Shown in pieces: positions 1 to 64,000 of a stretch of DNA of 64,000 bases. A model generated the notes under the pieces. It had not been told where the DNA came from. It did no database searches and was given only the letters and a program-made list of their open reading frames with translations. The position numbers and the translations under genes were made by a program. The number at the start of each line of letters is the position of its first letter. Positions within the stretch are counted from its first letter, which is position 1. Source of the DNA: Coriobacteriia bacterium (GTDB lineage: Bacteria; Actinomycetota; Coriobacteriia; Coriobacteriales; Eggerthellaceae); the NCBI GenBank assembly GCA_030540215.1, contig JAUNWR010000002.1, forward strand, positions 10,119-74,118. The letters run 5' to 3'.

Positions 1-225
1 CGTATAGGGAATGGTGCCGCCTGCCGCCTGCGATTGCTGGTATACGTTCGTTGCCAGGCTTTCGATGAATTCGCCGGTGGGAGCGGGCTGGATTTCGGTG
101 ACGCGCGGCGCGCTTAGCAAGTTGTCGTATAAGGCGATGCGTGCAACCGAATTCACGTGAGTGAAGTCGAAGCCCTCGTCGTCGTTGTTTTCAGGTGATT
201 CCTGATGCTGTTCTTGCTCGCTCAT
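1..225 (-). CDS. N-terminal part (runs off window) of a conserved Coriobacteriia oriC-flanking protein, probably HATPase_c-like ATP-binding protein
   Basis: Manual translation from ATG at 225: MSEQEQHQESPENNDDEGFDFTHVNSVARIALYDNLLSAPRVTEIQPAPTGEFIESLATNVYQQSQAAGGTIPYT, open to the window edge. Resembles from memory the ATP-binding gene beside dnaA in Eggerthellaceae; the ATPase domain itself is outside the window. Confidence 0.6.
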   Translation of the reverse strand, partial: MSEQEQHQESPENNDDEGFDFTHVNSVARIALYDNLLSAPRVTEIQPAPTGEFIESLATNVYQQSQAAGGTIPYT

Positions 226-1402
226 CTGCGCTTTTACCGCTTTCCACATTCGTCGTTTTCCAAAGTTTTACACATTTTCGGGAAAAATCCTTGAAAAGTG
301 TACCTTCTTTTCCCATCGAATTCCATTCAACTGGGCAAATTCCGGAATCGAATGTGGAAAAATCACTATTAGGTGAAAGTTTTTCACAGCGATGAACTCA
401 CTGTTTCCTTCGTTTTCCACTTTCTATTCAAAGATTGTTGAAAACTGGAATGAAAACTCGAATAAGTGTGAAAAACAGAGATGCAAAGGTTTTCGACATT
501 GTTGAAATTCCAGGTTGTTCCAAGCCGTTTCCGCGACATTTTCTCGACTGAAGGCAAGGGTTTGGCGGAAGGGTTGGAAAGTCCCAGGTCAGTTGTGCAT
601 TCTGTCGAAAAGTAATGCGATTGCATTGTAGAGAACGGCAAAATGCCTGTTCAGGGGCGTGTTGAAAACTGTGCAACTGCTTAAATGCCTGGTCCAGCGC
701 TTGTTTTGTCGGAGCCTTTAAGTGCTTTGAGATTGTGCTATTCGAAGTTTTTCCACAGCGTCTTTCGAATGAATTCCAAGTTTTCAACGTTTTCCACAAT
801 CGTTGGAATCGGCTGCTGGGGAGAATTCATTTTTTCAGCCGTTGGTCGCGGGTTTCGGGGCGCATTTCCTTCTTTTCGGCGGCAGCGATCGGTTATGAAG
901 GTTCGTTCTTGTTGAATTTCGTTTCATTGCTCAATCTGGTTTTCCACTTCCGCCCTTCTGCCATTTAGATCCGGCGTTGTCGAGGTGCTTGTGGGCGTTC
1001 TTCGCGCATGGTTTTCCCTTAGGTTGCCGAAAACGGATTGAGATCGCTTCGCGTGCGGTCTCCCCTAGGCCGCCGGAAACGCTTCCGCTGGATGCGGGAA
1101 TCGATATCTCCAATCGGTGCCGAAGATATTTCCGTTTTTTCTCATGCAGGTGCGTTCGAACCGTTGAAAAGACGTTCCCACTAGATGTTGCGACCCACGT
1201 TTTCGATCCCCCAATGAATTGTTGAAAGCGACGTTTTCCAGTGCACTGGCAATGTTGTGGAAAACTTCGTGTTTTCGCAGGTGGGCTTTCATAATGTGGG
1301 TATCTTGTGCATCGGTTGGCATATATAGGTAAAAACCTTTTGACAGTCGGGCTGTTCCGGTTATACTCAACAAGTTGCTCTAAACCATGAAAGGGAAACG
1401 AT
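226..1402. other. Candidate chromosomal replication origin (oriC) with clustered DnaA boxes
   Basis: AT-rich, no credible ORF, directly upstream of rpmH. TTWTNCACA matches at 266-274(+), 353-361(-), 380-388(+), 467-475(-), 749-757(+), 790-798(+), 1256-1264(-), plus 1-mismatch TTTTCAACA/TTTTCCACT copies (e.g. 413, 437, 660, 940). Confidence 0.85.
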
Positions 1403-1537
1403 ATGAAGCGCACCTATCAACCTAACACTCGTAAGCGTGCCAAGTGCCACGGCTTCCGTGCCCGCATGGCAACCAAGGGCGGCCGCAAGGTTCTGGCTGC
1501 TCGCCGTGCTAAGGGTCGTAAGCGTCTCTGCGTGTAA
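1403..1537 (+). CDS. rpmH: 50S ribosomal protein L34
   Basis: Not in ORF track (44 aa): [44 protein letters not shown]; SD AAAGGG upstream. Confidence 0.98.
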
Positions 1538-1548
1538 AGAGTATTCGA

Positions 1549-1875
1549 TTGGAGACTATCAAGTCCAAAGCGGACATCTCCGATCTGTTCTCTAGCGGAA
1601 AGCGCCTGCGTACACCGTACCTTACGCTCATAGTGTTACCAGCGAAGCAGCACGGCCTTCACGGTCGTGTTGCTTTTATTGCAGGAAAAAAATCCGGTAA
1701 CGCTGTATGGCGTAATAGCGCAAAACGTCGAATGAGAGCTGTTTGCCATGAGTTGGGCGGCCCCTTCCCGAATCTCGATGTGATATTTCTCGCGAAGTCG
1801 GGTATTTGCCGCGCTAAGTATAGTAAAGTGCTCGAAACATGCGACGAAGCGCTGAAACGCGCTGGAATTCGGTAG
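1549..1875 (+). CDS. rnpA: Ribonuclease P protein component
   Basis: KKSGNAVWRNSAKRRMR (RNR-type motif); position after rpmH; TTG start. Confidence 0.95.
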   Translation: METIKSKADISDLFSSGKRLRTPYLTLIVLPAKQHGLHGRVAFIAGKKSGNAVWRNSAKRRMRAVCHELGGPFPNLDVIFLAKSGICRAKYSKVLETCDEALKRAGIR

Positions 1876-1887
1876 GGTCTGATTGGA

Positions 1888-2121
1888 ATGAAGAAAGGTT
1901 TCGGAAGCATACCGTGCAAGGTGGCTATGTTTCTCATTACCTTTTATAGGGCGGCGATTTCGCCTATGTTCCCGTCGTGCTGCCGTTTTACCCCGACGTG
2001 CTCGGAATACGGGCTCATCGCGTTTCAACGTTACGGTTTCGCAAAGGGCTTAAGGCTGACGGTAAAACGTATTCTACGGTGTCGACCTGGAGGGCCGCAC
2101 GGCTACGATCCCGTTCCGTAA
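1888..2121 (+). CDS. yidD: Membrane protein insertion efficiency factor YidD
   Basis: [10 protein letters not shown]...[13 protein letters not shown] signature; synteny. Confidence 0.96.
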
Positions 2122-2175
2122 GGGCGGGGCTTCAGCCGGCGGCTTTTTGTCGGTTAAAGGAAGGAAAACCATAGT

Positions 2176-2967
2176 ATGTGGGAAGTATTCAAGAACTGGA
2201 TATTCGACATCATCCAATTCTTCTTTGGCTTCTGCCAAGACTGGGGCTTGGCCATCATCATCGTGACCATCATCTTCCGTGTGCTTATCTCCCCGTTGAT
2301 GCATAAGCAGACGAAGTCTTCTTATCAGATGCAGAAGGTTCAGCCTCTGATGCAGGAGATTCAGACGAAGTACGCCAACGACCCGCAGCGCATGCAGGAG
2401 GAGATGCAGAAGCTGTACGCTGACGCCAAGTTCAACCCCTTGGCCGGCTGCCTCCCCATGCTCCTGCAGATGCCTATCTTCATCGCCCTGTTCCAGGTGC
2501 TGCGTGAGATGCCGAACTATCTGGGTTCCGATGAGGGCTACCAGTTCTTCAACCTGGTTCCCAACCTGGTTATGACGCCGTCCGGTGCGGTTGCCGGTGG
2601 CTTTGGCACGTTCCTTCCGTACCTTATCCTCATGATCGTGTTCGCTGGCGCTACGTTCCTGCCCATGATCTTGATGCAGATGGGGCAGAAGGATAACCCG
2701 CAGCGCAACCAGACCATGATCATGGCTGGCGTCATGAGCTTGTTCATGCTGTGGATCAGCTGGAGCTCCCCCGCTGGCGTTCTTCTGTTCTGGGGCGTTT
2801 CCTCCATTATCGGCGTGTGCCAGCAGCAGATCTCTATGCGCCTCATGAAGAAGCGCGATGCGGAGAAGGAGGAGACCATCGAGGTGAAGCCGATCGAGGT
2901 CGACGTTGCCCGCAAGGCTAAGAAGCCGCGTCCGAAGAAGAAGGACACCTCCAAAAAGCACGCTTAA
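2176..2967 (+). CDS. yidC: YidC/Oxa1 membrane protein insertase
   Basis: WGLAIIIVTIIFR, NPLAGCLPMLLQMPIFIALF, PAGVLLFW motifs; basic C-terminal tail. Confidence 0.96.
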   Translation: MWEVFKNWIFDIIQFFFGFCQDWGLAIIIVTIIFRVLISPLMHKQTKSSYQMQKVQPLMQEIQTKYANDPQRMQEEMQKLYADAKFNPLAGCLPMLLQMPIFIALFQVLREMPNYLGSDEGYQFFNLVPNLVMTPSGAVAGGFGTFLPYLILMIVFAGATFLPMILMQMGQKDNPQRNQTMIMAGVMSLFMLWISWSSPAGVLLFWGVSSIIGVCQQQISMRLMKKRDAEKEETIEVKPIEVDVARKAKKPRPKKKDTSKKHA

Positions 2968-2983
2968 TCGATTTTGCGTAATG

Positions 2984-3015
2984 GTGCGCGGTGTTTCACG
3001 TGAAACACCGCGCAC
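2984..3015. other. parS site (2992-3007) inside a perfect 32-bp palindrome
   Basis: GTGCGCGG-TGTTTCACGTGAAACA-CCGCGCAC between yidC and jag. Confidence 0.93.
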
Positions 3016-3043
3016 TGTGGTTTTTAGTTCTAAGGAGCTGCAA

Positions 3044-3583
3044 ATGGCAGAAGAAGAGAACGTGGAATTGACCGCAGAAGAGGCTCAAGACGCCCAGGTC
3101 GAACAAGACGGCATCAGCGACGAGGATCTTGATCGCATCGCGGATACCGCCATCGCAACTATCCAGGACATCCTGAAGCACTTCGATGTCGGCGAGGTCA
3201 CCATCGACGAGTACGAAGGCGATGAAGGCGAGCTTATCCTCGATATCACCGGTGACGACCTGGCTGTTCTCATTGGCCGCCATGGTAAGACCCTTGATGC
3301 ATTGCAGTTCCTGGTGTCCGCCATTACCGTTCGCACCATGGGCTTCCGTTATCCCGTTATCGTCGATGTTGAGGGCTACAAGAACCGTCAGCGCGAGAAG
3401 CTTGAGTCCATCGCTCGCAATGCTGCCGCAAAGGCTGCCAAGCAGCATCGCAGCGTGAAGCTTCGCCCCATGACTCCGTATGAGCGCCGCATCGTGCATA
3501 TTTCGCTTCGCGACGACGAGCGCGTCGAGACGGCATCTGAGGGAGAGGGCTCCGCGCGCCACGTTGTGGTTGTCCCGCTTTAG
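3044..3583 (+). CDS. jag: Jag/KhpB (EloR) RNA-binding protein, KH + R3H domains
   Basis: LIGRHGKTLDALQ (KH) and ERRIVH (R3H). ATG at 3044 with SD AAGGAG; the ORF-track start at 2906 is an upstream extension. Confidence 0.93.
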   Translation: MAEEENVELTAEEAQDAQVEQDGISDEDLDRIADTAIATIQDILKHFDVGEVTIDEYEGDEGELILDITGDDLAVLIGRHGKTLDALQFLVSAITVRTMGFRYPVIVDVEGYKNRQREKLESIARNAAAKAAKQHRSVKLRPMTPYERRIVHISLRDDERVETASEGEGSARHVVVVPL

Positions 3584-3629
3584 GCAGTCGCTTCTATTCG
3601 GCTTTTGGCTGATATCTCAAGAACCCATC

Positions 3630-3664
3630 AGGCCGCATCTTCGGATGCGGCCTCTTTGTTTTTC
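3630..3664 (+). terminator. Intrinsic terminator after jag
   Basis: AGGCCGCATC-TTCG-GATGCGGCCT followed by CTTTGTTTTT. Confidence 0.85.
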
Positions 3665-3714
3665 AAGGGGTTCATATCCTTGGAGTCCAATATGCTGCGT
3701 GAAGGGCTAAAGTA

Positions 3715-3730
3715 TGTTTCACGTGAAACA
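3715..3730. other. parS site
   Basis: Perfect TGTTTCACGTGAAACA, 21 nt upstream of the rsmG ATG. Confidence 0.93.
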
Positions 3731-3751
3731 ACAGGACAGAAGGAACGGTTC

Positions 3752-4393
3752 ATGCACGAGGACTTGCTCAAGCGACATTTGGAGTTGGTTATCGAAGCCA
3801 ACAAGACCACGAACATCACGCGCATCTCTTCTTGGGAAGATGGCATGGTGCTCCATGTGCAGGATTCCCTGCTTGGCCTTGATGCTTTGAATGCGTGCCC
3901 TGAGGGCCGCTATGCTGATATCGGAACGGGCGCGGGCTATCCTGGTATTCCGCTTGCCATCGAAACCGGTAGGCCTACCCTGCTGGTCGATTCCGTTCAG
4001 AAGAAGGTTCAGATCCTTGATGGCTTCATTGAGGAGCTTGGCCTTTCCAACGTTTCCACGTACGCTGGCCGTATCGAAGATCTCGGTCGCGAGCAGGCTG
4101 GGCAATTTGCTGCGATTAGTGCCCGAGCGTTGTCGAAGCTGTCCGTTTTGCTGGAGCTCTCTTCCCCGTTGTTGAAGATGGGTGGCCGCCTCATCTGCTT
4201 CAAAGCCCTTGTTGAGCAAGATGAGCTTGATCATGCCCGCGTCGTCGGCAAGCAGGTTGGAATGGAACTGGTCGACGATCAGACCTACGAGCTTGATGAT
4301 TACTCTCGCCGGATTCTGTGTTACGAGAAGGTTGCTAAGCCGAAGCTGAAGCTGCCTCGCAGAACCGGTTTGGCTCAGAAAAAGCCGCTGTAG
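3752..4393 (+). CDS. rsmG: 16S rRNA m7G527 methyltransferase RsmG (GidB)
   Basis: NITRI, HVQDSL, DIGTGAGYPGIPLA, SARAL motifs; ATG 3752 with SD AAGGA. Confidence 0.95.
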   Translation: MHEDLLKRHLELVIEANKTTNITRISSWEDGMVLHVQDSLLGLDALNACPEGRYADIGTGAGYPGIPLAIETGRPTLLVDSVQKKVQILDGFIEELGLSNVSTYAGRIEDLGREQAGQFAAISARALSKLSVLLELSSPLLKMGGRLICFKALVEQDELDHARVVGKQVGMELVDDQTYELDDYSRRILCYEKVAKPKLKLPRRTGLAQKKPL

Positions 4394-4399
4394 CGATAT

Positions 4400-4434
4400 A
4401 AGCCGTTCCCGATATTGTAGGGGCGGCTTTTTTC
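4400..4434 (+). terminator. Intrinsic terminator after rsmG
   Basis: AAGCCGTTCC...GGGGCGGCTT followed by a T-tract. Confidence 0.7.
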
Positions 4435-4546
4435 TTATCGAGGTTTCGTTGATTTCCGTTCAAAAGTCCCCATTGTGGGTTGGGGTTTTATACGCGTGAA
4501 ACGAAACACGGTATACTAGCGTCTGAAACCATGAAAGGGGGTTCCT

Positions 4547-5548
4547 GTGGGATTTTTCGACGGCCTCAGGAAAGATAAAAAACAAGCTGAGCCGGTTCAG
4601 CAGGAACAACGCGTACAAGAAGATACCGTTGAGGATGAGATAGCCATCGAGCACATCGAAGTGGTCGAGCGCGACCCTCATAGCTTGACTGAGTCTGAGC
4701 CGCAGCCTGCTGAATCTCGCCCCGAGATCGAGCCTACACCCATTCGCTCCTACCGCGATAAGAAGCCGGTGAAGCATGTGGTTGGTCAGACGAAGATCAT
4801 GGCGATCATCAACCAGAAGGGCGGTGTGGGCAAGTCCACCACTGCAATCAACCTTTCCGCCGCGCTTGGCGAGATGGGTAAGCAGGTTCTTCTCGTCGAC
4901 CTTGATCCTCAGGGTAATTCCTCAAGCGGTCTAGGTGTTGAGAAGAGTCAGGTGCAGAATTGCATCTATGATGTGCTGCTCAACGATGTTCCTGTCGAAG
5001 AAGTTATCATCCCCGATGTGTGCGAGGGTTTGGACCTGGTTCCGGCGACCATTAACCTTGCCGGTGCTGAGGTTGAGCTGGTTTCCGAGATGGCGCGCGA
5101 GAATCGCCTTAAGGATGCCATCGGAGCTCTTCGCGGTAAATATGATTACATCTTTATCGACTGCCCCCCTTCCCTGGGTTTGCTGACGGTCAACGCCCTA
5201 GTTGCCGCCGACAAGCTCCTTATCCCCATCCAATGCGAGTTCTATGCATTGGAAGGCGTGACAAAACTCCTTGATTCAATGAAACGTGTCAAAACTCGCC
5301 TGAATCCCACGTTGGATATCTACGGCGTGCTTATGACTATGTACGACGGCCGAACCACGCTGTCCCGCCAAGTGGTCGAGGAAGTGCGCAGCTATTTCGG
5401 GCGATTGGTGTTCGAAACGCTGATTCCCCGTACCGTAAAGCTTTCCGAGGCTCCTAGCTTCGGTCAACCGATAACCCTGTACGACCCTTCGGGCAAAGGT
5501 GCCCAGTCGTACATGAGTCTTGCTAAGGAAGTGATTGCCCGTGGCTAG
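4547..5548 (+). CDS. parA: Chromosome partitioning ATPase ParA/Soj with ~80-aa N-terminal extension
   Basis: NQKGGVGKSTT deviant Walker A, DLDPQGN, IDCPPSLG, IPIQCEFYALEG; GTG start with SD GAAAGGGG. Confidence 0.96.
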   Translation: MGFFDGLRKDKKQAEPVQQEQRVQEDTVEDEIAIEHIEVVERDPHSLTESEPQPAESRPEIEPTPIRSYRDKKPVKHVVGQTKIMAIINQKGGVGKSTTAINLSAALGEMGKQVLLVDLDPQGNSSSGLGVEKSQVQNCIYDVLLNDVPVEEVIIPDVCEGLDLVPATINLAGAEVELVSEMARENRLKDAIGALRGKYDYIFIDCPPSLGLLTVNALVAADKLLIPIQCEFYALEGVTKLLDSMKRVKTRLNPTLDIYGVLMTMYDGRTTLSRQVVEEVRSYFGRLVFETLIPRTVKLSEAPSFGQPITLYDPSGKGAQSYMSLAKEVIARG

Positions 5549-6719
5549 GAATGGTCGTGGTGGTCTTGGTCGAGGTCTGAACTCGTTGTTGGGCGGTGCC
5601 TATGAGGAGGCTATTCCTCAGGAGGAGCCGCAACGTGTGCGCGTGGAGGCAGAGCAGCCGCAGCAGTCTCAACCGAAGCCTCAGCCTGAGCGAGAAGTGA
5701 TCCGCGAGACCGTTCCCGCGCAAAAATCGCCTGAGCCTCGGACGGCTCGCGAAGCTGTTTCCTCCTCTTCCTATGAGGAGCAGGAGCCTGAATCGATCGT
5801 CGAAAATGGCGTTGAGGTCACCATCAAGGGGGTTGCCCAGCGTGCTGCGCGTCCTGCTGTTCAGGAAGTGGTTGAGCGCACGGTAGCGTCTTCTGCTGCT
5901 GCGCAAAACGACGGCGATGCGCAATCTCGCGAAGTGAATGAAGTAGATATCAACGCGATTGCCCCTAACCCCGATCAGCCTCGTACGAATTTCAAGCGCG
6001 AGGAGCTGGAGGAGCTTTCCGCTTCTATCCAAAAAGACGGGCTTTTGCAGCCGATTCTGGTGCGTCCGCTTGAGGATGGCATGTATCAGATCATCGCCGG
6101 CGAGCGTCGTTGGCAGGCGTCGAAGCTGGCAGGTTTGCAGCAAGTGCCTATTCGAGTTAAAGAAGCTAGCGATGATAAGGCTCTGGAGCTTGCGCTTATC
6201 GAGAACATCCAGCGTTCCGATCTTAATCCCATTGAGGAAGCGTACGGCTATCGCCGTATGATGGAACGCTTGAACATGACGCAGGCTGAGGTTGCTCAGG
6301 CGATGTCGAAGGGTCGTTCCACAGTTGCGAACGCCTTGCGTTTGCTGGAGCTTCCCGAGGAAGCACAGCAGTTGCTGTTTGAGGAGAAGATCACCGCCGG
6401 TCACGCACGAGCTATCCTTTCCATTCCCACGAAAGAAGGACGCGAGCGCCTGACGCGTAAGCTGGTTGAGGAAAAGCTGTCCGTTCGCGAAGCTGAGGCT
6501 TTGGCGCGTTTGTTCTCCGGAAAGAAAAATGAGAACGCTAAGCCGAAGACCCCTATGCCGAAGGAATATCGTAAGGTTGCCCGTACGCTCAAGGATGTTC
6601 TGGATACGCCGGTTAAGGTGAAATCCGTCAATGGTAAGAATAAGATTGAAATCGAGTTCAAGGACGAAGACGATCTCGAGCGCCTGTTCAAGGGTATTCT
6701 TGCTTCAAACCTCGCATAA
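5541..6719 (+). CDS. parB: Chromosome partitioning CTPase ParB/Spo0J
   Basis: GLGRGLNSLL N-terminal peptide, NPDQPR, GLLQPILVR, IIAGERRWQA, LIENIQRSDLNPIEEA, HTH SRSTVANALRLL-type; ~110-aa low-complexity linker. Confidence 0.96.
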   Translation: MARNGRGGLGRGLNSLLGGAYEEAIPQEEPQRVRVEAEQPQQSQPKPQPEREVIRETVPAQKSPEPRTAREAVSSSSYEEQEPESIVENGVEVTIKGVAQRAARPAVQEVVERTVASSAAAQNDGDAQSREVNEVDINAIAPNPDQPRTNFKREELEELSASIQKDGLLQPILVRPLEDGMYQIIAGERRWQASKLAGLQQVPIRVKEASDDKALELALIENIQRSDLNPIEEAYGYRRMMERLNMTQAEVAQAMSKGRSTVANALRLLELPEEAQQLLFEEKITAGHARAILSIPTKEGRERLTRKLVEEKLSVREAEALARLFSGKKNENAKPKTPMPKEYRKVARTLKDVLDTPVKVKSVNGKNKIEIEFKDEDDLERLFKGILASNLA

Positions 6720-6745
6720 AGGGTTTTGACTTCCGAGTAAAGCAG

Positions 6746-6779
6746 ACGAGCCGACGTTTTCATCGTCGGCTCGTTTTTT
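6746..6779. terminator. Likely bidirectional terminator between convergent parB and rlmN
   Basis: ACGAGCCGACG-N7-CGTCGGCTCGT with T-tract downstream and A-rich sequence upstream. Confidence 0.8.
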
Positions 6780-6814
6780 GTTTAGCGGGTGGTTATGCGT
6801 TGCATTGTCGGTGA

Positions 6815-7855
6815 TTATCGCTGTCCATTCGTGAACGTGTTCTTCAGCTGTCCGCAGGCACCGGCGATATCGGATCCCCTGGAATCTCGCAACGTGGTCT
6901 CTATCCCGTGACGGCCTGTTTCCGCGATCCATTTGTCGATGGTTTTGGAAGCGCTTGGCTTATACGGTGATTCCGGGATCGAGTTGATGGGAATCAGGTT
7001 GATGTGGCAAAGCAAGCCCTTGCAGAAGTCTAGCAGCGCCGTCAGGTCCGCATCGGTGTCGTTAACGCCCTCGATCATGATGTATTCGAATGTGACGCGA
7101 CGATTCGTTTTCTCGATATAACGCAGCAGGCTTTGCTTGAGTTTTGGCAAGGGGAAACCGCTGGTTTTCGGCATCAGCTCAAGGCGTATATCTTGTCGTG
7201 CTGCATGAAGGGACACGGCAAGTGTGAACTGCTCGGGCTCTTCCGCAAATCGGTCGATTCCGGGAATGATGCCGCACGTGGAGATACAGATATGACGCGC
7301 TCCGATCCCCAAGCTTTTTTCATTGTTGATGATGCGTAGCGCGCCTAAGACGTTGTCGTAGTTCAGCAGCGGTTCGCCCTGTCCCATGCCAACGACATTG
7401 GTTACGCGACGCCCCATAAGACGCTGCACCGTGATGATCTGATCAACGATCTCGCCTGCGGTCAAATTGCGCGTAAGGCCTTCTTTTCCCGTCGCGCAAA
7501 ACGCACACGCCATAGGGCAGCCAGCTTGCGTGGAGAAGCAGACCGTAAGACGGTCGCCGTTGCGCGATGGGATGGCAACGGTCTCAACGCATACGCCGTC
7601 GTGGTATTCCAAGAGCAGCTTGTGGGTGCCGTCGCTGGAAACAGCTTCCTCAAGCACGCTGGGCACGTACAATGGATACCCCTCGGAAAGCTGGGCTCGA
7701 AGCTTGGCGGGCAGGTTGGTCATGTCGTCGTAGCTTTGAGCGCCTTTGCTGTAGAGCCACTCGTAAAGCTGCTTTGCGCGAAAGGATGGTTGACCGAGCT
7801 CCTTCATAAGGGAAGCCAGGTCGCTTTGGGTGAAGTTTTTGATTGGTGTATTCAT
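6815..7855 (-). CDS. rlmN: Dual-specificity rRNA/tRNA m2A methyltransferase RlmN (radical SAM)
   Basis: STQAGCPMACAFCATG (CxxxCxxC), MGQGEPL, SLHA, DIAGACGQL. ATG 7855 lies 7 nt after TATAAT, so probably leaderless. Confidence 0.95.
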   Translation of the reverse strand: MNTPIKNFTQSDLASLMKELGQPSFRAKQLYEWLYSKGAQSYDDMTNLPAKLRAQLSEGYPLYVPSVLEEAVSSDGTHKLLLEYHDGVCVETVAIPSRNGDRLTVCFSTQAGCPMACAFCATGKEGLTRNLTAGEIVDQIITVQRLMGRRVTNVVGMGQGEPLLNYDNVLGALRIINNEKSLGIGARHICISTCGIIPGIDRFAEEPEQFTLAVSLHAARQDIRLELMPKTSGFPLPKLKQSLLRYIEKTNRRVTFEYIMIEGVNDTDADLTALLDFCKGLLCHINLIPINSIPESPYKPSASKTIDKWIAETGRHGIETTLRDSRGSDIAGACGQLKNTFTNGQR

Positions 7856-7870
7856 GCGGGTCATTATACC

Positions 7871-7886
7871 TGTTTCACGTGAAACA
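7871..7886. other. parS site overlapping the rlmN promoter spacer
   Basis: Perfect 16-mer, 2 bp upstream of the minus-strand TATAAT (7863-7868). Confidence 0.93.
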
Positions 7887-7973
7887 TCAGCGCTTACCTT
7901 GCATGCTGCGAAGCCCGTGTGCGGGTTTTGCTATACTGCAGCAATACGATCTCTAAAGGAGAAAGAAGGAGTC

Positions 7974-8927
7974 ATGTCTTCAAGTATCGATCCTCGTTCT
8001 TGTCATGTCGCTCTTTTGTGCGGCGGCAAAAGCAACGAGCGTGAAATTTCCTTGGCATCCGGTAAGGGTGCTCGCGAAGCTTTGGAGACGGCGGGTTTTT
8101 CCGTCACGGATATTGATCCGGCGAACAAGGAAGATCTGAAGCGTTTGATCGAGGAGCCGTTCGATGTGGCGTTCCTTTGCCTGCATGGTAAATATGGCGA
8201 AGATGGCACGGTGCAGGGTTTGCTCGATATTGTCGGCATCCCTTATACATGCTCCGGTGTTTGGTCAAGCGCGCTTGCCATGGATAAGGTGAAGGCAAAG
8301 GTCTTCTACGAGCGTGAGGGTATTCCCACTCCCCCGTCCCTGACGGTTAACAAGGGCGACAAGGTTGATATCCAGCAGGTCATCTCGTCTATGGGCGAGA
8401 AGGTTGTTGTGAAGCCCGGTACCGAGGGTAGCGCTATCGGTGTGTTCATCGTAGAAGGTGCGGAAGCTATCGAAGACGCTTTGCAGAAAGCGCTCGATAT
8501 CGATGATGAGGTGCTTATCGAGCGTTATATCAAGGGCCGCGAATTCACTGTCGCTGTTCTGGGAAATCATGAACCGAAGGCCATGCCCGTTATCGAGATC
8601 GTTCCCAAGAGCGATTTCTACGACTTTGAGTCGAAGTATGCCGTGGGCGGCTCTCAGCATATCTGCCCTGCGCGCATCCCCGACGATGTGACGAAGGTTA
8701 TGCAGCGCGAGGCGGAGAATGCTCACAAGGCGCTCTCGTGCAGCGGTACCTCTCGCACCGACTTCATCCTGGAAGACAATGGTGATTGCTGGGCTTTGGA
8801 GACGAACACCATTCCCGGTATGACGGCAACGTCCCTTCTTCCTGATGCCGCTCGTGCTGCAGGCATGACCTTCCCCGAGCTGTGCACCAAGCTTATCGAG
8901 CTTGCTTTGGAAGAGCCTGTGCGATAA
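7974..8927 (+). CDS. ddl: D-alanine--D-alanine ligase
   Basis: GGKSNEREISL, LHGKYGEDGTVQG, FYDFESKY, LETNTIPGMT; SD AAGGAG; extended -10 TGcTATACT at ~7929-7937. Confidence 0.96.
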   Translation: MSSSIDPRSCHVALLCGGKSNEREISLASGKGAREALETAGFSVTDIDPANKEDLKRLIEEPFDVAFLCLHGKYGEDGTVQGLLDIVGIPYTCSGVWSSALAMDKVKAKVFYEREGIPTPPSLTVNKGDKVDIQQVISSMGEKVVVKPGTEGSAIGVFIVEGAEAIEDALQKALDIDDEVLIERYIKGREFTVAVLGNHEPKAMPVIEIVPKSDFYDFESKYAVGGSQHICPARIPDDVTKVMQREAENAHKALSCSGTSRTDFILEDNGDCWALETNTIPGMTATSLLPDAARAAGMTFPELCTKLIELALEEPVR

Positions 8928-9055
8928 ACGGGTTTGCGGAACAAGTTTGTTTGGCAATCGGTTGAAACGATTGGCTTTCTACGGATAGGCGACGAAAAAC
9001 AATTCAGCACACCCTTGATAAATGGATGCCGTTGAATAAAGAATACGTGGTAAAC

Positions 9056-9098
9056 AGAGGGGGCTGATCCTGGAAGTGTTCCGGGATCAGCCCCCTCT
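9056..9098. terminator. Strong 20-bp hairpin in the ddl / hypothetical-gene convergent gap
   Basis: AGAGGGGGCTGATCCTGGAA-GTG-TTCCGGGATCAGCCCCCTCT (one G-U pair). Confidence 0.6.
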
Positions 9099-9360
9099 TA
9101 CTGTAGCTTGACGTCTTGCGGTGTCCAAACGGGTTGCATAGCGTTGAAGTTGATTTCTGGAATAACGCCTTATTCACGGAGCAAACGATCATGCTATCCA
9201 CCGATTCGGAGGTTGAACGCGATGCAGGGAGTCGAGATCGAATAGTCTTGAAACAAAACTTTATGTCGTCCTGTGACAGGATGAACTCCGTAGTGTTGAG
9301 CAAACACCTGGAACTTCCTTTAAGAAAGCCATTTGCTAACAAGCTTAGCGAAGGGTGCGG

Positions 9361-10005
9361 CTAGAACAGCCCGCAGCTTTTCAGTCCGAACACCGCCAGC
9401 GTGACCAATGCAAGCAGGATCAGCCAGCTGGCCAAAAAGCACCCTTTGTTCCCTTCCCTGCTTTTTTGGACCATCAGGTCGGTGAAGCCGCGGGATTTCT
9501 TGAGGATGGCGGTATGGCTGTCGCCCTTGGGCATATCAGCTCGCTGCGAAGGCTGCCAGGTTCCGTGGGAATCAAGAATCGATTGCACACCCTGATTCTT
9601 GATGTCGATGCGCGGGCGTATACCCTGCGAAAGCGATTTCATGGTCGTGCGCATGAAGGTATCGAAATCCGATTGATACACCTTGTCGTAGCAGAAGAGC
9701 GCGACTTCGCCCCAGTAGAAACCCGGTTCCGGCTGATCGGTGAAGGCGACGAACGATAAGACGGCATGCATTTCCCAGCTTTTAGCAGCAAGCAAGTTGA
9801 GTTTGTGGGACGTTTGCTCATCAAGGTAGCCGAGGATATCGCCGTAATCGTTCACGACCCATGCGCGCGTTTTGCCTTCCAGGGGCTTGAATTCGATTTT
9901 GAAAACGTCGCCGATGATGCAATTCGACCCAAGCAGAATCGCCGCATCTTTCTTGGAAGTGGTGTCAAAGCGGGCATATGCGCCGAAATAGCAATCAGGC
10001 AGCAT
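9361..10005 (-). CDS. Hypothetical protein with C-terminal TM helix; N-terminal region HIRAN-like
   Basis: SD AGGAG before ATG 10005; IGDVFKIEF..RAWVVNDYGDILGYLD pattern; hydrophobic C-terminus. Confidence 0.8.
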   Translation of the reverse strand: MLPDCYFGAYARFDTTSKKDAAILLGSNCIIGDVFKIEFKPLEGKTRAWVVNDYGDILGYLDEQTSHKLNLLAAKSWEMHAVLSFVAFTDQPEPGFYWGEVALFCYDKVYQSDFDTFMRTTMKSLSQGIRPRIDIKNQGVQSILDSHGTWQPSQRADMPKGDSHTAILKKSRGFTDLMVQKSREGNKGCFLASWLILLALVTLAVFGLKSCGLF

Positions 10006-10160
10006 GGAATCTCCTATCTGAAATGAAGTGAAAAAAGCGTAACACAAACGAAGAAGCGGAATAGCCGGCATCCATCGATGCCGGCTGACTTACAATAAGA
10101 AGGTTACAAAGTGATAGAAGCAAACATGGAAGCATCCATGTGGGAGATAAGGAATATGCC

Positions 10161-13100
10161 GTGCGTGGTGATTTGCTCGCGTATATCAGTGATGGAACCC
10201 CTCAGGCGATCATCGATCGCTATGCATCGCTTGCTGATGCTTCGAGAGAAAGCGATTACGGTGAGCTTGACCGCGATATCGTCGTTATAGACACCGAGAC
10301 AACCGGCTTCTCGTTCAATCACGATGAGTTGACGCAGATTGCGGCCGCCCGCATGGATAAGGGCGAGATTGTCGATTGGTTCGTAACGTTCGTAAACCCT
10401 GGAAAGCCTATTCCGGAAGATGTTGCGCATCTGACCAATATTCACGATGAGGATGTTGCCGACGCTCCTTCTCCGGAAGAAGCGCTTGCGCAGCTTGCCG
10501 AGTTCGTCGGCGGGTCGAAGCTTGTGGCTCATAATGCCGCCTTCGATCGCACCTTCACCACGCGGCATCCAAGCGGCTATCCTTTGCTGGAAAACACCTG
10601 GCTTGACTCCTTGGATCTTGCTCGCATTGCTCTCCCCCGCCTGAAATCTCATCGACTTATCGACTTGGTTCGCACCTTCGGGGCACCGGTTTCCACGCAT
10701 CGCGCAGATGATGACGTTGCGGCTACATGCGCCGTGTTCCGTATTTTACTGGCTGCGGTGGATGCCATGCCGAAGCCCCTTGTGGCTAAAATCGCATCCC
10801 TTGCAACGCCTGAGCAGTGGGAAACCCAGGTTGTGTTCCAGTACTTCGCCGACCATTCTGGTGATACTGCTGACATAGCGTCCGATGAAGCTGCCTTGGC
10901 CGAAGACGCTGCGCGCGACATTGTTTCACGTGAAACAAACGAGGGTCAGCTCTCATGGGCGACGAGCCAGCTTGATCTGTTCTCGCTGCAATCCATTCGC
11001 CGTGATCGCCTTCGCAAGATCGAGAACAGGCCGAAGGTTGATGCGGATGCGATTGCTTCCGATCCTATGCGCAGCATGGAGTATCCCACTGCCGAGGAGA
11101 TTGCCAAGGCCTTCAGCCAAGAGGGTCTTGTGGGCAACCTGTATAAGAATTACGAGCCGCGCGCCGAGCAGCAAGATATGAGCACTTCGGTACGTGATGC
11201 GTTCGCTTCTGGGGATAATCTTGTAGTCGAAGCCGGAACCGGCGTAGGCAAATCCATGGCGTATCTGGTTCCCTTGGCTCTCACCGCGCAGAGGAACGGC
11301 ATCACCGTTGGCGTGGCAACCAAAACGAATGCTTTGCTCGATCAGCTGGTATTCAAAGAGGTTCCCGCGCTTGCGAAGGCATTGCGCGCATCCGATCCCG
11401 ATGCAAAGCCTTTGACGTGCGCGCCGCTGAAGGGCTTCTCCCACTACCCGTGCCTTCGTAAGATTCGCAGCGTAGTGGATGACGGCGCTGCAATGAAGGA
11501 GATTCAGGGCAAAGAGCTGTCGCAAGCCCCTGCGATGGCGGCGCTGCTTTCGTTTATCGAGCAAACAGAATACGACGATATCGACGGTTTGAAGCTTGAC
11601 TATCGCTTGCTGCCGCGAAAGGTGATCACGACGAGCAGCCAGGAATGCCTGCGCCGCAAGTGCCCGTTCTTCGGTAACCTGTGCTTCGTCCACGGGGCGC
11701 GCAAGCGTGCCGAAGCTGCTGACATCCTGGTTACCAATCATAGCCTGCTGTTCTGCGACATGGCAGCCGATGGCGGTTTGCTACCGCCTGTTCGCTATTG
11801 GGCGGTGGACGAGGCCCATGGTGCCGAAAGCGAGGCGCGCCGTGCTTTCTCCATCGAGCTTGATGCTGAGAATATCCTCCGAGAGGCTCGCCGAGTAGCG
11901 GCAGATGATGCTCATAGGAACGTGTTCTCCCGCGCGGAACGTCGTGTGGTCCTGAACGGCGCGAAAGAGGAAAGCGAAACGCTGTTCTATACGCTCACGC
12001 AAAAAGGTAAGAGTGCGGGCGAGGCGTATCGTCAGACCGCAGAAGCCTTCTGTGCCAGCCTGAAGGGTCTGCTGTTCTTCGATACGAATCGGCATGGGCG
12101 CGGCTACGAGATCGTTGAGCTGTGGGTGAACAGCGATATCCGTAGTTCCGCCACGTTCGGCGATATCGTGGACAAGGGCGTCGCAATGAGGGAATCTGCC
12201 GAGAAGCTGATTGCGGCTTGCCAGAACCTGGTGGCGTATCTTGAGGAAATCGAGAACGCAGCCGCGATACAACGCGAGATAGCCGCGATGGCCATTGACT
12301 TGAAGGAACAGGTCAATGCGGTACAGGTGATTCTTGAGGATCCCAACGAGAGCTACGCATATGCTGCAACGCTATGCCGGAAGAAGGACCGCGTCGGTGA
12401 AAAACTGCAAGGCATGCCCGTTAACGTCGGCGGAAAGCTGAACGATACGCTCTACGCATCCACGCATTCGGTGGTGTTCGCATCGGCAACGTTGTCCGTC
12501 AACGGGAGCTTCGATGGCTTTACGAATGCAATGGGCTTGGGTCAAGGAGAGTTCTCGCCGGTCAAAACCTGCCAGCTTGATTCGAGCTACGACTTCGACA
12601 AGAACATGACGGTGTACGTTGTAGCCGATATGCCCGAGCCAAATGAGCCTAGCTATATGGCCACCCTGCAAAAGTTCCTTGTTGAGGCGCATAAAGCGCA
12701 GCAGGGTTCGATGCTCACGCTGTTCACGAACCGTCGCGAGATGGAGCGTTGCTTCGACTACGTTCAGCCTGAACTGAAAAGTGATGATTTGCGCTTGGTG
12801 TGCCAGAAGTGGGGCGTGTCGGTGAAGGGCCTGCGCGATGACTTCCTTGCTGACGAGCACTTGTCGCTGTTCGCGCTGAAAAGCTTCTGGGAAGGGTTCG
12901 ATGCCCCAGGTGCAACGCTGAAAGGCGTCGTCATCCCGAAGCTCCCCTTCATGAAGCCGACTGACCCGCTCTCTTGCGAGCGTGCGGAACGCGATGACCA
13001 AGCTTGGCGACATTATGTGCTGCCTGCGGCGGTGCTTGAAGTGAAGCAGGCGGCTGGTCGATTGATCCGTCGCGCCGATGACACTGGAGCGCTCATCCTC

Positions 13101-13226
13101 GCGGATCATAGGTTGGTTTCGAAGAGCTATGGGAAGGTGTTCCTGAATTCCTTGCCAAGCAGCAACATCAAGGTGTTGACCGCTGCTCAGATCGTTGCTG
13201 AATTGGCGGCAACGAACCGAGGCTGA
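10161..13226 (+). CDS. dinG: DnaQ-family 3'-5' exonuclease - DinG-family (FeS) helicase fusion
   Basis: VIDTETTG, HNAAFD, HRADDD (DEDDh); VEAGTGVGKS, VDEAH, Cys cluster (PCL..ECLRRKCPFFGNLC), SFWEGFD, QAAGRLIR. Start is GTG 10161 or 10140. Confidence 0.93.
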   Translation: MRGDLLAYISDGTPQAIIDRYASLADASRESDYGELDRDIVVIDTETTGFSFNHDELTQIAAARMDKGEIVDWFVTFVNPGKPIPEDVAHLTNIHDEDVADAPSPEEALAQLAEFVGGSKLVAHNAAFDRTFTTRHPSGYPLLENTWLDSLDLARIALPRLKSHRLIDLVRTFGAPVSTHRADDDVAATCAVFRILLAAVDAMPKPLVAKIASLATPEQWETQVVFQYFADHSGDTADIASDEAALAEDAARDIVSRETNEGQLSWATSQLDLFSLQSIRRDRLRKIENRPKVDADAIASDPMRSMEYPTAEEIAKAFSQEGLVGNLYKNYEPRAEQQDMSTSVRDAFASGDNLVVEAGTGVGKSMAYLVPLALTAQRNGITVGVATKTNALLDQLVFKEVPALAKALRASDPDAKPLTCAPLKGFSHYPCLRKIRSVVDDGAAMKEIQGKELSQAPAMAALLSFIEQTEYDDIDGLKLDYRLLPRKVITTSSQECLRRKCPFFGNLCFVHGARKRAEAADILVTNHSLLFCDMAADGGLLPPVRYWAVDEAHGAESEARRAFSIELDAENILREARRVAADDAHRNVFSRAERRVVLNGAKEESETLFYTLTQKGKSAGEAYRQTAEAFCASLKGLLFFDTNRHGRGYEIVELWVNSDIRSSATFGDIVDKGVAMRESAEKLIAACQNLVAYLEEIENAAAIQREIAAMAIDLKEQVNAVQVILEDPNESYAYAATLCRKKDRVGEKLQGMPVNVGGKLNDTLYASTHSVVFASATLSVNGSFDGFTNAMGLGQGEFSPVKTCQLDSSYDFDKNMTVYVVADMPEPNEPSYMATLQKFLVEAHKAQQGSMLTLFTNRREMERCFDYVQPELKSDDLRLVCQKWGVSVKGLRDDFLADEHLSLFALKSFWEGFDAPGATLKGVVIPKLPFMKPTDPLSCERAERDDQAWRHYVLPAAVLEVKQAAGRLIRRADDTGALILADHRLVSKSYGKVFLNSLPSSNIKVLTAAQIVAELAATNRG
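10922..10937. other. parS site within dinG coding sequence (encodes VSRET)
   Basis: Perfect 16-mer in the interdomain linker. Confidence 0.9.
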
Positions 13227-13240
13227 ACCTGGCGGCATAT

Positions 13241-14581
13241 ATGAGAAGACGAGACGATAAAATCGCCCGAGCAGCTCATATCAAAGAGAGGACGCACGGA
13301 ACGTCCAACGAGATATCGTTCAGCGTCCTCGATGCTGCTAAATATAAGGAAACAACTCAGCGATTCAGCCTGAGAGATTTGCTTGCCGATCGCAGGGATG
13401 CGGATGCTCAGAGTGTTTCACGTGAAACAGGCGAACATGTTTCACGTGAAACATCCGATCATAAGGCGTCGGCCGGTTCGCATGCTGCCGAAATCAGTGC
13501 TCGCAGGCGGCGAAGCGGAGTCTGGTTTAAACAGAAGCACGCTAAGCAGGCAACCCAAAGCAAAAAGGGTCTCCACGCATCAGGCTATAGCGAAGGAGCT
13601 TCCTCTCAGGCGCCAGCTGTTACCAAGCGCATGTCTATCGAACAAGAGATAGCGCGAAGAAAAGCACGCCGACGCAAAGGAAGGATTGCTGCGATATCCG
13701 TGGTGGCAGCTGCTTCGTTGGCAATCGTGTCCATTGGCGTGTGGGGGTGGCATTGTCAGGTCACTGAGCAGCAAGGATACGAATCCGAGCTTATGGAAGC
13801 GCTGAGACTGGTTTCCGAAGCTGATGAGACCATCTTGCAAATAGACGCGATAGTGGACGACCCCTTTGCGGAGGAAAGCGAAGGGAAGAGGCAAGATGTT
13901 CTATCCTCCGTCGAGCAAACCAAGCAGTTGCTGATCGATGCCGATGGGAAGGCCCGCAACGTTTCGGAGAAACTCTCAGATCCTTCCGTTCGCGAAGTAG
14001 CCAATCAGACGGTGATATCGATAACGGCGCGCCAAGGCATGATAACGCAAGGCATGCAGCTGGTTGAGATGTCGGAAGATGCCGAGCAGGCGGCGAAGGA
14101 ATGCGATGCTGCGTGGCAGGTGGTGTTGGATGCGGATGCTCAGGTTCGCGAGGCGACGAAATTGGCCGGACGGAACGAAGTCGACGCTTCGAAGGAGCGT
14201 ACCTTGAAAGCGAAGGAAACGTTTTCCGAGAGCCTGAATCAGCTCAAGGCGCTTCAAGCGGATTACCCAACGGCTGATGTTTCACCGCTGATCGAGTATG
14301 TGGAAACGCGAATGGCTGCGATGGATTTGGCGGTGCAATCCGATGAGGCTCTCGCTGCGAAAAACAAGGATGAGGCCATTGCGCGAAATGATGCGTATAA
14401 CGCTGCCGAAGAGGAGGCGGCGACGATGGCTGCCGCCTTGCCAAGCGACCCGAAGCAATTGGTAAAAGATGCGTATTTCGCAACATGGGCAGAGGTTATC
14501 AGAAACTATGCCGGACAGCGCGCGGCCGCCGGTACCAGTGATGCAGTTATACGTGATTATTTGGGCGCGCAAGGCAAATAG
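13241..14581 (+). CDS. Hypothetical bitopic membrane protein (basic N-terminus, one TM, helical extracytoplasmic domain)
   Basis: 446-aa ORF 14 nt after dinG; RRKARRRKGR followed by a hydrophobic segment; Ala/Glu-rich helical C-terminus. Confidence 0.8.
   Translation: MRRRDDKIARAAHIKERTHGTSNEISFSVLDAAKYKETTQRFSLRDLLADRRDADAQSVSRETGEHVSRETSDHKASAGSHAAEISARRRRSGVWFKQKHAKQATQSKKGLHASGYSEGASSQAPAVTKRMSIEQEIARRKARRRKGRIAAISVVAAASLAIVSIGVWGWHCQVTEQQGYESELMEALRLVSEADETILQIDAIVDDPFAEESEGKRQDVLSSVEQTKQLLIDADGKARNVSEKLSDPSVREVANQTVISITARQGMITQGMQLVEMSEDAEQAAKECDAAWQVVLDADAQVREATKLAGRNEVDASKERTLKAKETFSESLNQLKALQADYPTADVSPLIEYVETRMAAMDLAVQSDEALAAKNKDEAIARNDAYNAAEEEAATMAAALPSDPKQLVKDAYFATWAEVIRNYAGQRAAAGTSDAVIRDYLGAQGK
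13414..13453. other. Tandem parS pair (13414-13429 and 13438-13453) within CDS
   Basis: Two perfect TGTTTCACGTGAAACA copies at 24-bp period; protein reads VSRETGEHVSRETS. Confidence 0.92.
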
Positions 14582-14636
14582 CGTATACTGCAACCCGTAT
14601 ATGCCTTGCTGTAATTGAGGAACGAAAGGCACAAAA

Positions 14637-17600
14637 ATGCCGGATATTAAAGAGCATATCGCATACCTGTCGCAGGAAATCGGCGCCCGTCCCGCTGGCA
14701 CCGAAGAGGAACAGCAGGCTGCGTTGTACATTACCGAGCAATTCCAGAAGGAAGCAGGTCTGCCTGCTAACATCGAGGATTTCAACGGGGTTGGCGACCC
14801 TCATCTGCCTAGCATGATCTGCTGCGGCGCAGCTGTGGTGCTCGCCTTGCTGTCGTTGATTGTGCCCGTGCTGAGCATCGTCGGGGTTATCGGCTGCCTT
14901 GCGGCAGCCGGTTTGTTCGCCGCCGAGTATCTGGACAAGCCCATCATCTCGAAGCTTCTGGGGAAAGGCGTGAGCCAAAACGTTGTGGCGAAATACGCCC
15001 CCGCAGCGCCTGATGACGGCGAAGGCGCTCGTCGCCGAAAGGTGATTCTGGTGGCTCGCTACGACACCGGTAAGGTGCGTGCCGAGCTTGCCGGTCCCAC
15101 GGCGCAGGCCATGCCGCTCGTCGGCAAGATCTCCTTCGGCGCGATGGTCGCCCTTCCCGTGCTGCTGCTCATCAAGGGCGTTGCGCTGGGCTCTTCCGAA
15201 GGTACGCTCACCACGATCTTCACGCTGCTGACTGTTATCGCCATGCTGCTCACCGCTATCCCGCTGGCTCTTGGTGCACTGCATCAGACTGCTGCTTACA
15301 ACGAGGGTGCGAACTGCAATGCTTCCGGCGTTGCCGCCCTGCTTGAGCTGGCTCGCCGTATCGGCGCGGGTCGCGTGAGCGAAGCTGAGATCGCCGAGCG
15401 CGAGGATGCCATGATGCATGGACCAGAGGCCGCGTATGAGAGCGGTCTTGTCCCTGAAGGCGCCGAGTTCGTGTACTCCTCCCATCCCCGTTCCTCCATG
15501 GAGGACGAGGAGAGCCTCATCGCCGCCAAGGCTGCAATCTCGGCGTTGTCGGGCAAGCCCGTCGACGGCATGACCGCCGAAGAGGTTGAGCGCAATCTCC
15601 AGAAGATCGAGCGACATGATCGTGAGGAAGCTGAAGAGGAAGCTCGAATGCAGCGCATGGAGGCGCGCGCCATCGAGAGTGCCCGACGCGATGCCGAGCA
15701 GGCTCGTCTTGCGGCAGAGCAGGAGCAGCAGGCTCTTGAGGCTCAGCAGGCAGAGGAAGCCGAAAAGGCTCAGGCAGAGTTCGAGGCTCAGCAGGTGGCG
15801 ATGCAGCAGGCTGAGTTCGAGGCCCAGCAAGCAGCGGCTCAGCAGGCTGCCGCCCAGCAGATGCAGGCTGCCGCGGAGCAACAGCGCGCGGCGCAGGCAA
15901 GCGTGCCCGATTGGTACGCCCGCGCTCAGGAGAAGGCCAAGAAACCCCGTAACGCCGAGAAGCCGGCGCAGCGCTCCCGTTACGCTAGCGCCCTTGATGC
16001 CGCGGTTGCCGAAAGCGCCGGTCATTTCGCGAAGGCGAACAACATCGTCGAGCATGAGCTCGAGCGCTCCTTCGACATCGATCGCGACACCATTCGCGAG
16101 GTTCGCGCTCCGCAGTGGGCGACCATCGCGCCCGTACAGCCCGCGGTGCAGCCTGAAGCCGAGCAGCCGGCGGTGAACGCCGCTCCTGTCAATGCTTCCG
16201 TGAACGCGGCGTCGGCGGTTGAGCAGGCTGCGCAGATGCAGCAGATTCCCGTGCAAGAGGAGCCTGCCGTCCAGATTCCTGCACCTCAGCAGGCAGTCCA
16301 ACCCGTGCAACTCGATGCGCAGATTGAGACGGCTTCTTCTGACGAGCCTGCGGCCACAGCGCCTCAGAACGATGTCGCGGTTGCAGCCCCCGTCCCCGAG
16401 GCTTCCGCTCCTGTGGCCGAGCCCGCACCTGAGCCCGCGGCCGAGCAGATGACCGCTCAGCAGCCCGTCGTGCAGTTCGCCCCTGCGCAGGTTTCCGCGC
16501 CCGAGCCCGTTCAGGCCCAGGTTGTTGCTCCTGCCGAGGTTGCCGATCCCTTCGCCACGGCTGCTACGCCCCCGATCGATGTGACGAAGCTTCATCTTGA
16601 GGACGTTCCCCCGATGGGCGACGTTCCCATGCCCGCGTTCTTGGATCCGCGCAAGGTGCAGGAAGAGGCCCAGTCCCGCCAGTCCGACGCTCCTCGCTCG
16701 GGCAATCGCGTCGACGTGACGCAGGCTTCCATCAACGAGGCCGGCCGTGTCGATGCGGCAAATGCCCCCGCGGTGCCCGTGCCTGCGCCTGTGTCCGAAC
16801 CCGCAGACGAGATGGTGCCGGATCTGCAGGCCAAGCCGCTCGATATTCCGGACGCTTCCGTGGCCCCCATGGCTCCCGTCACCTTGCCGGAGGTCTCCGC
16901 GACCGCCCCGGCGGCCCCCGTTGCGGCGGCTGTGAAGCAGCGCGCTCCGCTTGCCGACGTCGAATCCGCCGGCAAAACCGCGGCACGCAGCTTGCTGAAC
17001 CTGCTTCCTTCCATCGGGTCTTCCGATATCAAGGCGGCTCATGAGCAGGAGGAGGAAGGGGCTGAGGCACCCGGCGAGAAGAAGGATTCCAGGCCTTCCC
17101 TGCTTGCATCCCTGCCTTCGCTGTCCGGCTCGATCAAGGCTGCGGACGCGGCTCAGGCGCAGCCGGGCGTGAACGCTGCGGCAAGCTTCGGCACCGCCGG
17201 TGCAACCGGCTCGTTCGCTCCGGTGAGCAGCGAGCTTGCCAGCACCATGGATCCCGAGGATATGTACGTCGACGATGCGGATGATTCCGCGTATGAGGAC
17301 CACTTCACCGAAACGGGCGCGTTTGCGGGCCCGGGCTACATGGAGATGCCCAAGTCGCGCTTCCGCCGCCTGTTCGACAAGTTCCTCCATCGCAAGGACG
17401 ACGAAGAAGACACGCCGCAGGAGTGGCTCGACGTGGACGACAACTTCGAGGCCCGTGCCGCCGGAAAGGCGCGCGGCGGCTGGGAGAGCTTCCAGGAAGA
17501 GCATTACGAGCAGGGCGAGTATCAGGGTGATTACGCTGTCGAAGCCGATCAGGATGCTGCAGCTTATCCTGGGGCTACGCAGGCTCTGCCCGCTTTGCAG

Positions 17601-18341
17601 AGCGACGACCTCGGCGCAACCCAAGCATGGACGCCTCAGCCGATCGACCTCGAGGCGGCTGGCCAAGAGGCTTCGCAGGTCGCGTACGACGATTCGTTCA
17701 ACGTCGATGACGTTGCCGATGACGAGCAGTCCGGGTCTAATCGCTTCCGTCCGTGGCATGGCGGCGCTTATTCCGCCCGTCGCATGGAGAACAGCAACCT
17801 GTCCTCCGAGGAGCTTGCCGACGAAGCGGCCGCGGCGGCTGTGCCCACCCCCGTCGAGCTCAACGAGGAGCTCAACGAGGTGTATCAGTTCCGCAACCCC
17901 GACATCGATGCCGAGGTGTGGTTCGTGGCCCTGGGCTCCGAGCTTGCTCAGAATTCCGGCATGAAGGCGTTCCTCGAGGCCCATCAATCCGAGCTGCGAG
18001 GCGCGTTCATCGTCGATATCGATGCCATCGGCGCAGGCGATCTGACCATGATCGAGCGCGAGGGTTTCTTGAAGCCCTCGAAGGCATCGTCGCGTATGAA
18101 GCGCTACATCCGCAAGGCCTCGCAGGCTACCGGCATCAAGGTGGCATCCGGTGCGCTGCTCGGCGATGAAAGCGCTGCATCGTATGCGGCGAAGCATGGC
18201 TGCCAGGTTACCCATCTGGTGGGCATGGAAGGCGGCAAGCCCGCGCTGTATGGCCAGCAGGACGACATCGTCGAGAACATCGACGAGAAGAAACTGGCCT
18301 CCAACGTGGACTTCCTTATGGAGTTGTTGAAGAATATGTAA
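14637..18341 (+). CDS. Membrane protein with split, degenerate M28 peptidase-like domain and long Ala/Pro/Glu/Gln-rich insertion
   Basis: IGARPAGTEEE, NVVAK, ILVARYDT, GANCNASGVAALLELAR in the N-terminal part; VWFVALGSEL, IVDIDAIG in the C-terminal part; four hydrophobic segments. Confidence 0.8.
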   Translation: MPDIKEHIAYLSQEIGARPAGTEEEQQAALYITEQFQKEAGLPANIEDFNGVGDPHLPSMICCGAAVVLALLSLIVPVLSIVGVIGCLAAAGLFAAEYLDKPIISKLLGKGVSQNVVAKYAPAAPDDGEGARRRKVILVARYDTGKVRAELAGPTAQAMPLVGKISFGAMVALPVLLLIKGVALGSSEGTLTTIFTLLTVIAMLLTAIPLALGALHQTAAYNEGANCNASGVAALLELARRIGAGRVSEAEIAEREDAMMHGPEAAYESGLVPEGAEFVYSSHPRSSMEDEESLIAAKAAISALSGKPVDGMTAEEVERNLQKIERHDREEAEEEARMQRMEARAIESARRDAEQARLAAEQEQQALEAQQAEEAEKAQAEFEAQQVAMQQAEFEAQQAAAQQAAAQQMQAAAEQQRAAQASVPDWYARAQEKAKKPRNAEKPAQRSRYASALDAAVAESAGHFAKANNIVEHELERSFDIDRDTIREVRAPQWATIAPVQPAVQPEAEQPAVNAAPVNASVNAASAVEQAAQMQQIPVQEEPAVQIPAPQQAVQPVQLDAQIETASSDEPAATAPQNDVAVAAPVPEASAPVAEPAPEPAAEQMTAQQPVVQFAPAQVSAPEPVQAQVVAPAEVADPFATAATPPIDVTKLHLEDVPPMGDVPMPAFLDPRKVQEEAQSRQSDAPRSGNRVDVTQASINEAGRVDAANAPAVPVPAPVSEPADEMVPDLQAKPLDIPDASVAPMAPVTLPEVSATAPAAPVAAAVKQRAPLADVESAGKTAARSLLNLLPSIGSSDIKAAHEQEEEGAEAPGEKKDSRPSLLASLPSLSGSIKAADAAQAQPGVNAAASFGTAGATGSFAPVSSELASTMDPEDMYVDDADDSAYEDHFTETGAFAGPGYMEMPKSRFRRLFDKFLHRKDDEEDTPQEWLDVDDNFEARAAGKARGGWESFQEEHYEQGEYQGDYAVEADQDAAAYPGATQALPALQSDDLGATQAWTPQPIDLEAAGQEASQVAYDDSFNVDDVADDEQSGSNRFRPWHGGAYSARRMENSNLSSEELADEAAAAAVPTPVELNEELNEVYQFRNPDIDAEVWFVALGSELAQNSGMKAFLEAHQSELRGAFIVDIDAIGAGDLTMIEREGFLKPSKASSRMKRYIRKASQATGIKVASGALLGDESAASYAAKHGCQVTHLVGMEGGKPALYGQQDDIVENIDEKKLASNVDFLMELLKNM

Positions 18342-18473
18342 GGCCTGTAACATGCTCGTTATCAGACTGGACGGCCGCTGGCCTATAATTTCAGCCCGCA
18401 CGAGCATGAACTGAAAGTGCATTCACCGATTCACGGCGCCTGCACTCTTATACGGCAACTAGAGAGGTTTACT

Positions 18474-18623
18474 ATGGCTATCGAGGCATATTGCGTGAAA
18501 TGCAAGGCGAAGAAGATCATGAAGGATCCCGTTGAGGGCGTTACGAAGAACGGCAAGCCTATCACGAAGGGCAAGTGCCCTGACTGCGGCACCACCATCT
18601 GCCGTATCGGCGCTGCAAAATAG
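18474..18623 (+). CDS. Small basic zinc-ribbon protein (DUF5679-like)
   Basis: MAIEAYCVKCKAKK...KGKCPDCGTTICRIG with two CxxC; SD AGAGG; own terminator. Confidence 0.85.
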   Translation: MAIEAYCVKCKAKKIMKDPVEGVTKNGKPITKGKCPDCGTTICRIGAAK

Positions 18624-18640
18624 CATATCGTTTGAGCAAC

Positions 18641-18679
18641 AACCAGCAATGCCCGCCCCGCGCGGGCATTGCTGGTTTT
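18641..18679 (+). terminator. Intrinsic terminator
   Basis: AACCAGCAATGCCCGC-N5-GCGGGCATTGCTGGTT-TT. Confidence 0.8.
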
Positions 18680-18719
18680 GAAGCGGCGGGAATGAATGAC
18701 ATGAAAGGAAGGGAGCGTA

Positions 18720-20066
18720 ATGGGCGGCACGCAGAAAATCGACCTGTACGAGAATTTCAAGAGCATCAATTCTATCGATGCTGAAAAGTACAAACGCTAC
18801 GATGTGAAGCGCGGCCTGCGCAATGCCGACGGAACCGGCGTGTTGGCGGGTCTGACGGGTATCTCCAACGTACATGGCTACGTCATGTCCGATGGCGAGA
18901 AACGCGCCGACGAAGGCGAGCTGCGCCTGCGCGGGTACGACCTGTACGACCTTCTGGGCGTTGATGCGAAAGATCGTCGATTCAACTACGAAGAGGTCTC
19001 TTACTTGCTGCTGATGGGCGAACTTCCCACGGAGCAGCAGCTTTCCGACTATATCGCCACCATCGACGCGCAGCGCGAACTGCCTGATGGCTTCACCGCG
19101 TCCATGATCATGCGCAACACCCCTCCCGACATCATGAACGTGCTGGCTCGAACCATCCTGCTTTTGTACGCCTACGACGAAAACGCCGAGGATCGATCCG
19201 TCCAGCACGAGATCAGCACCGCCATCTCCCTTATCTCCCGTCTCCCTCGCATCATGGTGCTGACGTACTACGCGATCCGCGCACGTTATAACAACGAGTC
19301 CATGATCATGCATCGTTTCATCCCGGGTCAGTCCACGGCGGAGACCATTCTGTCCATGCTGCGCCCCGATAGGCAGTTCACGGCCGAGGAAGCGCGCATG
19401 CTCGACATCATGCTGTGCCTGCACGCCGAGCACGGCGGCGGCAACAACTCGTCGTTCACCACGCACGTGCTGACGTCCGCCGATACGGACGCGTACTCCA
19501 CGTACGCGGCGGCGATCGGGTCGCTGAAGGGCCGCAAGCACGGCGGCGCGAACCATCAGGTTCTGGCCATGCAGAAGGAGATCAAAGACAACGTCGTCAA
19601 TTGGGAGAATGATGATGAGGTTGCCGCGTATCTCGCCAAGATCGTGAACAAGCAGGCCTACGACAAGAGCGGTCTGGTTTACGGCATGGGCCATGCGGTG
19701 TACACGCTGTCAGACCCCCGCGCCGTCATTTGCAAGCGCTTTGCCGAGAAGCTGGCAATGGGCACGGAATTCGAAGCCGAATTCCGTCTGCTCGAGAAGA
19801 TCGAGCGCCTGGCGCCTGAGGTCATCCTCAACGAGAAGGGCACGAAGAAGGACATGTGCGCGAACGTGGACATGTACTCCGGCTTCGTGTACTCCATGTT
19901 GGGCATCCCGGAGGATCTGTTCACCCCGCTGTTCGCCTGCGCCCGCATGTCTGGTTGGGCTGCGCATCGCTTCGAGGAGATCGTTTCGGGCAAGCGCATC
20001 ATCCGCCCGGCGTACAAGTCGATCTACAGCAAGAAGCGCGCATACATCCCCATGGACGAGCGCTAA
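18720..20066 (+). CDS. gltA: Citrate synthase (citrate/2-methylcitrate synthase family)
   Basis: LHAEHGGGNNS, KHGGAN, YGMGHAVYTLSDPR, ANVDMYSG, IRP motifs. Confidence 0.93.
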   Translation: MGGTQKIDLYENFKSINSIDAEKYKRYDVKRGLRNADGTGVLAGLTGISNVHGYVMSDGEKRADEGELRLRGYDLYDLLGVDAKDRRFNYEEVSYLLLMGELPTEQQLSDYIATIDAQRELPDGFTASMIMRNTPPDIMNVLARTILLLYAYDENAEDRSVQHEISTAISLISRLPRIMVLTYYAIRARYNNESMIMHRFIPGQSTAETILSMLRPDRQFTAEEARMLDIMLCLHAEHGGGNNSSFTTHVLTSADTDAYSTYAAAIGSLKGRKHGGANHQVLAMQKEIKDNVVNWENDDEVAAYLAKIVNKQAYDKSGLVYGMGHAVYTLSDPRAVICKRFAEKLAMGTEFEAEFRLLEKIERLAPEVILNEKGTKKDMCANVDMYSGFVYSMLGIPEDLFTPLFACARMSGWAAHRFEEIVSGKRIIRPAYKSIYSKKRAYIPMDER

Positions 20067-20091
20067 GCGCAACGCAACGCAAAACCCTGTT

Positions 20092-20121
20092 AAAGCGCCC
20101 GGATCACTTCCGGGCGCTTTT
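20092..20121 (+). terminator. Intrinsic terminator after citrate synthase
   Basis: AAAGCGCCCGGA-TCACT-TCCGGGCGCTTT-T. Confidence 0.8.
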
Positions 20122-20422
20122 GCGTTGTTTTAGGACGAGTAAGTAGGCGAAAGGGTTGAAGGTTACATAAAACTGAACCATTCAGCAAAAAGGTGGATGC
20201 AAGGTTTCGAAGAAGGTTGAAGTGTTTTCTTGACCTAAAAGACTGTCCGTTTGGGTTTGCCTGCATCGGTTCCTCGTCGGAACGGTTTCCGCACGCTTCG
20301 CTGAGGTTGTCTGGCGTGACCTCTCAATTTTCGATTCGGTGTGGTTTTGCTTTGCAAATGGCGCGCTGAAACTCGCTTGGCTTCAAAAAAGAAAACGCCC
20401 GGGGACCCGGGCGATAGCATTC

Positions 20423-20510
20423 TGGCGGAGGAAGTAGGATTCGAACCCACGGAACCTTGCGGCTCAACAGTTTTCAAGACTGCCGCCTTCAACCACTCGG
20501 CCATTCCTCC
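20423..20510 (-). tRNA. tRNA-Ser(TGA)
   Basis: GGAGGAATGGCCGAGTGGTTGAAGGCGGCAGTCTTGAAAACTG...GGTTCGAATCCTACTTCCTCCGCCA; long variable arm; encoded CCA. Confidence 0.97.
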
Positions 20511-20544
20511 ATGTAGCTTGCTAGGATACCATATAATGATGCTT

Positions 20545-21048
20545 ATGAATGACGAAGAATACATGCGCATGGCGCTTGAGGAGGCGCAACGTGCGGCGGC
20601 TATGGGAGAGGTCCCCATCGGCGCCGTGGTTGTGTACCACCCTATCGACAAAGCAACGCGTCGACCGCTTGCTGAGCCTCGCGTGATTGCGCGGGCATGC
20701 AACATCCGCGAGACGCAGCAAGATCCCGCAGGGCATGCGGAGTTCGTTGCCATGAAGATGGCGGCGGCCGAACTTGGCGTGTGGAGGCTTACGGGCTGCA
20801 CGGTGTACGTGACGTTGGAGCCGTGCATCATGTGCGCCGGGCTCATGCACCAGGCTCGGGTCGACCGCTGCGTGTTCGGTGCGCCCGACCCGAAAGCGGG
20901 TGCTTTAGGCACGCTGTATTCCATTCACGAGGATAAGCGTCTCAACCATACATTCGATGTAAAGGCCGGCGTGCTGTCCGAGGAATGCGCAGCCATATTG
21001 CGAGAATTCTTCAAGGCACGTCGAAAGAAACGAACGGAGCAGCAGTGA
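20545..21048 (+). CDS. tadA: tRNA adenosine(34) deaminase TadA
   Basis: GEVPIGAV, GHAE, VTLEPCIMC, FFKARR; ATG 7 nt after TATAAT (likely leaderless). Confidence 0.95.
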   Translation: MNDEEYMRMALEEAQRAAAMGEVPIGAVVVYHPIDKATRRPLAEPRVIARACNIRETQQDPAGHAEFVAMKMAAAELGVWRLTGCTVYVTLEPCIMCAGLMHQARVDRCVFGAPDPKAGALGTLYSIHEDKRLNHTFDVKAGVLSEECAAILREFFKARRKKRTEQQ

Positions 21049-22067
21049 TGCAGCAAGACGAAAAACAGAATGTTTCACGTGAAACATTGGAAGGGTCCGT
21101 GGACATGCTCGACATAGCCCGCGTTGCCCAGGACGTGGAAGCTCGCGAGTTTGCCGGCATGGGTTCGCTCAAGTTGGTTGCCCCGGCGAAGGTGAATCTG
21201 TACCTGAACGTCAAGGGCGTACGCGATGATGGATACCACGAGGTGTCCACGACGATGCATGCGCTGATGCTGCATGACGTGCTGCGCATGAAGATCATTC
21301 CGGGCACCGGTGAAGCGGTGAAGCTGACCACGCGCAGCTTCGAGGGGCTGGCTCCCCTGGATGTCGATCCGCAGGACAACATCGTGGTGAAGGCCATCTT
21401 GAAGTTGGCGGAGGCATTTGGCCGCACGCTGGGCGAAGAGGAAACGATGCGCGTGCATCTAGAGAAGCGCATCCCCGTTCAGGCGGGCTTGGGCGGCGGT
21501 TCGTCGGATGCGGCAGCAGCGCTGTTGGGCTCGGCGGTTCTGTGGGGCGAAAGCGTTTTGGATCCGCGAATCAAAGAGGTTGCCGCTCAGCTGGGCGCCG
21601 ACGTGGTCTTCTTCTTGCAGGGCGGTTGCGCGCTTTACGACGGCATCGGCGAGAATCTGGTTCGCACGCTCAAGCCGATGAACGACTTCCTGGTGCTGGT
21701 GAAGCCCGAAGGCGGCGTTTCCACCGCCGAGTCGTACAAGAAGATCGACGAAGACCCCCAGCCTATTTCTGCCGAGGATGCGCAAGCGGCGGAATCGGCG
21801 GAGTACGCTATGAGCGTTCCGCTGCTGAACAACATGGCGAAGGCCAGCGAGCAGCTGAATCCGGGGATCCGCACCGTGCGCGAATGGCTGCAGGAGCAGC
21901 CGGGCGTATGCAATGCCATGATGTCCGGCAGCGGCGCCGCGGTGTTCGCGGTATGCGATTCCTTCGCATCGGCGGCAAAGGTGGCAACCGACGCGCAGGC
22001 GAAGGGCTGGTGGGCCCGCACTACCACGTTCGGTCCCTTCAAGGCGACGCTTACCACGAATTGCTAG
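21048..22067 (+). CDS. ispE: 4-diphosphocytidyl-2-C-methyl-D-erythritol kinase
   Basis: APAKVNLYL, KRIPVQAGLGGGSSDAAA, LGADVVFF, MSGSG. ATG overlaps the tadA stop (alternative ATG 21105). Confidence 0.93.
   Translation: MQQDEKQNVSRETLEGSVDMLDIARVAQDVEAREFAGMGSLKLVAPAKVNLYLNVKGVRDDGYHEVSTTMHALMLHDVLRMKIIPGTGEAVKLTTRSFEGLAPLDVDPQDNIVVKAILKLAEAFGRTLGEEETMRVHLEKRIPVQAGLGGGSSDAAAALLGSAVLWGESVLDPRIKEVAAQLGADVVFFLQGGCALYDGIGENLVRTLKPMNDFLVLVKPEGGVSTAESYKKIDEDPQPISAEDAQAAESAEYAMSVPLLNNMAKASEQLNPGIRTVREWLQEQPGVCNAMMSGSGAAVFAVCDSFASAAKVATDAQAKGWWARTTTFGPFKATLTTNC
21071..21086. other. parS site in ispE N-terminal extension
   Basis: Perfect 16-mer. Confidence 0.92.
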
Positions 22068-22243
22068 ACAAACCCCGCAGGGCGAAGGATTCCAGCATGG
22101 CGATGTCGTTTATGCTGTATCCAGGGTCGGAGCACCCCGTTTTGGAAGGGCGCCTTGACCTTATTAGGGTTCGGACTGCGATTTGCAGAGAACTGCGATC
22201 TTCAAGGTCGCGTAATGCAGGAAACCGGTAGAAGGAGGAAGCC

Positions 22244-22795
22244 ATGACAGCGGTAATCATCCTTGTCGCGATAGCGGTAGTGCTCATCGTGTTCATCATC
22301 GCGCTCTATAACAATCTGGTGAAGCTTCGCAACATGGTGGACAACGCCTGGGCGCAGATCGATGTGCAGCTTCAGAGGCGTTTGGACCTTATCCCGAACG
22401 TGGTGGAAACCGTGAAGGGTTACGCGCAGCACGAGAGCGCTACGCTGGATGCGGTGACGCAGGCTCGCGCGGCAGTGGCGAACGCAAACACTCCCGAGGG
22501 CCGTATGGGGGCAAACAACCACCTTACCGAGACCCTCAAAAGCTTGTTCGCGGTGGCCGAAGCGTATCCTGACTTGAAGGCGAATGCCAACTTCCAGCAA
22601 TTGCAAGCTGAGCTGTCTAACACCGAGGATAAGATCAGCTACATGCGTCAGAGCTTCAACGATACGGTGATGAAGTACAACACCGCCATCCAGACGTTCC
22701 CGGCCGTGCTTTTCGCAGGCATGATGGGATTCAAGGAGCGTCCGAGCTTTGCCGCCGAGGAGGGCGCCTCTACCGCACCGAAGGTGACGTTCTAG
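22244..22795 (+). CDS. lemA: LemA family protein
   Basis: N-terminal [38 protein letters not shown]; SD AGGAGG. Confidence 0.95.
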
Positions 22796-22796
22796 C

Positions 22797-23162
22797 ATGG
22801 TTGCAAGGCTGACGCGCATCATACCGTTGCTGCTATTGCTGGCTTTCGTAGCTGGCGTGGTGTACGTGGTGGCGGCGTGGCGCTATTCGCCCGCGCGGGC
22901 GAAGGAGATCCTTATCAAGGCCTTCACCGTTCTGAATGTGGCGCTGGCCGCATTCTTCGGCCTGGCAAGCTTGTATGCGCTGTCGGAGCGCAACGGCGAT
23001 GTGCTGGATTTAACGCTTTCGTTCATGGTTACGGCGTTGGTGGCGCTGGGAATCACGCGGATATGCCGAGCCGTGTTCCTGAAGCACAACCCCTCGTATC
23101 GGATGAAGCCGATGAAGGCGAAGCGTTTGCGTCGCTGGCCTTGGCCTTGGGGAAGAAGATAG
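22797..23162 (+). CDS. Hypothetical small membrane protein (3 TM)
   Basis: Abuts lemA; three hydrophobic segments; followed by a terminator. Confidence 0.8.
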   Translation: MVARLTRIIPLLLLLAFVAGVVYVVAAWRYSPARAKEILIKAFTVLNVALAAFFGLASLYALSERNGDVLDLTLSFMVTALVALGITRICRAVFLKHNPSYRMKPMKAKRLRRWPWPWGRR

Positions 23163-23168
23163 ATCGAG

Positions 23169-23196
23169 AAGGCGCCCGATTTCGGGCGCCTTTTTA
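23169..23196 (+). terminator. Intrinsic terminator of lemA operon
   Basis: AAGGCGCCCGA-TT-TCGGGCGCCTT-TTTT. Confidence 0.8.
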
Positions 23197-23507
23197 GTGC
23201 GGGAAGGCCTTGGGAAGACGTTCCTCGAAAGAGTGCGATAGCATCTCTCGAAGGGCATGCCGTTGAGGTGGTTTCTTGCGTAAGGTGCCCCTGCAGGCAT
23301 TCTCGTCTGAATTCCCTGCATTGTCCACGACCGCCTGCGAAGTTTAGAAAATCGTGACAAGGGGCTGGTTGTAGGCTTGTAGAAGATGGCATCGATACAG
23401 GTGATGCTGGGGTACAAAAAACGAACCCCACCAGGACGGTCCTGATGGGGAGGGCGTTGGACTGAAAGTATGAAAAAGCCCCCGCATTTGCGAGGGCTGA
23501 AAAGTCG

Positions 23508-23598
23508 TGGCGGAGAAGTAGGGATTCGAACCCTAGATGCCCTTGTGGGGCATACTCACTTAGCAGGCGAGCACCTTCGGCCTCTCGGTCACTTCTCC
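23508..23598 (-). tRNA. tRNA-Ser(GCT)
   Basis: GGAGAAGTGACCGAGAGGCCGAAGGTGCTCGCCTGCTAAGTGAG...GGTTCGAATCCCTACTTCTCCGCCA; terminator downstream at ~23473-23498. Confidence 0.97.
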
Positions 23599-23663
23599 AC
23601 GCTATAATAGGTGCGGATAGATATAATACCTTGACTGTCGGAAACTTGCAAGGAGCATTCTCG

Positions 23664-25667
23664 ATGCAATACACAAGGACACCTCATTTCCCGGGCAGCC
23701 AGCGGGAGGGTGCGCGTTGCCGCGTCGCATGGCTGGTTGCGGCCGCTTTAGTGGTCGTTGCTTGCGCTTGCGCGCTGGCAGCTTTGCCGGGCAAGGCCTA
23801 CGCGAAGTCGTACACCATGCCGCAAGTGGATATCCAAGCGCAGCTGGAAACCGACGGAACGCTTCACGTGGTTGAGCAGCGTACGTTTGATTTCGACGGT
23901 TCGTTCTCAGCCGTTTGGTGGACGTTGAATCTGCTGCCCACGAATGCGGAGTTCACCGTGAACGGCGTTCGCATGATGAGCGTTGACGGGTCCAACGACG
24001 CCGAAGGGTCCATGTCGGCGATGCCCGAGGTGCCTTTCGAGCTGAAGTGGCGCGAGGAAGGCGGCCCCGGGAAAGACTCGTATTCCGTTGATAGCCCGAA
24101 AAACACCGTGTACGTATTCTTCGGATCCCAGCCCCAGCGTGTGGTCGTGGAGCTCGACTACACCATCACCAACATGGCGCAGGTCTACGATGACGTCTCC
24201 GAGGTGTATTGGCAGTATCTAGGCTCCGCCTGGGCGGTTGCTTCCGAGAACGTGACGGCTACGCTTCAGCTTCCCCTTCCCCAGGGCGTTACGGTCGATC
24301 CCGGCGAGAATGTGCGTGCGTGGGGTCATGGCCCGCTGAGCGGCAACGTTTCCGTTAACGCCGACGGGTCCGTCACGTGCACGGTTCCCCGCGTGGAATC
24401 CGGTGAATATGCCGAGATGCGGGTGTGCATCCCCTCCAAGTGGTTGACGAACGTGTCGCTGAGCACGCAGCGCTTGCATGCCGGCGAGCAGCGCCTGGAC
24501 ACGGTCCTGAAGGAGGAGAAGGCCTGGGCGGATACGGCGAACAGCAAGCGCATGATGTCGCTGGCGTTCTCCGTGGCATGCGTGGCCGTATGCGTTGCGG
24601 TCTTGATTTGGGCCATCGTCATGTTCTTCCGTCACGGCAAAGAGCACAAGCCGGACTTCACGGAGCAGTATTGGCGCGACGTGCCGCGTCAGGGCGTGCA
24701 TCCGGCTGTAATCGGCCGCCTGTGGCGTTGGAACAGGGAAAGCACCGATGACCTTACGGCAACGATTATGCACCTGGCGCAGACGGGCGCCGTGCGCATC
24801 GATTCCGGTTCGTATATGGCGCCGAAGAAGCATGGCGGCATGAAGACCGTGAACGACTTCTATATCACGAAGCTGGTGGAAGCCGATGCCGTGAGCGACC
24901 CGATCGACAAGGCAACGTTCACGCTCTTGTTCGACAGGGTGGCGGCAGGCCAGAACTCGCTGTGGTTCGGCAGCATCAAGAAGTATGGCGAAGACCATTC
25001 GGAGCAGCTGGTAAACGCGGTGAAGAATTGGCAAGGTGTGCTGACCGCGGAGACGGATAAGCACGGCTTCTTCGAGGAGAAGGGCAATAACCTGCGCGGT
25101 TGGACGTGGACGATCGCCGTTGCGTTGTTCGTTATCGCCATGGTGATTTGGTTCATGTCCGACAACATGATGCCGATGATGTGCGCCGTCCCGACCGCTG
25201 CGGCCTTGGCGTTCATCGGCAACAACATGACGCGACGCAGTATCGACGGCAACAACCTGGTTGCGCACTGCAAGGCGTTGCGTAATTGGCTGCGCGACTT
25301 CAGCTCGCTTGAGGAGCGCCCGCCCACCGACGTGAAGGTGTGGGGCGAGTTCATGGTATACGCGTACCTGTTCGGCGTTGCGAAGCAGGCTATCGAGCAG
25401 CTTCGCAAGACGCAGCCCCAGCTGTTCACGGTCGATCAGGCGTACGGAGACACCTACGTGCCCTGGTGGGGTTGGTACACCTCCTACGAGAGCGGCGCGA
25501 ACGCTGGGATGCCTGATGCGGGAAGCTTCCTTTCCTCGTCGTTCAACCAAGCTGTGAAGACCGCTAACGAGGCGATTCAAGCCGAATCGAGCGGCAGCGG
25601 AAGCGGCGGCGGATTCTCCAGCGGCGGTGGCGGCGGCTTCGGCGGCGGTGGCGGCGGAGCTCGCTAG
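23664..25667 (+). CDS. DUF2207 family membrane protein
   Basis: Signal-like N-terminus, SEVYWQYLG, RAWGHGPL, WGEFMVYAYLFGVA, Gly/Ser C-terminal tail GGGFSSGGGGGFGGGGGGAR; SD AGGAG. Confidence 0.9.
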   Translation: MQYTRTPHFPGSQREGARCRVAWLVAAALVVVACACALAALPGKAYAKSYTMPQVDIQAQLETDGTLHVVEQRTFDFDGSFSAVWWTLNLLPTNAEFTVNGVRMMSVDGSNDAEGSMSAMPEVPFELKWREEGGPGKDSYSVDSPKNTVYVFFGSQPQRVVVELDYTITNMAQVYDDVSEVYWQYLGSAWAVASENVTATLQLPLPQGVTVDPGENVRAWGHGPLSGNVSVNADGSVTCTVPRVESGEYAEMRVCIPSKWLTNVSLSTQRLHAGEQRLDTVLKEEKAWADTANSKRMMSLAFSVACVAVCVAVLIWAIVMFFRHGKEHKPDFTEQYWRDVPRQGVHPAVIGRLWRWNRESTDDLTATIMHLAQTGAVRIDSGSYMAPKKHGGMKTVNDFYITKLVEADAVSDPIDKATFTLLFDRVAAGQNSLWFGSIKKYGEDHSEQLVNAVKNWQGVLTAETDKHGFFEEKGNNLRGWTWTIAVALFVIAMVIWFMSDNMMPMMCAVPTAAALAFIGNNMTRRSIDGNNLVAHCKALRNWLRDFSSLEERPPTDVKVWGEFMVYAYLFGVAKQAIEQLRKTQPQLFTVDQAYGDTYVPWWGWYTSYESGANAGMPDAGSFLSSSFNQAVKTANEAIQAESSGSGSGGGFSSGGGGGFGGGGGGAR

Positions 25668-25948
25668 TCGCTAAGAAGGAAGCTGCGGATGTGGTGATCT
25701 TGGCGAAGGCCAAGCCTGCAATAGGCAGGTTCGCGATTTACGCACACCCCGCTGGCTTGCCGCTTGGTTCTCGCGGTATGCTTTCAGCTTGCTTGACGCT
25801 GTTCGTCTGCTAAGATAGCGGGCGCATCGTCTAGCGGCGAATCTTGATGAAAGTGAAACGCCGATCTGCGCCGCTTTGTGCGGCTGCAGATTGGCGTTTC
25901 TTTATGCCCCTGGTAGCGGGGTGCGATAGAAGGCAAAGGGATGGCTGT

Positions 25949-26860
25949 ATGAAGAAGGAATTGCCCGCTTGGGCGTATAAGGTTGCCATTGTGGTGGCAA
26001 CCATCATCTGGGGCTATAGCTTCGTGTCCATGAAGGGCGTTGTGGCGGTTCTTCCGCCAGCGTGGCTGCTGGGGTTTCGCTTCTTGTTCGCAGGCATCGT
26101 GCTCACTGCTATCCTGTGGAAGCGTGTTCGCAAGGCGTTCAGCGGCAAGATGGTGCTTGCCGGCACGGTGCTTGGCCTTGCCGACTTCTTGGCGTTCTGG
26201 ACGCAAACCGTTGGCTTGGAGCATACGACACCAGGTATCAACGCGTTTCTGACGGCGACGTATTGCGTGATCGTCCCCTTCTTGTGGTGGATCGTCGCCC
26301 ACAGGCGCCCAACGGTGTTCAATATCGGAGCCGCCGTGCTTGCTCTGGTGGGTATTTGGCTTGTGTCGGTCCAGTCGGGTGGCATGACCATGGGCTTCGG
26401 CGAGGTCATGACGCTGCTGTGCGCGGTCTTGTTCGCCGTGCATATGGTGCTGGTTTCGAAGCTCTCCCGCTTCCATGACGTGCTTGCCCTGACGGCCGTG
26501 CAGTTCGTCGCCGAGGGTTGCATGGGCTTGCTGTCGGGAGCGGCTTTTGAGACGTTCCCGGGGTTCGCGGTGTTCACGCCGGATATCATCGGCCAGCTGC
26601 TGTTCCTGGCTATCTTCGCTTCCATCGTGGCGTTCGGCATCCAGAACGTGGCGTTGGCGCACATTCCTCCCGCGCAAGCGTCGTTGTTCCTGAGCCTAGA
26701 ATCGGTGTTCGGCGTGTTGTTCAGCGTGCTGCTGTACGGCGAGCAGCTGAGCCTGCGTTTGCTGGTGGGCTTCTCCTTGATCTTCGTGGCCATCATCATC
26801 AGCGAGACGTTTCCGTTGAAGCGCAAACAGCCTGATGATGCCGTTGGGGAGGCGATATAA
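25949..26860 (+). CDS. DMT/EamA family transporter
   Basis: IIWGYSF, RFLFA, QTVGL, LESVFG; about 10 TM segments. Confidence 0.9.
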   Translation: MKKELPAWAYKVAIVVATIIWGYSFVSMKGVVAVLPPAWLLGFRFLFAGIVLTAILWKRVRKAFSGKMVLAGTVLGLADFLAFWTQTVGLEHTTPGINAFLTATYCVIVPFLWWIVAHRRPTVFNIGAAVLALVGIWLVSVQSGGMTMGFGEVMTLLCAVLFAVHMVLVSKLSRFHDVLALTAVQFVAEGCMGLLSGAAFETFPGFAVFTPDIIGQLLFLAIFASIVAFGIQNVALAHIPPAQASLFLSLESVFGVLFSVLLYGEQLSLRLLVGFSLIFVAIIISETFPLKRKQPDDAVGEAI

Positions 26861-26942
26861 GAACAGCTTGTTACCGTTGTCCTTGCGCATGAGCAGGCAT
26901 GATACAATTCGAACGTACATGACCGATCAAGGAGGGCTTACC

Positions 26943-27467
26943 ATGGCGGAGAAGAACAACGTTGTTCTTATCGGCATGCCCGGCTCGGGTAAATCCACGC
27001 TGGGCATCGTGTTGGCGAAAATCATGACGAAGGACTTCATCGACGCCGACATCGTCATCCAGAACCAGTGCGACAAGACGCTGCAGAAGATCATCGATGC
27101 ATGTGGTCCTGAGGGTTTCATCGAGGTCGAGAACGAGATTCTCAGCAAGATCGATGCGGAGAACAGCGTTATCGCCACGGGTGGTTCCGCCGTGTACTCC
27201 GATGAAGCTATGAAGCATCTGGCGGAGATCGGCACGGTTGTGTATCTCAAGATCTCCTATGACCAGCTGGTTCATCGTCTGAGCGACCTGCAGGAGCGCG
27301 GCGTTGTTCTGAAGGGTGGCATTGGCATGAGCCTGAAGGAGCTCTATGACGAGCGTCTGCCGCTGTACGAGCAGTACGCCGGTATCACGGTGGACGTGAA
27401 CGACCTGTCCATCACCGCTGCGGCTCGCAAGGTTGCAGATGCGCTTGCACATGAAGGCGTGAAGTGA
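26943..27467 (+). CDS. aroK: Shikimate kinase
   Basis: LIGMPGSGKST, DAD, IATGGS, ERLPLYE; SD AGGAGG. Confidence 0.92.
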   Translation: MAEKNNVVLIGMPGSGKSTLGIVLAKIMTKDFIDADIVIQNQCDKTLQKIIDACGPEGFIEVENEILSKIDAENSVIATGGSAVYSDEAMKHLAEIGTVVYLKISYDQLVHRLSDLQERGVVLKGGIGMSLKELYDERLPLYEQYAGITVDVNDLSITAAARKVADALAHEGVK

Positions 27468-27483
27468 TGTTTCACGTGAAACA
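27468..27483. other. parS site immediately after the aroK stop
   Basis: Perfect 16-mer. Confidence 0.92.
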
Positions 27484-27492
27484 TTAGATGCT

Positions 27493-27520
27493 GAAAGGCC
27501 ACCGAAAGGTGGCCTTTCTT
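27493..27520 (+). terminator. Terminator after aroK
   Basis: GAAAGGCCACC-GAAA-GGTGGCCTTTC-TT. Confidence 0.8.
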
Positions 27521-27565
27521 GTGCGGGTAGATGATTAGCCGTAAGCACTCTTCAGAAACAAATAA

Positions 27566-27597
27566 GGCCCCGATGTTTCACGTGAAACATCGGGGCC
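27566..27597 (-). terminator. parS (27574-27589) forming the core of a 32-bp palindrome, likely terminator of the symporter gene
   Basis: GGCCCCGA-TGTTTCACGTGAAACA-TCGGGGCC; followed on the minus strand by TTATTTGTTT. Confidence 0.8.
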
Positions 27598-27618
27598 AGC
27601 ATGAGGGGCAGGCAGTTG

Positions 27619-29193
27619 CTATGCGGTGGCGAAACCTTGTGCAGCTGCTGCGCGGTCCTCCTGGGCGGTCTTGGCGCCCAGGCGATCAGTGAGGGAGTCG
27701 ATCGGCGGCACATCGTCATGATTCTTGTGCGGAACCATGTCCTCTTCCTTGCCGCCAGCGTCGTTCAGACGCTTGAAGAAGTCCTTCGTTTCACGGACGA
27801 CCACGCCGGAGAGAACGATCAAGGCGATCATATTCGGCACGGCCATGCATGCGTTGAAGATGTCGGCGATGGTCCAAACAGCGGAAACGGTCATGTAAGG
27901 GCCGATGAACACAGCGGCGATGTAGAGCCAGCGGTAAACCTTCACGGCCTTCATGCTGCCGTTGCTGAAGTACTCAAGGCAACGCTCGCCGTAGTAGTCC
28001 CAGCCAAGGATGGTGGTGAAACCGAACAGAGCCAGGCATGCCATGAGCACGAAGGACACGACGGTGGGAGGAATGAACGGCAGGCCAGCCTGGAAAGCGG
28101 CAGTGGTGACGCCGGCGCCCTCAAGGCCGGGAATCTGGTAAGCGCCGGTCATGACCAGGGCAAGGCCGGTCATGGTGCAGACCACGATGGTGTCGAGGAA
28201 CGTACCGGTCATGGAAACCAGACCCTGACGGACGGGCTCCTTCGTCTGAGCGGCAGCAGCGGCGATAGGTGCGGAACCAAGGCCGGCCTCGTTGGAGAAG
28301 ATACCGCGGGCGATACCCTTCTGCATGGCAATGAAGATGGCGCCGAGCATACCGCCGGCAGCAGCATCAAGGCCGAAGGCGGAACGGAAGATGACCACGA
28401 ACGCACCGGGAATCTTGTCCAGGTTGGTGAGCAGCAGGACAAGGGAGAAGCCGACGTAGAGCACGACCATAACGGGGATGACGCGCTCGGAGACGCTGGC
28501 GATGCGCTTGATGCCGCCGATGACCACCAGGCCGACCAGCACGGCAACCACGATGCCGCCGATGACGGTGGCGATGGAGTAATCCATGCCGAGGATGCTG
28601 ATGGTGAAGGACTTCTCAGGATCGAAGAAGTTCGTGATGGCGGTGTTGATGGAGTTCACCTGGGTGAAAGTACCGATGCCGAACAGGCCTACGCACATGC
28701 CGAAGAAGGCGAAGATCTTGGCGAGCCAACGCCAGCTGATCTTAGGCAGGCGCTTGCCCATGCCGCGCTCGATGTAGTAGAACGGGCCGCCCAGAACATG
28801 GCCGGTGTTCTCATCGATGCTGCGGAACTTGACGGCAAGCAGACCCTCGGAGTACTTCGTGGCCATGCCGAACAGCGCTGCCAGCCACATCCAGAACATG
28901 GCACCGGGGCCGCCGACCACGACAGCGGTTGCAACGCCCACGATGTTGCCCGTACCGATGGTTGCTGAAAGCGCGGTGCACAGCGCGCCGAAGCTGGTCA
29001 CTTCGCCGGAGCCGCCCTTTTCGTTCTTGACCATGTAACGCAATGCGCGCGGCAGTTGGCGGAACTGCAAGCCGCCCAGACGTACCGTCAGCAGGATGCC
29101 TCCGAACAGGATGAGCACCATCAGCGGCACGCCCCACACAAAGTCGTCAATGGCGGTGATCACGTTATTGACGACGTCGAAAAACCCTTCCAC
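27619..29193 (-). CDS. Alanine/glycine:cation symporter (AGCS family)
   Basis: ALSATIGTGNIVGVA, GGPGAMFWMW, GGPFYYI, RGIFSNEAGLGSAP, DTIVVCTMT; GTG start with SD AGGAG. Confidence 0.95.
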   Translation of the reverse strand: MEGFFDVVNNVITAIDDFVWGVPLMVLILFGGILLTVRLGGLQFRQLPRALRYMVKNEKGGSGEVTSFGALCTALSATIGTGNIVGVATAVVVGGPGAMFWMWLAALFGMATKYSEGLLAVKFRSIDENTGHVLGGPFYYIERGMGKRLPKISWRWLAKIFAFFGMCVGLFGIGTFTQVNSINTAITNFFDPEKSFTISILGMDYSIATVIGGIVVAVLVGLVVIGGIKRIASVSERVIPVMVVLYVGFSLVLLLTNLDKIPGAFVVIFRSAFGLDAAAGGMLGAIFIAMQKGIARGIFSNEAGLGSAPIAAAAAQTKEPVRQGLVSMTGTFLDTIVVCTMTGLALVMTGAYQIPGLEGAGVTTAAFQAGLPFIPPTVVSFVLMACLALFGFTTILGWDYYGERCLEYFSNGSMKAVKVYRWLYIAAVFIGPYMTVSAVWTIADIFNACMAVPNMIALIVLSGVVVRETKDFFKRLNDAGGKEEDMVPHKNHDDVPPIDSLTDRLGAKTAQEDRAAAAQGFATA

Positions 29194-29371
29194 AACTCAC
29201 TCCTAACTAACACTCTGAACCGATACAACCTCTGCGAGACCCTGAGGATGCACGGAAAGAGAGCTCAGCGAAAGCTACGGGGTTCTGGAATATGGGATTA
29301 TGGAAAGGGAAAAGTTTCGGTGAACGCCGAGTTTGAGTTTCGTTCACGTTTGCGACAAGTCACTGACTTTT

Positions 29372-29502
29372 CTCTGTCCTTTTGCCTGAGAGTTTCAGCG
29401 AAACGGTTCGCCGCCGCAGCTTGTTGAAGCTGTTTACGGTTAGGTCTTACGGCCTGCGTTTCGCCTTGCCCCTTCGGCACCCATGGTTGGGATTCTCCAG
29501 AG
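29372..29502 (-). promoter_or_regulatory. Glycine riboswitch (single aptamer)
   Basis: Minus strand reads CTCTGGAGAA...GCCGAAGGGGCAA...GAAACTCTCAGGCAAAAGGACAGAG, the conserved glycine-aptamer core, upstream of an AGCS transporter. Confidence 0.9.
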
Positions 29503-30068
29503 GCCCCTGCTTGCCCTGTTTCTTGCGATCCAGAACATATCAACGGGGTGACGCTATGAAATTGTGGCATGAACTTTAACAGTGGGGTAACGGCTTGTAA
29601 ACACCCTAATATTTCGAACGTGTAACTTTTTGGGCAAGTGGACAAAAATGGACCGGATATAGACGGGATTGCCAGAATGGCTGGAATATTGGAGTGAAAT
29701 TTGGAAGATGTTCGTGCTAGAACGACTATACGTGATGTTGTACGAATTACGTTGCACAGAGATTCTTGCGAGAAAGTCGGTTTGTTTTCCGGGGTGGATG
29801 TTTCTTTTGGATGAGGGCTGCCCCTTCGTTCCAAGGTGCTCACCTTGCTAACATGGTTTCGAATCGAAACGGGCGAATGGTCGCTGTCTCTGATATCGCG
29901 ACGAGCGGGTTCGCGCCCTGGTTAATTCGATGCGAGGGTTGCTGGGAGAATGTTCCTCTCCTTGCGAACGAAACTGTCCCCTTCCTGCTTCTCGAGGGGG
30001 GCAGAATCTGGCGAATTGTTGTTGTAGCCGCTTTGCTCGGTATTATGTTGCGCTATGAAAGGGTTAGG

Positions 30069-30548
30069 ATGAAGTTCACGGTTGTGGCGGTTGGAAAGTT
30101 GAAGGAACGTTTCTGGGTGGATGCCTGCGCGGAGTACCTGAAGCGCCTGCAGCCTTATGCGAAAACCCAGGTACGCGAGATCGCCGACGTCGACCCGCGC
30201 AAGGCCGGTGGCGTGGACGGCGCACGTGACAAAGAGGGCGCCGCAATCTGCGCTGAGCTGGAGAAACTTGGTGCGGACACGCATGTGGTGCTGTTGGCCA
30301 TCGACGGCAAAGAGCGCTCGAGCGAGGGGTTGTCGAAGCGCTTGGACAACCTCATGCTGCAAGGGAAAAGCAACTTCGCGTTCGTTATCGGCGGATCCGA
30401 CGGCGTGAGCGATGAGGTGCGCAAACGCGCCGACGAGCTGTTGTCGTTCGGGCCTATCACGCTCCCCCACAACCTTGCGCGCGTGGTGTTGCTGGAGCAG
30501 CTCTATCGCTCGCAAAAGATATCCCACGGGGAGCCGTACCACAAATAG
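30069..30548 (+). CDS. rlmH: 23S rRNA m3Psi1915 methyltransferase RlmH
   Basis: VAVGKLKE, EYLKRL, FVIGGSDG, TLPHNLARVVLLEQLYRS..GEPYHK. Confidence 0.96.
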   Translation: MKFTVVAVGKLKERFWVDACAEYLKRLQPYAKTQVREIADVDPRKAGGVDGARDKEGAAICAELEKLGADTHVVLLAIDGKERSSEGLSKRLDNLMLQGKSNFAFVIGGSDGVSDEVRKRADELLSFGPITLPHNLARVVLLEQLYRSQKISHGEPYHK

Positions 30549-30723
30549 CGTTGTACGGTGTTCCGGGGCATTGCCCGGGATGTATCGGCATGACGCTTAG
30601 GGGATGTGTCGTTATCTGTCCGGGTTTTGTCAGCGTATCGCGCACGGCAAGGCGTTTGCCCACATTTCCCGAGGTCCTTATACTGTTTCGGAACGAATTT
30701 GCCTGCGAAGGAGGCGCTTCCCT

Positions 30724-31668
30724 ATGCGGATGATTTCTTGGAACGTGAACGGTTTGCGCGCCGTTTTGAAGAAGGGCTTCGAGGATATCGTGTGCCAGTT
30801 CGACGCCGATGTGGTCGCGCTGCAGGAAACGAAGCTGCAGGCTGGCCAGGCGACGCTGGATTTGCCGCAATATCGCGAGTTTTGGAGCTATGCGGAGAAG
30901 AAGGGCTATTCCGGCACGGCGGTTTTCACGAAGGAGGAGCCCCTGCAAGTGCTTCATGGCCTGGGCTTTCCCTATTTGGATACCGAAGGACGCATCGTGG
31001 CGTGCGAGTTTCCCGAGTATTGGTTCGTTTGCGTTTACACGCCGAACGCGCAAAACGAGCTGGCGCGTATCGACCATCGCATGGAATGGGATGACGCGTT
31101 CCGCGACTTTTGCAAGGGTTTGGAAGAGGGCGTGCTTCCGGCAGGCGTCCCGGTGGAACGCGCCGGCGCCGACGGCAACGTGGTATTGCGCCCGGAGGCG
31201 GGCCGTGGCGAAGGAAAGAACGGCGCGGACGTGATCCCGGAATCGGCTCCCATGGGCGACGGCCATTTGCCCACGCAATGGCTTCCGCTGACGCAGCCCG
31301 GTGAATCGGCGCAGCCGAAACCCGTGGTCATGTGCGGCGATTTCAACGTGGCGCACAACGAGATCGACCTGAAGAACCCCGGCCCCAACCGCGGAAATGC
31401 GGGCTTTTCCGATGAGGAGCGCGAGAAGTTCACTAAGCTGCTCGACGCCGGATTCACCGACACCTTCCGCAGCACGCACCCCGACCTTACCGGCGCGTAC
31501 TCCTGGTGGAGCTACCGTTTCAACGCGCGAAAGAACAACGCCGGGTGGCGCATCGACTATTTCCTGGTCAGCGATGCCTTGGCCCCGTGCATCGAAGCCG
31601 CCAGCATCTACAACGAGGTGTTCGGCAGCGACCACTGCCCCGTCGGCCTCGAGCTCGACCTAGATTAA
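30724..31668 (+). CDS. xth: Exodeoxyribonuclease III (Xth/ExoA) with ~60-aa internal insertion
   Basis: ISWNVNGLRA, LQETK, KKGYSGTA, CGDFNVAH, YSWWSYR, GWRIDYF, GSDHCPV; SD AGGAGG. Confidence 0.95.
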   Translation: MRMISWNVNGLRAVLKKGFEDIVCQFDADVVALQETKLQAGQATLDLPQYREFWSYAEKKGYSGTAVFTKEEPLQVLHGLGFPYLDTEGRIVACEFPEYWFVCVYTPNAQNELARIDHRMEWDDAFRDFCKGLEEGVLPAGVPVERAGADGNVVLRPEAGRGEGKNGADVIPESAPMGDGHLPTQWLPLTQPGESAQPKPVVMCGDFNVAHNEIDLKNPGPNRGNAGFSDEEREKFTKLLDAGFTDTFRSTHPDLTGAYSWWSYRFNARKNNAGWRIDYFLVSDALAPCIEAASIYNEVFGSDHCPVGLELDLD

Positions 31669-31912
31669 AGCTGACATTTTGAGGACGTAGCACTATCTGT
31701 CCGGCTTGTTGGATGTTGCACAGGCGGCGGCTTCCTAGAAGACGCCGCAAAGCCGGACACTTAGTTCTACGTCCCCGATGTGTCTGGGATGGGGGTTGGC
31801 GAAGCTGCTGGTGGCGCGTGGTATCATGCTAAGGTTCGAAACGAGAGGCTGCGGCAGCTGGATGTCAGGCTGCCGGGCCTGAACTTAGTACTGCTAGAAG
31901 GAAAACAACCAT

Positions 31913-32494
31913 ATGGATACTGCAAAGATCGAAGCCGGCGTTCGCATGATTTTGGAGGGCGTGGGCGAGAATCCCGACCGCGAGGGTCTGAAGGAGACGC
32001 CCGCGCGCGTTGCCCGCATGTACGAAGAGGTGTTCGCCGGCCTGACGGAGGACCCTGCCGTGCATTTCGCCACCACGTTCGATGAGCACTGCAGCGAAAT
32101 GGTGCTTGTGCGCGATATTTACTTCTACTCCATGTGCGAGCATCATCTGGTGCCGTTCTTCGGCAAGGCGCACATCGCCTATATCCCGGCGGCCGACGGT
32201 CGTGTGTGCGGCTTGTCGAAGCTGGCGCGCCTGGTCGAAGTGTATGCGAAGCGTCCGCAGGTGCAGGAGCGTCTGACCTCGCAGATCGCCGACACCCTGG
32301 TCGAGCAGCTGAATCCGCAGGGCGTCGTGGTGGTGCTCGAGGCCGAGCACATGTGCATGAGCATGCGCGGCGTGAAGAAGCCCGGCAGCCATACCGTCAC
32401 CAGCGCGGTGCGCGGCGTGTTCGCCGGCAGCACCGATGCGGCACGCGCCTCGCGTTCCGAGGCCATGTCGCTCATCTTGCGCGAAACCCGATAA
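31913..32494 (+). CDS. folE: GTP cyclohydrolase I
   Basis: [45 protein letters not shown]. Confidence 0.97.
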
Positions 32495-32509
32495 CGCAAA
32501 GGCTTGGTT

Positions 32510-33307
32510 ATGGAAGCCATTGCCGACGTGTGTCACCAGCTGTTTGGCATTGCCCCGGGGGCTATGCTGCTGGTGTGCCTGCTCGTGTTCCTGGCGGGTT
32601 ACGTCGACGCCATCGCGGGCGGCGGCGGGCTGATCTCGCTGCCCGCCTATATGATCGCCGGCCTGCCCACGCATGCCGCCATCGCCACGAACAAGATGAG
32701 CTCGACCATGGGCACCACCATCGCCACCTGGCATTATGCGAAATCGGGCTACATCCAGTGGAAGCTGGCGGGCGTTTGCGTGGTGCTCGCCGTAGCCGGA
32801 TCGACCATCGGGTCGAACCTGGTGCTCATCACCAGCGATGCGTTCCTACGCGTGTTCCTGCTGGCGGTGCTGCCGATCACGGCCATCTACGTGATGAGGT
32901 CGAAAAGCTTCGGTAAGCAGGACAAGGAGCCGCTTTCGTCGAAACGCACCGCGGCGCTTTGCGCGCTGGTGGCGTTTTGCGTGGGCATATACGACGGCTT
33001 CTACGGTCCCGGAACGGGCACGTTTCTGATGCTGCTGCTCACCGGCGTGGCCCATCTGAAGCTCAAATCCGCCGCCGGCATCACGAAGGCCATCAACCTG
33101 ACCACCAACGTCACGGCGCTGGTGGTGTTCCTCCTGCATGGCCAGGTGCTGCTGGTGCTCGGCTTGGTTGCAGGCGCCTTCAACATCGTGGGCAACTACC
33201 TGGGCTCCCACAGCTTTTCGAAGAACGGCGGTGCGGTCGCCCGACCCATCACCATCGTCGTCTTGGTCATCTTCTTCGCGAAGGTTATTTGGGATTTCGT
33301 CGCCTAA
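32510..33307 (+). CDS. TSUP (TauE/SafE) family permease
   Basis: AGYVDAIAGGGGLISLP, ATNK, YDGFYGPGTGTF. Confidence 0.92.
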   Translation: MEAIADVCHQLFGIAPGAMLLVCLLVFLAGYVDAIAGGGGLISLPAYMIAGLPTHAAIATNKMSSTMGTTIATWHYAKSGYIQWKLAGVCVVLAVAGSTIGSNLVLITSDAFLRVFLLAVLPITAIYVMRSKSFGKQDKEPLSSKRTAALCALVAFCVGIYDGFYGPGTGTFLMLLLTGVAHLKLKSAAGITKAINLTTNVTALVVFLLHGQVLLVLGLVAGAFNIVGNYLGSHSFSKNGGAVARPITIVVLVIFFAKVIWDFVA

Positions 33308-33337
33308 GCCGTGAAGCAGCCCGCCGCTGGCTGCGGA

Positions 33338-33353
33338 TGTTTCACGTGAAACG
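33338..33353. other. parS site (15/16 match)
   Basis: TGTTTCACGTGAAACG; the most origin-distal copy seen. Confidence 0.85.
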
Positions 33354-33443
33354 CCACCTGAAAATACAAGGTGCGCGACAATCGGGTACTATAGATGCAT
33401 ACTGAAACGAGCGCGTCGGTCGCGCGGGTGAAAGGATTCGAAC

Positions 33444-33713
33444 ATGAAGTGCGTTATCAGCGTTCTTGGCAAGGATCGTAGCGGTATCGTCGCAGCTGTT
33501 TCTGTTGCGCTGGCCGAATGCGGCGCCAACATCGACGACATCAGCCAGACCATCCTGGGCGACATGTTCTCCATGACCATGTTGACCACGCTGGACACCG
33601 AGAAGGCTGACTTCAACGCCGTGCAGGAGAAGCTTGAGGGCGTTGCCACCGAGCTGGGCGTGCAGATTACCATCCAGCGTGAGGATGTTTTCCAGTTCAT
33701 GTACAAGATCTAG
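33444..33713 (+). CDS. Stand-alone ACT domain protein (UPF0237-like)
   Basis: VISVLGKDRSGIVA, NIDDISQTI, QREDVFQFMYKI. Confidence 0.9.
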   Translation: MKCVISVLGKDRSGIVAAVSVALAECGANIDDISQTILGDMFSMTMLTTLDTEKADFNAVQEKLEGVATELGVQITIQREDVFQFMYKI

Positions 33714-33942
33714 CTTTCAAGCCGGATTGGTCCGCCTGTAAGAAAGGGTGGAGCATCCAGGAGCGTTCGCCGCTGTCTTCGGCCTGGGGAAGGCTCGATT
33801 CGCGCATGGCGTTTTACGCTGCTGCTGGAGAAATAAAGCAGACCTTGAACCTTGAATGGTTTGAAAGCTTGGCGGGCGTTCGTAAACGTAATTGCGAGCT
33901 TGGGCATGTGCCGAATCGCTTGCATAAAAGCCGCCGAACGAC

Positions 33943-33972
33943 GGCCCGGAGTCGGAGACTCCGGGCCTTTTT
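33943..33972 (+). terminator. Intrinsic terminator upstream of the menF promoter
   Basis: GGCCCGGAGTC-GGA-GACTCCGGGCC-TTTTT; TATAAT follows at ~33982. Confidence 0.85.
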
Positions 33973-34026
33973 GCGCACCGCTATAATAGGAAACCGTGAC
34001 CCATCAGACGATCAGGGAGAAGTCGA

Positions 34027-35457
34027 ATGACCCGAATCTATTCGTACACCCAGCCGCTCGATGCCGATATCGTCGACGCGTTCTGCCTCATGCAGAAGGG
34101 CTTCACCGATCAATTCGTGTATTACCGCAAAGACCGCCCTACCCGTTTCATGGGCTTGGGGCGCTGCATCGCGTTGCCGACCTTGGACGAGGCCGAGTGC
34201 GAGCTGACGGGGCCGGCCGCCGAGCAGCCGGTGTTCTTCTCGTTCAATCGATTCGACGCGCATAACCCCGCGCCGGCTGATGAGCTGTTCCAATCGTTTC
34301 CCAACTTGCACTTCATGCTGCCCGAGGTCGTGCTCATCGAGAATGAGAGCGGCGCTTTCCTGCAGGTGAACTCCCTTGGTCCGGTGTACGCCGGCCGCGT
34401 CGAGCGCTTCGCGCGCCTTGCCCTGACGGCGCCGCATCGCACGCGCCGCACCGTTTCGTATCAGCTGGAACTCGATTCTCGTTCCGCTTGGGAGCAGGCA
34501 GTGGGAAGCGGGCTTGACGCCATCAAAGGCGGCCGCGTGGAGAAGGTGGTGCTATCGCGCCGCCTGAAGCTGCGCGCCGACGAGCCGTTCTCTTCGAAGG
34601 ACCTGCTGGTGAACCTGATCGACGGCACCGCGCACGGAACCGTGCTGCTCTACCGCTACGCCGACGTGTTCTTCTGCGGCTGTACCCCCGAGCTGCTGGT
34701 GCGCAAATCCGGCTGCGAACTGGAAAGCATGTGCTTGGCGGGAACCTGTCCGGCATCGCCCGACCCCGCCGAGAACGAGCGCCTTGCGCAAGGTTTGTTC
34801 AACGATGCGAAGAACCGCGCCGAGCATGACTACGTCGTGCGCTTCATCCGGGATGTGCTGGGCCGTACGTGCTACGCGGTCGACGTCCCGAAGGAGCCGA
34901 CCATCATGCCGTTGACGCGCATCCAGCATCTGATGACGCCTGCCCGTGCGAAACTGCTTGAAGGCGTTGACTTATGGTCGATGATGGGCGATTTGCACCC
35001 CACGCCCGCGGTTTCTGGCACCCCGGTCGGCGAGGCGAAGATGCTCATCCGCCAGATCGAAACCTACAACCGCGGCTTCTTCGCCGGCGCATGCGGCTAC
35101 GTGGATGCTGCCGGAGACGGCGAGTTCAGCGTGGCGCTGCGCACCGGCGTGTTCGACGGCGAGATCGGCTACGTGTACGCCGGATGCGGCATCGTCGACG
35201 GAAGCCGCGCGGCCGACGAGTACGACGAGATTGCGCTGAAGCTGAAAACCGTGCTCTCCGCATTCGATGGCGAAGCCGGCGCGGCTTCGCCCCGCGCCGC
35301 GCAAAACGCAACGCAAACCGTCGGCGAAACCAACCAGCAAGCAGCATCGCCGGCTGACCCGCAGGCGAGCCCGCAAGTTGCGGGTCAAACCGCAGCGCAA
35401 GTCGCGGGTCAAACCAGCCCGCAAACCACGACCGCAGGGGAAGGGGAAGCTCGATGA
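34027..35457 (+). CDS. menF: Isochorismate synthase
   Basis: EKVVLSR, TPELL, LAGT, KNRAEH, IQHL, LHPTPAV, AGCGIV; low-complexity C-terminal tail; first gene of men cluster. Confidence 0.9.
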   Translation: MTRIYSYTQPLDADIVDAFCLMQKGFTDQFVYYRKDRPTRFMGLGRCIALPTLDEAECELTGPAAEQPVFFSFNRFDAHNPAPADELFQSFPNLHFMLPEVVLIENESGAFLQVNSLGPVYAGRVERFARLALTAPHRTRRTVSYQLELDSRSAWEQAVGSGLDAIKGGRVEKVVLSRRLKLRADEPFSSKDLLVNLIDGTAHGTVLLYRYADVFFCGCTPELLVRKSGCELESMCLAGTCPASPDPAENERLAQGLFNDAKNRAEHDYVVRFIRDVLGRTCYAVDVPKEPTIMPLTRIQHLMTPARAKLLEGVDLWSMMGDLHPTPAVSGTPVGEAKMLIRQIETYNRGFFAGACGYVDAAGDGEFSVALRTGVFDGEIGYVYAGCGIVDGSRAADEYDEIALKLKTVLSAFDGEAGAASPRAAQNATQTVGETNQQAASPADPQASPQVAGQTAAQVAGQTSPQTTTAGEGEAR

Positions 35458-37466
35458 CCGTCGCCGATCCGCGCGCAACCGCGCGCTTCCTGGGAGCGTT
35501 CTTCGATGAGCTCGCGAAGTGGGGCGTGCAAAACGTGGTGATCAGCCCCGGGTCGCGCTCCACCCCGCTGTCCATGACCGCCTACGAGCTGTCTTGCCGC
35601 GCTCCGCAACGGATGAGCACGTATGTGGACATCGACGAGCGCGGCGCCGCCTTCCTGGCGTTGGGTATGGCGAAGGCGTCCGGTCGTCCGGCGGCGCTGG
35701 TGTGCTCGTCGGGCACGGCCATCGCCAACTACTATCCGGCCATCCTCGAGGCGGAATCCTCGCGCGTGCCCCTTATCGTGCTGACGGCCGACCGCCCGCC
35801 GCAGCTGCAGGGCTTGGGCGCCCCGCAAACCTGCGACCAATCGCATGCGTACGGCACGCACGTGCGCGCCTATCGCGGCATGCCCTTGCCTGCAGACGAC
35901 GAAGGCTCGCTGCGCTTTGCCCGTCAAGCCGCCCGCGAGGCGTGCATCGCCGCACTTGGGTCGTGCGAGTTCCCGCAAAACCAAGGGACGCAAAACCTCT
36001 CGGCGGCACCCTCAGCGGCTGCGGCGCGCACATCCCAGCGTCTCGCCGGGGCCTGCTTCGGCGGCCCGGTGCATCTGAACTTCCCGTTCGACGAGCCGCT
36101 CAAGCCCGACGTGACGCTGCCCGACCTGTTCGACGCCGGCATCCCTTGCGCCGACCAGGCCGCTGCAGAAGGCGCAACCCCCGGGGCAAAACCCACTCGA
36201 AAGCCGTTGCTTCCCGTCGGCGTTGCGCACGTGTGCGGGGGCATGGAAGGCGTTGCGGCGGCGCAGCTTGCCCGCGAGCTGCTGGCCAACAGCGTGCTGC
36301 TTCTGGCGGGCGAAGGCTCCTGCGCCACGCACGAGGAGGCGCAGCGCGTGCTAGCCTTCGCGCGCACCTTCGCCATTCCCGTGCTCGCCGACCCGCTCTC
36401 GGGTCTGCGGTCCTTCGACGACCCGCTGGTGATCGGCAACTACGACAGCGTGTTCCAGCCTGGCGGCATCTCACCCGACGAAAGCCTGAATCCGCAGGTC
36501 ATCGTGCGTTTTGGCCGCTACCCCGTATCGAAGCGCGCGACGCAGTGGGCCCGTGCGCGCGAGGACGCCGGCGTGCTGCAGGTTGTGGTCGACCCCTTGG
36601 AAACGCGCGACACCAATGCCTCCACCACGGTGTTCGTCCGCACGAAGCCCGCCGATTTCGCGCAAAGCATGCTGCGCGCGCTGCGCATGGAAGACGGCCC
36701 CGCGGCGGCGGGCGCCAACGACCTCTCGTTCGCCAACGCCTGGCAGCAGGTGGAGGAAGCCGCCGCAAAGCGCATAGCCGCGGTGGATGCCGACGAAGAA
36801 CCCGGTGCCGACGGCTTCGAGGGCGCCTACGTCCGTCGCGTGCTGGAGCTTGCCCCTGAAGGCTCGTGCCTGTTCGCGGCAAACTCCATGAGCGTGCGTG
36901 CCGTGGACACCTTCTGCCTGAAGGGCGGCAAGCAGCTGACCGTGCTGGCGAACCGAGGTTTGAACGGCATCGATGGCACGGTTTCCACGGCCATCGGCGC
37001 CTCGCGCTGCTTCGGCCGCACCACGCTGATCACGGGCGACCTGACCATGCAGCACGACCTGAACGCCCTGGCGCTGCAGCGCGAGCTGCGCGTGCAGCGG
37101 CAGCTCGCCGACGCCGCAGGCGACGTGAACCGTGCGCCGAAACAGGGTGCCAAGCGTAATAGCTGTGAAACAAACGCCGGCGAGCAGGGTATTACCATCG
37201 TGCTGCTGAACAACAACGGCGGCGCCATATTCGACATGCTGCCGCAGAAGTCGCAGGAAGCGTATTTCGAGCGCCTGTTCCTCACGCCTCAGGACGTGGA
37301 CTTTCGGGCCGCGGTCGCCGCATTCGGCGTGCCTTACAGCAAAACGGCCACGTTGGCCGAGTTCGACCGGGCGTATCGAGCATCGCTGGATGTTCCGGGC
37401 ATCAGCTTCATCGAAGTGCCCGTGCCCCTGCAGGGCCTGCGCGAACGCTACGCCAAGTATTGGTAG
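35454..37466 (+). CDS. menD: SEPHCHC synthase (ThDP-dependent)
   Basis: ISPGSRSTPL, DERGAAFLALG, LTADRP, GPVHLNFPFDEPL, NRGLNGIDG, GDL..HDLN, NNNGGAIF. Confidence 0.95.
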   Translation: MTVADPRATARFLGAFFDELAKWGVQNVVISPGSRSTPLSMTAYELSCRAPQRMSTYVDIDERGAAFLALGMAKASGRPAALVCSSGTAIANYYPAILEAESSRVPLIVLTADRPPQLQGLGAPQTCDQSHAYGTHVRAYRGMPLPADDEGSLRFARQAAREACIAALGSCEFPQNQGTQNLSAAPSAAAARTSQRLAGACFGGPVHLNFPFDEPLKPDVTLPDLFDAGIPCADQAAAEGATPGAKPTRKPLLPVGVAHVCGGMEGVAAAQLARELLANSVLLLAGEGSCATHEEAQRVLAFARTFAIPVLADPLSGLRSFDDPLVIGNYDSVFQPGGISPDESLNPQVIVRFGRYPVSKRATQWARAREDAGVLQVVVDPLETRDTNASTTVFVRTKPADFAQSMLRALRMEDGPAAAGANDLSFANAWQQVEEAAAKRIAAVDADEEPGADGFEGAYVRRVLELAPEGSCLFAANSMSVRAVDTFCLKGGKQLTVLANRGLNGIDGTVSTAIGASRCFGRTTLITGDLTMQHDLNALALQRELRVQRQLADAAGDVNRAPKQGAKRNSCETNAGEQGITIVLLNNNGGAIFDMLPQKSQEAYFERLFLTPQDVDFRAAVAAFGVPYSKTATLAEFDRAYRASLDVPGISFIEVPVPLQGLRERYAKYW

Positions 37467-37614
37467 GCGCTCGGCGCGTAACCGTCGCTGGCAAGGTAAG
37501 CGCTTTGCGCGACTATCGCTGCAACGCCGGTGTTTTGCGCCCTGGCGTTGCCGGCATACTGTGTTGTACGCAACACATACAACGATAGAACATTAAGGGA
37601 TCGAGGAGGCGCTC

Positions 37615-38502
37615 ATGGAAATGATGAACGAGCAGTCGGAAACCGCCTGCTTCGGCGTTGACGGAGTCCGATATCGTTACCTGTATATGAAGGAGGACAA
37701 TCCCGCCCGCGGTCGTCGCCGCACCCCGGTGCTGTTCGTGCACGGATTCGCGCAAAACGCGCTGTCCTGGTTCCCCACAAGCCGCACCATCTTCCTTGAA
37801 CGCGACGTGTACGGCATCGACCTCGTCGGCCACGGCGGGTCATCGGTCCCGGTCCATCCGGCGCCGTACAGCTTGACGGCCATGGGCGAGGCGCTCCTTG
37901 CCCTTATCAAGCTGATTCCGGGAAAACCCCTGGTCGTTGCCTATTCAATGGGTGGGCGCGTTGCTCTTTCCGCGTTGCTCGAGGTCGGCCCTGCGGCCTT
38001 CGCAAAGCAAACGAGCGGCTTGCTTCTGGAGAGCGTGGGCATGGGGCCGAAAACGCAGGCGGAGCGCGATGCCGCCATCGAGCGCGATGCCGACATGGCG
38101 CGCCGCCTGCGCGAGACGCCGCTGAAGGACTTCATGACCTATTGGGAGAACCTGCCGCTGTTCGAATCGCAGAAGGCGTTGCCGAGGAAGGTTCGCGCCG
38201 CGGTGCGCGCCAACAGGCTTGCCAACGATCCCGAGGCGCTGGCGAAGTGCGTGGAATGCGCTGGGCAGCATCGCATGCCCTCATATCGCGAGACCACGGC
38301 GGCGCTGCGCGACCTCGGCCTGCGCGGCTACCCGGCCCTCTACCTTGCTGGTGAAAAGGACGTGAAGTACAGCAAGCTCGCTGCCGGCCTGCATGAGGAG
38401 GGCATCGTGAGGACGCGCATCGCGCCGAAGGTGGGGCACAACGTTCACCTGGAGGCCCCCGAGGTTTTCGCTGCCTGCGTGCACAGCGTGGCAACGCGCT
38501 AG
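37615..38502 (+). CDS. menH: SHCHC synthase (alpha/beta hydrolase)
   Basis: VHGF, DLVGHG, YSMGGRVAL, WENLPLFESQ, GEKDVKY, GHNVHLE; in men cluster. Confidence 0.88.
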   Translation: MEMMNEQSETACFGVDGVRYRYLYMKEDNPARGRRRTPVLFVHGFAQNALSWFPTSRTIFLERDVYGIDLVGHGGSSVPVHPAPYSLTAMGEALLALIKLIPGKPLVVAYSMGGRVALSALLEVGPAAFAKQTSGLLLESVGMGPKTQAERDAAIERDADMARRLRETPLKDFMTYWENLPLFESQKALPRKVRAAVRANRLANDPEALAKCVECAGQHRMPSYRETTAALRDLGLRGYPALYLAGEKDVKYSKLAAGLHEEGIVRTRIAPKVGHNVHLEAPEVFAACVHSVATR

Positions 38503-38846
38503 CGGAGCGTCGCCGTCCGCCTGCGCAGCCTGACGTCCTCGGCCCGTTCGCGCTGCGTGGCGGTACGCTAGTGGGACGTCCCCGGTTTGCCCGCGCAACG
38601 TGGCCTCGGGCCGTGGGTCCCCGCGGCCTTATCCGTCAGCCCCCTCTCAATGGTTCGGAAGGCGCTTGCCGCAACCTCTTTCCAAGGCGCTTGCGGCAAG
38701 CGCCCGTTTCGCCCTCTCCGTCCCGTGCCGTGCTCCCGCGCATTGACAATCAACCTCCTGACGTGGTGCGACTTTGCTACAATGCATTCACTGGAAACAA
38801 GCACGCACGAAAGCTCGAATCAACTCGAAACAGAGGCCCGCCGGTT

Positions 38847-40754
38847 ATGGACGACAAAACGCAAGGTACCGAGCAGCACGATCAGCTACCCGATATGTCG
38901 AGGGACGAACTGGAAGCGGAAATGGGCCGCTTGCTCGGCGTCTACCCTGTTGTGCGCTTCCTTGACGAAGACGACATCGATGAAGAGGAATCCTGCCTGC
39001 TGTACGGCGGCGCGTGTGTTTGCATGCGCGGGGTGTGCAAGGACATCCTGCGCAATAGAGGTTCCCGAACGCATAGGGTGCTCATGGGCGATCAGGTCCA
39101 TCGCGCATCGGCTCGGTACGTGAACGTCGATGGCAAGCCGGGTGTGCTCATGTGCGCTCAGCCTGTCGACGCGGTCGCTAGCGGCATGCTTTCCGAGGAG
39201 CTGCTCTATCACGATGCGCTGTCGGGCGCTTACAACCGGCGCTTCTACGAGGATAACCTGCGCAATCAGCACGTGTTCGCCGGCGTGGCGGTTTTGGACT
39301 TGGACGATTTCAAGCTGGTCAACGACACGCTGGGCCATCACGCGGGCGATGTCGCCATCAAAACGGCCGTGAGCGTGCTCAGGAGCTGCATCCGATCGAC
39401 CGATATGCTCGTGCGCTACGGCGGCGACGAGTTCGTGCTGGTCATCCCCGGTATCTCCGCCGACGTCTTCGCGCGCAAGCTGCACGATATGGCGGATAAG
39501 CTGGCCGAAACGCCCGTTTCCGGATACGAGAGCGTCAACCTCACCGTCAGCATCGGCGGCGTGCTGTCCGAGGGGCGCACCGTCGAGGAGGCGGTACGCC
39601 AGGCGGACGGCCTCATGTATAAGGCGAAGGGCCGCAAGAACCTCGTCATCACCGATTCCGACGATCTCGATCCTTACGAGTTCCATAAGCCGTTGCTGCT
39701 GGTGGTGGACGATTCCGAGATGAACCGCGCCATTTTGAGCGAGATGCTCAAGGACCAGTACGAGATCCTCGAGGCGGATTGCGGCGAAGAGGGCATCGCG
39801 TGTCTGGAGCAGCACGGGAGCGGCATCTCCATCGTGCTGCTCGACATCATCATGCCCGGTGCCGACGGCTTCGACGTGCTCTCCTGCATGTCGCGCAACG
39901 GCTGGATCGACGACGTCCCCGTCATCATGATCTCGAGCGAGGATTCCGACGACTCGGTGCTGCGTGCCTACGAGCTGGGTGCTTCCGACTACATCAGCCG
40001 TCCCTTCGACAAGCGCATCGTGCGCCAGCGCGTTAGCAACATCATGCGCCTCTACACCAAGCAGCGGCGCCTGTCCACCATGCTCGCGCAACAGTTCTAC
40101 GAGCGCGAACGCGAAAGCCGCATGCTCGTCGACATCATGGGCGGAGCCATGGAGCTGCGCAACGGCGAAAGCGGCCCGCACGTGCAGCATGTGCGCAAGC
40201 TCACCGAGATGATGCTGGAGCACCTGATGCGCAAAACGGACCGCTACCACATCAGCTCGAGCGATCGCGCCACCATCGCAGCCGCCTCGACGCTGCATGA
40301 CCTGGGGAAGCTGGCCATCCCCGATAGCATCTTGAACAAGCCGGGCAGGTTGACGTCCGGGGAGTTCGAGATCATGAAGACCCACACCACCATCGGCGCA
40401 GACATGCTCGAGGATATGGTGCAGTATCGCGACAGCGCCCTGGTTCGCGCGGCGCGCGATATCTGCCGTTGGCACCACGAGCGTTATGACGGCAGCGGAT
40501 ACCCCGACGGGCTGAAGGGCGAGGAGATTCCCATATCGGCGCAGGTCGTCTCGTTGGTGGACGTGTACGACGCCCTGACCAGCGATCGCGTGTACAAGAA
40601 GGCCTTCCCACATGAGAAGGCCATGCACATGATCTTGAACGGGGAATGCGGCGCGTTCAACCCGCTGCTCATCGATTGCCTCATCGATCTGCAGGACCGT
40701 ATCGTCGCCGAGAAGGACGAGGAAGATCCACCCCCCCCCTATTTCAGTGAATGA
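38847..40754 (+). CDS. Diguanylate cyclase (GGDEF) - receiver - HD-GYP phosphodiesterase
   Basis: DALSGAYNRR, DLDDFKLVNDTLGHHAGD, RSTD I-site, YGGDEF; VVDD..LLDIIMP..SRPF; LHDLGK, HHERYDGSGYP. Confidence 0.92.
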   Translation: MDDKTQGTEQHDQLPDMSRDELEAEMGRLLGVYPVVRFLDEDDIDEEESCLLYGGACVCMRGVCKDILRNRGSRTHRVLMGDQVHRASARYVNVDGKPGVLMCAQPVDAVASGMLSEELLYHDALSGAYNRRFYEDNLRNQHVFAGVAVLDLDDFKLVNDTLGHHAGDVAIKTAVSVLRSCIRSTDMLVRYGGDEFVLVIPGISADVFARKLHDMADKLAETPVSGYESVNLTVSIGGVLSEGRTVEEAVRQADGLMYKAKGRKNLVITDSDDLDPYEFHKPLLLVVDDSEMNRAILSEMLKDQYEILEADCGEEGIACLEQHGSGISIVLLDIIMPGADGFDVLSCMSRNGWIDDVPVIMISSEDSDDSVLRAYELGASDYISRPFDKRIVRQRVSNIMRLYTKQRRLSTMLAQQFYERERESRMLVDIMGGAMELRNGESGPHVQHVRKLTEMMLEHLMRKTDRYHISSSDRATIAAASTLHDLGKLAIPDSILNKPGRLTSGEFEIMKTHTTIGADMLEDMVQYRDSALVRAARDICRWHHERYDGSGYPDGLKGEEIPISAQVVSLVDVYDALTSDRVYKKAFPHEKAMHMILNGECGAFNPLLIDCLIDLQDRIVAEKDEEDPPPPYFSE

Positions 40755-40839
40755 CGAGGGGCGGGAAGGAGCGGGAGCTTGATCGATGGCAGGCGCCCCG
40801 ATGACGAAAACGGGCCGACAAGGAAAGGCGAGATAGGCC

Positions 40840-41196
40840 ATGAGCACGATCGAGAACGCATATAACCAGGTAGGAGCCGATTTCAACGACGTGTTGCGTC
40901 GTTTCACCAGCGAGGAGCTCATCGTGCGATTCGCCGAGAAGTTCCTAGAGGACGGCAGCTTCGAGCAGCTGGGCGAAGCGCTGCGAAGCGGCAACGCGGA
41001 TGCTGCGTTCCTTGCCTCCCATACGCTGAAGGGCATTGCGCAGAACATGGGCTTCATCGGCCTGTACGAGCCGTCGAACGCGCTGACCGAGGAGCTGCGC
41101 TCCAAGCCCGCCGACCTTACGCGGGCAAAGGAGCTGTTCGCGCCCGTGGAGGCCGAGTACGGTAAGACGGCGGAGGCCCTGCGCGCCGCCCTGTAG
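40840..41196 (+). CDS. Hpt (histidine phosphotransfer) domain protein
   Basis: AFLASHTLKGIAQNMG motif; 118 aa. Confidence 0.9.
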   Translation: MSTIENAYNQVGADFNDVLRRFTSEELIVRFAEKFLEDGSFEQLGEALRSGNADAAFLASHTLKGIAQNMGFIGLYEPSNALTEELRSKPADLTRAKELFAPVEAEYGKTAEALRAAL

Positions 41197-41367
41197 CAAA
41201 CAGCGCGGTCTGGCCGCGCAACGGAATGGGGAATCCGTTCAAACGCTCCGTACGATGCGGATATCGTGCGGAGCGTGCTTATGTCGGGCGAATTCGCTAC
41301 CATTGTTACGTACACGTAAAACTTCGCGCAAACCCTTGCGTTTTCGCGTAGCAGCGGAAGGAATCAC

Positions 41368-42207
41368 ATGAGCGACATCCAGTGGCAACCTGGAAAGCAA
41401 TACCGCGAGATCGTCTACGAAACGTACGAGGGCATCGCGAAGATCACCATCAACCGTCCCGCCAGGCGCAACGCCTTCACGCCCCTGACGGTGAACGAGA
41501 TGTACGACGCGTTCTCCGTGGCGCGCGACGACGCCTCCATCGGCGTCATCATCCTCACGGGCGCCAACCACGGCGGCCGTCACGAGGATGAGGCGTTCTG
41601 CAGCGGCGGCGACCAGAAGATCCGCGGCAACGGCGGCTACGTCGGCGAGGACAACATCCCCCGCCTGAACGTGCTCGACCTGCAGCGACTGATCCGTGTG
41701 GTGCCCAAGCCGGTCATCGCCATGGTCAACGGCTACGCCATCGGCGGCGGCCACGTGCTGCACATCCTGTGCGACCTGTCCATCGCCGCGGAAACGGCGA
41801 AGTTCGGCCAGACGGGCCCGAAAGTGGGCAGCTTCGACGCCGGATACGGCGCGGGTTACCTGGCGGCCATGGTCGGCCAGAAGAAGGCGCGCGAGATCTG
41901 GTACCTGTGCCGCCAGTACACGGCGCAGGAGGCGCTCGACATGGGCATGGTCAACAAGGTGGTGCCCTTCGAGCAGCTTGAGGAGGAGACCGTGCAGTGG
42001 GCGCGCGAGATGCTGCAGTTCAGCCCCACGGCGCTGCGCTTCATGAAGGCGTCCTTCAACGCCGCCACCGACGGCCTGGCCGGCCTGCAGCAGTTCGCCG
42101 GCGATGCCACGTTGCTGTACTACACCACCGACGAGGCGAAGGAGGGTCGCGACGCGTTCAAGGAGAAGCGCAAGCCCGACTTCTCCAAGTATCCGAAGTT
42201 CCCGTAA
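41368..42207 (+). CDS. menB: 1,4-dihydroxy-2-naphthoyl-CoA synthase
   Basis: [40 protein letters not shown]. Confidence 0.97.
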
Positions 42208-42248
42208 GTCGTTTCAGCAGTTCAAGGTAAGGTAGGCGCAGAACCCTC

Positions 42249-45098
42249 ATGATCGGCGTATTCGAAGGCATGGTGCGGCAGAACCCGCAGCGCACGTGCT
42301 TCACGTTTGTCGATAAGGAAGGGAACGTGGAAGCGTTCTCGTACAGGGAAGCCCGCATGATGGCGGCGGGCCTGGCCAGCCTGTTGCGTCGAAGGGGCGT
42401 CGAGCCGGGCGATGCCGTGGTGATCGACCTGCCGAACAACCCGGCCTTCGTCATCATGCTGCTTGCGGCCGCCTACGGCGGGTTCTCGCTCATCACCATG
42501 AACACGCGCCTGACCGATGCCGAGAAGCAGGCGCGCCTGCTCGACCTGCAGCGCTCGCGCGCTGTGAACGTCGCCTACACCGTCGACATGTCGAACGCGG
42601 CACACCTGCTGCAGACCGTGGCCGACGAGGCCACCGGCACTGCCGAGACGGCCTCTCACGGTCGCGGCCATGCGCAGCGCACGGCCTTCGCGGCGCGCAC
42701 CAACATCGCCACCGCCGAGGCTCGCACCACCCGCGCGCTCGGTCGCGCGGGCCACGGTCGCCAGGCGGCGGCGCGCCGCCGCGAGGACGTTGCCCGTCAG
42801 GATGCCGTGGAAAGCGTCATCCATTTCGCCGAACGCGGCGCGCATGTATTCGATCACGGCGCCGTGGCGGTGATCATGTTCACATCCGGCACCACCGGCC
42901 GCTCGAAGGCCGTGCCTCTGACCTGGGACAACCTGTGCGGTTCGGCGGCGGTTTCGAATGCCGCGCTCAACCGCCGCGGCGAGGGTCTGTGGCAGGCGGC
43001 GCTGCCCTTGTACCACGTGGGCGGCCTGCAGATGGTGGTGCGCAGCTTCCTGAACGCGAACCCGTTCATCCTCTACGAGCGCTTCGACGCCCGCCGCGTG
43101 CTGGCCGACGCCGCCCGTCGCGGCGCCACCCATATCTCGGTGGTCGACAAGATGCTGCAGGACATGCTGGCGGCGCCGAACGCCGACCAGCTGCGCCGCT
43201 ACGTGTGCATCCTGCTGGGCGGGGGCCCGCTGAACGCGCAGACGCTCGGCAGCGCCCTGGCCGCGCGTGCCCGCGTGTACGCCAGCTACGGCATGACCGA
43301 GACGTCCAGCAACATCGCGAACTCCCTGGTGCTGCCCGGTTTCACGGGCGGTATGCAGCTGCTTCCCGGCTATGAGGCGCGCATCGTGGACGCCGGCCCC
43401 GACGGGTTCGGCCGCCTTGCCGTGCGCGGCCCCGGGCTGTTCTCCGGCTACCTGAACGCGCGGGCCGCCTACACGGCCGACGGGTTCTTCCTCACCGGCG
43501 ACACGGCGGCGATCGCGCCCGACGGCAAGCTGTACGTCAAGGAGCGCACCGACGATATGTTCATTTCAGGCGGGGAGAACGTTTACCCTGCTGAGATCCG
43601 TGAGAAGCTGCTGCGCGTGCCCGGCGTGGCCGACGCCTACATCTTCGGCGCTCCCGACGAGAAGTGGGGCCGCCGCCCGGTCGGCTTCATCGAGCGCGAT
43701 GCGGCATTCGACCCGCCCAGGCCCCTGTCCGCCTCCGTCGGCACGAGCGTCGCGGGGCAGCGCGGCCGCACCGTTTCCGATCGCATATTCGCCCAGGAGG
43801 CGGCGCGCAGCGTGGCATCCCAGCTGTCGCGCGTGTACCAGCCGAAGCACCTGTTCGTGTTGGATGCGTTCCCGCGCACGGGCATCGGCAAGGTGGACCG
43901 TTCGGCCCTGCGCAAGTTCTACGAGCAGCGCATCGAGGTCAAACGCGTGAACCTATACCGCATCCGCCTGCCGTTCCGCAAGCCGTTCGCCACGGCGAAG
44001 GGGACGCTGTCGTTCCGCGAATCGTTGCTGGTGGAAGTGGTGGACCACGCCGGTCGCACGGGCCTGGGCGAGTGCGCGGCCTTCCCCACCGACTGGTATC
44101 TGCCCGAAACGCTCGACCAGGACCTGCGCATCCTGCAGGAGCAGCTCATCCCCCTGGTGCTGAACACGGTGTTCCTGCACCCCTCAGAGGCCGACGGCCT
44201 GCTGGCAGCGTGCCCGGGCGCCGATGCGCTGCCCATGGCGCGCGGGGCCATCGAGCCGGCGCTGTGGGACCTGTACGGCAAGATCGTCGGCCAGCCGCTG
44301 TGGCGGCTCATCGGCGGGCAGGCGCCCGACGACGGCAGTCCCGCATCGGCGTTGGCGGGTGCCGCCGTGCCCGTGGGCTCGGTGTCCGACACGCTGGCCG
44401 CCGTGCGGCGCTGCGTGAACGATGGGTACACGCGCGTCAAGCTGAAGGTGACGCCGGGCACGGCGCCGTTTTGCGTGCAGGCGGTGCGCGAGGCGTTCCC
44501 CGACCTGGTCATATCGCTGGATGCGAACCAAAGCTTCACCGAGCGCGACCTTGACGTGCTGCGCGGCCTCGACGCGCTGGGGATCGCCTGGATCGAGGAG
44601 CCCCTCGACCCGCGCCGCCCGCCCGCCAACGGCCCGCACGACCTGTTCGCGCGTCTGGCCCAGCTGCAGCGCCGCATCCAGACGCCGGTGTGCCTGGACG
44701 AGTCCATCTTCACCGCAAGCGATTTGGCGAAGGCGCTCAAGCACCAGGAGCTGAAGTGCTACGCGCTCAAGATCGGGAAATTCGGCGGCATCCAGCCTGC
44801 GTTGCAGTTCGTTCGCATGGCGAACGCGCGCGGCATGAGCGTGTGGATGGGCGGCATGTACGACACCGGCATCTCGCGGCGCATGCATGCGGCGTTCCAG
44901 ATGCTGCCCGGCGTGGTCGACGCGGGCGACATCGGCGCCACCTCGCGCTACTTCGACGTCGACGTCACCGATCCGCCGTACACGGTGGAGCGCGGGACGG
45001 TCACGCTCGAGCGGCGAGGCCATGAGCACGGTCTGGGCTGCGCGCTCGATCGATCCGCCTTGTCGCGCGTGCTCATCGACCAGCAAACTTACGAGTAA
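42249..45098 (+). CDS. menE: Fused O-succinylbenzoate-CoA ligase (MenE) and O-succinylbenzoate synthase (MenC)
   Basis: FTSGTTGRSK, SYGMTET, TGD, SGGENVYP (adenylate-forming domain); then KLK, LDAN, IEEP, CLDES, ALKIG (enolase superfamily) in one ORF. Confidence 0.92.
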   Translation: MIGVFEGMVRQNPQRTCFTFVDKEGNVEAFSYREARMMAAGLASLLRRRGVEPGDAVVIDLPNNPAFVIMLLAAAYGGFSLITMNTRLTDAEKQARLLDLQRSRAVNVAYTVDMSNAAHLLQTVADEATGTAETASHGRGHAQRTAFAARTNIATAEARTTRALGRAGHGRQAAARRREDVARQDAVESVIHFAERGAHVFDHGAVAVIMFTSGTTGRSKAVPLTWDNLCGSAAVSNAALNRRGEGLWQAALPLYHVGGLQMVVRSFLNANPFILYERFDARRVLADAARRGATHISVVDKMLQDMLAAPNADQLRRYVCILLGGGPLNAQTLGSALAARARVYASYGMTETSSNIANSLVLPGFTGGMQLLPGYEARIVDAGPDGFGRLAVRGPGLFSGYLNARAAYTADGFFLTGDTAAIAPDGKLYVKERTDDMFISGGENVYPAEIREKLLRVPGVADAYIFGAPDEKWGRRPVGFIERDAAFDPPRPLSASVGTSVAGQRGRTVSDRIFAQEAARSVASQLSRVYQPKHLFVLDAFPRTGIGKVDRSALRKFYEQRIEVKRVNLYRIRLPFRKPFATAKGTLSFRESLLVEVVDHAGRTGLGECAAFPTDWYLPETLDQDLRILQEQLIPLVLNTVFLHPSEADGLLAACPGADALPMARGAIEPALWDLYGKIVGQPLWRLIGGQAPDDGSPASALAGAAVPVGSVSDTLAAVRRCVNDGYTRVKLKVTPGTAPFCVQAVREAFPDLVISLDANQSFTERDLDVLRGLDALGIAWIEEPLDPRRPPANGPHDLFARLAQLQRRIQTPVCLDESIFTASDLAKALKHQELKCYALKIGKFGGIQPALQFVRMANARGMSVWMGGMYDTGISRRMHAAFQMLPGVVDAGDIGATSRYFDVDVTDPPYTVERGTVTLERRGHEHGLGCALDRSALSRVLIDQQTYE

Positions 45099-45396
45099 CC
45101 GCCGCCGTTCCGGCGGCGCCGCGGCGGCCCGAGGCATCGTTCCCTCGGGCCGCCCCTGTTTCGGCGCGCTGTTGTCCGGCCTGGCCGTTGCGGCGTCGTT
45201 GCACCTGGGCCGTGCGATTCCGGCGCGCTTCGCCCCCTTCGGGCCGCTGCGTTCACGACGTATAGCGTCTCTCAAAACCGCGCATACACCCCTAGGCATT
45301 ATTCATTTGCATCGGAAAATATCCTATACGAATCCTTTACATAGCCCTGTGTGGGGTATAGTGGTGAGAACTATTTACTCTGACGAGGAGGGTTCG

Positions 45397-46917
45397 ATGA
45401 ACAACGCTAACGAAGCGGCAGGCGCTTCTATGGCCGCTTCCGGCACGGTGACAACCGCATCCGGCGCGCTGCATGATCTGGAACATCACGGCAAGCTGGG
45501 CATTTTCCGTCTAGTAGCGTCGGTCATCACGCTGATCCTCGGCGCCGGCGTGTTCACGCTGTCCGGCGATCAGGCCGCCCATGGCGCCAGTGGTGCCGCC
45601 ATCCTGACGGCCTGGGGTATCTCGGCCGTGGGCGTGCTGTGCCTGGTCATGACGTTTTTCGCGCTGTCGCGCCTTAAGCCCCAGCTCAAGGGCGGCATCT
45701 ACAGCTACGCGGCCGCTGGCTTCGGCGACTTCCTGGGCTTCAACAGCGCGTGGGGCTATTGGATTTCCGCCATCCTGTGCACCGTCAGCTTCTCCGCGCT
45801 CCTGTGCGGCGCCCTGTCATATTTCTTCCCCGTCTTCGGCACGGGTAACAACCTGGCCTCCGTCATCGTGGCCAGCTGCATCATCTGGTTCTACGCGTTC
45901 CTGGTTAGCCGCGGCGTGAAGGAGGCGGCGGGCGTCAACCTGATCATCACCATCAGCAAGTTCGTCCCCATCTTCGTCGCGCTCACCGCCATCATCTTCT
46001 TCCAGAAGTTCGACGTGAACATCTTCATGGAGAACATGGCGCACGGCTCGGTGGAGGGCATGTCGTTCTTCGAGCAGGTCAGCGGCACCATGATGGTCAC
46101 CATCTGGGTGTTCCTCGGCATCGAGGGCGCCGTGGCCATCTCTGGCCGCGCCAAGAAGGACAGCGACGTGGGCAAGGCCACCGTCATCGCCTTCGTCTGC
46201 GTGCTCACCATCTACCTGCTGGTCTCCACCCTGTCCATGGGCGTCATGCCGCTCTCCGAGCTGTCCGAGCTGTCCAACCCGGCGCTCGCCGGCGTCATGG
46301 AGCGCGCCGTCGGCCCGTGGGGCGCCACGCTCATCAACGGCGGCGTGGTCCTGTCCCTGGTCGGCGCCATGCTCGGCTACACCGTGCTCTCCGCCGAGTG
46401 CCCCTACGAGGCGGCCGCCCAGGGCGGTTTTGTGAAGGCGTTCGCCCGTGTGAACAAGAAGGGCGCACCCATCGTCACGCTGGTCGTCACGAACCTGATC
46501 ATCGAGGTGTTCCTCGTCATCATGCTGTTCTCCGAGAGCACGTACCAGTTCTTCTACGCGCTGTCCGCCGGCATGATCTTGCTGCCGTACCTGCTTTCGG
46601 CCGCGTATTTCGCGAAGGTCGCCTTCACCGAGGCTGATTCCTTCAAGGGCAAGCTGGGCGTTCCCGTGCCCGTTTGGCGCGTGTTCGCCGTTCTCGGCGT
46701 CATCTACAGCGTGTTCCTTGCGTGGGCAAGCGGCGCCGTCGGCGTTACACTCATGTCTATCCTGTATGCTCCTGGCATCTTGCTATATATCAAGGGCAAG
46801 AAGGAGCGTAGCCAGCCGTTCTTGGAGAACACGCTCGATCGCGTGGTTGCCGCCGTCATCCTCATCGCGGCCATCGTGTCGATCGGCCTGCTGGTCACGG
46901 GAACGGTTTCCATTTAG
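45397..46917 (+). CDS. Basic amino acid/polyamine antiporter (ArcD-like, APC superfamily)
   Basis: LGAGVF, GGIYSYAAAGFGDFLGFNSAWGYW, WVFLGIEGA, ILLPYLLS; SD GAGGAGG. Confidence 0.9.
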   Translation: MNNANEAAGASMAASGTVTTASGALHDLEHHGKLGIFRLVASVITLILGAGVFTLSGDQAAHGASGAAILTAWGISAVGVLCLVMTFFALSRLKPQLKGGIYSYAAAGFGDFLGFNSAWGYWISAILCTVSFSALLCGALSYFFPVFGTGNNLASVIVASCIIWFYAFLVSRGVKEAAGVNLIITISKFVPIFVALTAIIFFQKFDVNIFMENMAHGSVEGMSFFEQVSGTMMVTIWVFLGIEGAVAISGRAKKDSDVGKATVIAFVCVLTIYLLVSTLSMGVMPLSELSELSNPALAGVMERAVGPWGATLINGGVVLSLVGAMLGYTVLSAECPYEAAAQGGFVKAFARVNKKGAPIVTLVVTNLIIEVFLVIMLFSESTYQFFYALSAGMILLPYLLSAAYFAKVAFTEADSFKGKLGVPVPVWRVFAVLGVIYSVFLAWASGAVGVTLMSILYAPGILLYIKGKKERSQPFLENTLDRVVAAVILIAAIVSIGLLVTGTVSI

Positions 46918-46962
46918 CGCAAGCCGCATGGTATAGGTAGGAATCGGAAGAGGGACAAGACA

Positions 46963-47541
46963 GTGGAACTGCTTGAAGAGCGCATCAGGCGCGACGGTGT
47001 GGTGAAGTCGGAAGGCGTTCTGAAGGTGGACGGCTTTCTGAACCACCAGATGGACATCAACCTGTTCAACGAGATGGGCAAGGAGCTCAAGCGCTTGTTC
47101 GCCGACGCGCCCATCAACAAGATCCTCACCATCGAGGCGTCGGGCATCGGCATCGCCGCCGTGGTGGCGCAGCATTTCAACGTGCCGGTGGTGTTCGCGA
47201 AGAAGAGCCAGTCCATCAACCTTGACGGCGACGTGTACTCCACGAAGATCCAGTCGTTCACGCATCAGCGCATCTACGACGTCATCGTGTCGAAGAAGTT
47301 CCTGACCGCCGACGATCACGTGCTGCTCATCGACGACTTCCTGGCCAACGGCTGCGCCCTGAACGGCCTTATCGACCTGGTCGAGGAAGCTGGCGCCACG
47401 GTCGAGGGCATCGGCATCGCCGTGGAGAAGGGCTTCCAGCCCGGCGGCGACGACCTGCGCCGCCGCGGCTACCACCTGGAGTCGCTGGCCATCGTGCAGT
47501 CCATGAACCCCGAAACCGGTGAGATCGAATTCCGCCGATGA
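46963..47541 (+). CDS. xpt: Xanthine phosphoribosyltransferase
   Basis: [30 protein letters not shown]. Confidence 0.96.
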
Positions 47542-48926
47542 GCCTGCATATGAAGCCCTTCGATCACGACGAGCTGCTCAAGCTTGACGGCGACGTCCCG
47601 TTCGTCCGTTCGGTGCCGTACGGCATCCAGCATATCCTGGCCATGTTCGTGGCCAACCTGGCGCCCATCATGATCATCGCCGGCGCCGCCGGCCTTGATG
47701 ATGTCTCCACCGGAGGTATGATCCAGGCCGCCATGCTGATCGCCGGCATCGGCACGCTCATCCAGCTCTTCCCCATCGGCCGCCTGGGCAGCGGCCTGCC
47801 CATCGTCATGGGCATCAGCTTCACCTTCGTCACCGTGCTCGCGGGCGTGGTGGCCACCTACGGCATGGGCGCGGCAATGGGCGCCATTATCGTGGGCGGC
47901 TGCATCGAGGGCGTGCTGGGCCTGTTCGCGCGGTATTGGCGCAAGCTCATCACCCCCATCGTCGCCGCCGTGGTGGTCACTTCCATCGGCTTCTCGCTGC
48001 TCTCCGTGGGCGCTACGTCGTTCGGCGGCGGCAGCGGTGCAGCCGATTTCGGCAGCCCGCGCAACCTGCTGCTCGGTACGGTGTCCCTGGTCGCCTGCCT
48101 GGCGTTCCAATGTCTGGTGAAGGGCAAGCAGAAGCACCTGTCCGTGCTGTTCGGCCTGGTCGTGGGCTATATCGTTGCTATTCCCCTGGGCGCTGTCGAC
48201 TTCAGCTCGTTCTCCGACATCAAGCTGTTCGCCGCGCCGTCCATCATGCCGTTCACGCCCGAGTTCGACCTGGGCGCCATCATCTCGGTCACCCTCATCT
48301 TCCTGGTGTCTGCCACCGAGACGCTCGGCGACACCACCGCCGTGTGCCAGACGGGCCTGAACCGCAACGTCACCGACAAGGAGCTTTCCGGCTCCATCGC
48401 CGCCGACGGCTTCGTCTCCGCGGTGTCCGGCTGCTTCGGCTGCATGCCCATCACGTCGTTCTCGCAGAACGTCGGCCTGGTGGCCATGACGAAGGTGGTC
48501 AATCGCAAGGCCATCGCCACGGGCGCGTGCATCATGATCCTGGCGGCGTTCTGCCCGATCATCAGCGCGCTGTTCAGCAGCTTGCCCGAGCCCGTTTTGG
48601 GCGGCTGCACCATCATGATGTTCGGCAACATCATCGTGGCGGGCTTCCAGATGATCGCTTCCGCCGGCTTCTCGCAGCGCAACATCGTCATCGCGGCGCT
48701 GTCGCTGGCCATCGGCGTGGGCTTCACCCAGGTCGCCGAGATCTTCTCGTGCTTCCCCGAGTTGGTGCAGAGCGTGTTCGCGCAGAACTGCGTGGCGGTG
48801 GTGTTCCTGGTGGCTGTTGTGTCCAATCTGGTGTTGCCTCGGGATATGGAAGTCAACGCCGCTGGTTCCGATGGCTTGTCGGACCCTGCCGACGATGTCC
48901 CGAAGAGCGACCAGCCGGCTGCGTAG
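47538..48926 (+). CDS. pbuX: NCS2/NAT nucleobase permease (xanthine permease-like)
   Basis: [28 protein letters not shown]; overlaps the xpt stop. Confidence 0.88.
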
Positions 48927-49116
48927 CGATTTCCCGCTCCGCGTCGTTGCGATGGGCGACGAGCCGCTGCGAGACGTGTTGACATTTTCGAGTTCGTTGC
49001 TCGTTTCGGTGAGCTTTGGTCAAGGTCGTGGCTTCCGAGAAGCTGCAGGAGCGTGCCGAAAAGTAACGGTTCTGTAAAACGCGGTCTGACTTTTGGATAT
49101 AGCGTAAAGGAACCCC

Positions 49117-49161
49117 GTGAATGCGGGTTCGCATGCCAAAATAGAAGAGCTACCTGATTAG
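49117..49161 (+). CDS. Putative 14-aa leader peptide (MNAGSHAKIEELPD)
   Basis: SD AAAGGA 5 nt before GTG; stop codon lies within overlapping hairpins upstream of the CorC-like gene. Confidence 0.35.
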   Translation: MNAGSHAKIEELPD

Positions 49162-49245
49162 CAGGCCTCCGGTGTGCTGGGGGCTCGGAGGCGGGCCAAG
49201 TGCCCGCCTCTTCGATATGTACCCGACATAAGGAGACCCGCTTTT

Positions 49246-50568
49246 ATGCACATAGGCTTAAGCCTGATTCTTGTCGTTTTGTTCCTGGCCATGAACGCGT
49301 TTTTCGTTATCGCCGAATTCGCTTTGGTGCGCGTTCGAAAATCCCAGCTCGAGCTGGCCGTCGAGCAAGGCAAGAAGGGTGCGAAAAGCGCCATGTACAT
49401 TGCCGAGAACGTCAACCAGTACCTGTCCGCCTGTCAGCTGGGCATCACGTTGGCGTCGCTGGCATTGGGCTGGTTGGGCGAGCCCGCGTTCTCCGCTCTC
49501 ATCCGCCCGCTGTTCGAGATGCTGCACCTGCCCGAGGCCTTGATCAGCGTGGTGGCCGTGGCCATCGGCTACTTCATCATGACCACGCTGCACGTGGTGG
49601 TGGGCGAGCTGATCCCCAAATCGTTCGCCATCTTCGCAACCGAGCGCTATGCGCTGTTCACGGCCGGGCCGCTCATGGCGTTCTACAAGATCACCTACCC
49701 CATCATGATCCTGTTCAACGGCATCACCAACGGTGTGGTGCGCCTGACCGGCCATGACCCGGCAAACGAGCGCGAGGTGTACACGGGCGACGAGATCAAG
49801 CTGCTCATCGACGAGTCCACGGAAAGCGGTCTCATCGACCCCGAGCAGAACGAGTTCGTGGACAACATCTTCGACCTGGGCGACAAGGACGCCGAGGCCA
49901 TCATGACCCCGCGAACCGATCTGGTGTGCATCGACCTCGAGGATTCCCTGGAGGAGAACATGGCGCTGGTCACGCGCTACAAGTACACGCGCTACCCCGT
50001 GTGCCGCGAGACCAAGGACCGCATCGTGGGCTTCGTGCACGTGAAGGACCTGTACCTGATGCAGAAGGGCTCCACCATCGATGACCTGCCGGTGCGCACC
50101 ATCGAGGCCGTGCCCGAGAGCATCCCCGTGGCGAAGCTGCTGCAGGTGCTGCAGGAGGGCTCTACGAAGATCGCCGTGGTGGTCGACGAGCACGGCGGCA
50201 CGGCCGGCATCGTCACCATGACCGACATCATGGAGCAGATCGTGGGCCACGTCGATGACGAGTACCGCCACGCCGACAGCGAGCTCGTGAAGAAGCTCAC
50301 CGACGACACCATGATGATCGACGGCGGCATGGCCGTGGGCGACTTCGAGGAGCTCATCGGCTTCACGCCCGAGGACGCCGAGGACTGCGAGACGCTCGGC
50401 GGCCTGATCATGGACGTGCTCGACCGCATCCCCTCCGAGGGTGAGAGCCTGACGCTCGAGGGCAAGGAGGCCACGGCGAAGCTGACCGTGGTGCGCATGG
50501 ACCGCCATCGCATCGACCGTGTGAAGCTGGTGCTCACCCCGAAGCCCAAGCAAGAGGAAGACGAATAG
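49246..50568 (+). CDS. Hemolysin-family CNNM/CorC protein (DUF21-CBS-CorC_HlyC), putative Mg2+/metal exporter
   Basis: NAFFVIAEFALV, QLGITLASLALGWLGEP, GELIPK, MTPR, YTRYPV, VDEHGGTAG, TLGG. Confidence 0.93.
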   Translation: MHIGLSLILVVLFLAMNAFFVIAEFALVRVRKSQLELAVEQGKKGAKSAMYIAENVNQYLSACQLGITLASLALGWLGEPAFSALIRPLFEMLHLPEALISVVAVAIGYFIMTTLHVVVGELIPKSFAIFATERYALFTAGPLMAFYKITYPIMILFNGITNGVVRLTGHDPANEREVYTGDEIKLLIDESTESGLIDPEQNEFVDNIFDLGDKDAEAIMTPRTDLVCIDLEDSLEENMALVTRYKYTRYPVCRETKDRIVGFVHVKDLYLMQKGSTIDDLPVRTIEAVPESIPVAKLLQVLQEGSTKIAVVVDEHGGTAGIVTMTDIMEQIVGHVDDEYRHADSELVKKLTDDTMMIDGGMAVGDFEELIGFTPEDAEDCETLGGLIMDVLDRIPSEGESLTLEGKEATAKLTVVRMDRHRIDRVKLVLTPKPKQEEDE

Positions 50569-50571
50569 CAA

Positions 50572-50602
50572 GAAGGCCTCCCAACCGGGAGGCCTTCGTT
50601 TT
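50572..50602. terminator. Terminator between convergent genes
   Basis: GAAGGCCTCCC-AACC-GGGAGGCCTTC-GTTTT. Confidence 0.8.
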
Positions 50603-50628
50603 GCTGCGCGTTGTTTCCGTTCACTCCG

Positions 50629-51435
50629 CTACTCAACCTTCACGCCGGCGAAGCGCTCGGCGTTGTGCCAGAGGATGTTCTCCAGCTCGTCCTCGGTGAA
50701 TCCGGCAGTGGTGAGGGTGCGGTACTCCTCGGCGGGATCCCACATGGGGAAGTCGCTGCCGAACATGATGCGGTCGGTGCCCCACATGCGCGTAAGCTCC
50801 ACCGTGCGGCGCTGCCCCAGGAAGAACTGCGAGCTGGACTCGTCAAGGAACACGCGGTCGTTCATGGCCACCTCGTGCAGGATGTCGTAGCCCACTTCGT
50901 AGCGCGACCAGCAGCCGAAGTGCGCCGCGTCCACTACCAGGTCGGGGAACGTGCGCAGGATGTTCACCAGGCGACGCGGATGTGAGAAGTCGTAACGGTA
51001 GTCGCCCGTATGGATGACCACGGGCAGCCCCAGCTGCTCGCAGATGGCGTACACCTCCATAAGGCGCGGGTCGTCCATGTCCACCTTCTGCGTGTCGGGG
51101 TGCAGCTTGACGCCGCGCAGTCCCAGCTTAACTGCGCGCTGCAGCTCGGCCGCGGGGTCCTCGAAATCTTGCTGCATGGCGGCGAAGCCGATGAACTCGG
51201 GGTGCGCCTGGCATTGCTTCGCGATGAAGTCGTTGATGGCGGTGACGGCGTGCGCGGTGGTTGCCACGGAGTGCACGATGAAGTGCGTGATGGGCGCGCG
51301 GTCCTTCGTCGCAAGCAGACCGTCGGCGGTGCCATCGCCGAACATGCCAACGTTGTAGAAGTCTCCGACGGCCTCCACGGCCTTCGGGGCGATTTTGTCG
51401 GGATAGATATGCGCATGCGCATCGATAACGGCCAT
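50629..51435 (-). CDS. Amidohydrolase_2 family metal-dependent hydrolase
   Basis: IDAHAH, GVKLHP, IHTG, AAHFG, FGSDFP; SD GAGGAG. Confidence 0.9.
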   Translation of the reverse strand: MAVIDAHAHIYPDKIAPKAVEAVGDFYNVGMFGDGTADGLLATKDRAPITHFIVHSVATTAHAVTAINDFIAKQCQAHPEFIGFAAMQQDFEDPAAELQRAVKLGLRGVKLHPDTQKVDMDDPRLMEVYAICEQLGLPVVIHTGDYRYDFSHPRRLVNILRTFPDLVVDAAHFGCWSRYEVGYDILHEVAMNDRVFLDESSSQFFLGQRRTVELTRMWGTDRIMFGSDFPMWDPAEEYRTLTTAGFTEDELENILWHNAERFAGVKVE

Positions 51436-51630
51436 AATGCAACTCCTCATCTGAAAACTTCCCCGATTGTACGGCAGCGCAAAGCCAGGTTCCCCGGACA
51501 TTTCGGGAAATCTGCTGGCAGGGGCGATCAGGCTTTTGCTGCTGGAATGCGCAGGGGGCGCGGCTGGTGCCGCGCCCCCTGCGCTTGCGGGCCGCGATCA
51601 ACGCAAATCCCGCTTATATCCGATTGCAGC

Positions 51631-53595
51631 CTAGTTCAGGCCGTACTCCGCCAGAAGCGCCTGGCCGCCCATGGTGGTGGGGGCGGCGTCGCCGGCCTCG
51701 CCCAGGAAACAGGACGGGCGCACGATGGCCATGCGCTTGCCGTTCTCGCTCTTCACGCGCACCACCTGCATCTTCGTGCGCTCGGCCAGCTCCAGCTCGG
51801 CCTTGCTGAAGTGCGACAGCACCAGCAGGTGCTTGGCCTTCGCCACGCCGCCCATGAAGTCGCGGCGCTCGGAGTCCATGATGCGGTTGCGCTCGCCGTC
51901 GGTGCTGATCACCTCGAAGGCGTTGCGCTGCGGGAAGAAGCCGTCGATGCAGCCGACCACGAACATGTTGTCGTACTCGGTGCCGCACAGGTTCTGCGGC
52001 AGGCAGATGTGCACGACATGCGGGTCCTCGGTCCACACCGGGTCGGAGATGGCGGCCTGCTCGAGCTCGAGCAGGGTCTTCGCCGTCTCGTCGCCCACCA
52101 TGTCGGCGGCGACGGCCTCGAACTCGCTGATGCCCTCGGCGCCGATGGCCTTCATGAGGCCGAAGCCGCGGCGCGTGGCGTTCTTCTCAAGGAAGTCCTG
52201 GCCGGAGCGCCATTTCTCGGCCAGCGTGCGAGCGCGCAGGAACGGTTCCTTCGCGCCGAAACCGGCGTTGCCCACCTGCTGGAGCGCCTGGTACAGCGTG
52301 AGGCCCTCGGCCTCGGCGAAGTCCTGCAGGCCCATCCAGGCGTCGGAGTTCGTCAGCGCGTTGTCGAAGCCGCACCAGCTGCGCCACGCGATCATGTCGG
52401 TGGGGTCGGCAAGCAGGCCCAGCTTCGTGTACGCAACGAGCGCGCGTGAGCGCGTGGAGTCGCGCGGGTCGCCCGCAAGCGTGCCGGCGGCGCCGGCGGC
52501 CGACACGTTGAAGCCGCGGCGGCGCAGCATCTTCTCCACCATGACGGCCCAGCGGCGGTTGGGAACGACCACGCAGGTGTTGGCCTCGCGCGCGTCCTCC
52601 TGGCCGTCCAGCAGCTTGCGCAGGTACTTCGTCAGGCCGTTGAGCTCGTCCTCGGGCGTGTTCCACTTGATGGACTGCACGCCCTGCGGCAGGCCCTCGG
52701 CCCCGGCGGCGCGCTCGATGGGCGTGACGGTGCCGGCGATATAGGCGCTATCCATGTCGCCCTCGGTGCACAGCGCGTCGGCCAGCGCGATGACCTGCGG
52801 GTTTCCGAACGCGCCCTGCAGATGGAACACCTCCACGTCGCGGCGCACGGTCTCGAACTTCAGGAATCCCTCGACGTAGGGGTGGTTGCCGCGCTTGGAC
52901 ATCATCTGGTTGGGGTTGCCCGTCACCATGATCTGCTTGTCGGCCAGCAGGCACAGCACCGTCTGCTCGGCGTGGGAGAAGTTCTGGAAGTCATCGGCCA
53001 GCACGTAGGCGAAGCTGCCGCGAGCGCCATCGCCGGCGTCGCTTTTCAGGAAGTCGGCGGCCAGCATGGGGACCTCGCCGGCAAGCATGGCGCCGCGCAG
53101 CTTCAGGATGCGCGTGGCGTAGGCCAGCAGGTTGTCCGCCGCGGTGCCGGCGTTCCACTCCTCGCGCGGCTCGTAGCCGGCCATCTTGCGGTCCAGGAAG
53201 CCCAGCATGCTGCGCAGCTTGCGCGGATGCTCGCCGATGGTCTTCAAATCCTCCAGGAAGAAGTTGTACTCGGCGCTGTTGAGGATGCGCGGCACGCGGC
53301 CGGTGGCCTCGCGGGCGGCGGGCTCGTCGAGCACCGACACGGCGGCGTCGAGCGCGGTGCACACGCGCACCGACAGGGCGGCGCCGATGAGGTTTGCGGG
53401 AAGGGCGCGGCGCAGGCGCTTGCGGAAGGCCTGCGCGGCGAAGGCGTTGGTGACCGCTACCAAGATGGATGCGGGAGCTTCCCCGTTCTGGATAAGGTGC
53501 GCGCAGCGCGCCACGAGCGCCTGCGTCTTGCCGCTGCGCTCGGCGCCCTCGACCTTGGCGAGGCGCCCATCGAATGCGGCGATGGTATCTATCAT
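51631..53595 (-). CDS. UvrD/PcrA-like SF1 helicase homologue with degenerate motifs
   Basis: EGAERSGKT, VAVTNAFAA, LADDFQN, VTGNPNQ, CGTEYDNMFVVG, SERRDFMGGVAKAKHLLVLS occupy the positions of motifs I-VI; SD AGGGAG. Confidence 0.82.
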   Translation of the reverse strand: MIDTIAAFDGRLAKVEGAERSGKTQALVARCAHLIQNGEAPASILVAVTNAFAAQAFRKRLRRALPANLIGAALSVRVCTALDAAVSVLDEPAAREATGRVPRILNSAEYNFFLEDLKTIGEHPRKLRSMLGFLDRKMAGYEPREEWNAGTAADNLLAYATRILKLRGAMLAGEVPMLAADFLKSDAGDGARGSFAYVLADDFQNFSHAEQTVLCLLADKQIMVTGNPNQMMSKRGNHPYVEGFLKFETVRRDVEVFHLQGAFGNPQVIALADALCTEGDMDSAYIAGTVTPIERAAGAEGLPQGVQSIKWNTPEDELNGLTKYLRKLLDGQEDAREANTCVVVPNRRWAVMVEKMLRRRGFNVSAAGAAGTLAGDPRDSTRSRALVAYTKLGLLADPTDMIAWRSWCGFDNALTNSDAWMGLQDFAEAEGLTLYQALQQVGNAGFGAKEPFLRARTLAEKWRSGQDFLEKNATRRGFGLMKAIGAEGISEFEAVAADMVGDETAKTLLELEQAAISDPVWTEDPHVVHICLPQNLCGTEYDNMFVVGCIDGFFPQRNAFEVISTDGERNRIMDSERRDFMGGVAKAKHLLVLSHFSKAELELAERTKMQVVRVKSENGKRMAIVRPSCFLGEAGDAAPTTMGGQALLAEYGLN

Positions 53596-53760
53596 GTGAA
53601 ACTCCCTTCGGTAGCGGCTATCTGGGGCCCCGTCGCGCGCGCACGGCACGCGGCGGGGCGGTTTTCAAAAGGTGGCGAAGGCGTTGCCGCGCATGCGGCG
53701 CCCTCGGGCGGGCGCGGCGGTTCGGCGGCGGGGCGCGCTCACGGCCCCCGCAAAAGGCCC

Positions 53761-54603
53761 TTAGGCCTCGAACACCTTGCTCGTGCCGTCAGTATACTCC
53801 ACGGTCCACGTGCGGTACGTCGGCGTGAACGTAGGCTCATCAAGTTCGAACACAAGCTCCGGCGGCTCCATGCCGCCGCCGTCGACGGCGCCCTCGCCCG
53901 CAGCGGCGCGCGCGTCGGCCTTCACTAGCTCGGGCGACTCCAGGAACGCCTCGGCCGCGGCCTCTTCGGCGGCGACGCGTTCGGCTTCGGCAGCTGCCTC
54001 GGCCTCGGCGGCGGCTGCCTCTTCGGCGGCCTTGCGCTCGGCGAACGCGACGGCGCCGGCTTCCACCTGCGCGGCCCAATCCTCGTCGGAGGGCATGCTC
54101 ACGCGGGCGATCGTGCCGGCGTCGCCCAGCTTGCCCTCGTTGTAGGCGTCGCGCACGAGCGAGAGCATGTCGGCGGCGTCCTCGGCGATGCCGCTCACGT
54201 CGTCCATGCGCAGGCGCACGGGCAGCGTGCCGTTCTGCAGGTCCACCTCAAGCCACGTAAACGCAAGCTCGCTTCCGTCCTCGATCTCCTTTTGGCGCTT
54301 GTTATAGATGAGCGCCTGGTTGCCCAGCTTGCGGAACTGGTTGCGGAACCAATCGCGCATCACGTCGTTCCACAGCTCGTCGGAACCTTCCTCGCCGGCC
54401 GCCAGGTACTGGCGCGTGCCCAGCTTCACCAGCATGCGCATGGTGTTCTCCGCCGGGGCGTCCTCGCCCGCGGCGGCGTGCGTGCGCACCAGCGTCGAGC
54501 CCACGTAGGCGTAGCTGCGGCCGACCTCCAGGCGCAGCTCCTCGGAATCCACGCGCTCGTCCAGGTCCAGTATCAGCGTCATCGAAGGCCTTGGTTGTGC
54601 CAT
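53761..54603 (-). CDS. Acidic hypothetical protein
   Basis: 280-aa ORF with host-like codon usage, Ala/Glu-rich helix and C-terminal WTVEYTDG; no recognisable family. Confidence 0.8.
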   Translation of the reverse strand: MAQPRPSMTLILDLDERVDSEELRLEVGRSYAYVGSTLVRTHAAAGEDAPAENTMRMLVKLGTRQYLAAGEEGSDELWNDVMRDWFRNQFRKLGNQALIYNKRQKEIEDGSELAFTWLEVDLQNGTLPVRLRMDDVSGIAEDAADMLSLVRDAYNEGKLGDAGTIARVSMPSDEDWAAQVEAGAVAFAERKAAEEAAAAEAEAAAEAERVAAEEAAAEAFLESPELVKADARAAAGEGAVDGGGMEPPELVFELDEPTFTPTYRTWTVEYTDGTSKVFEA

Positions 54604-54726
54604 GTCCTATACCCCTAACTCTTCGTTCGGCGAATGCTCCGCGGGCTGCCCGAATCGGGCCCGCCCCAGGTCGTCCGCCTGCGTCCTCTTCGCTAACCAA
54701 AGTATAAATGCCCAGTTCAGCGCAAA

Positions 54727-54803
54727 ATCATCCCGCAAGGATGATATGCGCGCGCTCATACATCCCACCCTTATGATTCCCGCCCGGCGCACCGCCGTAC
54801 CAT
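54727..54803 (+). promoter_or_regulatory. Putative activator boxes and promoter of the molybdoenzyme operon
   Basis: Palindrome ATCATCC-N5-GGATGAT (54727-54745); degenerate copy 32 bp later (54759-54777, 12/19 identical); -10-like TACCAT at 54798-54803. Confidence 0.55.
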
Positions 54804-54966
54804 CGGGTCATCGCATTGGGAACGCCGCGCCGTAGCCGCATCCGGCCCGGCCGCCACCTCCTCCCTCCCTTCCCCCTTGCAGGCGGAGGCAGGGTGCCGG
54901 CACGGCGCCGCGTTCCCAATGCGGGAGACGAAGGAGAAACGAATCAGAAAAGGAGAGGAGGGGCAT

Positions 54967-57900
54967 ATGGCGAAACTTTCTTTGACTCGCCGCAGCTTCC
55001 TGAAGGCGTCCGCTATGGCGGGTGCCGCCGCAACCGTGGGGTTCGCGGCAGCGCCGTCCGCGGCTTTGGCCGAGGGCGCCGATCCGACGGCCGGCGAAGT
55101 GAAGCGCATCCGCTCGTGCTGCCGCGCGTGCGGCAAGGTCGAGTGCGGCACGTGGGTCACCGTTCAGGACAACAAGGTGATCAAGGTCGAGGGCGATGAG
55201 TCCAACGCTCACAGCCGCGGCCACTGCTGCGCGAAGTCCCAGTCGTCGATGCTCGCACTGTACCATCCCGATCGTTTGCGCTACTGCCTGAAGCGCACGA
55301 ACCCCAAGGGCGAGGACGATCCCGGTTGGGTCCGCATTTCCCTGGCCGACGCCTTCGACGAGGCCGGCGCCAAGCTCAACGAGATCGTGGAGAAGTACGG
55401 CGGAGAGGCCAACTTCGCCATGGGCGGCACGTCCCGCGTGTGGGCGCAGCCCCCGTACGGCACGCTGAAGTCCATCTTCCCGACCCCGAACGCCCATCTG
55501 GCGTACGAGATCTGCAAGGGCCCGCGCCACTTCGCCGGCATCCTGACCGACGAGATCGGCTCGCCCTGGATGGAGGTCGAGCAGGGTCCGCTGGTGTACG
55601 TGCAGTGGGGCACCGCCGCCGAGTACTCCAACTACGACTCCACGAACCGTACGGTCGTGGACTGCTCGCAGCGCGCTTACAAGCATATATTGGTGGACCC
55701 GCGCATGACGCCGCTGGGAAAGGAAGCCGACCTGTGGCTGCCGCTGCGCGTCGGCACCGACCTGTGCCTTTCCCTGACCTGGCTCAAGTGGATCCTGGAC
55801 AACGAGGCCTACGACGACCTGTTCGTCCGCCGTTGGACCAACGCCCCGTTCCTGTGGAACCCCGAGAAGGACGGTCGCACGAAGAAGGGCTGGTTCCAGG
55901 AGATGAACGGCGGCGTGGATATGGAATCCCGTATCCTGACCGAGGCCGACGTCGATCGCGAGTGGATCAGCCAGTGGTGGGAGCCTGCGGACGAGAAGTA
56001 CAGCTATCGCCGCTTCATCTGCTGGGACGAGAACAACAACAAGCCCACCTACTGGGATGCCGAGGCCTGCCAGTGGGAAGGCGAGAAGCATAAGATCCCG
56101 ACGACCGGCACCTGGATCGAGCATCCGTACAAGCCGATCATCGCCGATGCGTGGCTGCCCGACCCGTCGCACTTCGCCGACCCGGCCGATTCGTCCTACG
56201 ACGCGTACTGGACCGAGGGCAACGAGGGCGGCAAGAAGTCCAACCCCATGGGCCTGCCGAAGAACCCCGCGCTGTTCCCCGGCGGCGTGGACATCAAGCT
56301 GAAGAACGGCACCACCATCAAGGCCGGCACCGTTTGGGAGGCCTTCTCCGACAGCCTGTCCGAGTACACGCCCGAGTACTGCGAGAGCGTGACCGAGGTT
56401 CCCGCCGAGAAGATCGTCGAGGCCGTGAAGATCTACACCACGCGCCTGAACCCCCTGCACGGCAACGGCGGCATCCATTACCAGCTGGCTCCCGACCAGA
56501 CGGGCCACGCGGTGCAGAACTCCCGCGCCTTGCAGCTGATCGCCTGCATCACCGGCAACTCCGACGAGCCCGCCGGCAATCGTGGCTCCTCCAAGGCCGA
56601 GGTCGACGGCTGCTGCGGCCGTGCGAACATGAAGGTCACCGACCATGCCCCGCAGGACTGGGGCATCCGCGACGGCGTCGGCTCCATGGAGCTGGGCGAC
56701 ACCCCGCGCGACCTGTCCATCGAGGACCAGGTGCCGCTGATTCAGAACTTCGTGCAGCACCTCATCGACGTGAAGTCCCCGCTGGCCGAGCGTTACGGCA
56801 ACCACGTGCCCTCCGCCGAGGAGGCTCGCTGGATCGCCGAGCGCAAGGGCGGCGCCTACAAGAGCTCCCGTACGTGGCCGGGCCTGAAGACCAGCTTCGA
56901 CAGCAACGCCAAGCAGATCTCCGCAGAGCGCTTCCCGCTGCTTCGCTACTGGAACCGCTGGGCCGACTCCGCGACCATCTGGGACTCCATTAACGGCATC
57001 GACACCCCGTATCAGATCCATGGCGGCGTGTGCATGTCCGGCGACTTCATGAACGAGTCCAACCTGCTTGAGGCCTGGGAGGCCCTGACCCGCCTGGACT
57101 TCTGGCTGGACTTCAATCTGTGGAGCTGCCCGAACAACGGCTGCGCCGACATCGTCATCCCCGTCCTGCATTGGCTCGAGGTCAACACCGGCCGCGTGTC
57201 CCAGGGCGCCGGCGGCATCTTCGGCGCAGGTCAGCGCGCCGTCGAGCCGATGGGCGACTGCATCTACGACCCGGTCGCCGTCATCTGCCTGTACCTGGGC
57301 ATGGCGAAGGCGGTCTCGGGCAAGGAGCATCCGACCCGCGCCGACATCCCCGCCGACCGCAGCGCCGTGATCTGGAACGACCGCGACCTGAACTACGACG
57401 GCTGGAACAACCTGGACTACAACGAGTTCGTGCAGATGGGCGGCAGCATCACCTACGAGCAGCAGGAGTACCGCGTGCTCAAGGACGCTACCGACTGGTG
57501 GCGCATCGAGGAGTTCAAAGACAAGGAGAGCAAGCCCGAGCAGGTCATCCCGGCCTTCCCGAGCTACGCTTCCGCCGAAAAGCCCGCCCAGGTCGCCAAC
57601 GACGTGGCCGGCCCGGACTTCCCCGAGTACGCCGCGAAGTTCCAGGAAGAGGGCTGGTTCGACTGCCGCAAGTGGCATCCCGAGCGTTGGGGCACGTATC
57701 GTCGCTGGGAGATGGGCTACCGTCGCCAGCAGGGCGGCTACAACCTGTACGCGGCCATCGACGAGAAGTGCGGCTTCATGACCCCGACCGCCAAGGTCGA
57801 GGTGTGGTCCACCATCGCCGAGACCTACATCCCGGACACCACCAAGACGTTCGCGGAGAGCTGCAGCCCGGATCGTGCCGCCTATGACGGGAAGATCCCC

Positions 57901-58758
57901 GACATCGACAAGTTCCCGCACTGGTTCGAGCCGAAGAACTCCAAGGTGGAGGCCCCGCGCTACTACCACAAGGACCAGGCGGACCAGATCGCCACGACGG
58001 ACTCCTACATCAATGACAACTACAAGGGCGATCATCTGATGGAGGAGTACAAGGAGAACCTGCAGAAGTACGGCGACGACCATGCGTTCATCATGACCAC
58101 CGGTTCCCGTCAGCCCGTGTACTTCCACTCCGAGCACCGTCAGCTGCCCTGGTGCCGCGAGCTGTGGCCGTCCCCGCGCGTCGAGATCAATCCGAAGGAC
58201 GCCGCGCGCATGGGCATCGAGCAGGGCGACTGGGTGTGGATCCGCACGCCGTGGGGCGCCGTCCGCGAGGTGGCCGACCTGTACTACGGCATCAAGGAAG
58301 GCACCATCAACGCCAACCATGCCTGGTGGTACCCCGAGATGGACACCGCGAGCCACGGCTTCGAGCTGGTCGGCATCAACTGCTGCATGGACAAGTACGC
58401 CCAGTGCTGGGTGTGCGGCGCCTCGCAGCTGCGCGGCATCCCGGCGCTGATCTACAAGGCCACGCCGGAGAACTCCCCGTTCAAGAACCCGGTGCCGTGC
58501 GATCCGAAGGGCAACCCCGCCATCACGAACGCCAACGACCCGCGTCTGAAGGAATGGCTGTCCAACGACCCGCGTTTGGCAGACGCCAAGGTGGAGCTGA
58601 CGTTCGCCAACATGGATGCGAAGGGCTGCAACCCGTCCATCCAGTCCCCGGAGGCCCTGGCCACCGGCAAGCTGCCCAAGGGCGAGCGCGGAAGCGATGC
58701 CCTCGGCCAGTACAGCAACAAAGGCCAGCTGAGCGATGCGCTCGGCTCCTACAAATAA
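54967..58758 (+). CDS. Tat-exported bis-MGD molybdoenzyme catalytic subunit, catechol dehydroxylase (Dadh/Hcdh/Cadh)-like
   Basis: SLTRRSFLK Tat motif; CCRACGKVECG..HCCAKSQSS FeS motif; YHPDRL, GTSRVW, EICKGPR, VQWG..SNYD, YFHSEHRQLPWCRE, all recalled as typical of the Eggerthella dopamine dehydroxylase clade. Confidence 0.88.
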   Translation: MAKLSLTRRSFLKASAMAGAAATVGFAAAPSAALAEGADPTAGEVKRIRSCCRACGKVECGTWVTVQDNKVIKVEGDESNAHSRGHCCAKSQSSMLALYHPDRLRYCLKRTNPKGEDDPGWVRISLADAFDEAGAKLNEIVEKYGGEANFAMGGTSRVWAQPPYGTLKSIFPTPNAHLAYEICKGPRHFAGILTDEIGSPWMEVEQGPLVYVQWGTAAEYSNYDSTNRTVVDCSQRAYKHILVDPRMTPLGKEADLWLPLRVGTDLCLSLTWLKWILDNEAYDDLFVRRWTNAPFLWNPEKDGRTKKGWFQEMNGGVDMESRILTEADVDREWISQWWEPADEKYSYRRFICWDENNNKPTYWDAEACQWEGEKHKIPTTGTWIEHPYKPIIADAWLPDPSHFADPADSSYDAYWTEGNEGGKKSNPMGLPKNPALFPGGVDIKLKNGTTIKAGTVWEAFSDSLSEYTPEYCESVTEVPAEKIVEAVKIYTTRLNPLHGNGGIHYQLAPDQTGHAVQNSRALQLIACITGNSDEPAGNRGSSKAEVDGCCGRANMKVTDHAPQDWGIRDGVGSMELGDTPRDLSIEDQVPLIQNFVQHLIDVKSPLAERYGNHVPSAEEARWIAERKGGAYKSSRTWPGLKTSFDSNAKQISAERFPLLRYWNRWADSATIWDSINGIDTPYQIHGGVCMSGDFMNESNLLEAWEALTRLDFWLDFNLWSCPNNGCADIVIPVLHWLEVNTGRVSQGAGGIFGAGQRAVEPMGDCIYDPVAVICLYLGMAKAVSGKEHPTRADIPADRSAVIWNDRDLNYDGWNNLDYNEFVQMGGSITYEQQEYRVLKDATDWWRIEEFKDKESKPEQVIPAFPSYASAEKPAQVANDVAGPDFPEYAAKFQEEGWFDCRKWHPERWGTYRRWEMGYRRQQGGYNLYAAIDEKCGFMTPTAKVEVWSTIAETYIPDTTKTFAESCSPDRAAYDGKIPDIDKFPHWFEPKNSKVEAPRYYHKDQADQIATTDSYINDNYKGDHLMEEYKENLQKYGDDHAFIMTTGSRQPVYFHSEHRQLPWCRELWPSPRVEINPKDAARMGIEQGDWVWIRTPWGAVREVADLYYGIKEGTINANHAWWYPEMDTASHGFELVGINCCMDKYAQCWVCGASQLRGIPALIYKATPENSPFKNPVPCDPKGNPAITNANDPRLKEWLSNDPRLADAKVELTFANMDAKGCNPSIQSPEALATGKLPKGERGSDALGQYSNKGQLSDALGSYK

Positions 58759-58777
58759 GGAAAGGAGGTAACAACCC

Positions 58778-59437
58778 ATGGCAAATTACGCGATCATCAC
58801 CGACCTGAACCGTTGCACCGGCTGCCTGGCCTGCACGGTCGCCTGCAAGGCGATCAACGGCGTCGACGTCGGCAACTTCTGGATCAAGACGCTGCGCATC
58901 GGTCCGCACCCCATCGAGGGCGGCTCGGGCGATTACCCGGACGTGGAGATGTACTTCCTTCCGGTCCAGTGCCAGCACTGCGCCAACCCCGAGTGCGTGC
59001 GCGTGTGCCCGACCGGCGCGTCCCATATCCGCGAGGACGGCACCGTGCAGATCGACAAGTCCAAGTGCATCGGCTGCCGCTTCTGCGCCCTGGCCTGCCC
59101 GTACGGCGTGCGTTACCTCAACGAGGAGGAGCGCGTCGTCGAGAAGTGCACCATGTGCGAGCAGCGTATCAGCCAAGGCGAGCTGCCGCAGTGCGTGGCC
59201 CAGTGCGGCGCCCGCGCCCGCTTCTTCGGCGACCTTGACAAGGGCGTCGACAACTTCGAGGGCCCGGCGCATCCTGACAGCCCGGGCTGCCAGTACGACG
59301 AGATGACCAAGACCCGCGTCAAGCTCAAGGACTACGTCGAGGCGTACAAGGAAAGCGATATCCATCATCTCAAGGATGCAGGTAACAAGCCCAAGCTGAT
59401 GTACCTGCTCCGCGAGGGCCGAAAGTGGAGGGAGTAG
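58778..59437 (+). CDS. 4Fe-4S electron-transfer subunit (DmsB-like)
   Basis: CTGCLACTVAC, CQHCANPECVRVCP, CIGCRFCALACPY, KCTMC..PQCVAQC. Confidence 0.95.
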   Translation: MANYAIITDLNRCTGCLACTVACKAINGVDVGNFWIKTLRIGPHPIEGGSGDYPDVEMYFLPVQCQHCANPECVRVCPTGASHIREDGTVQIDKSKCIGCRFCALACPYGVRYLNEEERVVEKCTMCEQRISQGELPQCVAQCGARARFFGDLDKGVDNFEGPAHPDSPGCQYDEMTKTRVKLKDYVEAYKESDIHHLKDAGNKPKLMYLLREGRKWRE

Positions 59438-59441
59438 ACTC

Positions 59442-60359
59442 ATGAATCCGGAATGGCCTCTAATCCTCTTCACCTTCTTCCTGTGCCTGTCCGGCGGCAT
59501 CTTGGGCGCACAGGGCCTGCTCACCGTGCTCGGCAAGGGCAAGAAGATGCAGAACGTGGCGCTCATCGCCGCGCTGGCGACGCTCGTGATCGGCGGCATC
59601 TGCGTGTTCATGCACCTGCAGCATTGGGAGCGCATCTTCAACGCGTTCGGCGCGCTGCTCGCCGGTAACGGCTACGGCGTGTCCGGCATCACCCTCGAGC
59701 TGTGGGGCTGCGTCGTGGAGTTCATCGCGATCGCGCTGTTCTTCCTGTTCGCCCGCCGCGCCGAGGACGGCGTCGCCCCGAAGTGGGTCGGCGTCCTGGC
59801 CATCATCGTGGGCCTGGCGCTTCCCATGGTCACCGGCGACTCCTACTTGATGCCGTCGCTGCCCACCTGGGATAACCCGCTTCTGATCGTGTACTACCTG
59901 ACGAACACGATCTTCATGGGCGGCCTGGCCGCGCTCGTGATCGCCGGCCTGACCGGCGACGTCGAAGCTCGCGACTTCATGGTCAAGACCGCTCTGGCCG
60001 GCGCCGTGGCCCAGCTGGCCATCGTGCTGGTGTACGCGATCATGATCAACGGCTCCGCCGCCACGTACTCCGCCGACATCGCGTTCTACTTCGACCCGAC
60101 GCTGCCTGACGTGCCCATGGTCGACCGCGCCGCCGTCGTCGGCAGCCTGCTGGCCGGCTCCAATGCCCTGATGTTCTGGCTGGGCGCCATCATCGTCGGC
60201 ATCGTCGCCCCGGCCGCCATCCTGTGGTTCGGCAAGGCGAACGATGGCCAGCAGCTGGCCATCTACGCCGGCGGTGCAGGCGTGTGCTGCATCATCGGCG
60301 GCATCATCTGGCGCGTGCTCCTGTACTCGGCAGCGATGCACATCTTCGCCCTGTTCTAG
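59442..60359 (+). CDS. Membrane anchor subunit (DmsC/NrfD-like)
   Basis: EWPLILFT, HLQHWERIFNA, SGITLE, PTW; about 8 TM segments. Confidence 0.9.
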   Translation: MNPEWPLILFTFFLCLSGGILGAQGLLTVLGKGKKMQNVALIAALATLVIGGICVFMHLQHWERIFNAFGALLAGNGYGVSGITLELWGCVVEFIAIALFFLFARRAEDGVAPKWVGVLAIIVGLALPMVTGDSYLMPSLPTWDNPLLIVYYLTNTIFMGGLAALVIAGLTGDVEARDFMVKTALAGAVAQLAIVLVYAIMINGSAATYSADIAFYFDPTLPDVPMVDRAAVVGSLLAGSNALMFWLGAIIVGIVAPAAILWFGKANDGQQLAIYAGGAGVCCIIGGIIWRVLLYSAAMHIFALF

Positions 60360-60576
60360 GAAGCGAAGGCCGCAGGGCCGGTTCTGGTCGGCCGGCCCTG
60401 CGGGCGAACAGGCGGGAAAACGCCTGCTCGCAAGCTGAAAAGGCGTGTTGGAGGGGGCTTACCTGAACGCCCCGCTTTCGGCAACGGAAGCCCCCTCATA
60501 TACGCGTTTTCGCAAAGCCCCCGTCGGGGCTTTCACGCATAGGAAGAGGAAACGAAAGACACGGAGAGGGGTCTTC

Positions 60577-61311
60577 ATGAGCGAGGAGAAGAAGGAAGGC
60601 GCGCAGGCCGCCGCCCCGCAGGACGTCGGCGCAGCTGCCGATGCGGCGCTCGCGCAGCCTGCTGCGAAGAAGGCGAAGGAGCCTATGAGCGTTTCGCGCC
60701 GGTCGCTGCTCATCGGCGTGGGCAGCACGGCCGCGCTGCTGGGATTGGGCGCCCTGCGCTATGCCGGCCACGTGCCGCTGAACCGACCGCCGGGAGGTCA
60801 GGACGAGGCGCACCTGGTCAGCGCCTGCATCCGCTGCGAGAAATGCTACGAGGCGTGCCCGCGCCACGTCATCAAGCCGGCGAAGATCGAGGACGGCCTT
60901 CTGGGGATGCGCAGCCCGCAGCTGGACTTCAGCGCCGATTACTGCGACTTCTGCGCCGAGGAGAACGGCGGCGTGCCCCTGTGCGTGGCATCGTGCCCCA
61001 CCGAGGCGCTGCAGCTTCCCGCCGGCGCCGACGCGCACAACACCATCATCGGCCTGGCCGAGATCGACCCCAAGACGTGCCTGGCGTTCCGCGATACGGG
61101 CTGCCATTTCTGCTTCGACGCTTGCCGCGATGCCGGCTACGACGCCATCCAGCTCGACGGCAACGGTTACAGCCCGCGCCCGTACGTGATCGGGGACAAG
61201 TGCGTCGGCTGCGGCGCCTGCGAGAGCGTGTGCGTGTCGCTGCAGCAAGGTTCCATCGTCGCAGGAGCCACCGAGCGCGCCATCGTCGTCCGTCCCGCGT
61301 CCTCGCTGTAA
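60577..61311 (+). CDS. NapG/MauM-like Tat-anchored polyferredoxin
   Basis: SRRSLL, RPPGG, CIRCEKCYEACP, CDFC..LCVASCPT, CHFCFDAC, CVGCGACESVC. Confidence 0.9.
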   Translation: MSEEKKEGAQAAAPQDVGAAADAALAQPAAKKAKEPMSVSRRSLLIGVGSTAALLGLGALRYAGHVPLNRPPGGQDEAHLVSACIRCEKCYEACPRHVIKPAKIEDGLLGMRSPQLDFSADYCDFCAEENGGVPLCVASCPTEALQLPAGADAHNTIIGLAEIDPKTCLAFRDTGCHFCFDACRDAGYDAIQLDGNGYSPRPYVIGDKCVGCGACESVCVSLQQGSIVAGATERAIVVRPASSL

Positions 61312-61321
61312 GGGGGTTGTC

Positions 61322-62251
61322 ATGAAATTGAGCAAGATCCGTACCATCGTGGCGGCCGCCGTGTTCTGCATCCTGGCCGTGGGCCTGATCGCGGGCATCA
61401 ACATGGGCACGCTGTCCGGTTTCGGTTTCGATTCGTTCAGCGCGCTGTGCCCGCTCGGCGCCATCACCACCATGTTGGCGACCAAGACCCTGGTCCCGCG
61501 CGCCGTGTTCAGCATCATCATCATGGCGCTGCTGGTGTTCCTGTTCGGCCGTGCGTTCTGCGGCTGGATCTGCCCCGTCCCCGTGCTGGGCAAGCTGCGC
61601 GCGTTCTTCCGTTCGCCGAAGAAGCGCCGCGAGCTGGAGCAGGCGAAACGCGACGAGGCGCTCGATATCGCCAAGCTCGAGCTGGGCTGCGGCGGGAAGG
61701 GCGGTTGCGAGAGCTGCAGCGCCTGCAAGCAGCAGTGCGCCAAGCTGGATTCGCGCCATTACGTGCTGGGCGGCGCGCTGCTGTCCACGGCCATCTTCGG
61801 CTTCCCGGTGTTCTGCCTGGTGTGCCCCATCGGCCTGACCTTCGCCACCGTGCTGGTGTTCTGGCGCCTGTTCGCCAACGCGGACATGACCGTGGCCGTG
61901 GTCCTTATCCCGTTGATGCTGATCATCGAGCTGGTGTTCCTGCGCAAATGGTGCACGCGCTTCTGCCCCATGGCCGGCCTCATGAACCTGATGAGCCGCT
62001 TCAGCCGCACGTTCAAGCCCGTCATCGACGACGCGAAGTGCCTGGAGACGTCGAAGGGCACGGTGTGCAGCCGCTGCGCGATGGTGTGCGAGGCCGACAT
62101 CAACCTGCGCCATCCGGACTACGGCGAGCGGACGCTGGCGGACTGCACGCGCTGCAACGCCTGCGTGGACGCTTGCCCGGCAAGCGCCATCACCATGCCG
62201 GTGGTCGCCAAGCGCGGCAAGGCCGTGAAGCTGGCGCCGAACGAGAAGTAA
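61322..62251 (+). CDS. NapH/MauN-like membrane ferredoxin
   Basis: LCPLG, GRAFCGWICP, FCLVCPIG, WCTRFCP, CTRCNACVDACP. Confidence 0.9.
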   Translation: MKLSKIRTIVAAAVFCILAVGLIAGINMGTLSGFGFDSFSALCPLGAITTMLATKTLVPRAVFSIIIMALLVFLFGRAFCGWICPVPVLGKLRAFFRSPKKRRELEQAKRDEALDIAKLELGCGGKGGCESCSACKQQCAKLDSRHYVLGGALLSTAIFGFPVFCLVCPIGLTFATVLVFWRLFANADMTVAVVLIPLMLIIELVFLRKWCTRFCPMAGLMNLMSRFSRTFKPVIDDAKCLETSKGTVCSRCAMVCEADINLRHPDYGERTLADCTRCNACVDACPASAITMPVVAKRGKAVKLAPNEK

Positions 62252-62353
62252 CCATTCCGAAAGGCAAGCGTCCCTTGTGCATCCTCTTCGCGCCAAGGGG
62301 CGTTCTGCCGTCATGCCGCGCGTTGGGCGCTCCCTCCCTCCAACATGCGGCGT

Positions 62354-62474
62354 CATCCGCCCCGGGCCTTTCCCATCGGCCCGGGGCGGTTTTTGCCTGG
62401 CCGTATGTTGAGAACCCCCCTCGCTCGGCACGCGGCATCCGCTCCGGGCCTTCGCTGGCGCCGGGGCGGTTTTC
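62354..62474 (+). terminator. Tandem, mutually similar terminators ending the molybdoenzyme operon
   Basis: CATCCGCCCCGGGCC..GGCCCGGGGCGG-TTTTT (62354-62394) and CATCCGCTCCGGGCC..GGCGCCGGGGCGG-TTTT (62436-62473). Confidence 0.7.
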
Positions 62475-62720
62475 TTTGTGGGAAAACCTGGAGGGTCGCT
62501 AGGATACCGATAGAATACGTCCCGTACCACGGGTGAGCGTGCTCAAGCCGTGCATTCGCGCTTCCGCGCCGCACGCGCCAGTTTTCCGGGGTTCCAGAAA
62601 CACAATCGATATGCAAGGGTTTGCCTGATGTGGGCCTTTGGACTTTGCGCCTGTTTTCTCCGGCGCCGCTTTCCTCCTTTGCGTTCGATTGTCCGGTCAA
62701 TGCGCGTGAAAGGATGCGGA

Positions 62721-64000
62721 ATGCAAGGAAAACCATTGGTTGCGCTGCTGGTCGTTCTATACGCCAGCGCGTTTTTGGCGGGGTTCAACGAGAACCTGGT
62801 GAACATGGCGCTCATGTCCATCATGGGCGAGTACGGCGTCGACTCGGTCGCGGCGCAATGGCTGGTCACGGGCTATATGATCGTGGCGACCATCGTGGTC
62901 ATGTGCATGGCGTTCATGTACCGCCGCTTCAAGCTGCGCCCCCTCTACTTCGCCGCCGCGGCGTTCACGCTGGTCGGTTCGCTCATGGGGCTGTTCGCCA
63001 CAAGCTTCGAGCTGCTCATGGCGGCGCGTCTGGTGCAGGCCGCGGGCTCGGGCATCTTCATCCCGCTCATGATGAACACGGTGCTGGTGATCGCGCCGAA
63101 GCACAAGCTGGGCACGTTCCTGTCCATCGGCGGCTGCATGATCACGTTCGGCCCCGCCTTGGCTCCGACGGTGTGCGGCGCGCTGGTAACCTCGTTCGGC
63201 TGGCATAGCGTGTTCGCGGTGCCCCTTGCCGCCATGGCCGTGCTTGCGTTGGTGGCGCTGTTCGCGGTCAAGAACATGGGCTTCTCCCCTGCTCACCTGG
63301 ACATTCCGTCGACGGTGCTCTCGGCGGTGTTCCTTTGCGCGCTCAGCCTGGGCCTTGTAGAGCTGACCATCGATGTCCCGCTTGCGGTCGGGTCGCTTGC
63401 GGTGGCGGTGGCCACGGCGGTGCTGTTCGTGCTGCGCCAGTTGCGCTGCCAGCATCCGCTCATCGACCTGACGCCCATGAAGAGCCGTGCGTTCTGGCCG
63501 TCGGTGGTGCTGACCACCATCGCCATGATGGGCAGCTTCAGCATGAGCGTGCTGCTTCCGCTGTACCTGGAAGGCGGCACGGGCCTGACGGCGTTCGCGG
63601 CCGGCCTGCTCATGCTGGTCCCGGTGCTGGCGAACGCGGGCACCACGCTTTTGGGCGGCCGCATCATGGATGCGCGCGGCGAGTGGCCGCTGCTCCCGGC
63701 GGGTTTCGCGGCCATCGCCGCGGGCTTCGTCGTGATGGCGGCGCTGGCCCCCACGTTGTCGCTGCCGGCGGCGTTCGTCGCGGCGTTGCTGATCATGGGC
63801 GGCACGGGCTTCATCTTCTCGCCCTCGCAGACGGCGGGTCTACGCACCCTGCCTCAGGAGATGAACCCGTTCGGGGTGGCCATCTCCACCACGTTCGTGC
63901 AGATTGCGGCCTGTATCGGCCCCTCGCTGTACACGGGCATCATGTCCACCGCCCAGGCGGGAGCTCTGGCGGCGGGCGCCGATGCGGCGCTTGCGACCGC
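62721..64000 (+). CDS. MFS transporter, DHA2/LmrB-like (partial, runs off window)
   Basis: Not in ORF track; manual translation MQGKPLVALLVVLYASAFLAGFNENLVNMAL..QWLVTGYMI..ARLVQAAGSG..FGPALAPT; SD AAGGA. Confidence 0.9.
   Translation, partial: MQGKPLVALLVVLYASAFLAGFNENLVNMALMSIMGEYGVDSVAAQWLVTGYMIVATIVVMCMAFMYRRFKLRPLYFAAAAFTLVGSLMGLFATSFELLMAARLVQAAGSGIFIPLMMNTVLVIAPKHKLGTFLSIGGCMITFGPALAPTVCGALVTSFGWHSVFAVPLAAMAVLALVALFAVKNMGFSPAHLDIPSTVLSAVFLCALSLGLVELTIDVPLAVGSLAVAVATAVLFVLRQLRCQHPLIDLTPMKSRAFWPSVVLTTIAMMGSFSMSVLLPLYLEGGTGLTAFAAGLLMLVPVLANAGTTLLGGRIMDARGEWPLLPAGFAAIAAGFVVMAALAPTLSLPAAFVAALLIMGGTGFIFSPSQTAGLRTLPQEMNPFGVAISTTFVQIAACIGPSLYTGIMSTAQAGALAAGADAALAT

What the first reader, a model, noticed from the sequence alone, without database searches (positions are those of the whole stretch)
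51631..54603. Pseudo-helicase plus acidic partner gene divergent from a catechol-dehydroxylase-like operon: candidate undescribed accessory or regulatory module
Seen: a 654-aa UvrD/PcrA-like protein with nearly every SF1 motif altered. Walker A is GAERSGKT; Walker B is DDFQN instead of DEFQD (catalytic Glu to Asp); motif III is GNPNQ instead of GDxDQSIY; the motif IV NYRS arginine is absent (AFGN); motif V TIHxAKGLEF is replaced by LPQNLCGTEY; motif VI YVAxTRA is replaced by MGGVAKA (no Arg finger). The ORF is full length with normal codon usage, so it looks maintained rather than decaying. It sits downstream of a co-oriented 280-aa acidic unknown, and the pair shares a 363-bp divergent intergenic region with the molybdoenzyme operon. 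Established: characterised Eggerthella lenta catechol dehydroxylases are controlled by nearby 12-TM LuxR regulators, and none is present here. Inference: a nucleotide-binding but non-translocating helicase fold, with a partner, may have been repurposed for expression or maturation of the respiratory operon, for example through RNA polymerase or the structured 5' UTR.
Basis: partly seen in the sequence, partly recalled or inferred. Interest (0 to 1): 0.75.

Follow-up and report, generated by a model that had tools for sequence, protein, structure and literature searches.

The report
Dead helicase serving polyphenol-respiring enzyme
A gut bacterium keeps a helicase-shaped protein that lacks the residues such motors use to split ATP, beside genes for an enzyme predicted to remove a hydroxyl group from a dietary polyphenol; a published relative is needed for making such an enzyme, and this one likely works as a binding clamp rather than a motor.

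Summary
The 654-aa UvrD-fold protein is under purifying selection and lacks the catalytic Glu and the Arg finger, as does most of its family (Glu 0 of 64, Arg 7 of 64). The module is not undescribed. The locus is the orthologue of the Eggerthella lenta hydrocaffeic acid dehydroxylase (hcdh) cluster (enzyme 82% identical). The protein is a paralogue of DadhD, a 'predicted helicase' whose deletion abolished Dadh expression (PMC11887054). The 'no LuxR' premise fails: an HcdR orthologue lies on another contig, and its promoter shares a palindrome with the 363-bp region that occurs nowhere else in the assembly. Not found in print: DadhD itself has no Walker A; ten loci carry a half-length copy without the nucleotide-binding domain; a basic helix in domain 1B is conserved family-wide. 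The acidic gene is not DadhE and is uncharacterised. Most likely an AddB-like dead motor that binds nucleic acid to let the operon be expressed (0.45); a maturation scaffold (0.3) is the main rival. No target and no binding partner is shown.

The parts
51631..53595 (-). 654-aa UvrD-fold pseudo-helicase (P0001), hcdh-clade member of the DadhD family. K23 (Walker A) kept, D201-D202 in place of DE, K586 in place of the Arg finger, conserved basic helix 118-136, C-terminal GGQ tail
53761..54603 (-). 280-aa acidic protein (P0002), no Pfam family, not DadhE; first gene of the predicted leftward transcript
54701..54706 (-). predicted -10 hexamer (TATACT) of the leftward promoter, conserved in orthologues
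   Evidence: function inferred
54725..54747 (.). palindrome ATCATCC-N5-GGATGAT, predicted HcdR operator; only other genomic site is upstream of the hcdR orthologue on C140
54761..54777 (.). second, degenerate box (CATCC-N4-CTTATGAT) next to the predicted -35 of the enzyme operon
54798..54803 (+). predicted -10 hexamer (TACCAT; TAGAAT/TACAAT in most orthologues) of the enzyme operon
   Evidence: function inferred
54811..54925 (+). long leader hairpin with a pyrimidine-rich loop; not beyond chance and not conserved
54967..58758 (+). TAT-exported molybdoenzyme, 1263 aa, 82% identical to the hcdh-cluster enzyme of L047; predicted hydrocaffeic acid dehydroxylase
58778..59437 (+). 4Fe-4S subunit (HcdhB-like, 89% to L047)
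59442..60359 (+). DmsC-type membrane anchor (HcdhC-like)
60445..61311 (+). NapG-like ferredoxin (ORF limits; true start may be further in)
61322..62251 (+). NapH-like membrane ferredoxin

Best explanation
This UvrD-fold protein lacks the catalytic glutamate and arginine finger, sits in the accessory part of a predicted hydrocaffeic acid dehydroxylase (hcdh) cluster, and likely works as a non-moving, cluster-specific nucleic-acid clamp that the cell needs in order to make the molybdoenzyme. Steps: (1) hydrocaffeate-bound HcdR, encoded on another contig, switches on both divergent promoters through the palindromic boxes (activation of hcdh shown in E. lenta; the boxes are inferred); (2) the acidic gene and the pseudo-helicase are co-induced (shown in E. 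lenta RNA-seq, genes mapped by order); (3) the pseudo-helicase binds the enzyme operon's transcript or transcription complex with its 1B/2B surfaces, probably holding but not splitting ATP, as AddB does (inferred); (4) without it no enzyme protein accumulates (shown for the paralogue DadhD only). A second, separable job with the acidic protein needs only domain 2A plus the C-terminal tail (inferred from half-length homologues).
For: Deleting dadhD, like dadR and unlike dadhB or dadhE-H, abolished Dadh expression; Cadh accessory genes could not replace Dadh ones (PMC11887054 passages). P0001 is 27% identical to DadhD over 578 aa, E 2e-34 (DadhD located by a published primer). DadhD and its clade lack Walker A (9 of 9), so its job cannot need the standard ATP cycle. 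Walker B Glu 0 of 64 and 2 of 150, Asp 62 and 146. All four SF1 subdomains are kept (pLDDT 94; Z 38.5, rmsd 4.4, 590 aligned to UvrD). A basic 1B helix is conserved in all clades: K/R in 60, 52, 56 and 59 of 64 at four positions. AddB has the same pattern of kept and lost motifs and reads a sequence (PMC3321194 passages). Helicase clades follow enzyme clades (hcdh 20 rows, 99; dadh 9 rows, 100; quick tree). Of 151 family genomes 52 have both helicase and enzyme, 1 helicase only, 6 enzyme only, 92 neither.
Against: No target found: leaders vary from about 70 to 280 nt with no conserved structure; the purine tract before the SD is also in 2 of 4 helicase-less leaders and missing from some helicase-linked ones. 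The canonical ssDNA-contact residues of motifs Ia, III, IVa and V and the GIG motif are not kept (roles recalled). Six genomes have this enzyme type without any family member, so it is not universally needed. Intact copies persist where the operon is gone (L037, L051). The gene is frameshifted in L047. The deletion result is for a paralogue without Walker A, in a heterologous host; I could not see Fig. S1A, so whether mRNA or protein was measured is unknown.
Confidence: 0.45

Rival explanations
1. It is an enzyme-specific maturation scaffold: it binds the large apo-molybdoenzyme, with the acidic protein, TorD and the DadhE-like protein, and protects it from degradation until cofactor insertion and TAT export. 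Loss of protein in the dadhD deletion would then be turnover.
For: The gene lies in one predicted operon with torD, dadhE and napGH in many clusters; clades track enzyme clades; accessory sets are cluster-specific; nucleic-acid motifs are degenerate; half-length copies without 1A/1B, five also without most of 2B, are kept in 10 loci.
Against: Deleting the TorD-like dadhF left Dadh detectable while deleting dadhD did not; the paper reports predicted contacts with Dadh for DadhE-H but names none for DadhD; the best conserved surface is basic; every locus with a half-length copy also keeps a full-length one.
Confidence: 0.3
2. It is a soluble co-activator of the membrane-bound 12-TM LuxR regulator, needed for initiation at the enzyme promoter.
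For: dadR and dadhD deletions give the same result; dadR-dadS-dadhD are consecutive and co-oriented; all 5 helicase-less clusters examined have a LysR, not a 12-TM LuxR, beside the enzyme gene.
Against: Clusters with a LysR and a helicase exist (L079, L082, L090, L096, L138); E. lenta has 74 such LuxRs against 3 helicase copies in G093; in this genus the helicase stayed with the enzyme when the cluster split.
Confidence: 0.15
3. It is still a slow ATPase or helicase that clears RNA structure or R-loops in the long G+C-rich operon, with Asp and Lys standing in for Glu and Arg. This is closest to the authors' 'predicted helicase'.
For: Walker A GK[TS] in 54 of 64 and 145 of 150; Asp fixed at the Glu position; Lys at the finger in 35 of 64.
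Against: DadhD, the one member shown to be needed, has no Walker A; motif III, IV and V residues are not conserved.
Confidence: 0.07

Closest known systems
DadhD (Elen_0475) and its counterparts in the E. lenta hcdh and cadh clusters (PMC11887054)
   Same: Homologous (27%, E 2e-34 to DadhD; 58-63% to the hcdh-cluster gene); same accessory context; co-induced with the enzyme.
   Different: P0001 keeps Walker A and has a C-terminal tail, DadhD has neither. Here the cluster is split, with torD, dadhE-like and hcdR on another contig. The paper treats DadhD as a predicted helicase; the passages read do not note the lost motifs.
AddB / RecC inactivated SF1 domains (PMC3321194)
   Same: Four-subdomain UvrD fold; AddB keeps Walker A and the Mg-binding Asp and has lost the catalytic Glu, Arg finger and motif III; model matches AddB at Z 26.6, rmsd 3.4, 418 aligned.
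   Different: Stand-alone, no nuclease domain, no partner motor nearby, tied to respiration rather than repair; closer in structure to UvrD than to AddB; sequence reading not shown.
PcrA / UvrD / Rep SF1A helicases
   Same: Closest fold (Z 38.5) and Pfam PF00580 above cut-off (38.3 bits).
   Different: Catalytic and coupling motifs altered; no Q motif and no C-terminal domain; the genome has its own canonical PcrA.
HelD / HelR RNA-polymerase-binding SF1 proteins
   Same: SF1-like fold used in transcription (Z 23.9, 334 aligned).
   Different: Much weaker match than UvrD; HelD's polymerase-channel arms are not seen in the model; HelD is an active NTPase (recalled).
DadhE (Elen_0476)
   Same: Acidic hypothetical protein in the same kind of cluster.
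   Different: No sequence similarity to the 280-aa protein (E 0.2); the DadhE-like gene of this cluster is on C140.

Membership tests
DadhD-type accessory helicase-domain proteins | Homology to DadhD and to the hcdh-cluster gene | tested here: met
DadhD-type accessory helicase-domain proteins | Encoded in an Eggerthella-type catechol dehydroxylase cluster | tested here: met
   enzyme 82% to L047, which carries the paper's hcdh primer; enzyme tree
DadhD-type accessory helicase-domain proteins | Needed for expression of the enzyme | not testable with these tools
   shown for DadhD only
Active SF1A helicases (PcrA/UvrD/Rep) | 1A/1B/2A/2B fold | tested here: met
Active SF1A helicases (PcrA/UvrD/Rep) | Walker A GK[TS] | tested here: met
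   GKT at 22-24; 54 of 64 in the family
Active SF1A helicases (PcrA/UvrD/Rep) | Walker B catalytic Glu | tested here: not met
   Asp202; Glu 0 of 64, 2 of 150
Active SF1A helicases (PcrA/UvrD/Rep) | Motif VI Arg finger, motif IV Arg, motif III aromatic loop, motif V TxH | tested here: not met
   Lys586; AFGN; GNPNQMMSKR; LPQNLCGTEY
Active SF1A helicases (PcrA/UvrD/Rep) | ATP-driven unwinding | not testable with these tools
   needs purified protein
AddB/RecC | Inactivated SF1 core with Walker A and Mg-binding Asp kept | tested here: met
AddB/RecC | C-terminal nuclease(-like) domain and adjacent addA/recB motor gene | tested here: not met
   654 aa fully covered by the helicase core; no such neighbour
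AddB/RecC | Sequence-specific single-strand binding | not testable with these tools
   no candidate target found
DadhE (for the 280-aa protein) | Sequence homology to DadhE | tested here: not met
   separate DadhE-like gene on C140
Tautomerase/MIF superfamily (for the 280-aa protein) | beta-alpha-beta fold | tested here: inconclusive
   best Z 6.1, rmsd 3.8, 91 aligned; within the range of common arrangements
Tautomerase/MIF superfamily (for the 280-aa protein) | Catalytic Pro at the mature N-terminus (recalled) | tested here: not met
   invariant Pro is residue 6

The most novel reading that the evidence does not exclude
Eggerthellaceae turned a duplicated UvrD into a family of stand-alone, motor-dead sequence readers, each matched to its own dehydroxylase operon, that license expression after the LuxR switch; the acidic protein docks on the 2A domain and tail and links this licensing to enzyme assembly. 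This would be an AddB-type reader used for gene expression rather than DNA repair.
Probability: 0.3. Interest if true: 0.8.

Novelty: new member of a known kind. Interest (0 to 1): 0.5.

Why it matters
Catechol dehydroxylases set human exposure to dietary polyphenols and dopamine, and they could not be expressed heterologously without their accessory genes. The one accessory gene whose loss removes the enzyme is annotated as a helicase. Showing that the family is motor-dead, and that DadhD has no P-loop, changes what should be tested and gives specific mutants (Walker A Lys, 1B basic helix, tail). It also predicts hydrocaffeate respiration and a split HcdR regulon in Senegalimassilia.

Tried and rejected
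Complex prediction of P0001 with P0002 gave 'no answer' (runs 0.00, 0.68, 0.00): no evidence either way. Search for natural fusions of the acidic protein in 631-2000-aa proteins found none, weak evidence. Public runs X1-X3 are contigs with low shares and cannot show expression. Sigma-70 and terminator scans found nothing above chance. Leader hairpin: z -1.64, 11 of 200 shuffles as good; rejected as a conserved target. Purine tract before the SD: 27 of 57 helicase-genome leaders at or above 0.75 against 4 of 301 background genes, but helicase-less leaders gave 0.48, 0.55, 0.72, 0.72; not specific. Fold searches for the acidic protein gave no clear match; ESM Atlas gave only its own cluster at 0.87 and UvrD_C clusters for the helicase half. 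The idea that the acidic gene is DadhE was tested and dropped. One dadhD deletion primer did not match L044. In some searches the TorD and DadhE-like queries were translated from the wrong strand, so positions are right and strands flipped; corrected queries were used. mis-called frames in low-GC loci and was replaced. The careful tree did not finish; one search is the quick tree. A Fisher test on co-occurrence overstates because kin are not independent. Earlier-findings look-ups returned nothing.
Full report
Observation. The two ORFs, their lengths, the 363-bp divergent gap and every quoted motif are in the sequence. P0001 scores on Pfam UvrD-helicase at 38.3 bits (cut-off 23) and far below the PcrA/UvrD/Rep cut-offs. 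Aligned with UvrD and with the genome's own canonical PcrA on C88, it keeps Walker A GKT, the first Asp of Walker B and the motif III Gln, and has Asp for the catalytic Glu, Lys for the Arg finger, and no motif IV Arg, motif III aromatics or motif V TxH. Its model is a full four-subdomain SF1 fold (pLDDT 94.1) closest to DNA-bound UvrD (Z 38.5, rmsd 4.4, 590 aligned; Foldseek E 7e-32), with no residues left for PcrA's C-terminal domain. dN/dS is 0.07-0.21 in 8 within-genus pairs and 0.28 and 0.40 to two more distant relatives; the acidic gene gives 0.14-0.24 in 7 pairs, the enzyme 0.05-0.09 in 5.

What the locus is. Named relatives at 97-99% are mostly Senegalimassilia. Locus L047 has the same gene order, an enzyme 82% identical, an acidic gene 50% identical and a helicase gene 58-63% identical, and carries an exact match to the hcdh accessory primer of PMC11887054. 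So the window holds an hcdh-type cluster; substrate identity is inferred. In E. lenta A2 RNA-seq the two genes after hcdh (02816, 02817) rise with hydrocaffeate by log2 7.75 and 5.8 (PMC7028382 supplement 2a); I map them to the acidic gene and the helicase by gene order, and the 1193-aa Hcdh length agrees. 02817 also rose with catechin (3.86) while hcdh is not in that list.

It is described. PMC11887054 names a helicase-domain protein DadhD, a hypothetical DadhE, a TorD-like DadhF and ferredoxins DadhG-I. dadhD-H were needed for activity, only dadR and dadhD deletions abolished Dadh expression, and the authors propose that DadhD acts on the locus or the mRNA. A dadhD deletion primer matches just upstream of L044:13634-15496 (its partner did not match). 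That 620-aa protein is 27% identical to P0001, E 2e-34. DadhE (L044:15644-16462, placed) is unrelated to the 280-aa protein.

The regulator is not missing. hcdR is not next to hcdh in E. lenta and is essential for induction (PMC9734109 section 12). Here an HcdR orthologue (59%), TorD (76%), a DadhE-like gene (64%) and a small exported protein lie together on C140; 4 of 4 congeners have the orthologue. The palindrome at 54725-54747 occurs at two places in the 1.95-Mb assembly at up to 2 mismatches: here and upstream of that hcdR; the same two places carry it in 10 of 10 orthologous clusters checked. Binding is inferred.

Family. With an 84-row profile, 53 of 151 family genomes have a member and 58 have a Dadh-type enzyme; comparing the tables gives 52 both, 1 helicase only, 6 enzyme only, 92 neither. 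The six have only canonical-length weak hits on re-search. In 301 phylum genomes strong hits (over 500 bits) were only in the family; the best outside was 159 bits. Of 64 helicase-bearing stretches examined (61 loci that I chose from the hits, plus three from this genome), 61 hold an enzyme subunit, torD or napG/H; L068 has only a ferredoxin, a LuxR hit and the acidic gene, L051 and L064 none. L037 has lost the operon and kept the helicase. Both paralogues in this genome are beside such operons. Kin are not independent.

Motifs across the family. In 64 full-length proteins: GK[TS] 54, Walker B Glu 0 (Asp 62), motif III Gln 11, Arg at the finger 7 (Lys 35). In the best 150 of the representatives search: Lys 145, Glu 2 (Asp 146), Arg 13 (Lys 86); these were ranked by the same profile and so lean towards it. 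Nine of the ten without Walker A form one clade (support 100, quick tree) that contains DadhD and sits by enzymes 83-100% identical to DadhA; P0001 is in a 20-row clade (99) beside hcdh-type enzymes, two rows excepted. What is conserved instead is a basic helix in 1B and a loop in 2B where UvrD has its GIG motif.

The pair. Ten loci have a 189-337-aa homologue made of domain 2A (five with most of 2B) and the C-terminal tail, without the nucleotide-binding half; nine lie directly after the acidic gene, and all ten loci also have a full-length copy. Among 75 proteins with a complete C-terminus, tail and adjacency go together in 26, tail alone 5 (one adjacent in reverse order), adjacency alone 1, neither 43; the tailed proteins are related, so this is few events. 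The acidic protein folds well (pLDDT 90.7), has no Pfam family, was found only in this family (20 of 301 class genomes), is absent from the dadh cluster, occurs in some clusters away from the helicase, and has a distant subfamily not linked to these clusters.

Mechanism. The required member cannot run the ATP cycle, the fold and a basic surface are kept, the deletion removes the enzyme where chaperone deletion does not, and AddB is a precedent for this motif pattern reading a sequence (PMC3321194). I therefore favour a motor-dead nucleic-acid clamp acting after or alongside HcdR activation (0.45). Against it: no conserved leader or target, degenerate contact motifs, six genomes without it, orphan copies, and a frameshift in L047, although near-identical public proteins are intact at 644 aa. 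A maturation scaffold (0.3) and a LuxR co-activator (0.15) remain open.

Literature seen. PMC11887054: passages, part 4 of 7 of the text, rows of the spreadsheet; its SI PDF with Figs S1-S2 could not be read and may bear on how expression was measured, on whether the motifs were noted and on how the acidic gene is labelled. PMC7028382: passages, supplement file 12 parts 1 and 3; files 13-14 not searched. PMC9734109: passages and sections 10, 12. PMC3321194, PMC11873931, PMC13515148, PMC11585353, PMC7745125: passages. Searches found no other paper on these genes; the library lacks most subscription journals. The names HcdhD, class and tail labels are mine; residue roles beyond those are recalled.

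Verdict. Real feature, known kind of accessory gene, open mechanism. Interest 0.5.

Noticed in passing
G000 C140:36188-40755: The other half of the hcdh cluster (torD, dadhE-like, 153-aa exported protein, hcdR) lies on another contig; in G076 hcdR is about 107 kb from the helicase on one contig, so the split is real in this genus.
   Followed up: yes
G000 C22:1423-16171 and C7:7936-22256: Two more Eggerthella-type dehydroxylase clusters of unknown substrate, each with a helicase paralogue; the C7 copy spans an N gap. A fourth enzyme on C131 has no accessory genes beside it.
   Followed up: partly
window 54686-54706 (-); C140 ~37825-37850; L047 ~16450-16475: Both accessory transcripts are predicted to start with the same GCGAAGAG just after a TATACT/TATAAT hexamer; seen in about 11 of 19 hcdh intergenic regions.
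   Followed up: no
window 54925-54966 and enzyme leaders in L042-L138: Unusually purine-rich tract, often with ACGAG/ACGAA repeats, before the SD (27 of 57 leaders vs 4 of 301 background genes); not specific to helicase presence.
   Followed up: partly
window 54853-54879; L044, L058, L059, L091, L095 leaders: Pyrimidine runs that could pair with the extended SD lie in the leader; absent in L047, L066, L094, L100.
   Followed up: no
L047:11643-13578: The hcdh helicase gene is frameshifted near codon 99; near-identical public proteins are intact.
   Followed up: partly
L044:18263-19483: A transposase gene interrupts the napH-like dadhH.
   Followed up: no
L126, L128, L135, L136, L137: All five helicase-less enzyme clusters examined have a divergent LysR regulator.
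   Followed up: partly
L122, L124, L125, L127, L129, L130, L131, L133, L134: A distant, longer subfamily of the acidic protein outside dehydroxylase accessory operons, several beside a flavodoxin-like gene.
   Followed up: no
L082:8302-12131: Two full-length helicase paralogues in tandem.
   Followed up: no
window 50629-51435 (-) and 49246-50568 (+): Amidohydrolase and CorC/hemolysin-family genes flank the module only in this genus and one close relative; not part of it.
   Followed up: partly
P0002 model, residues 8-110: Weak structural match to DinI, an acidic RecA-binding protein (Z 5.2, rmsd 2.7, 68 aligned); within noise, but its neighbour is built of RecA folds.
   Followed up: no
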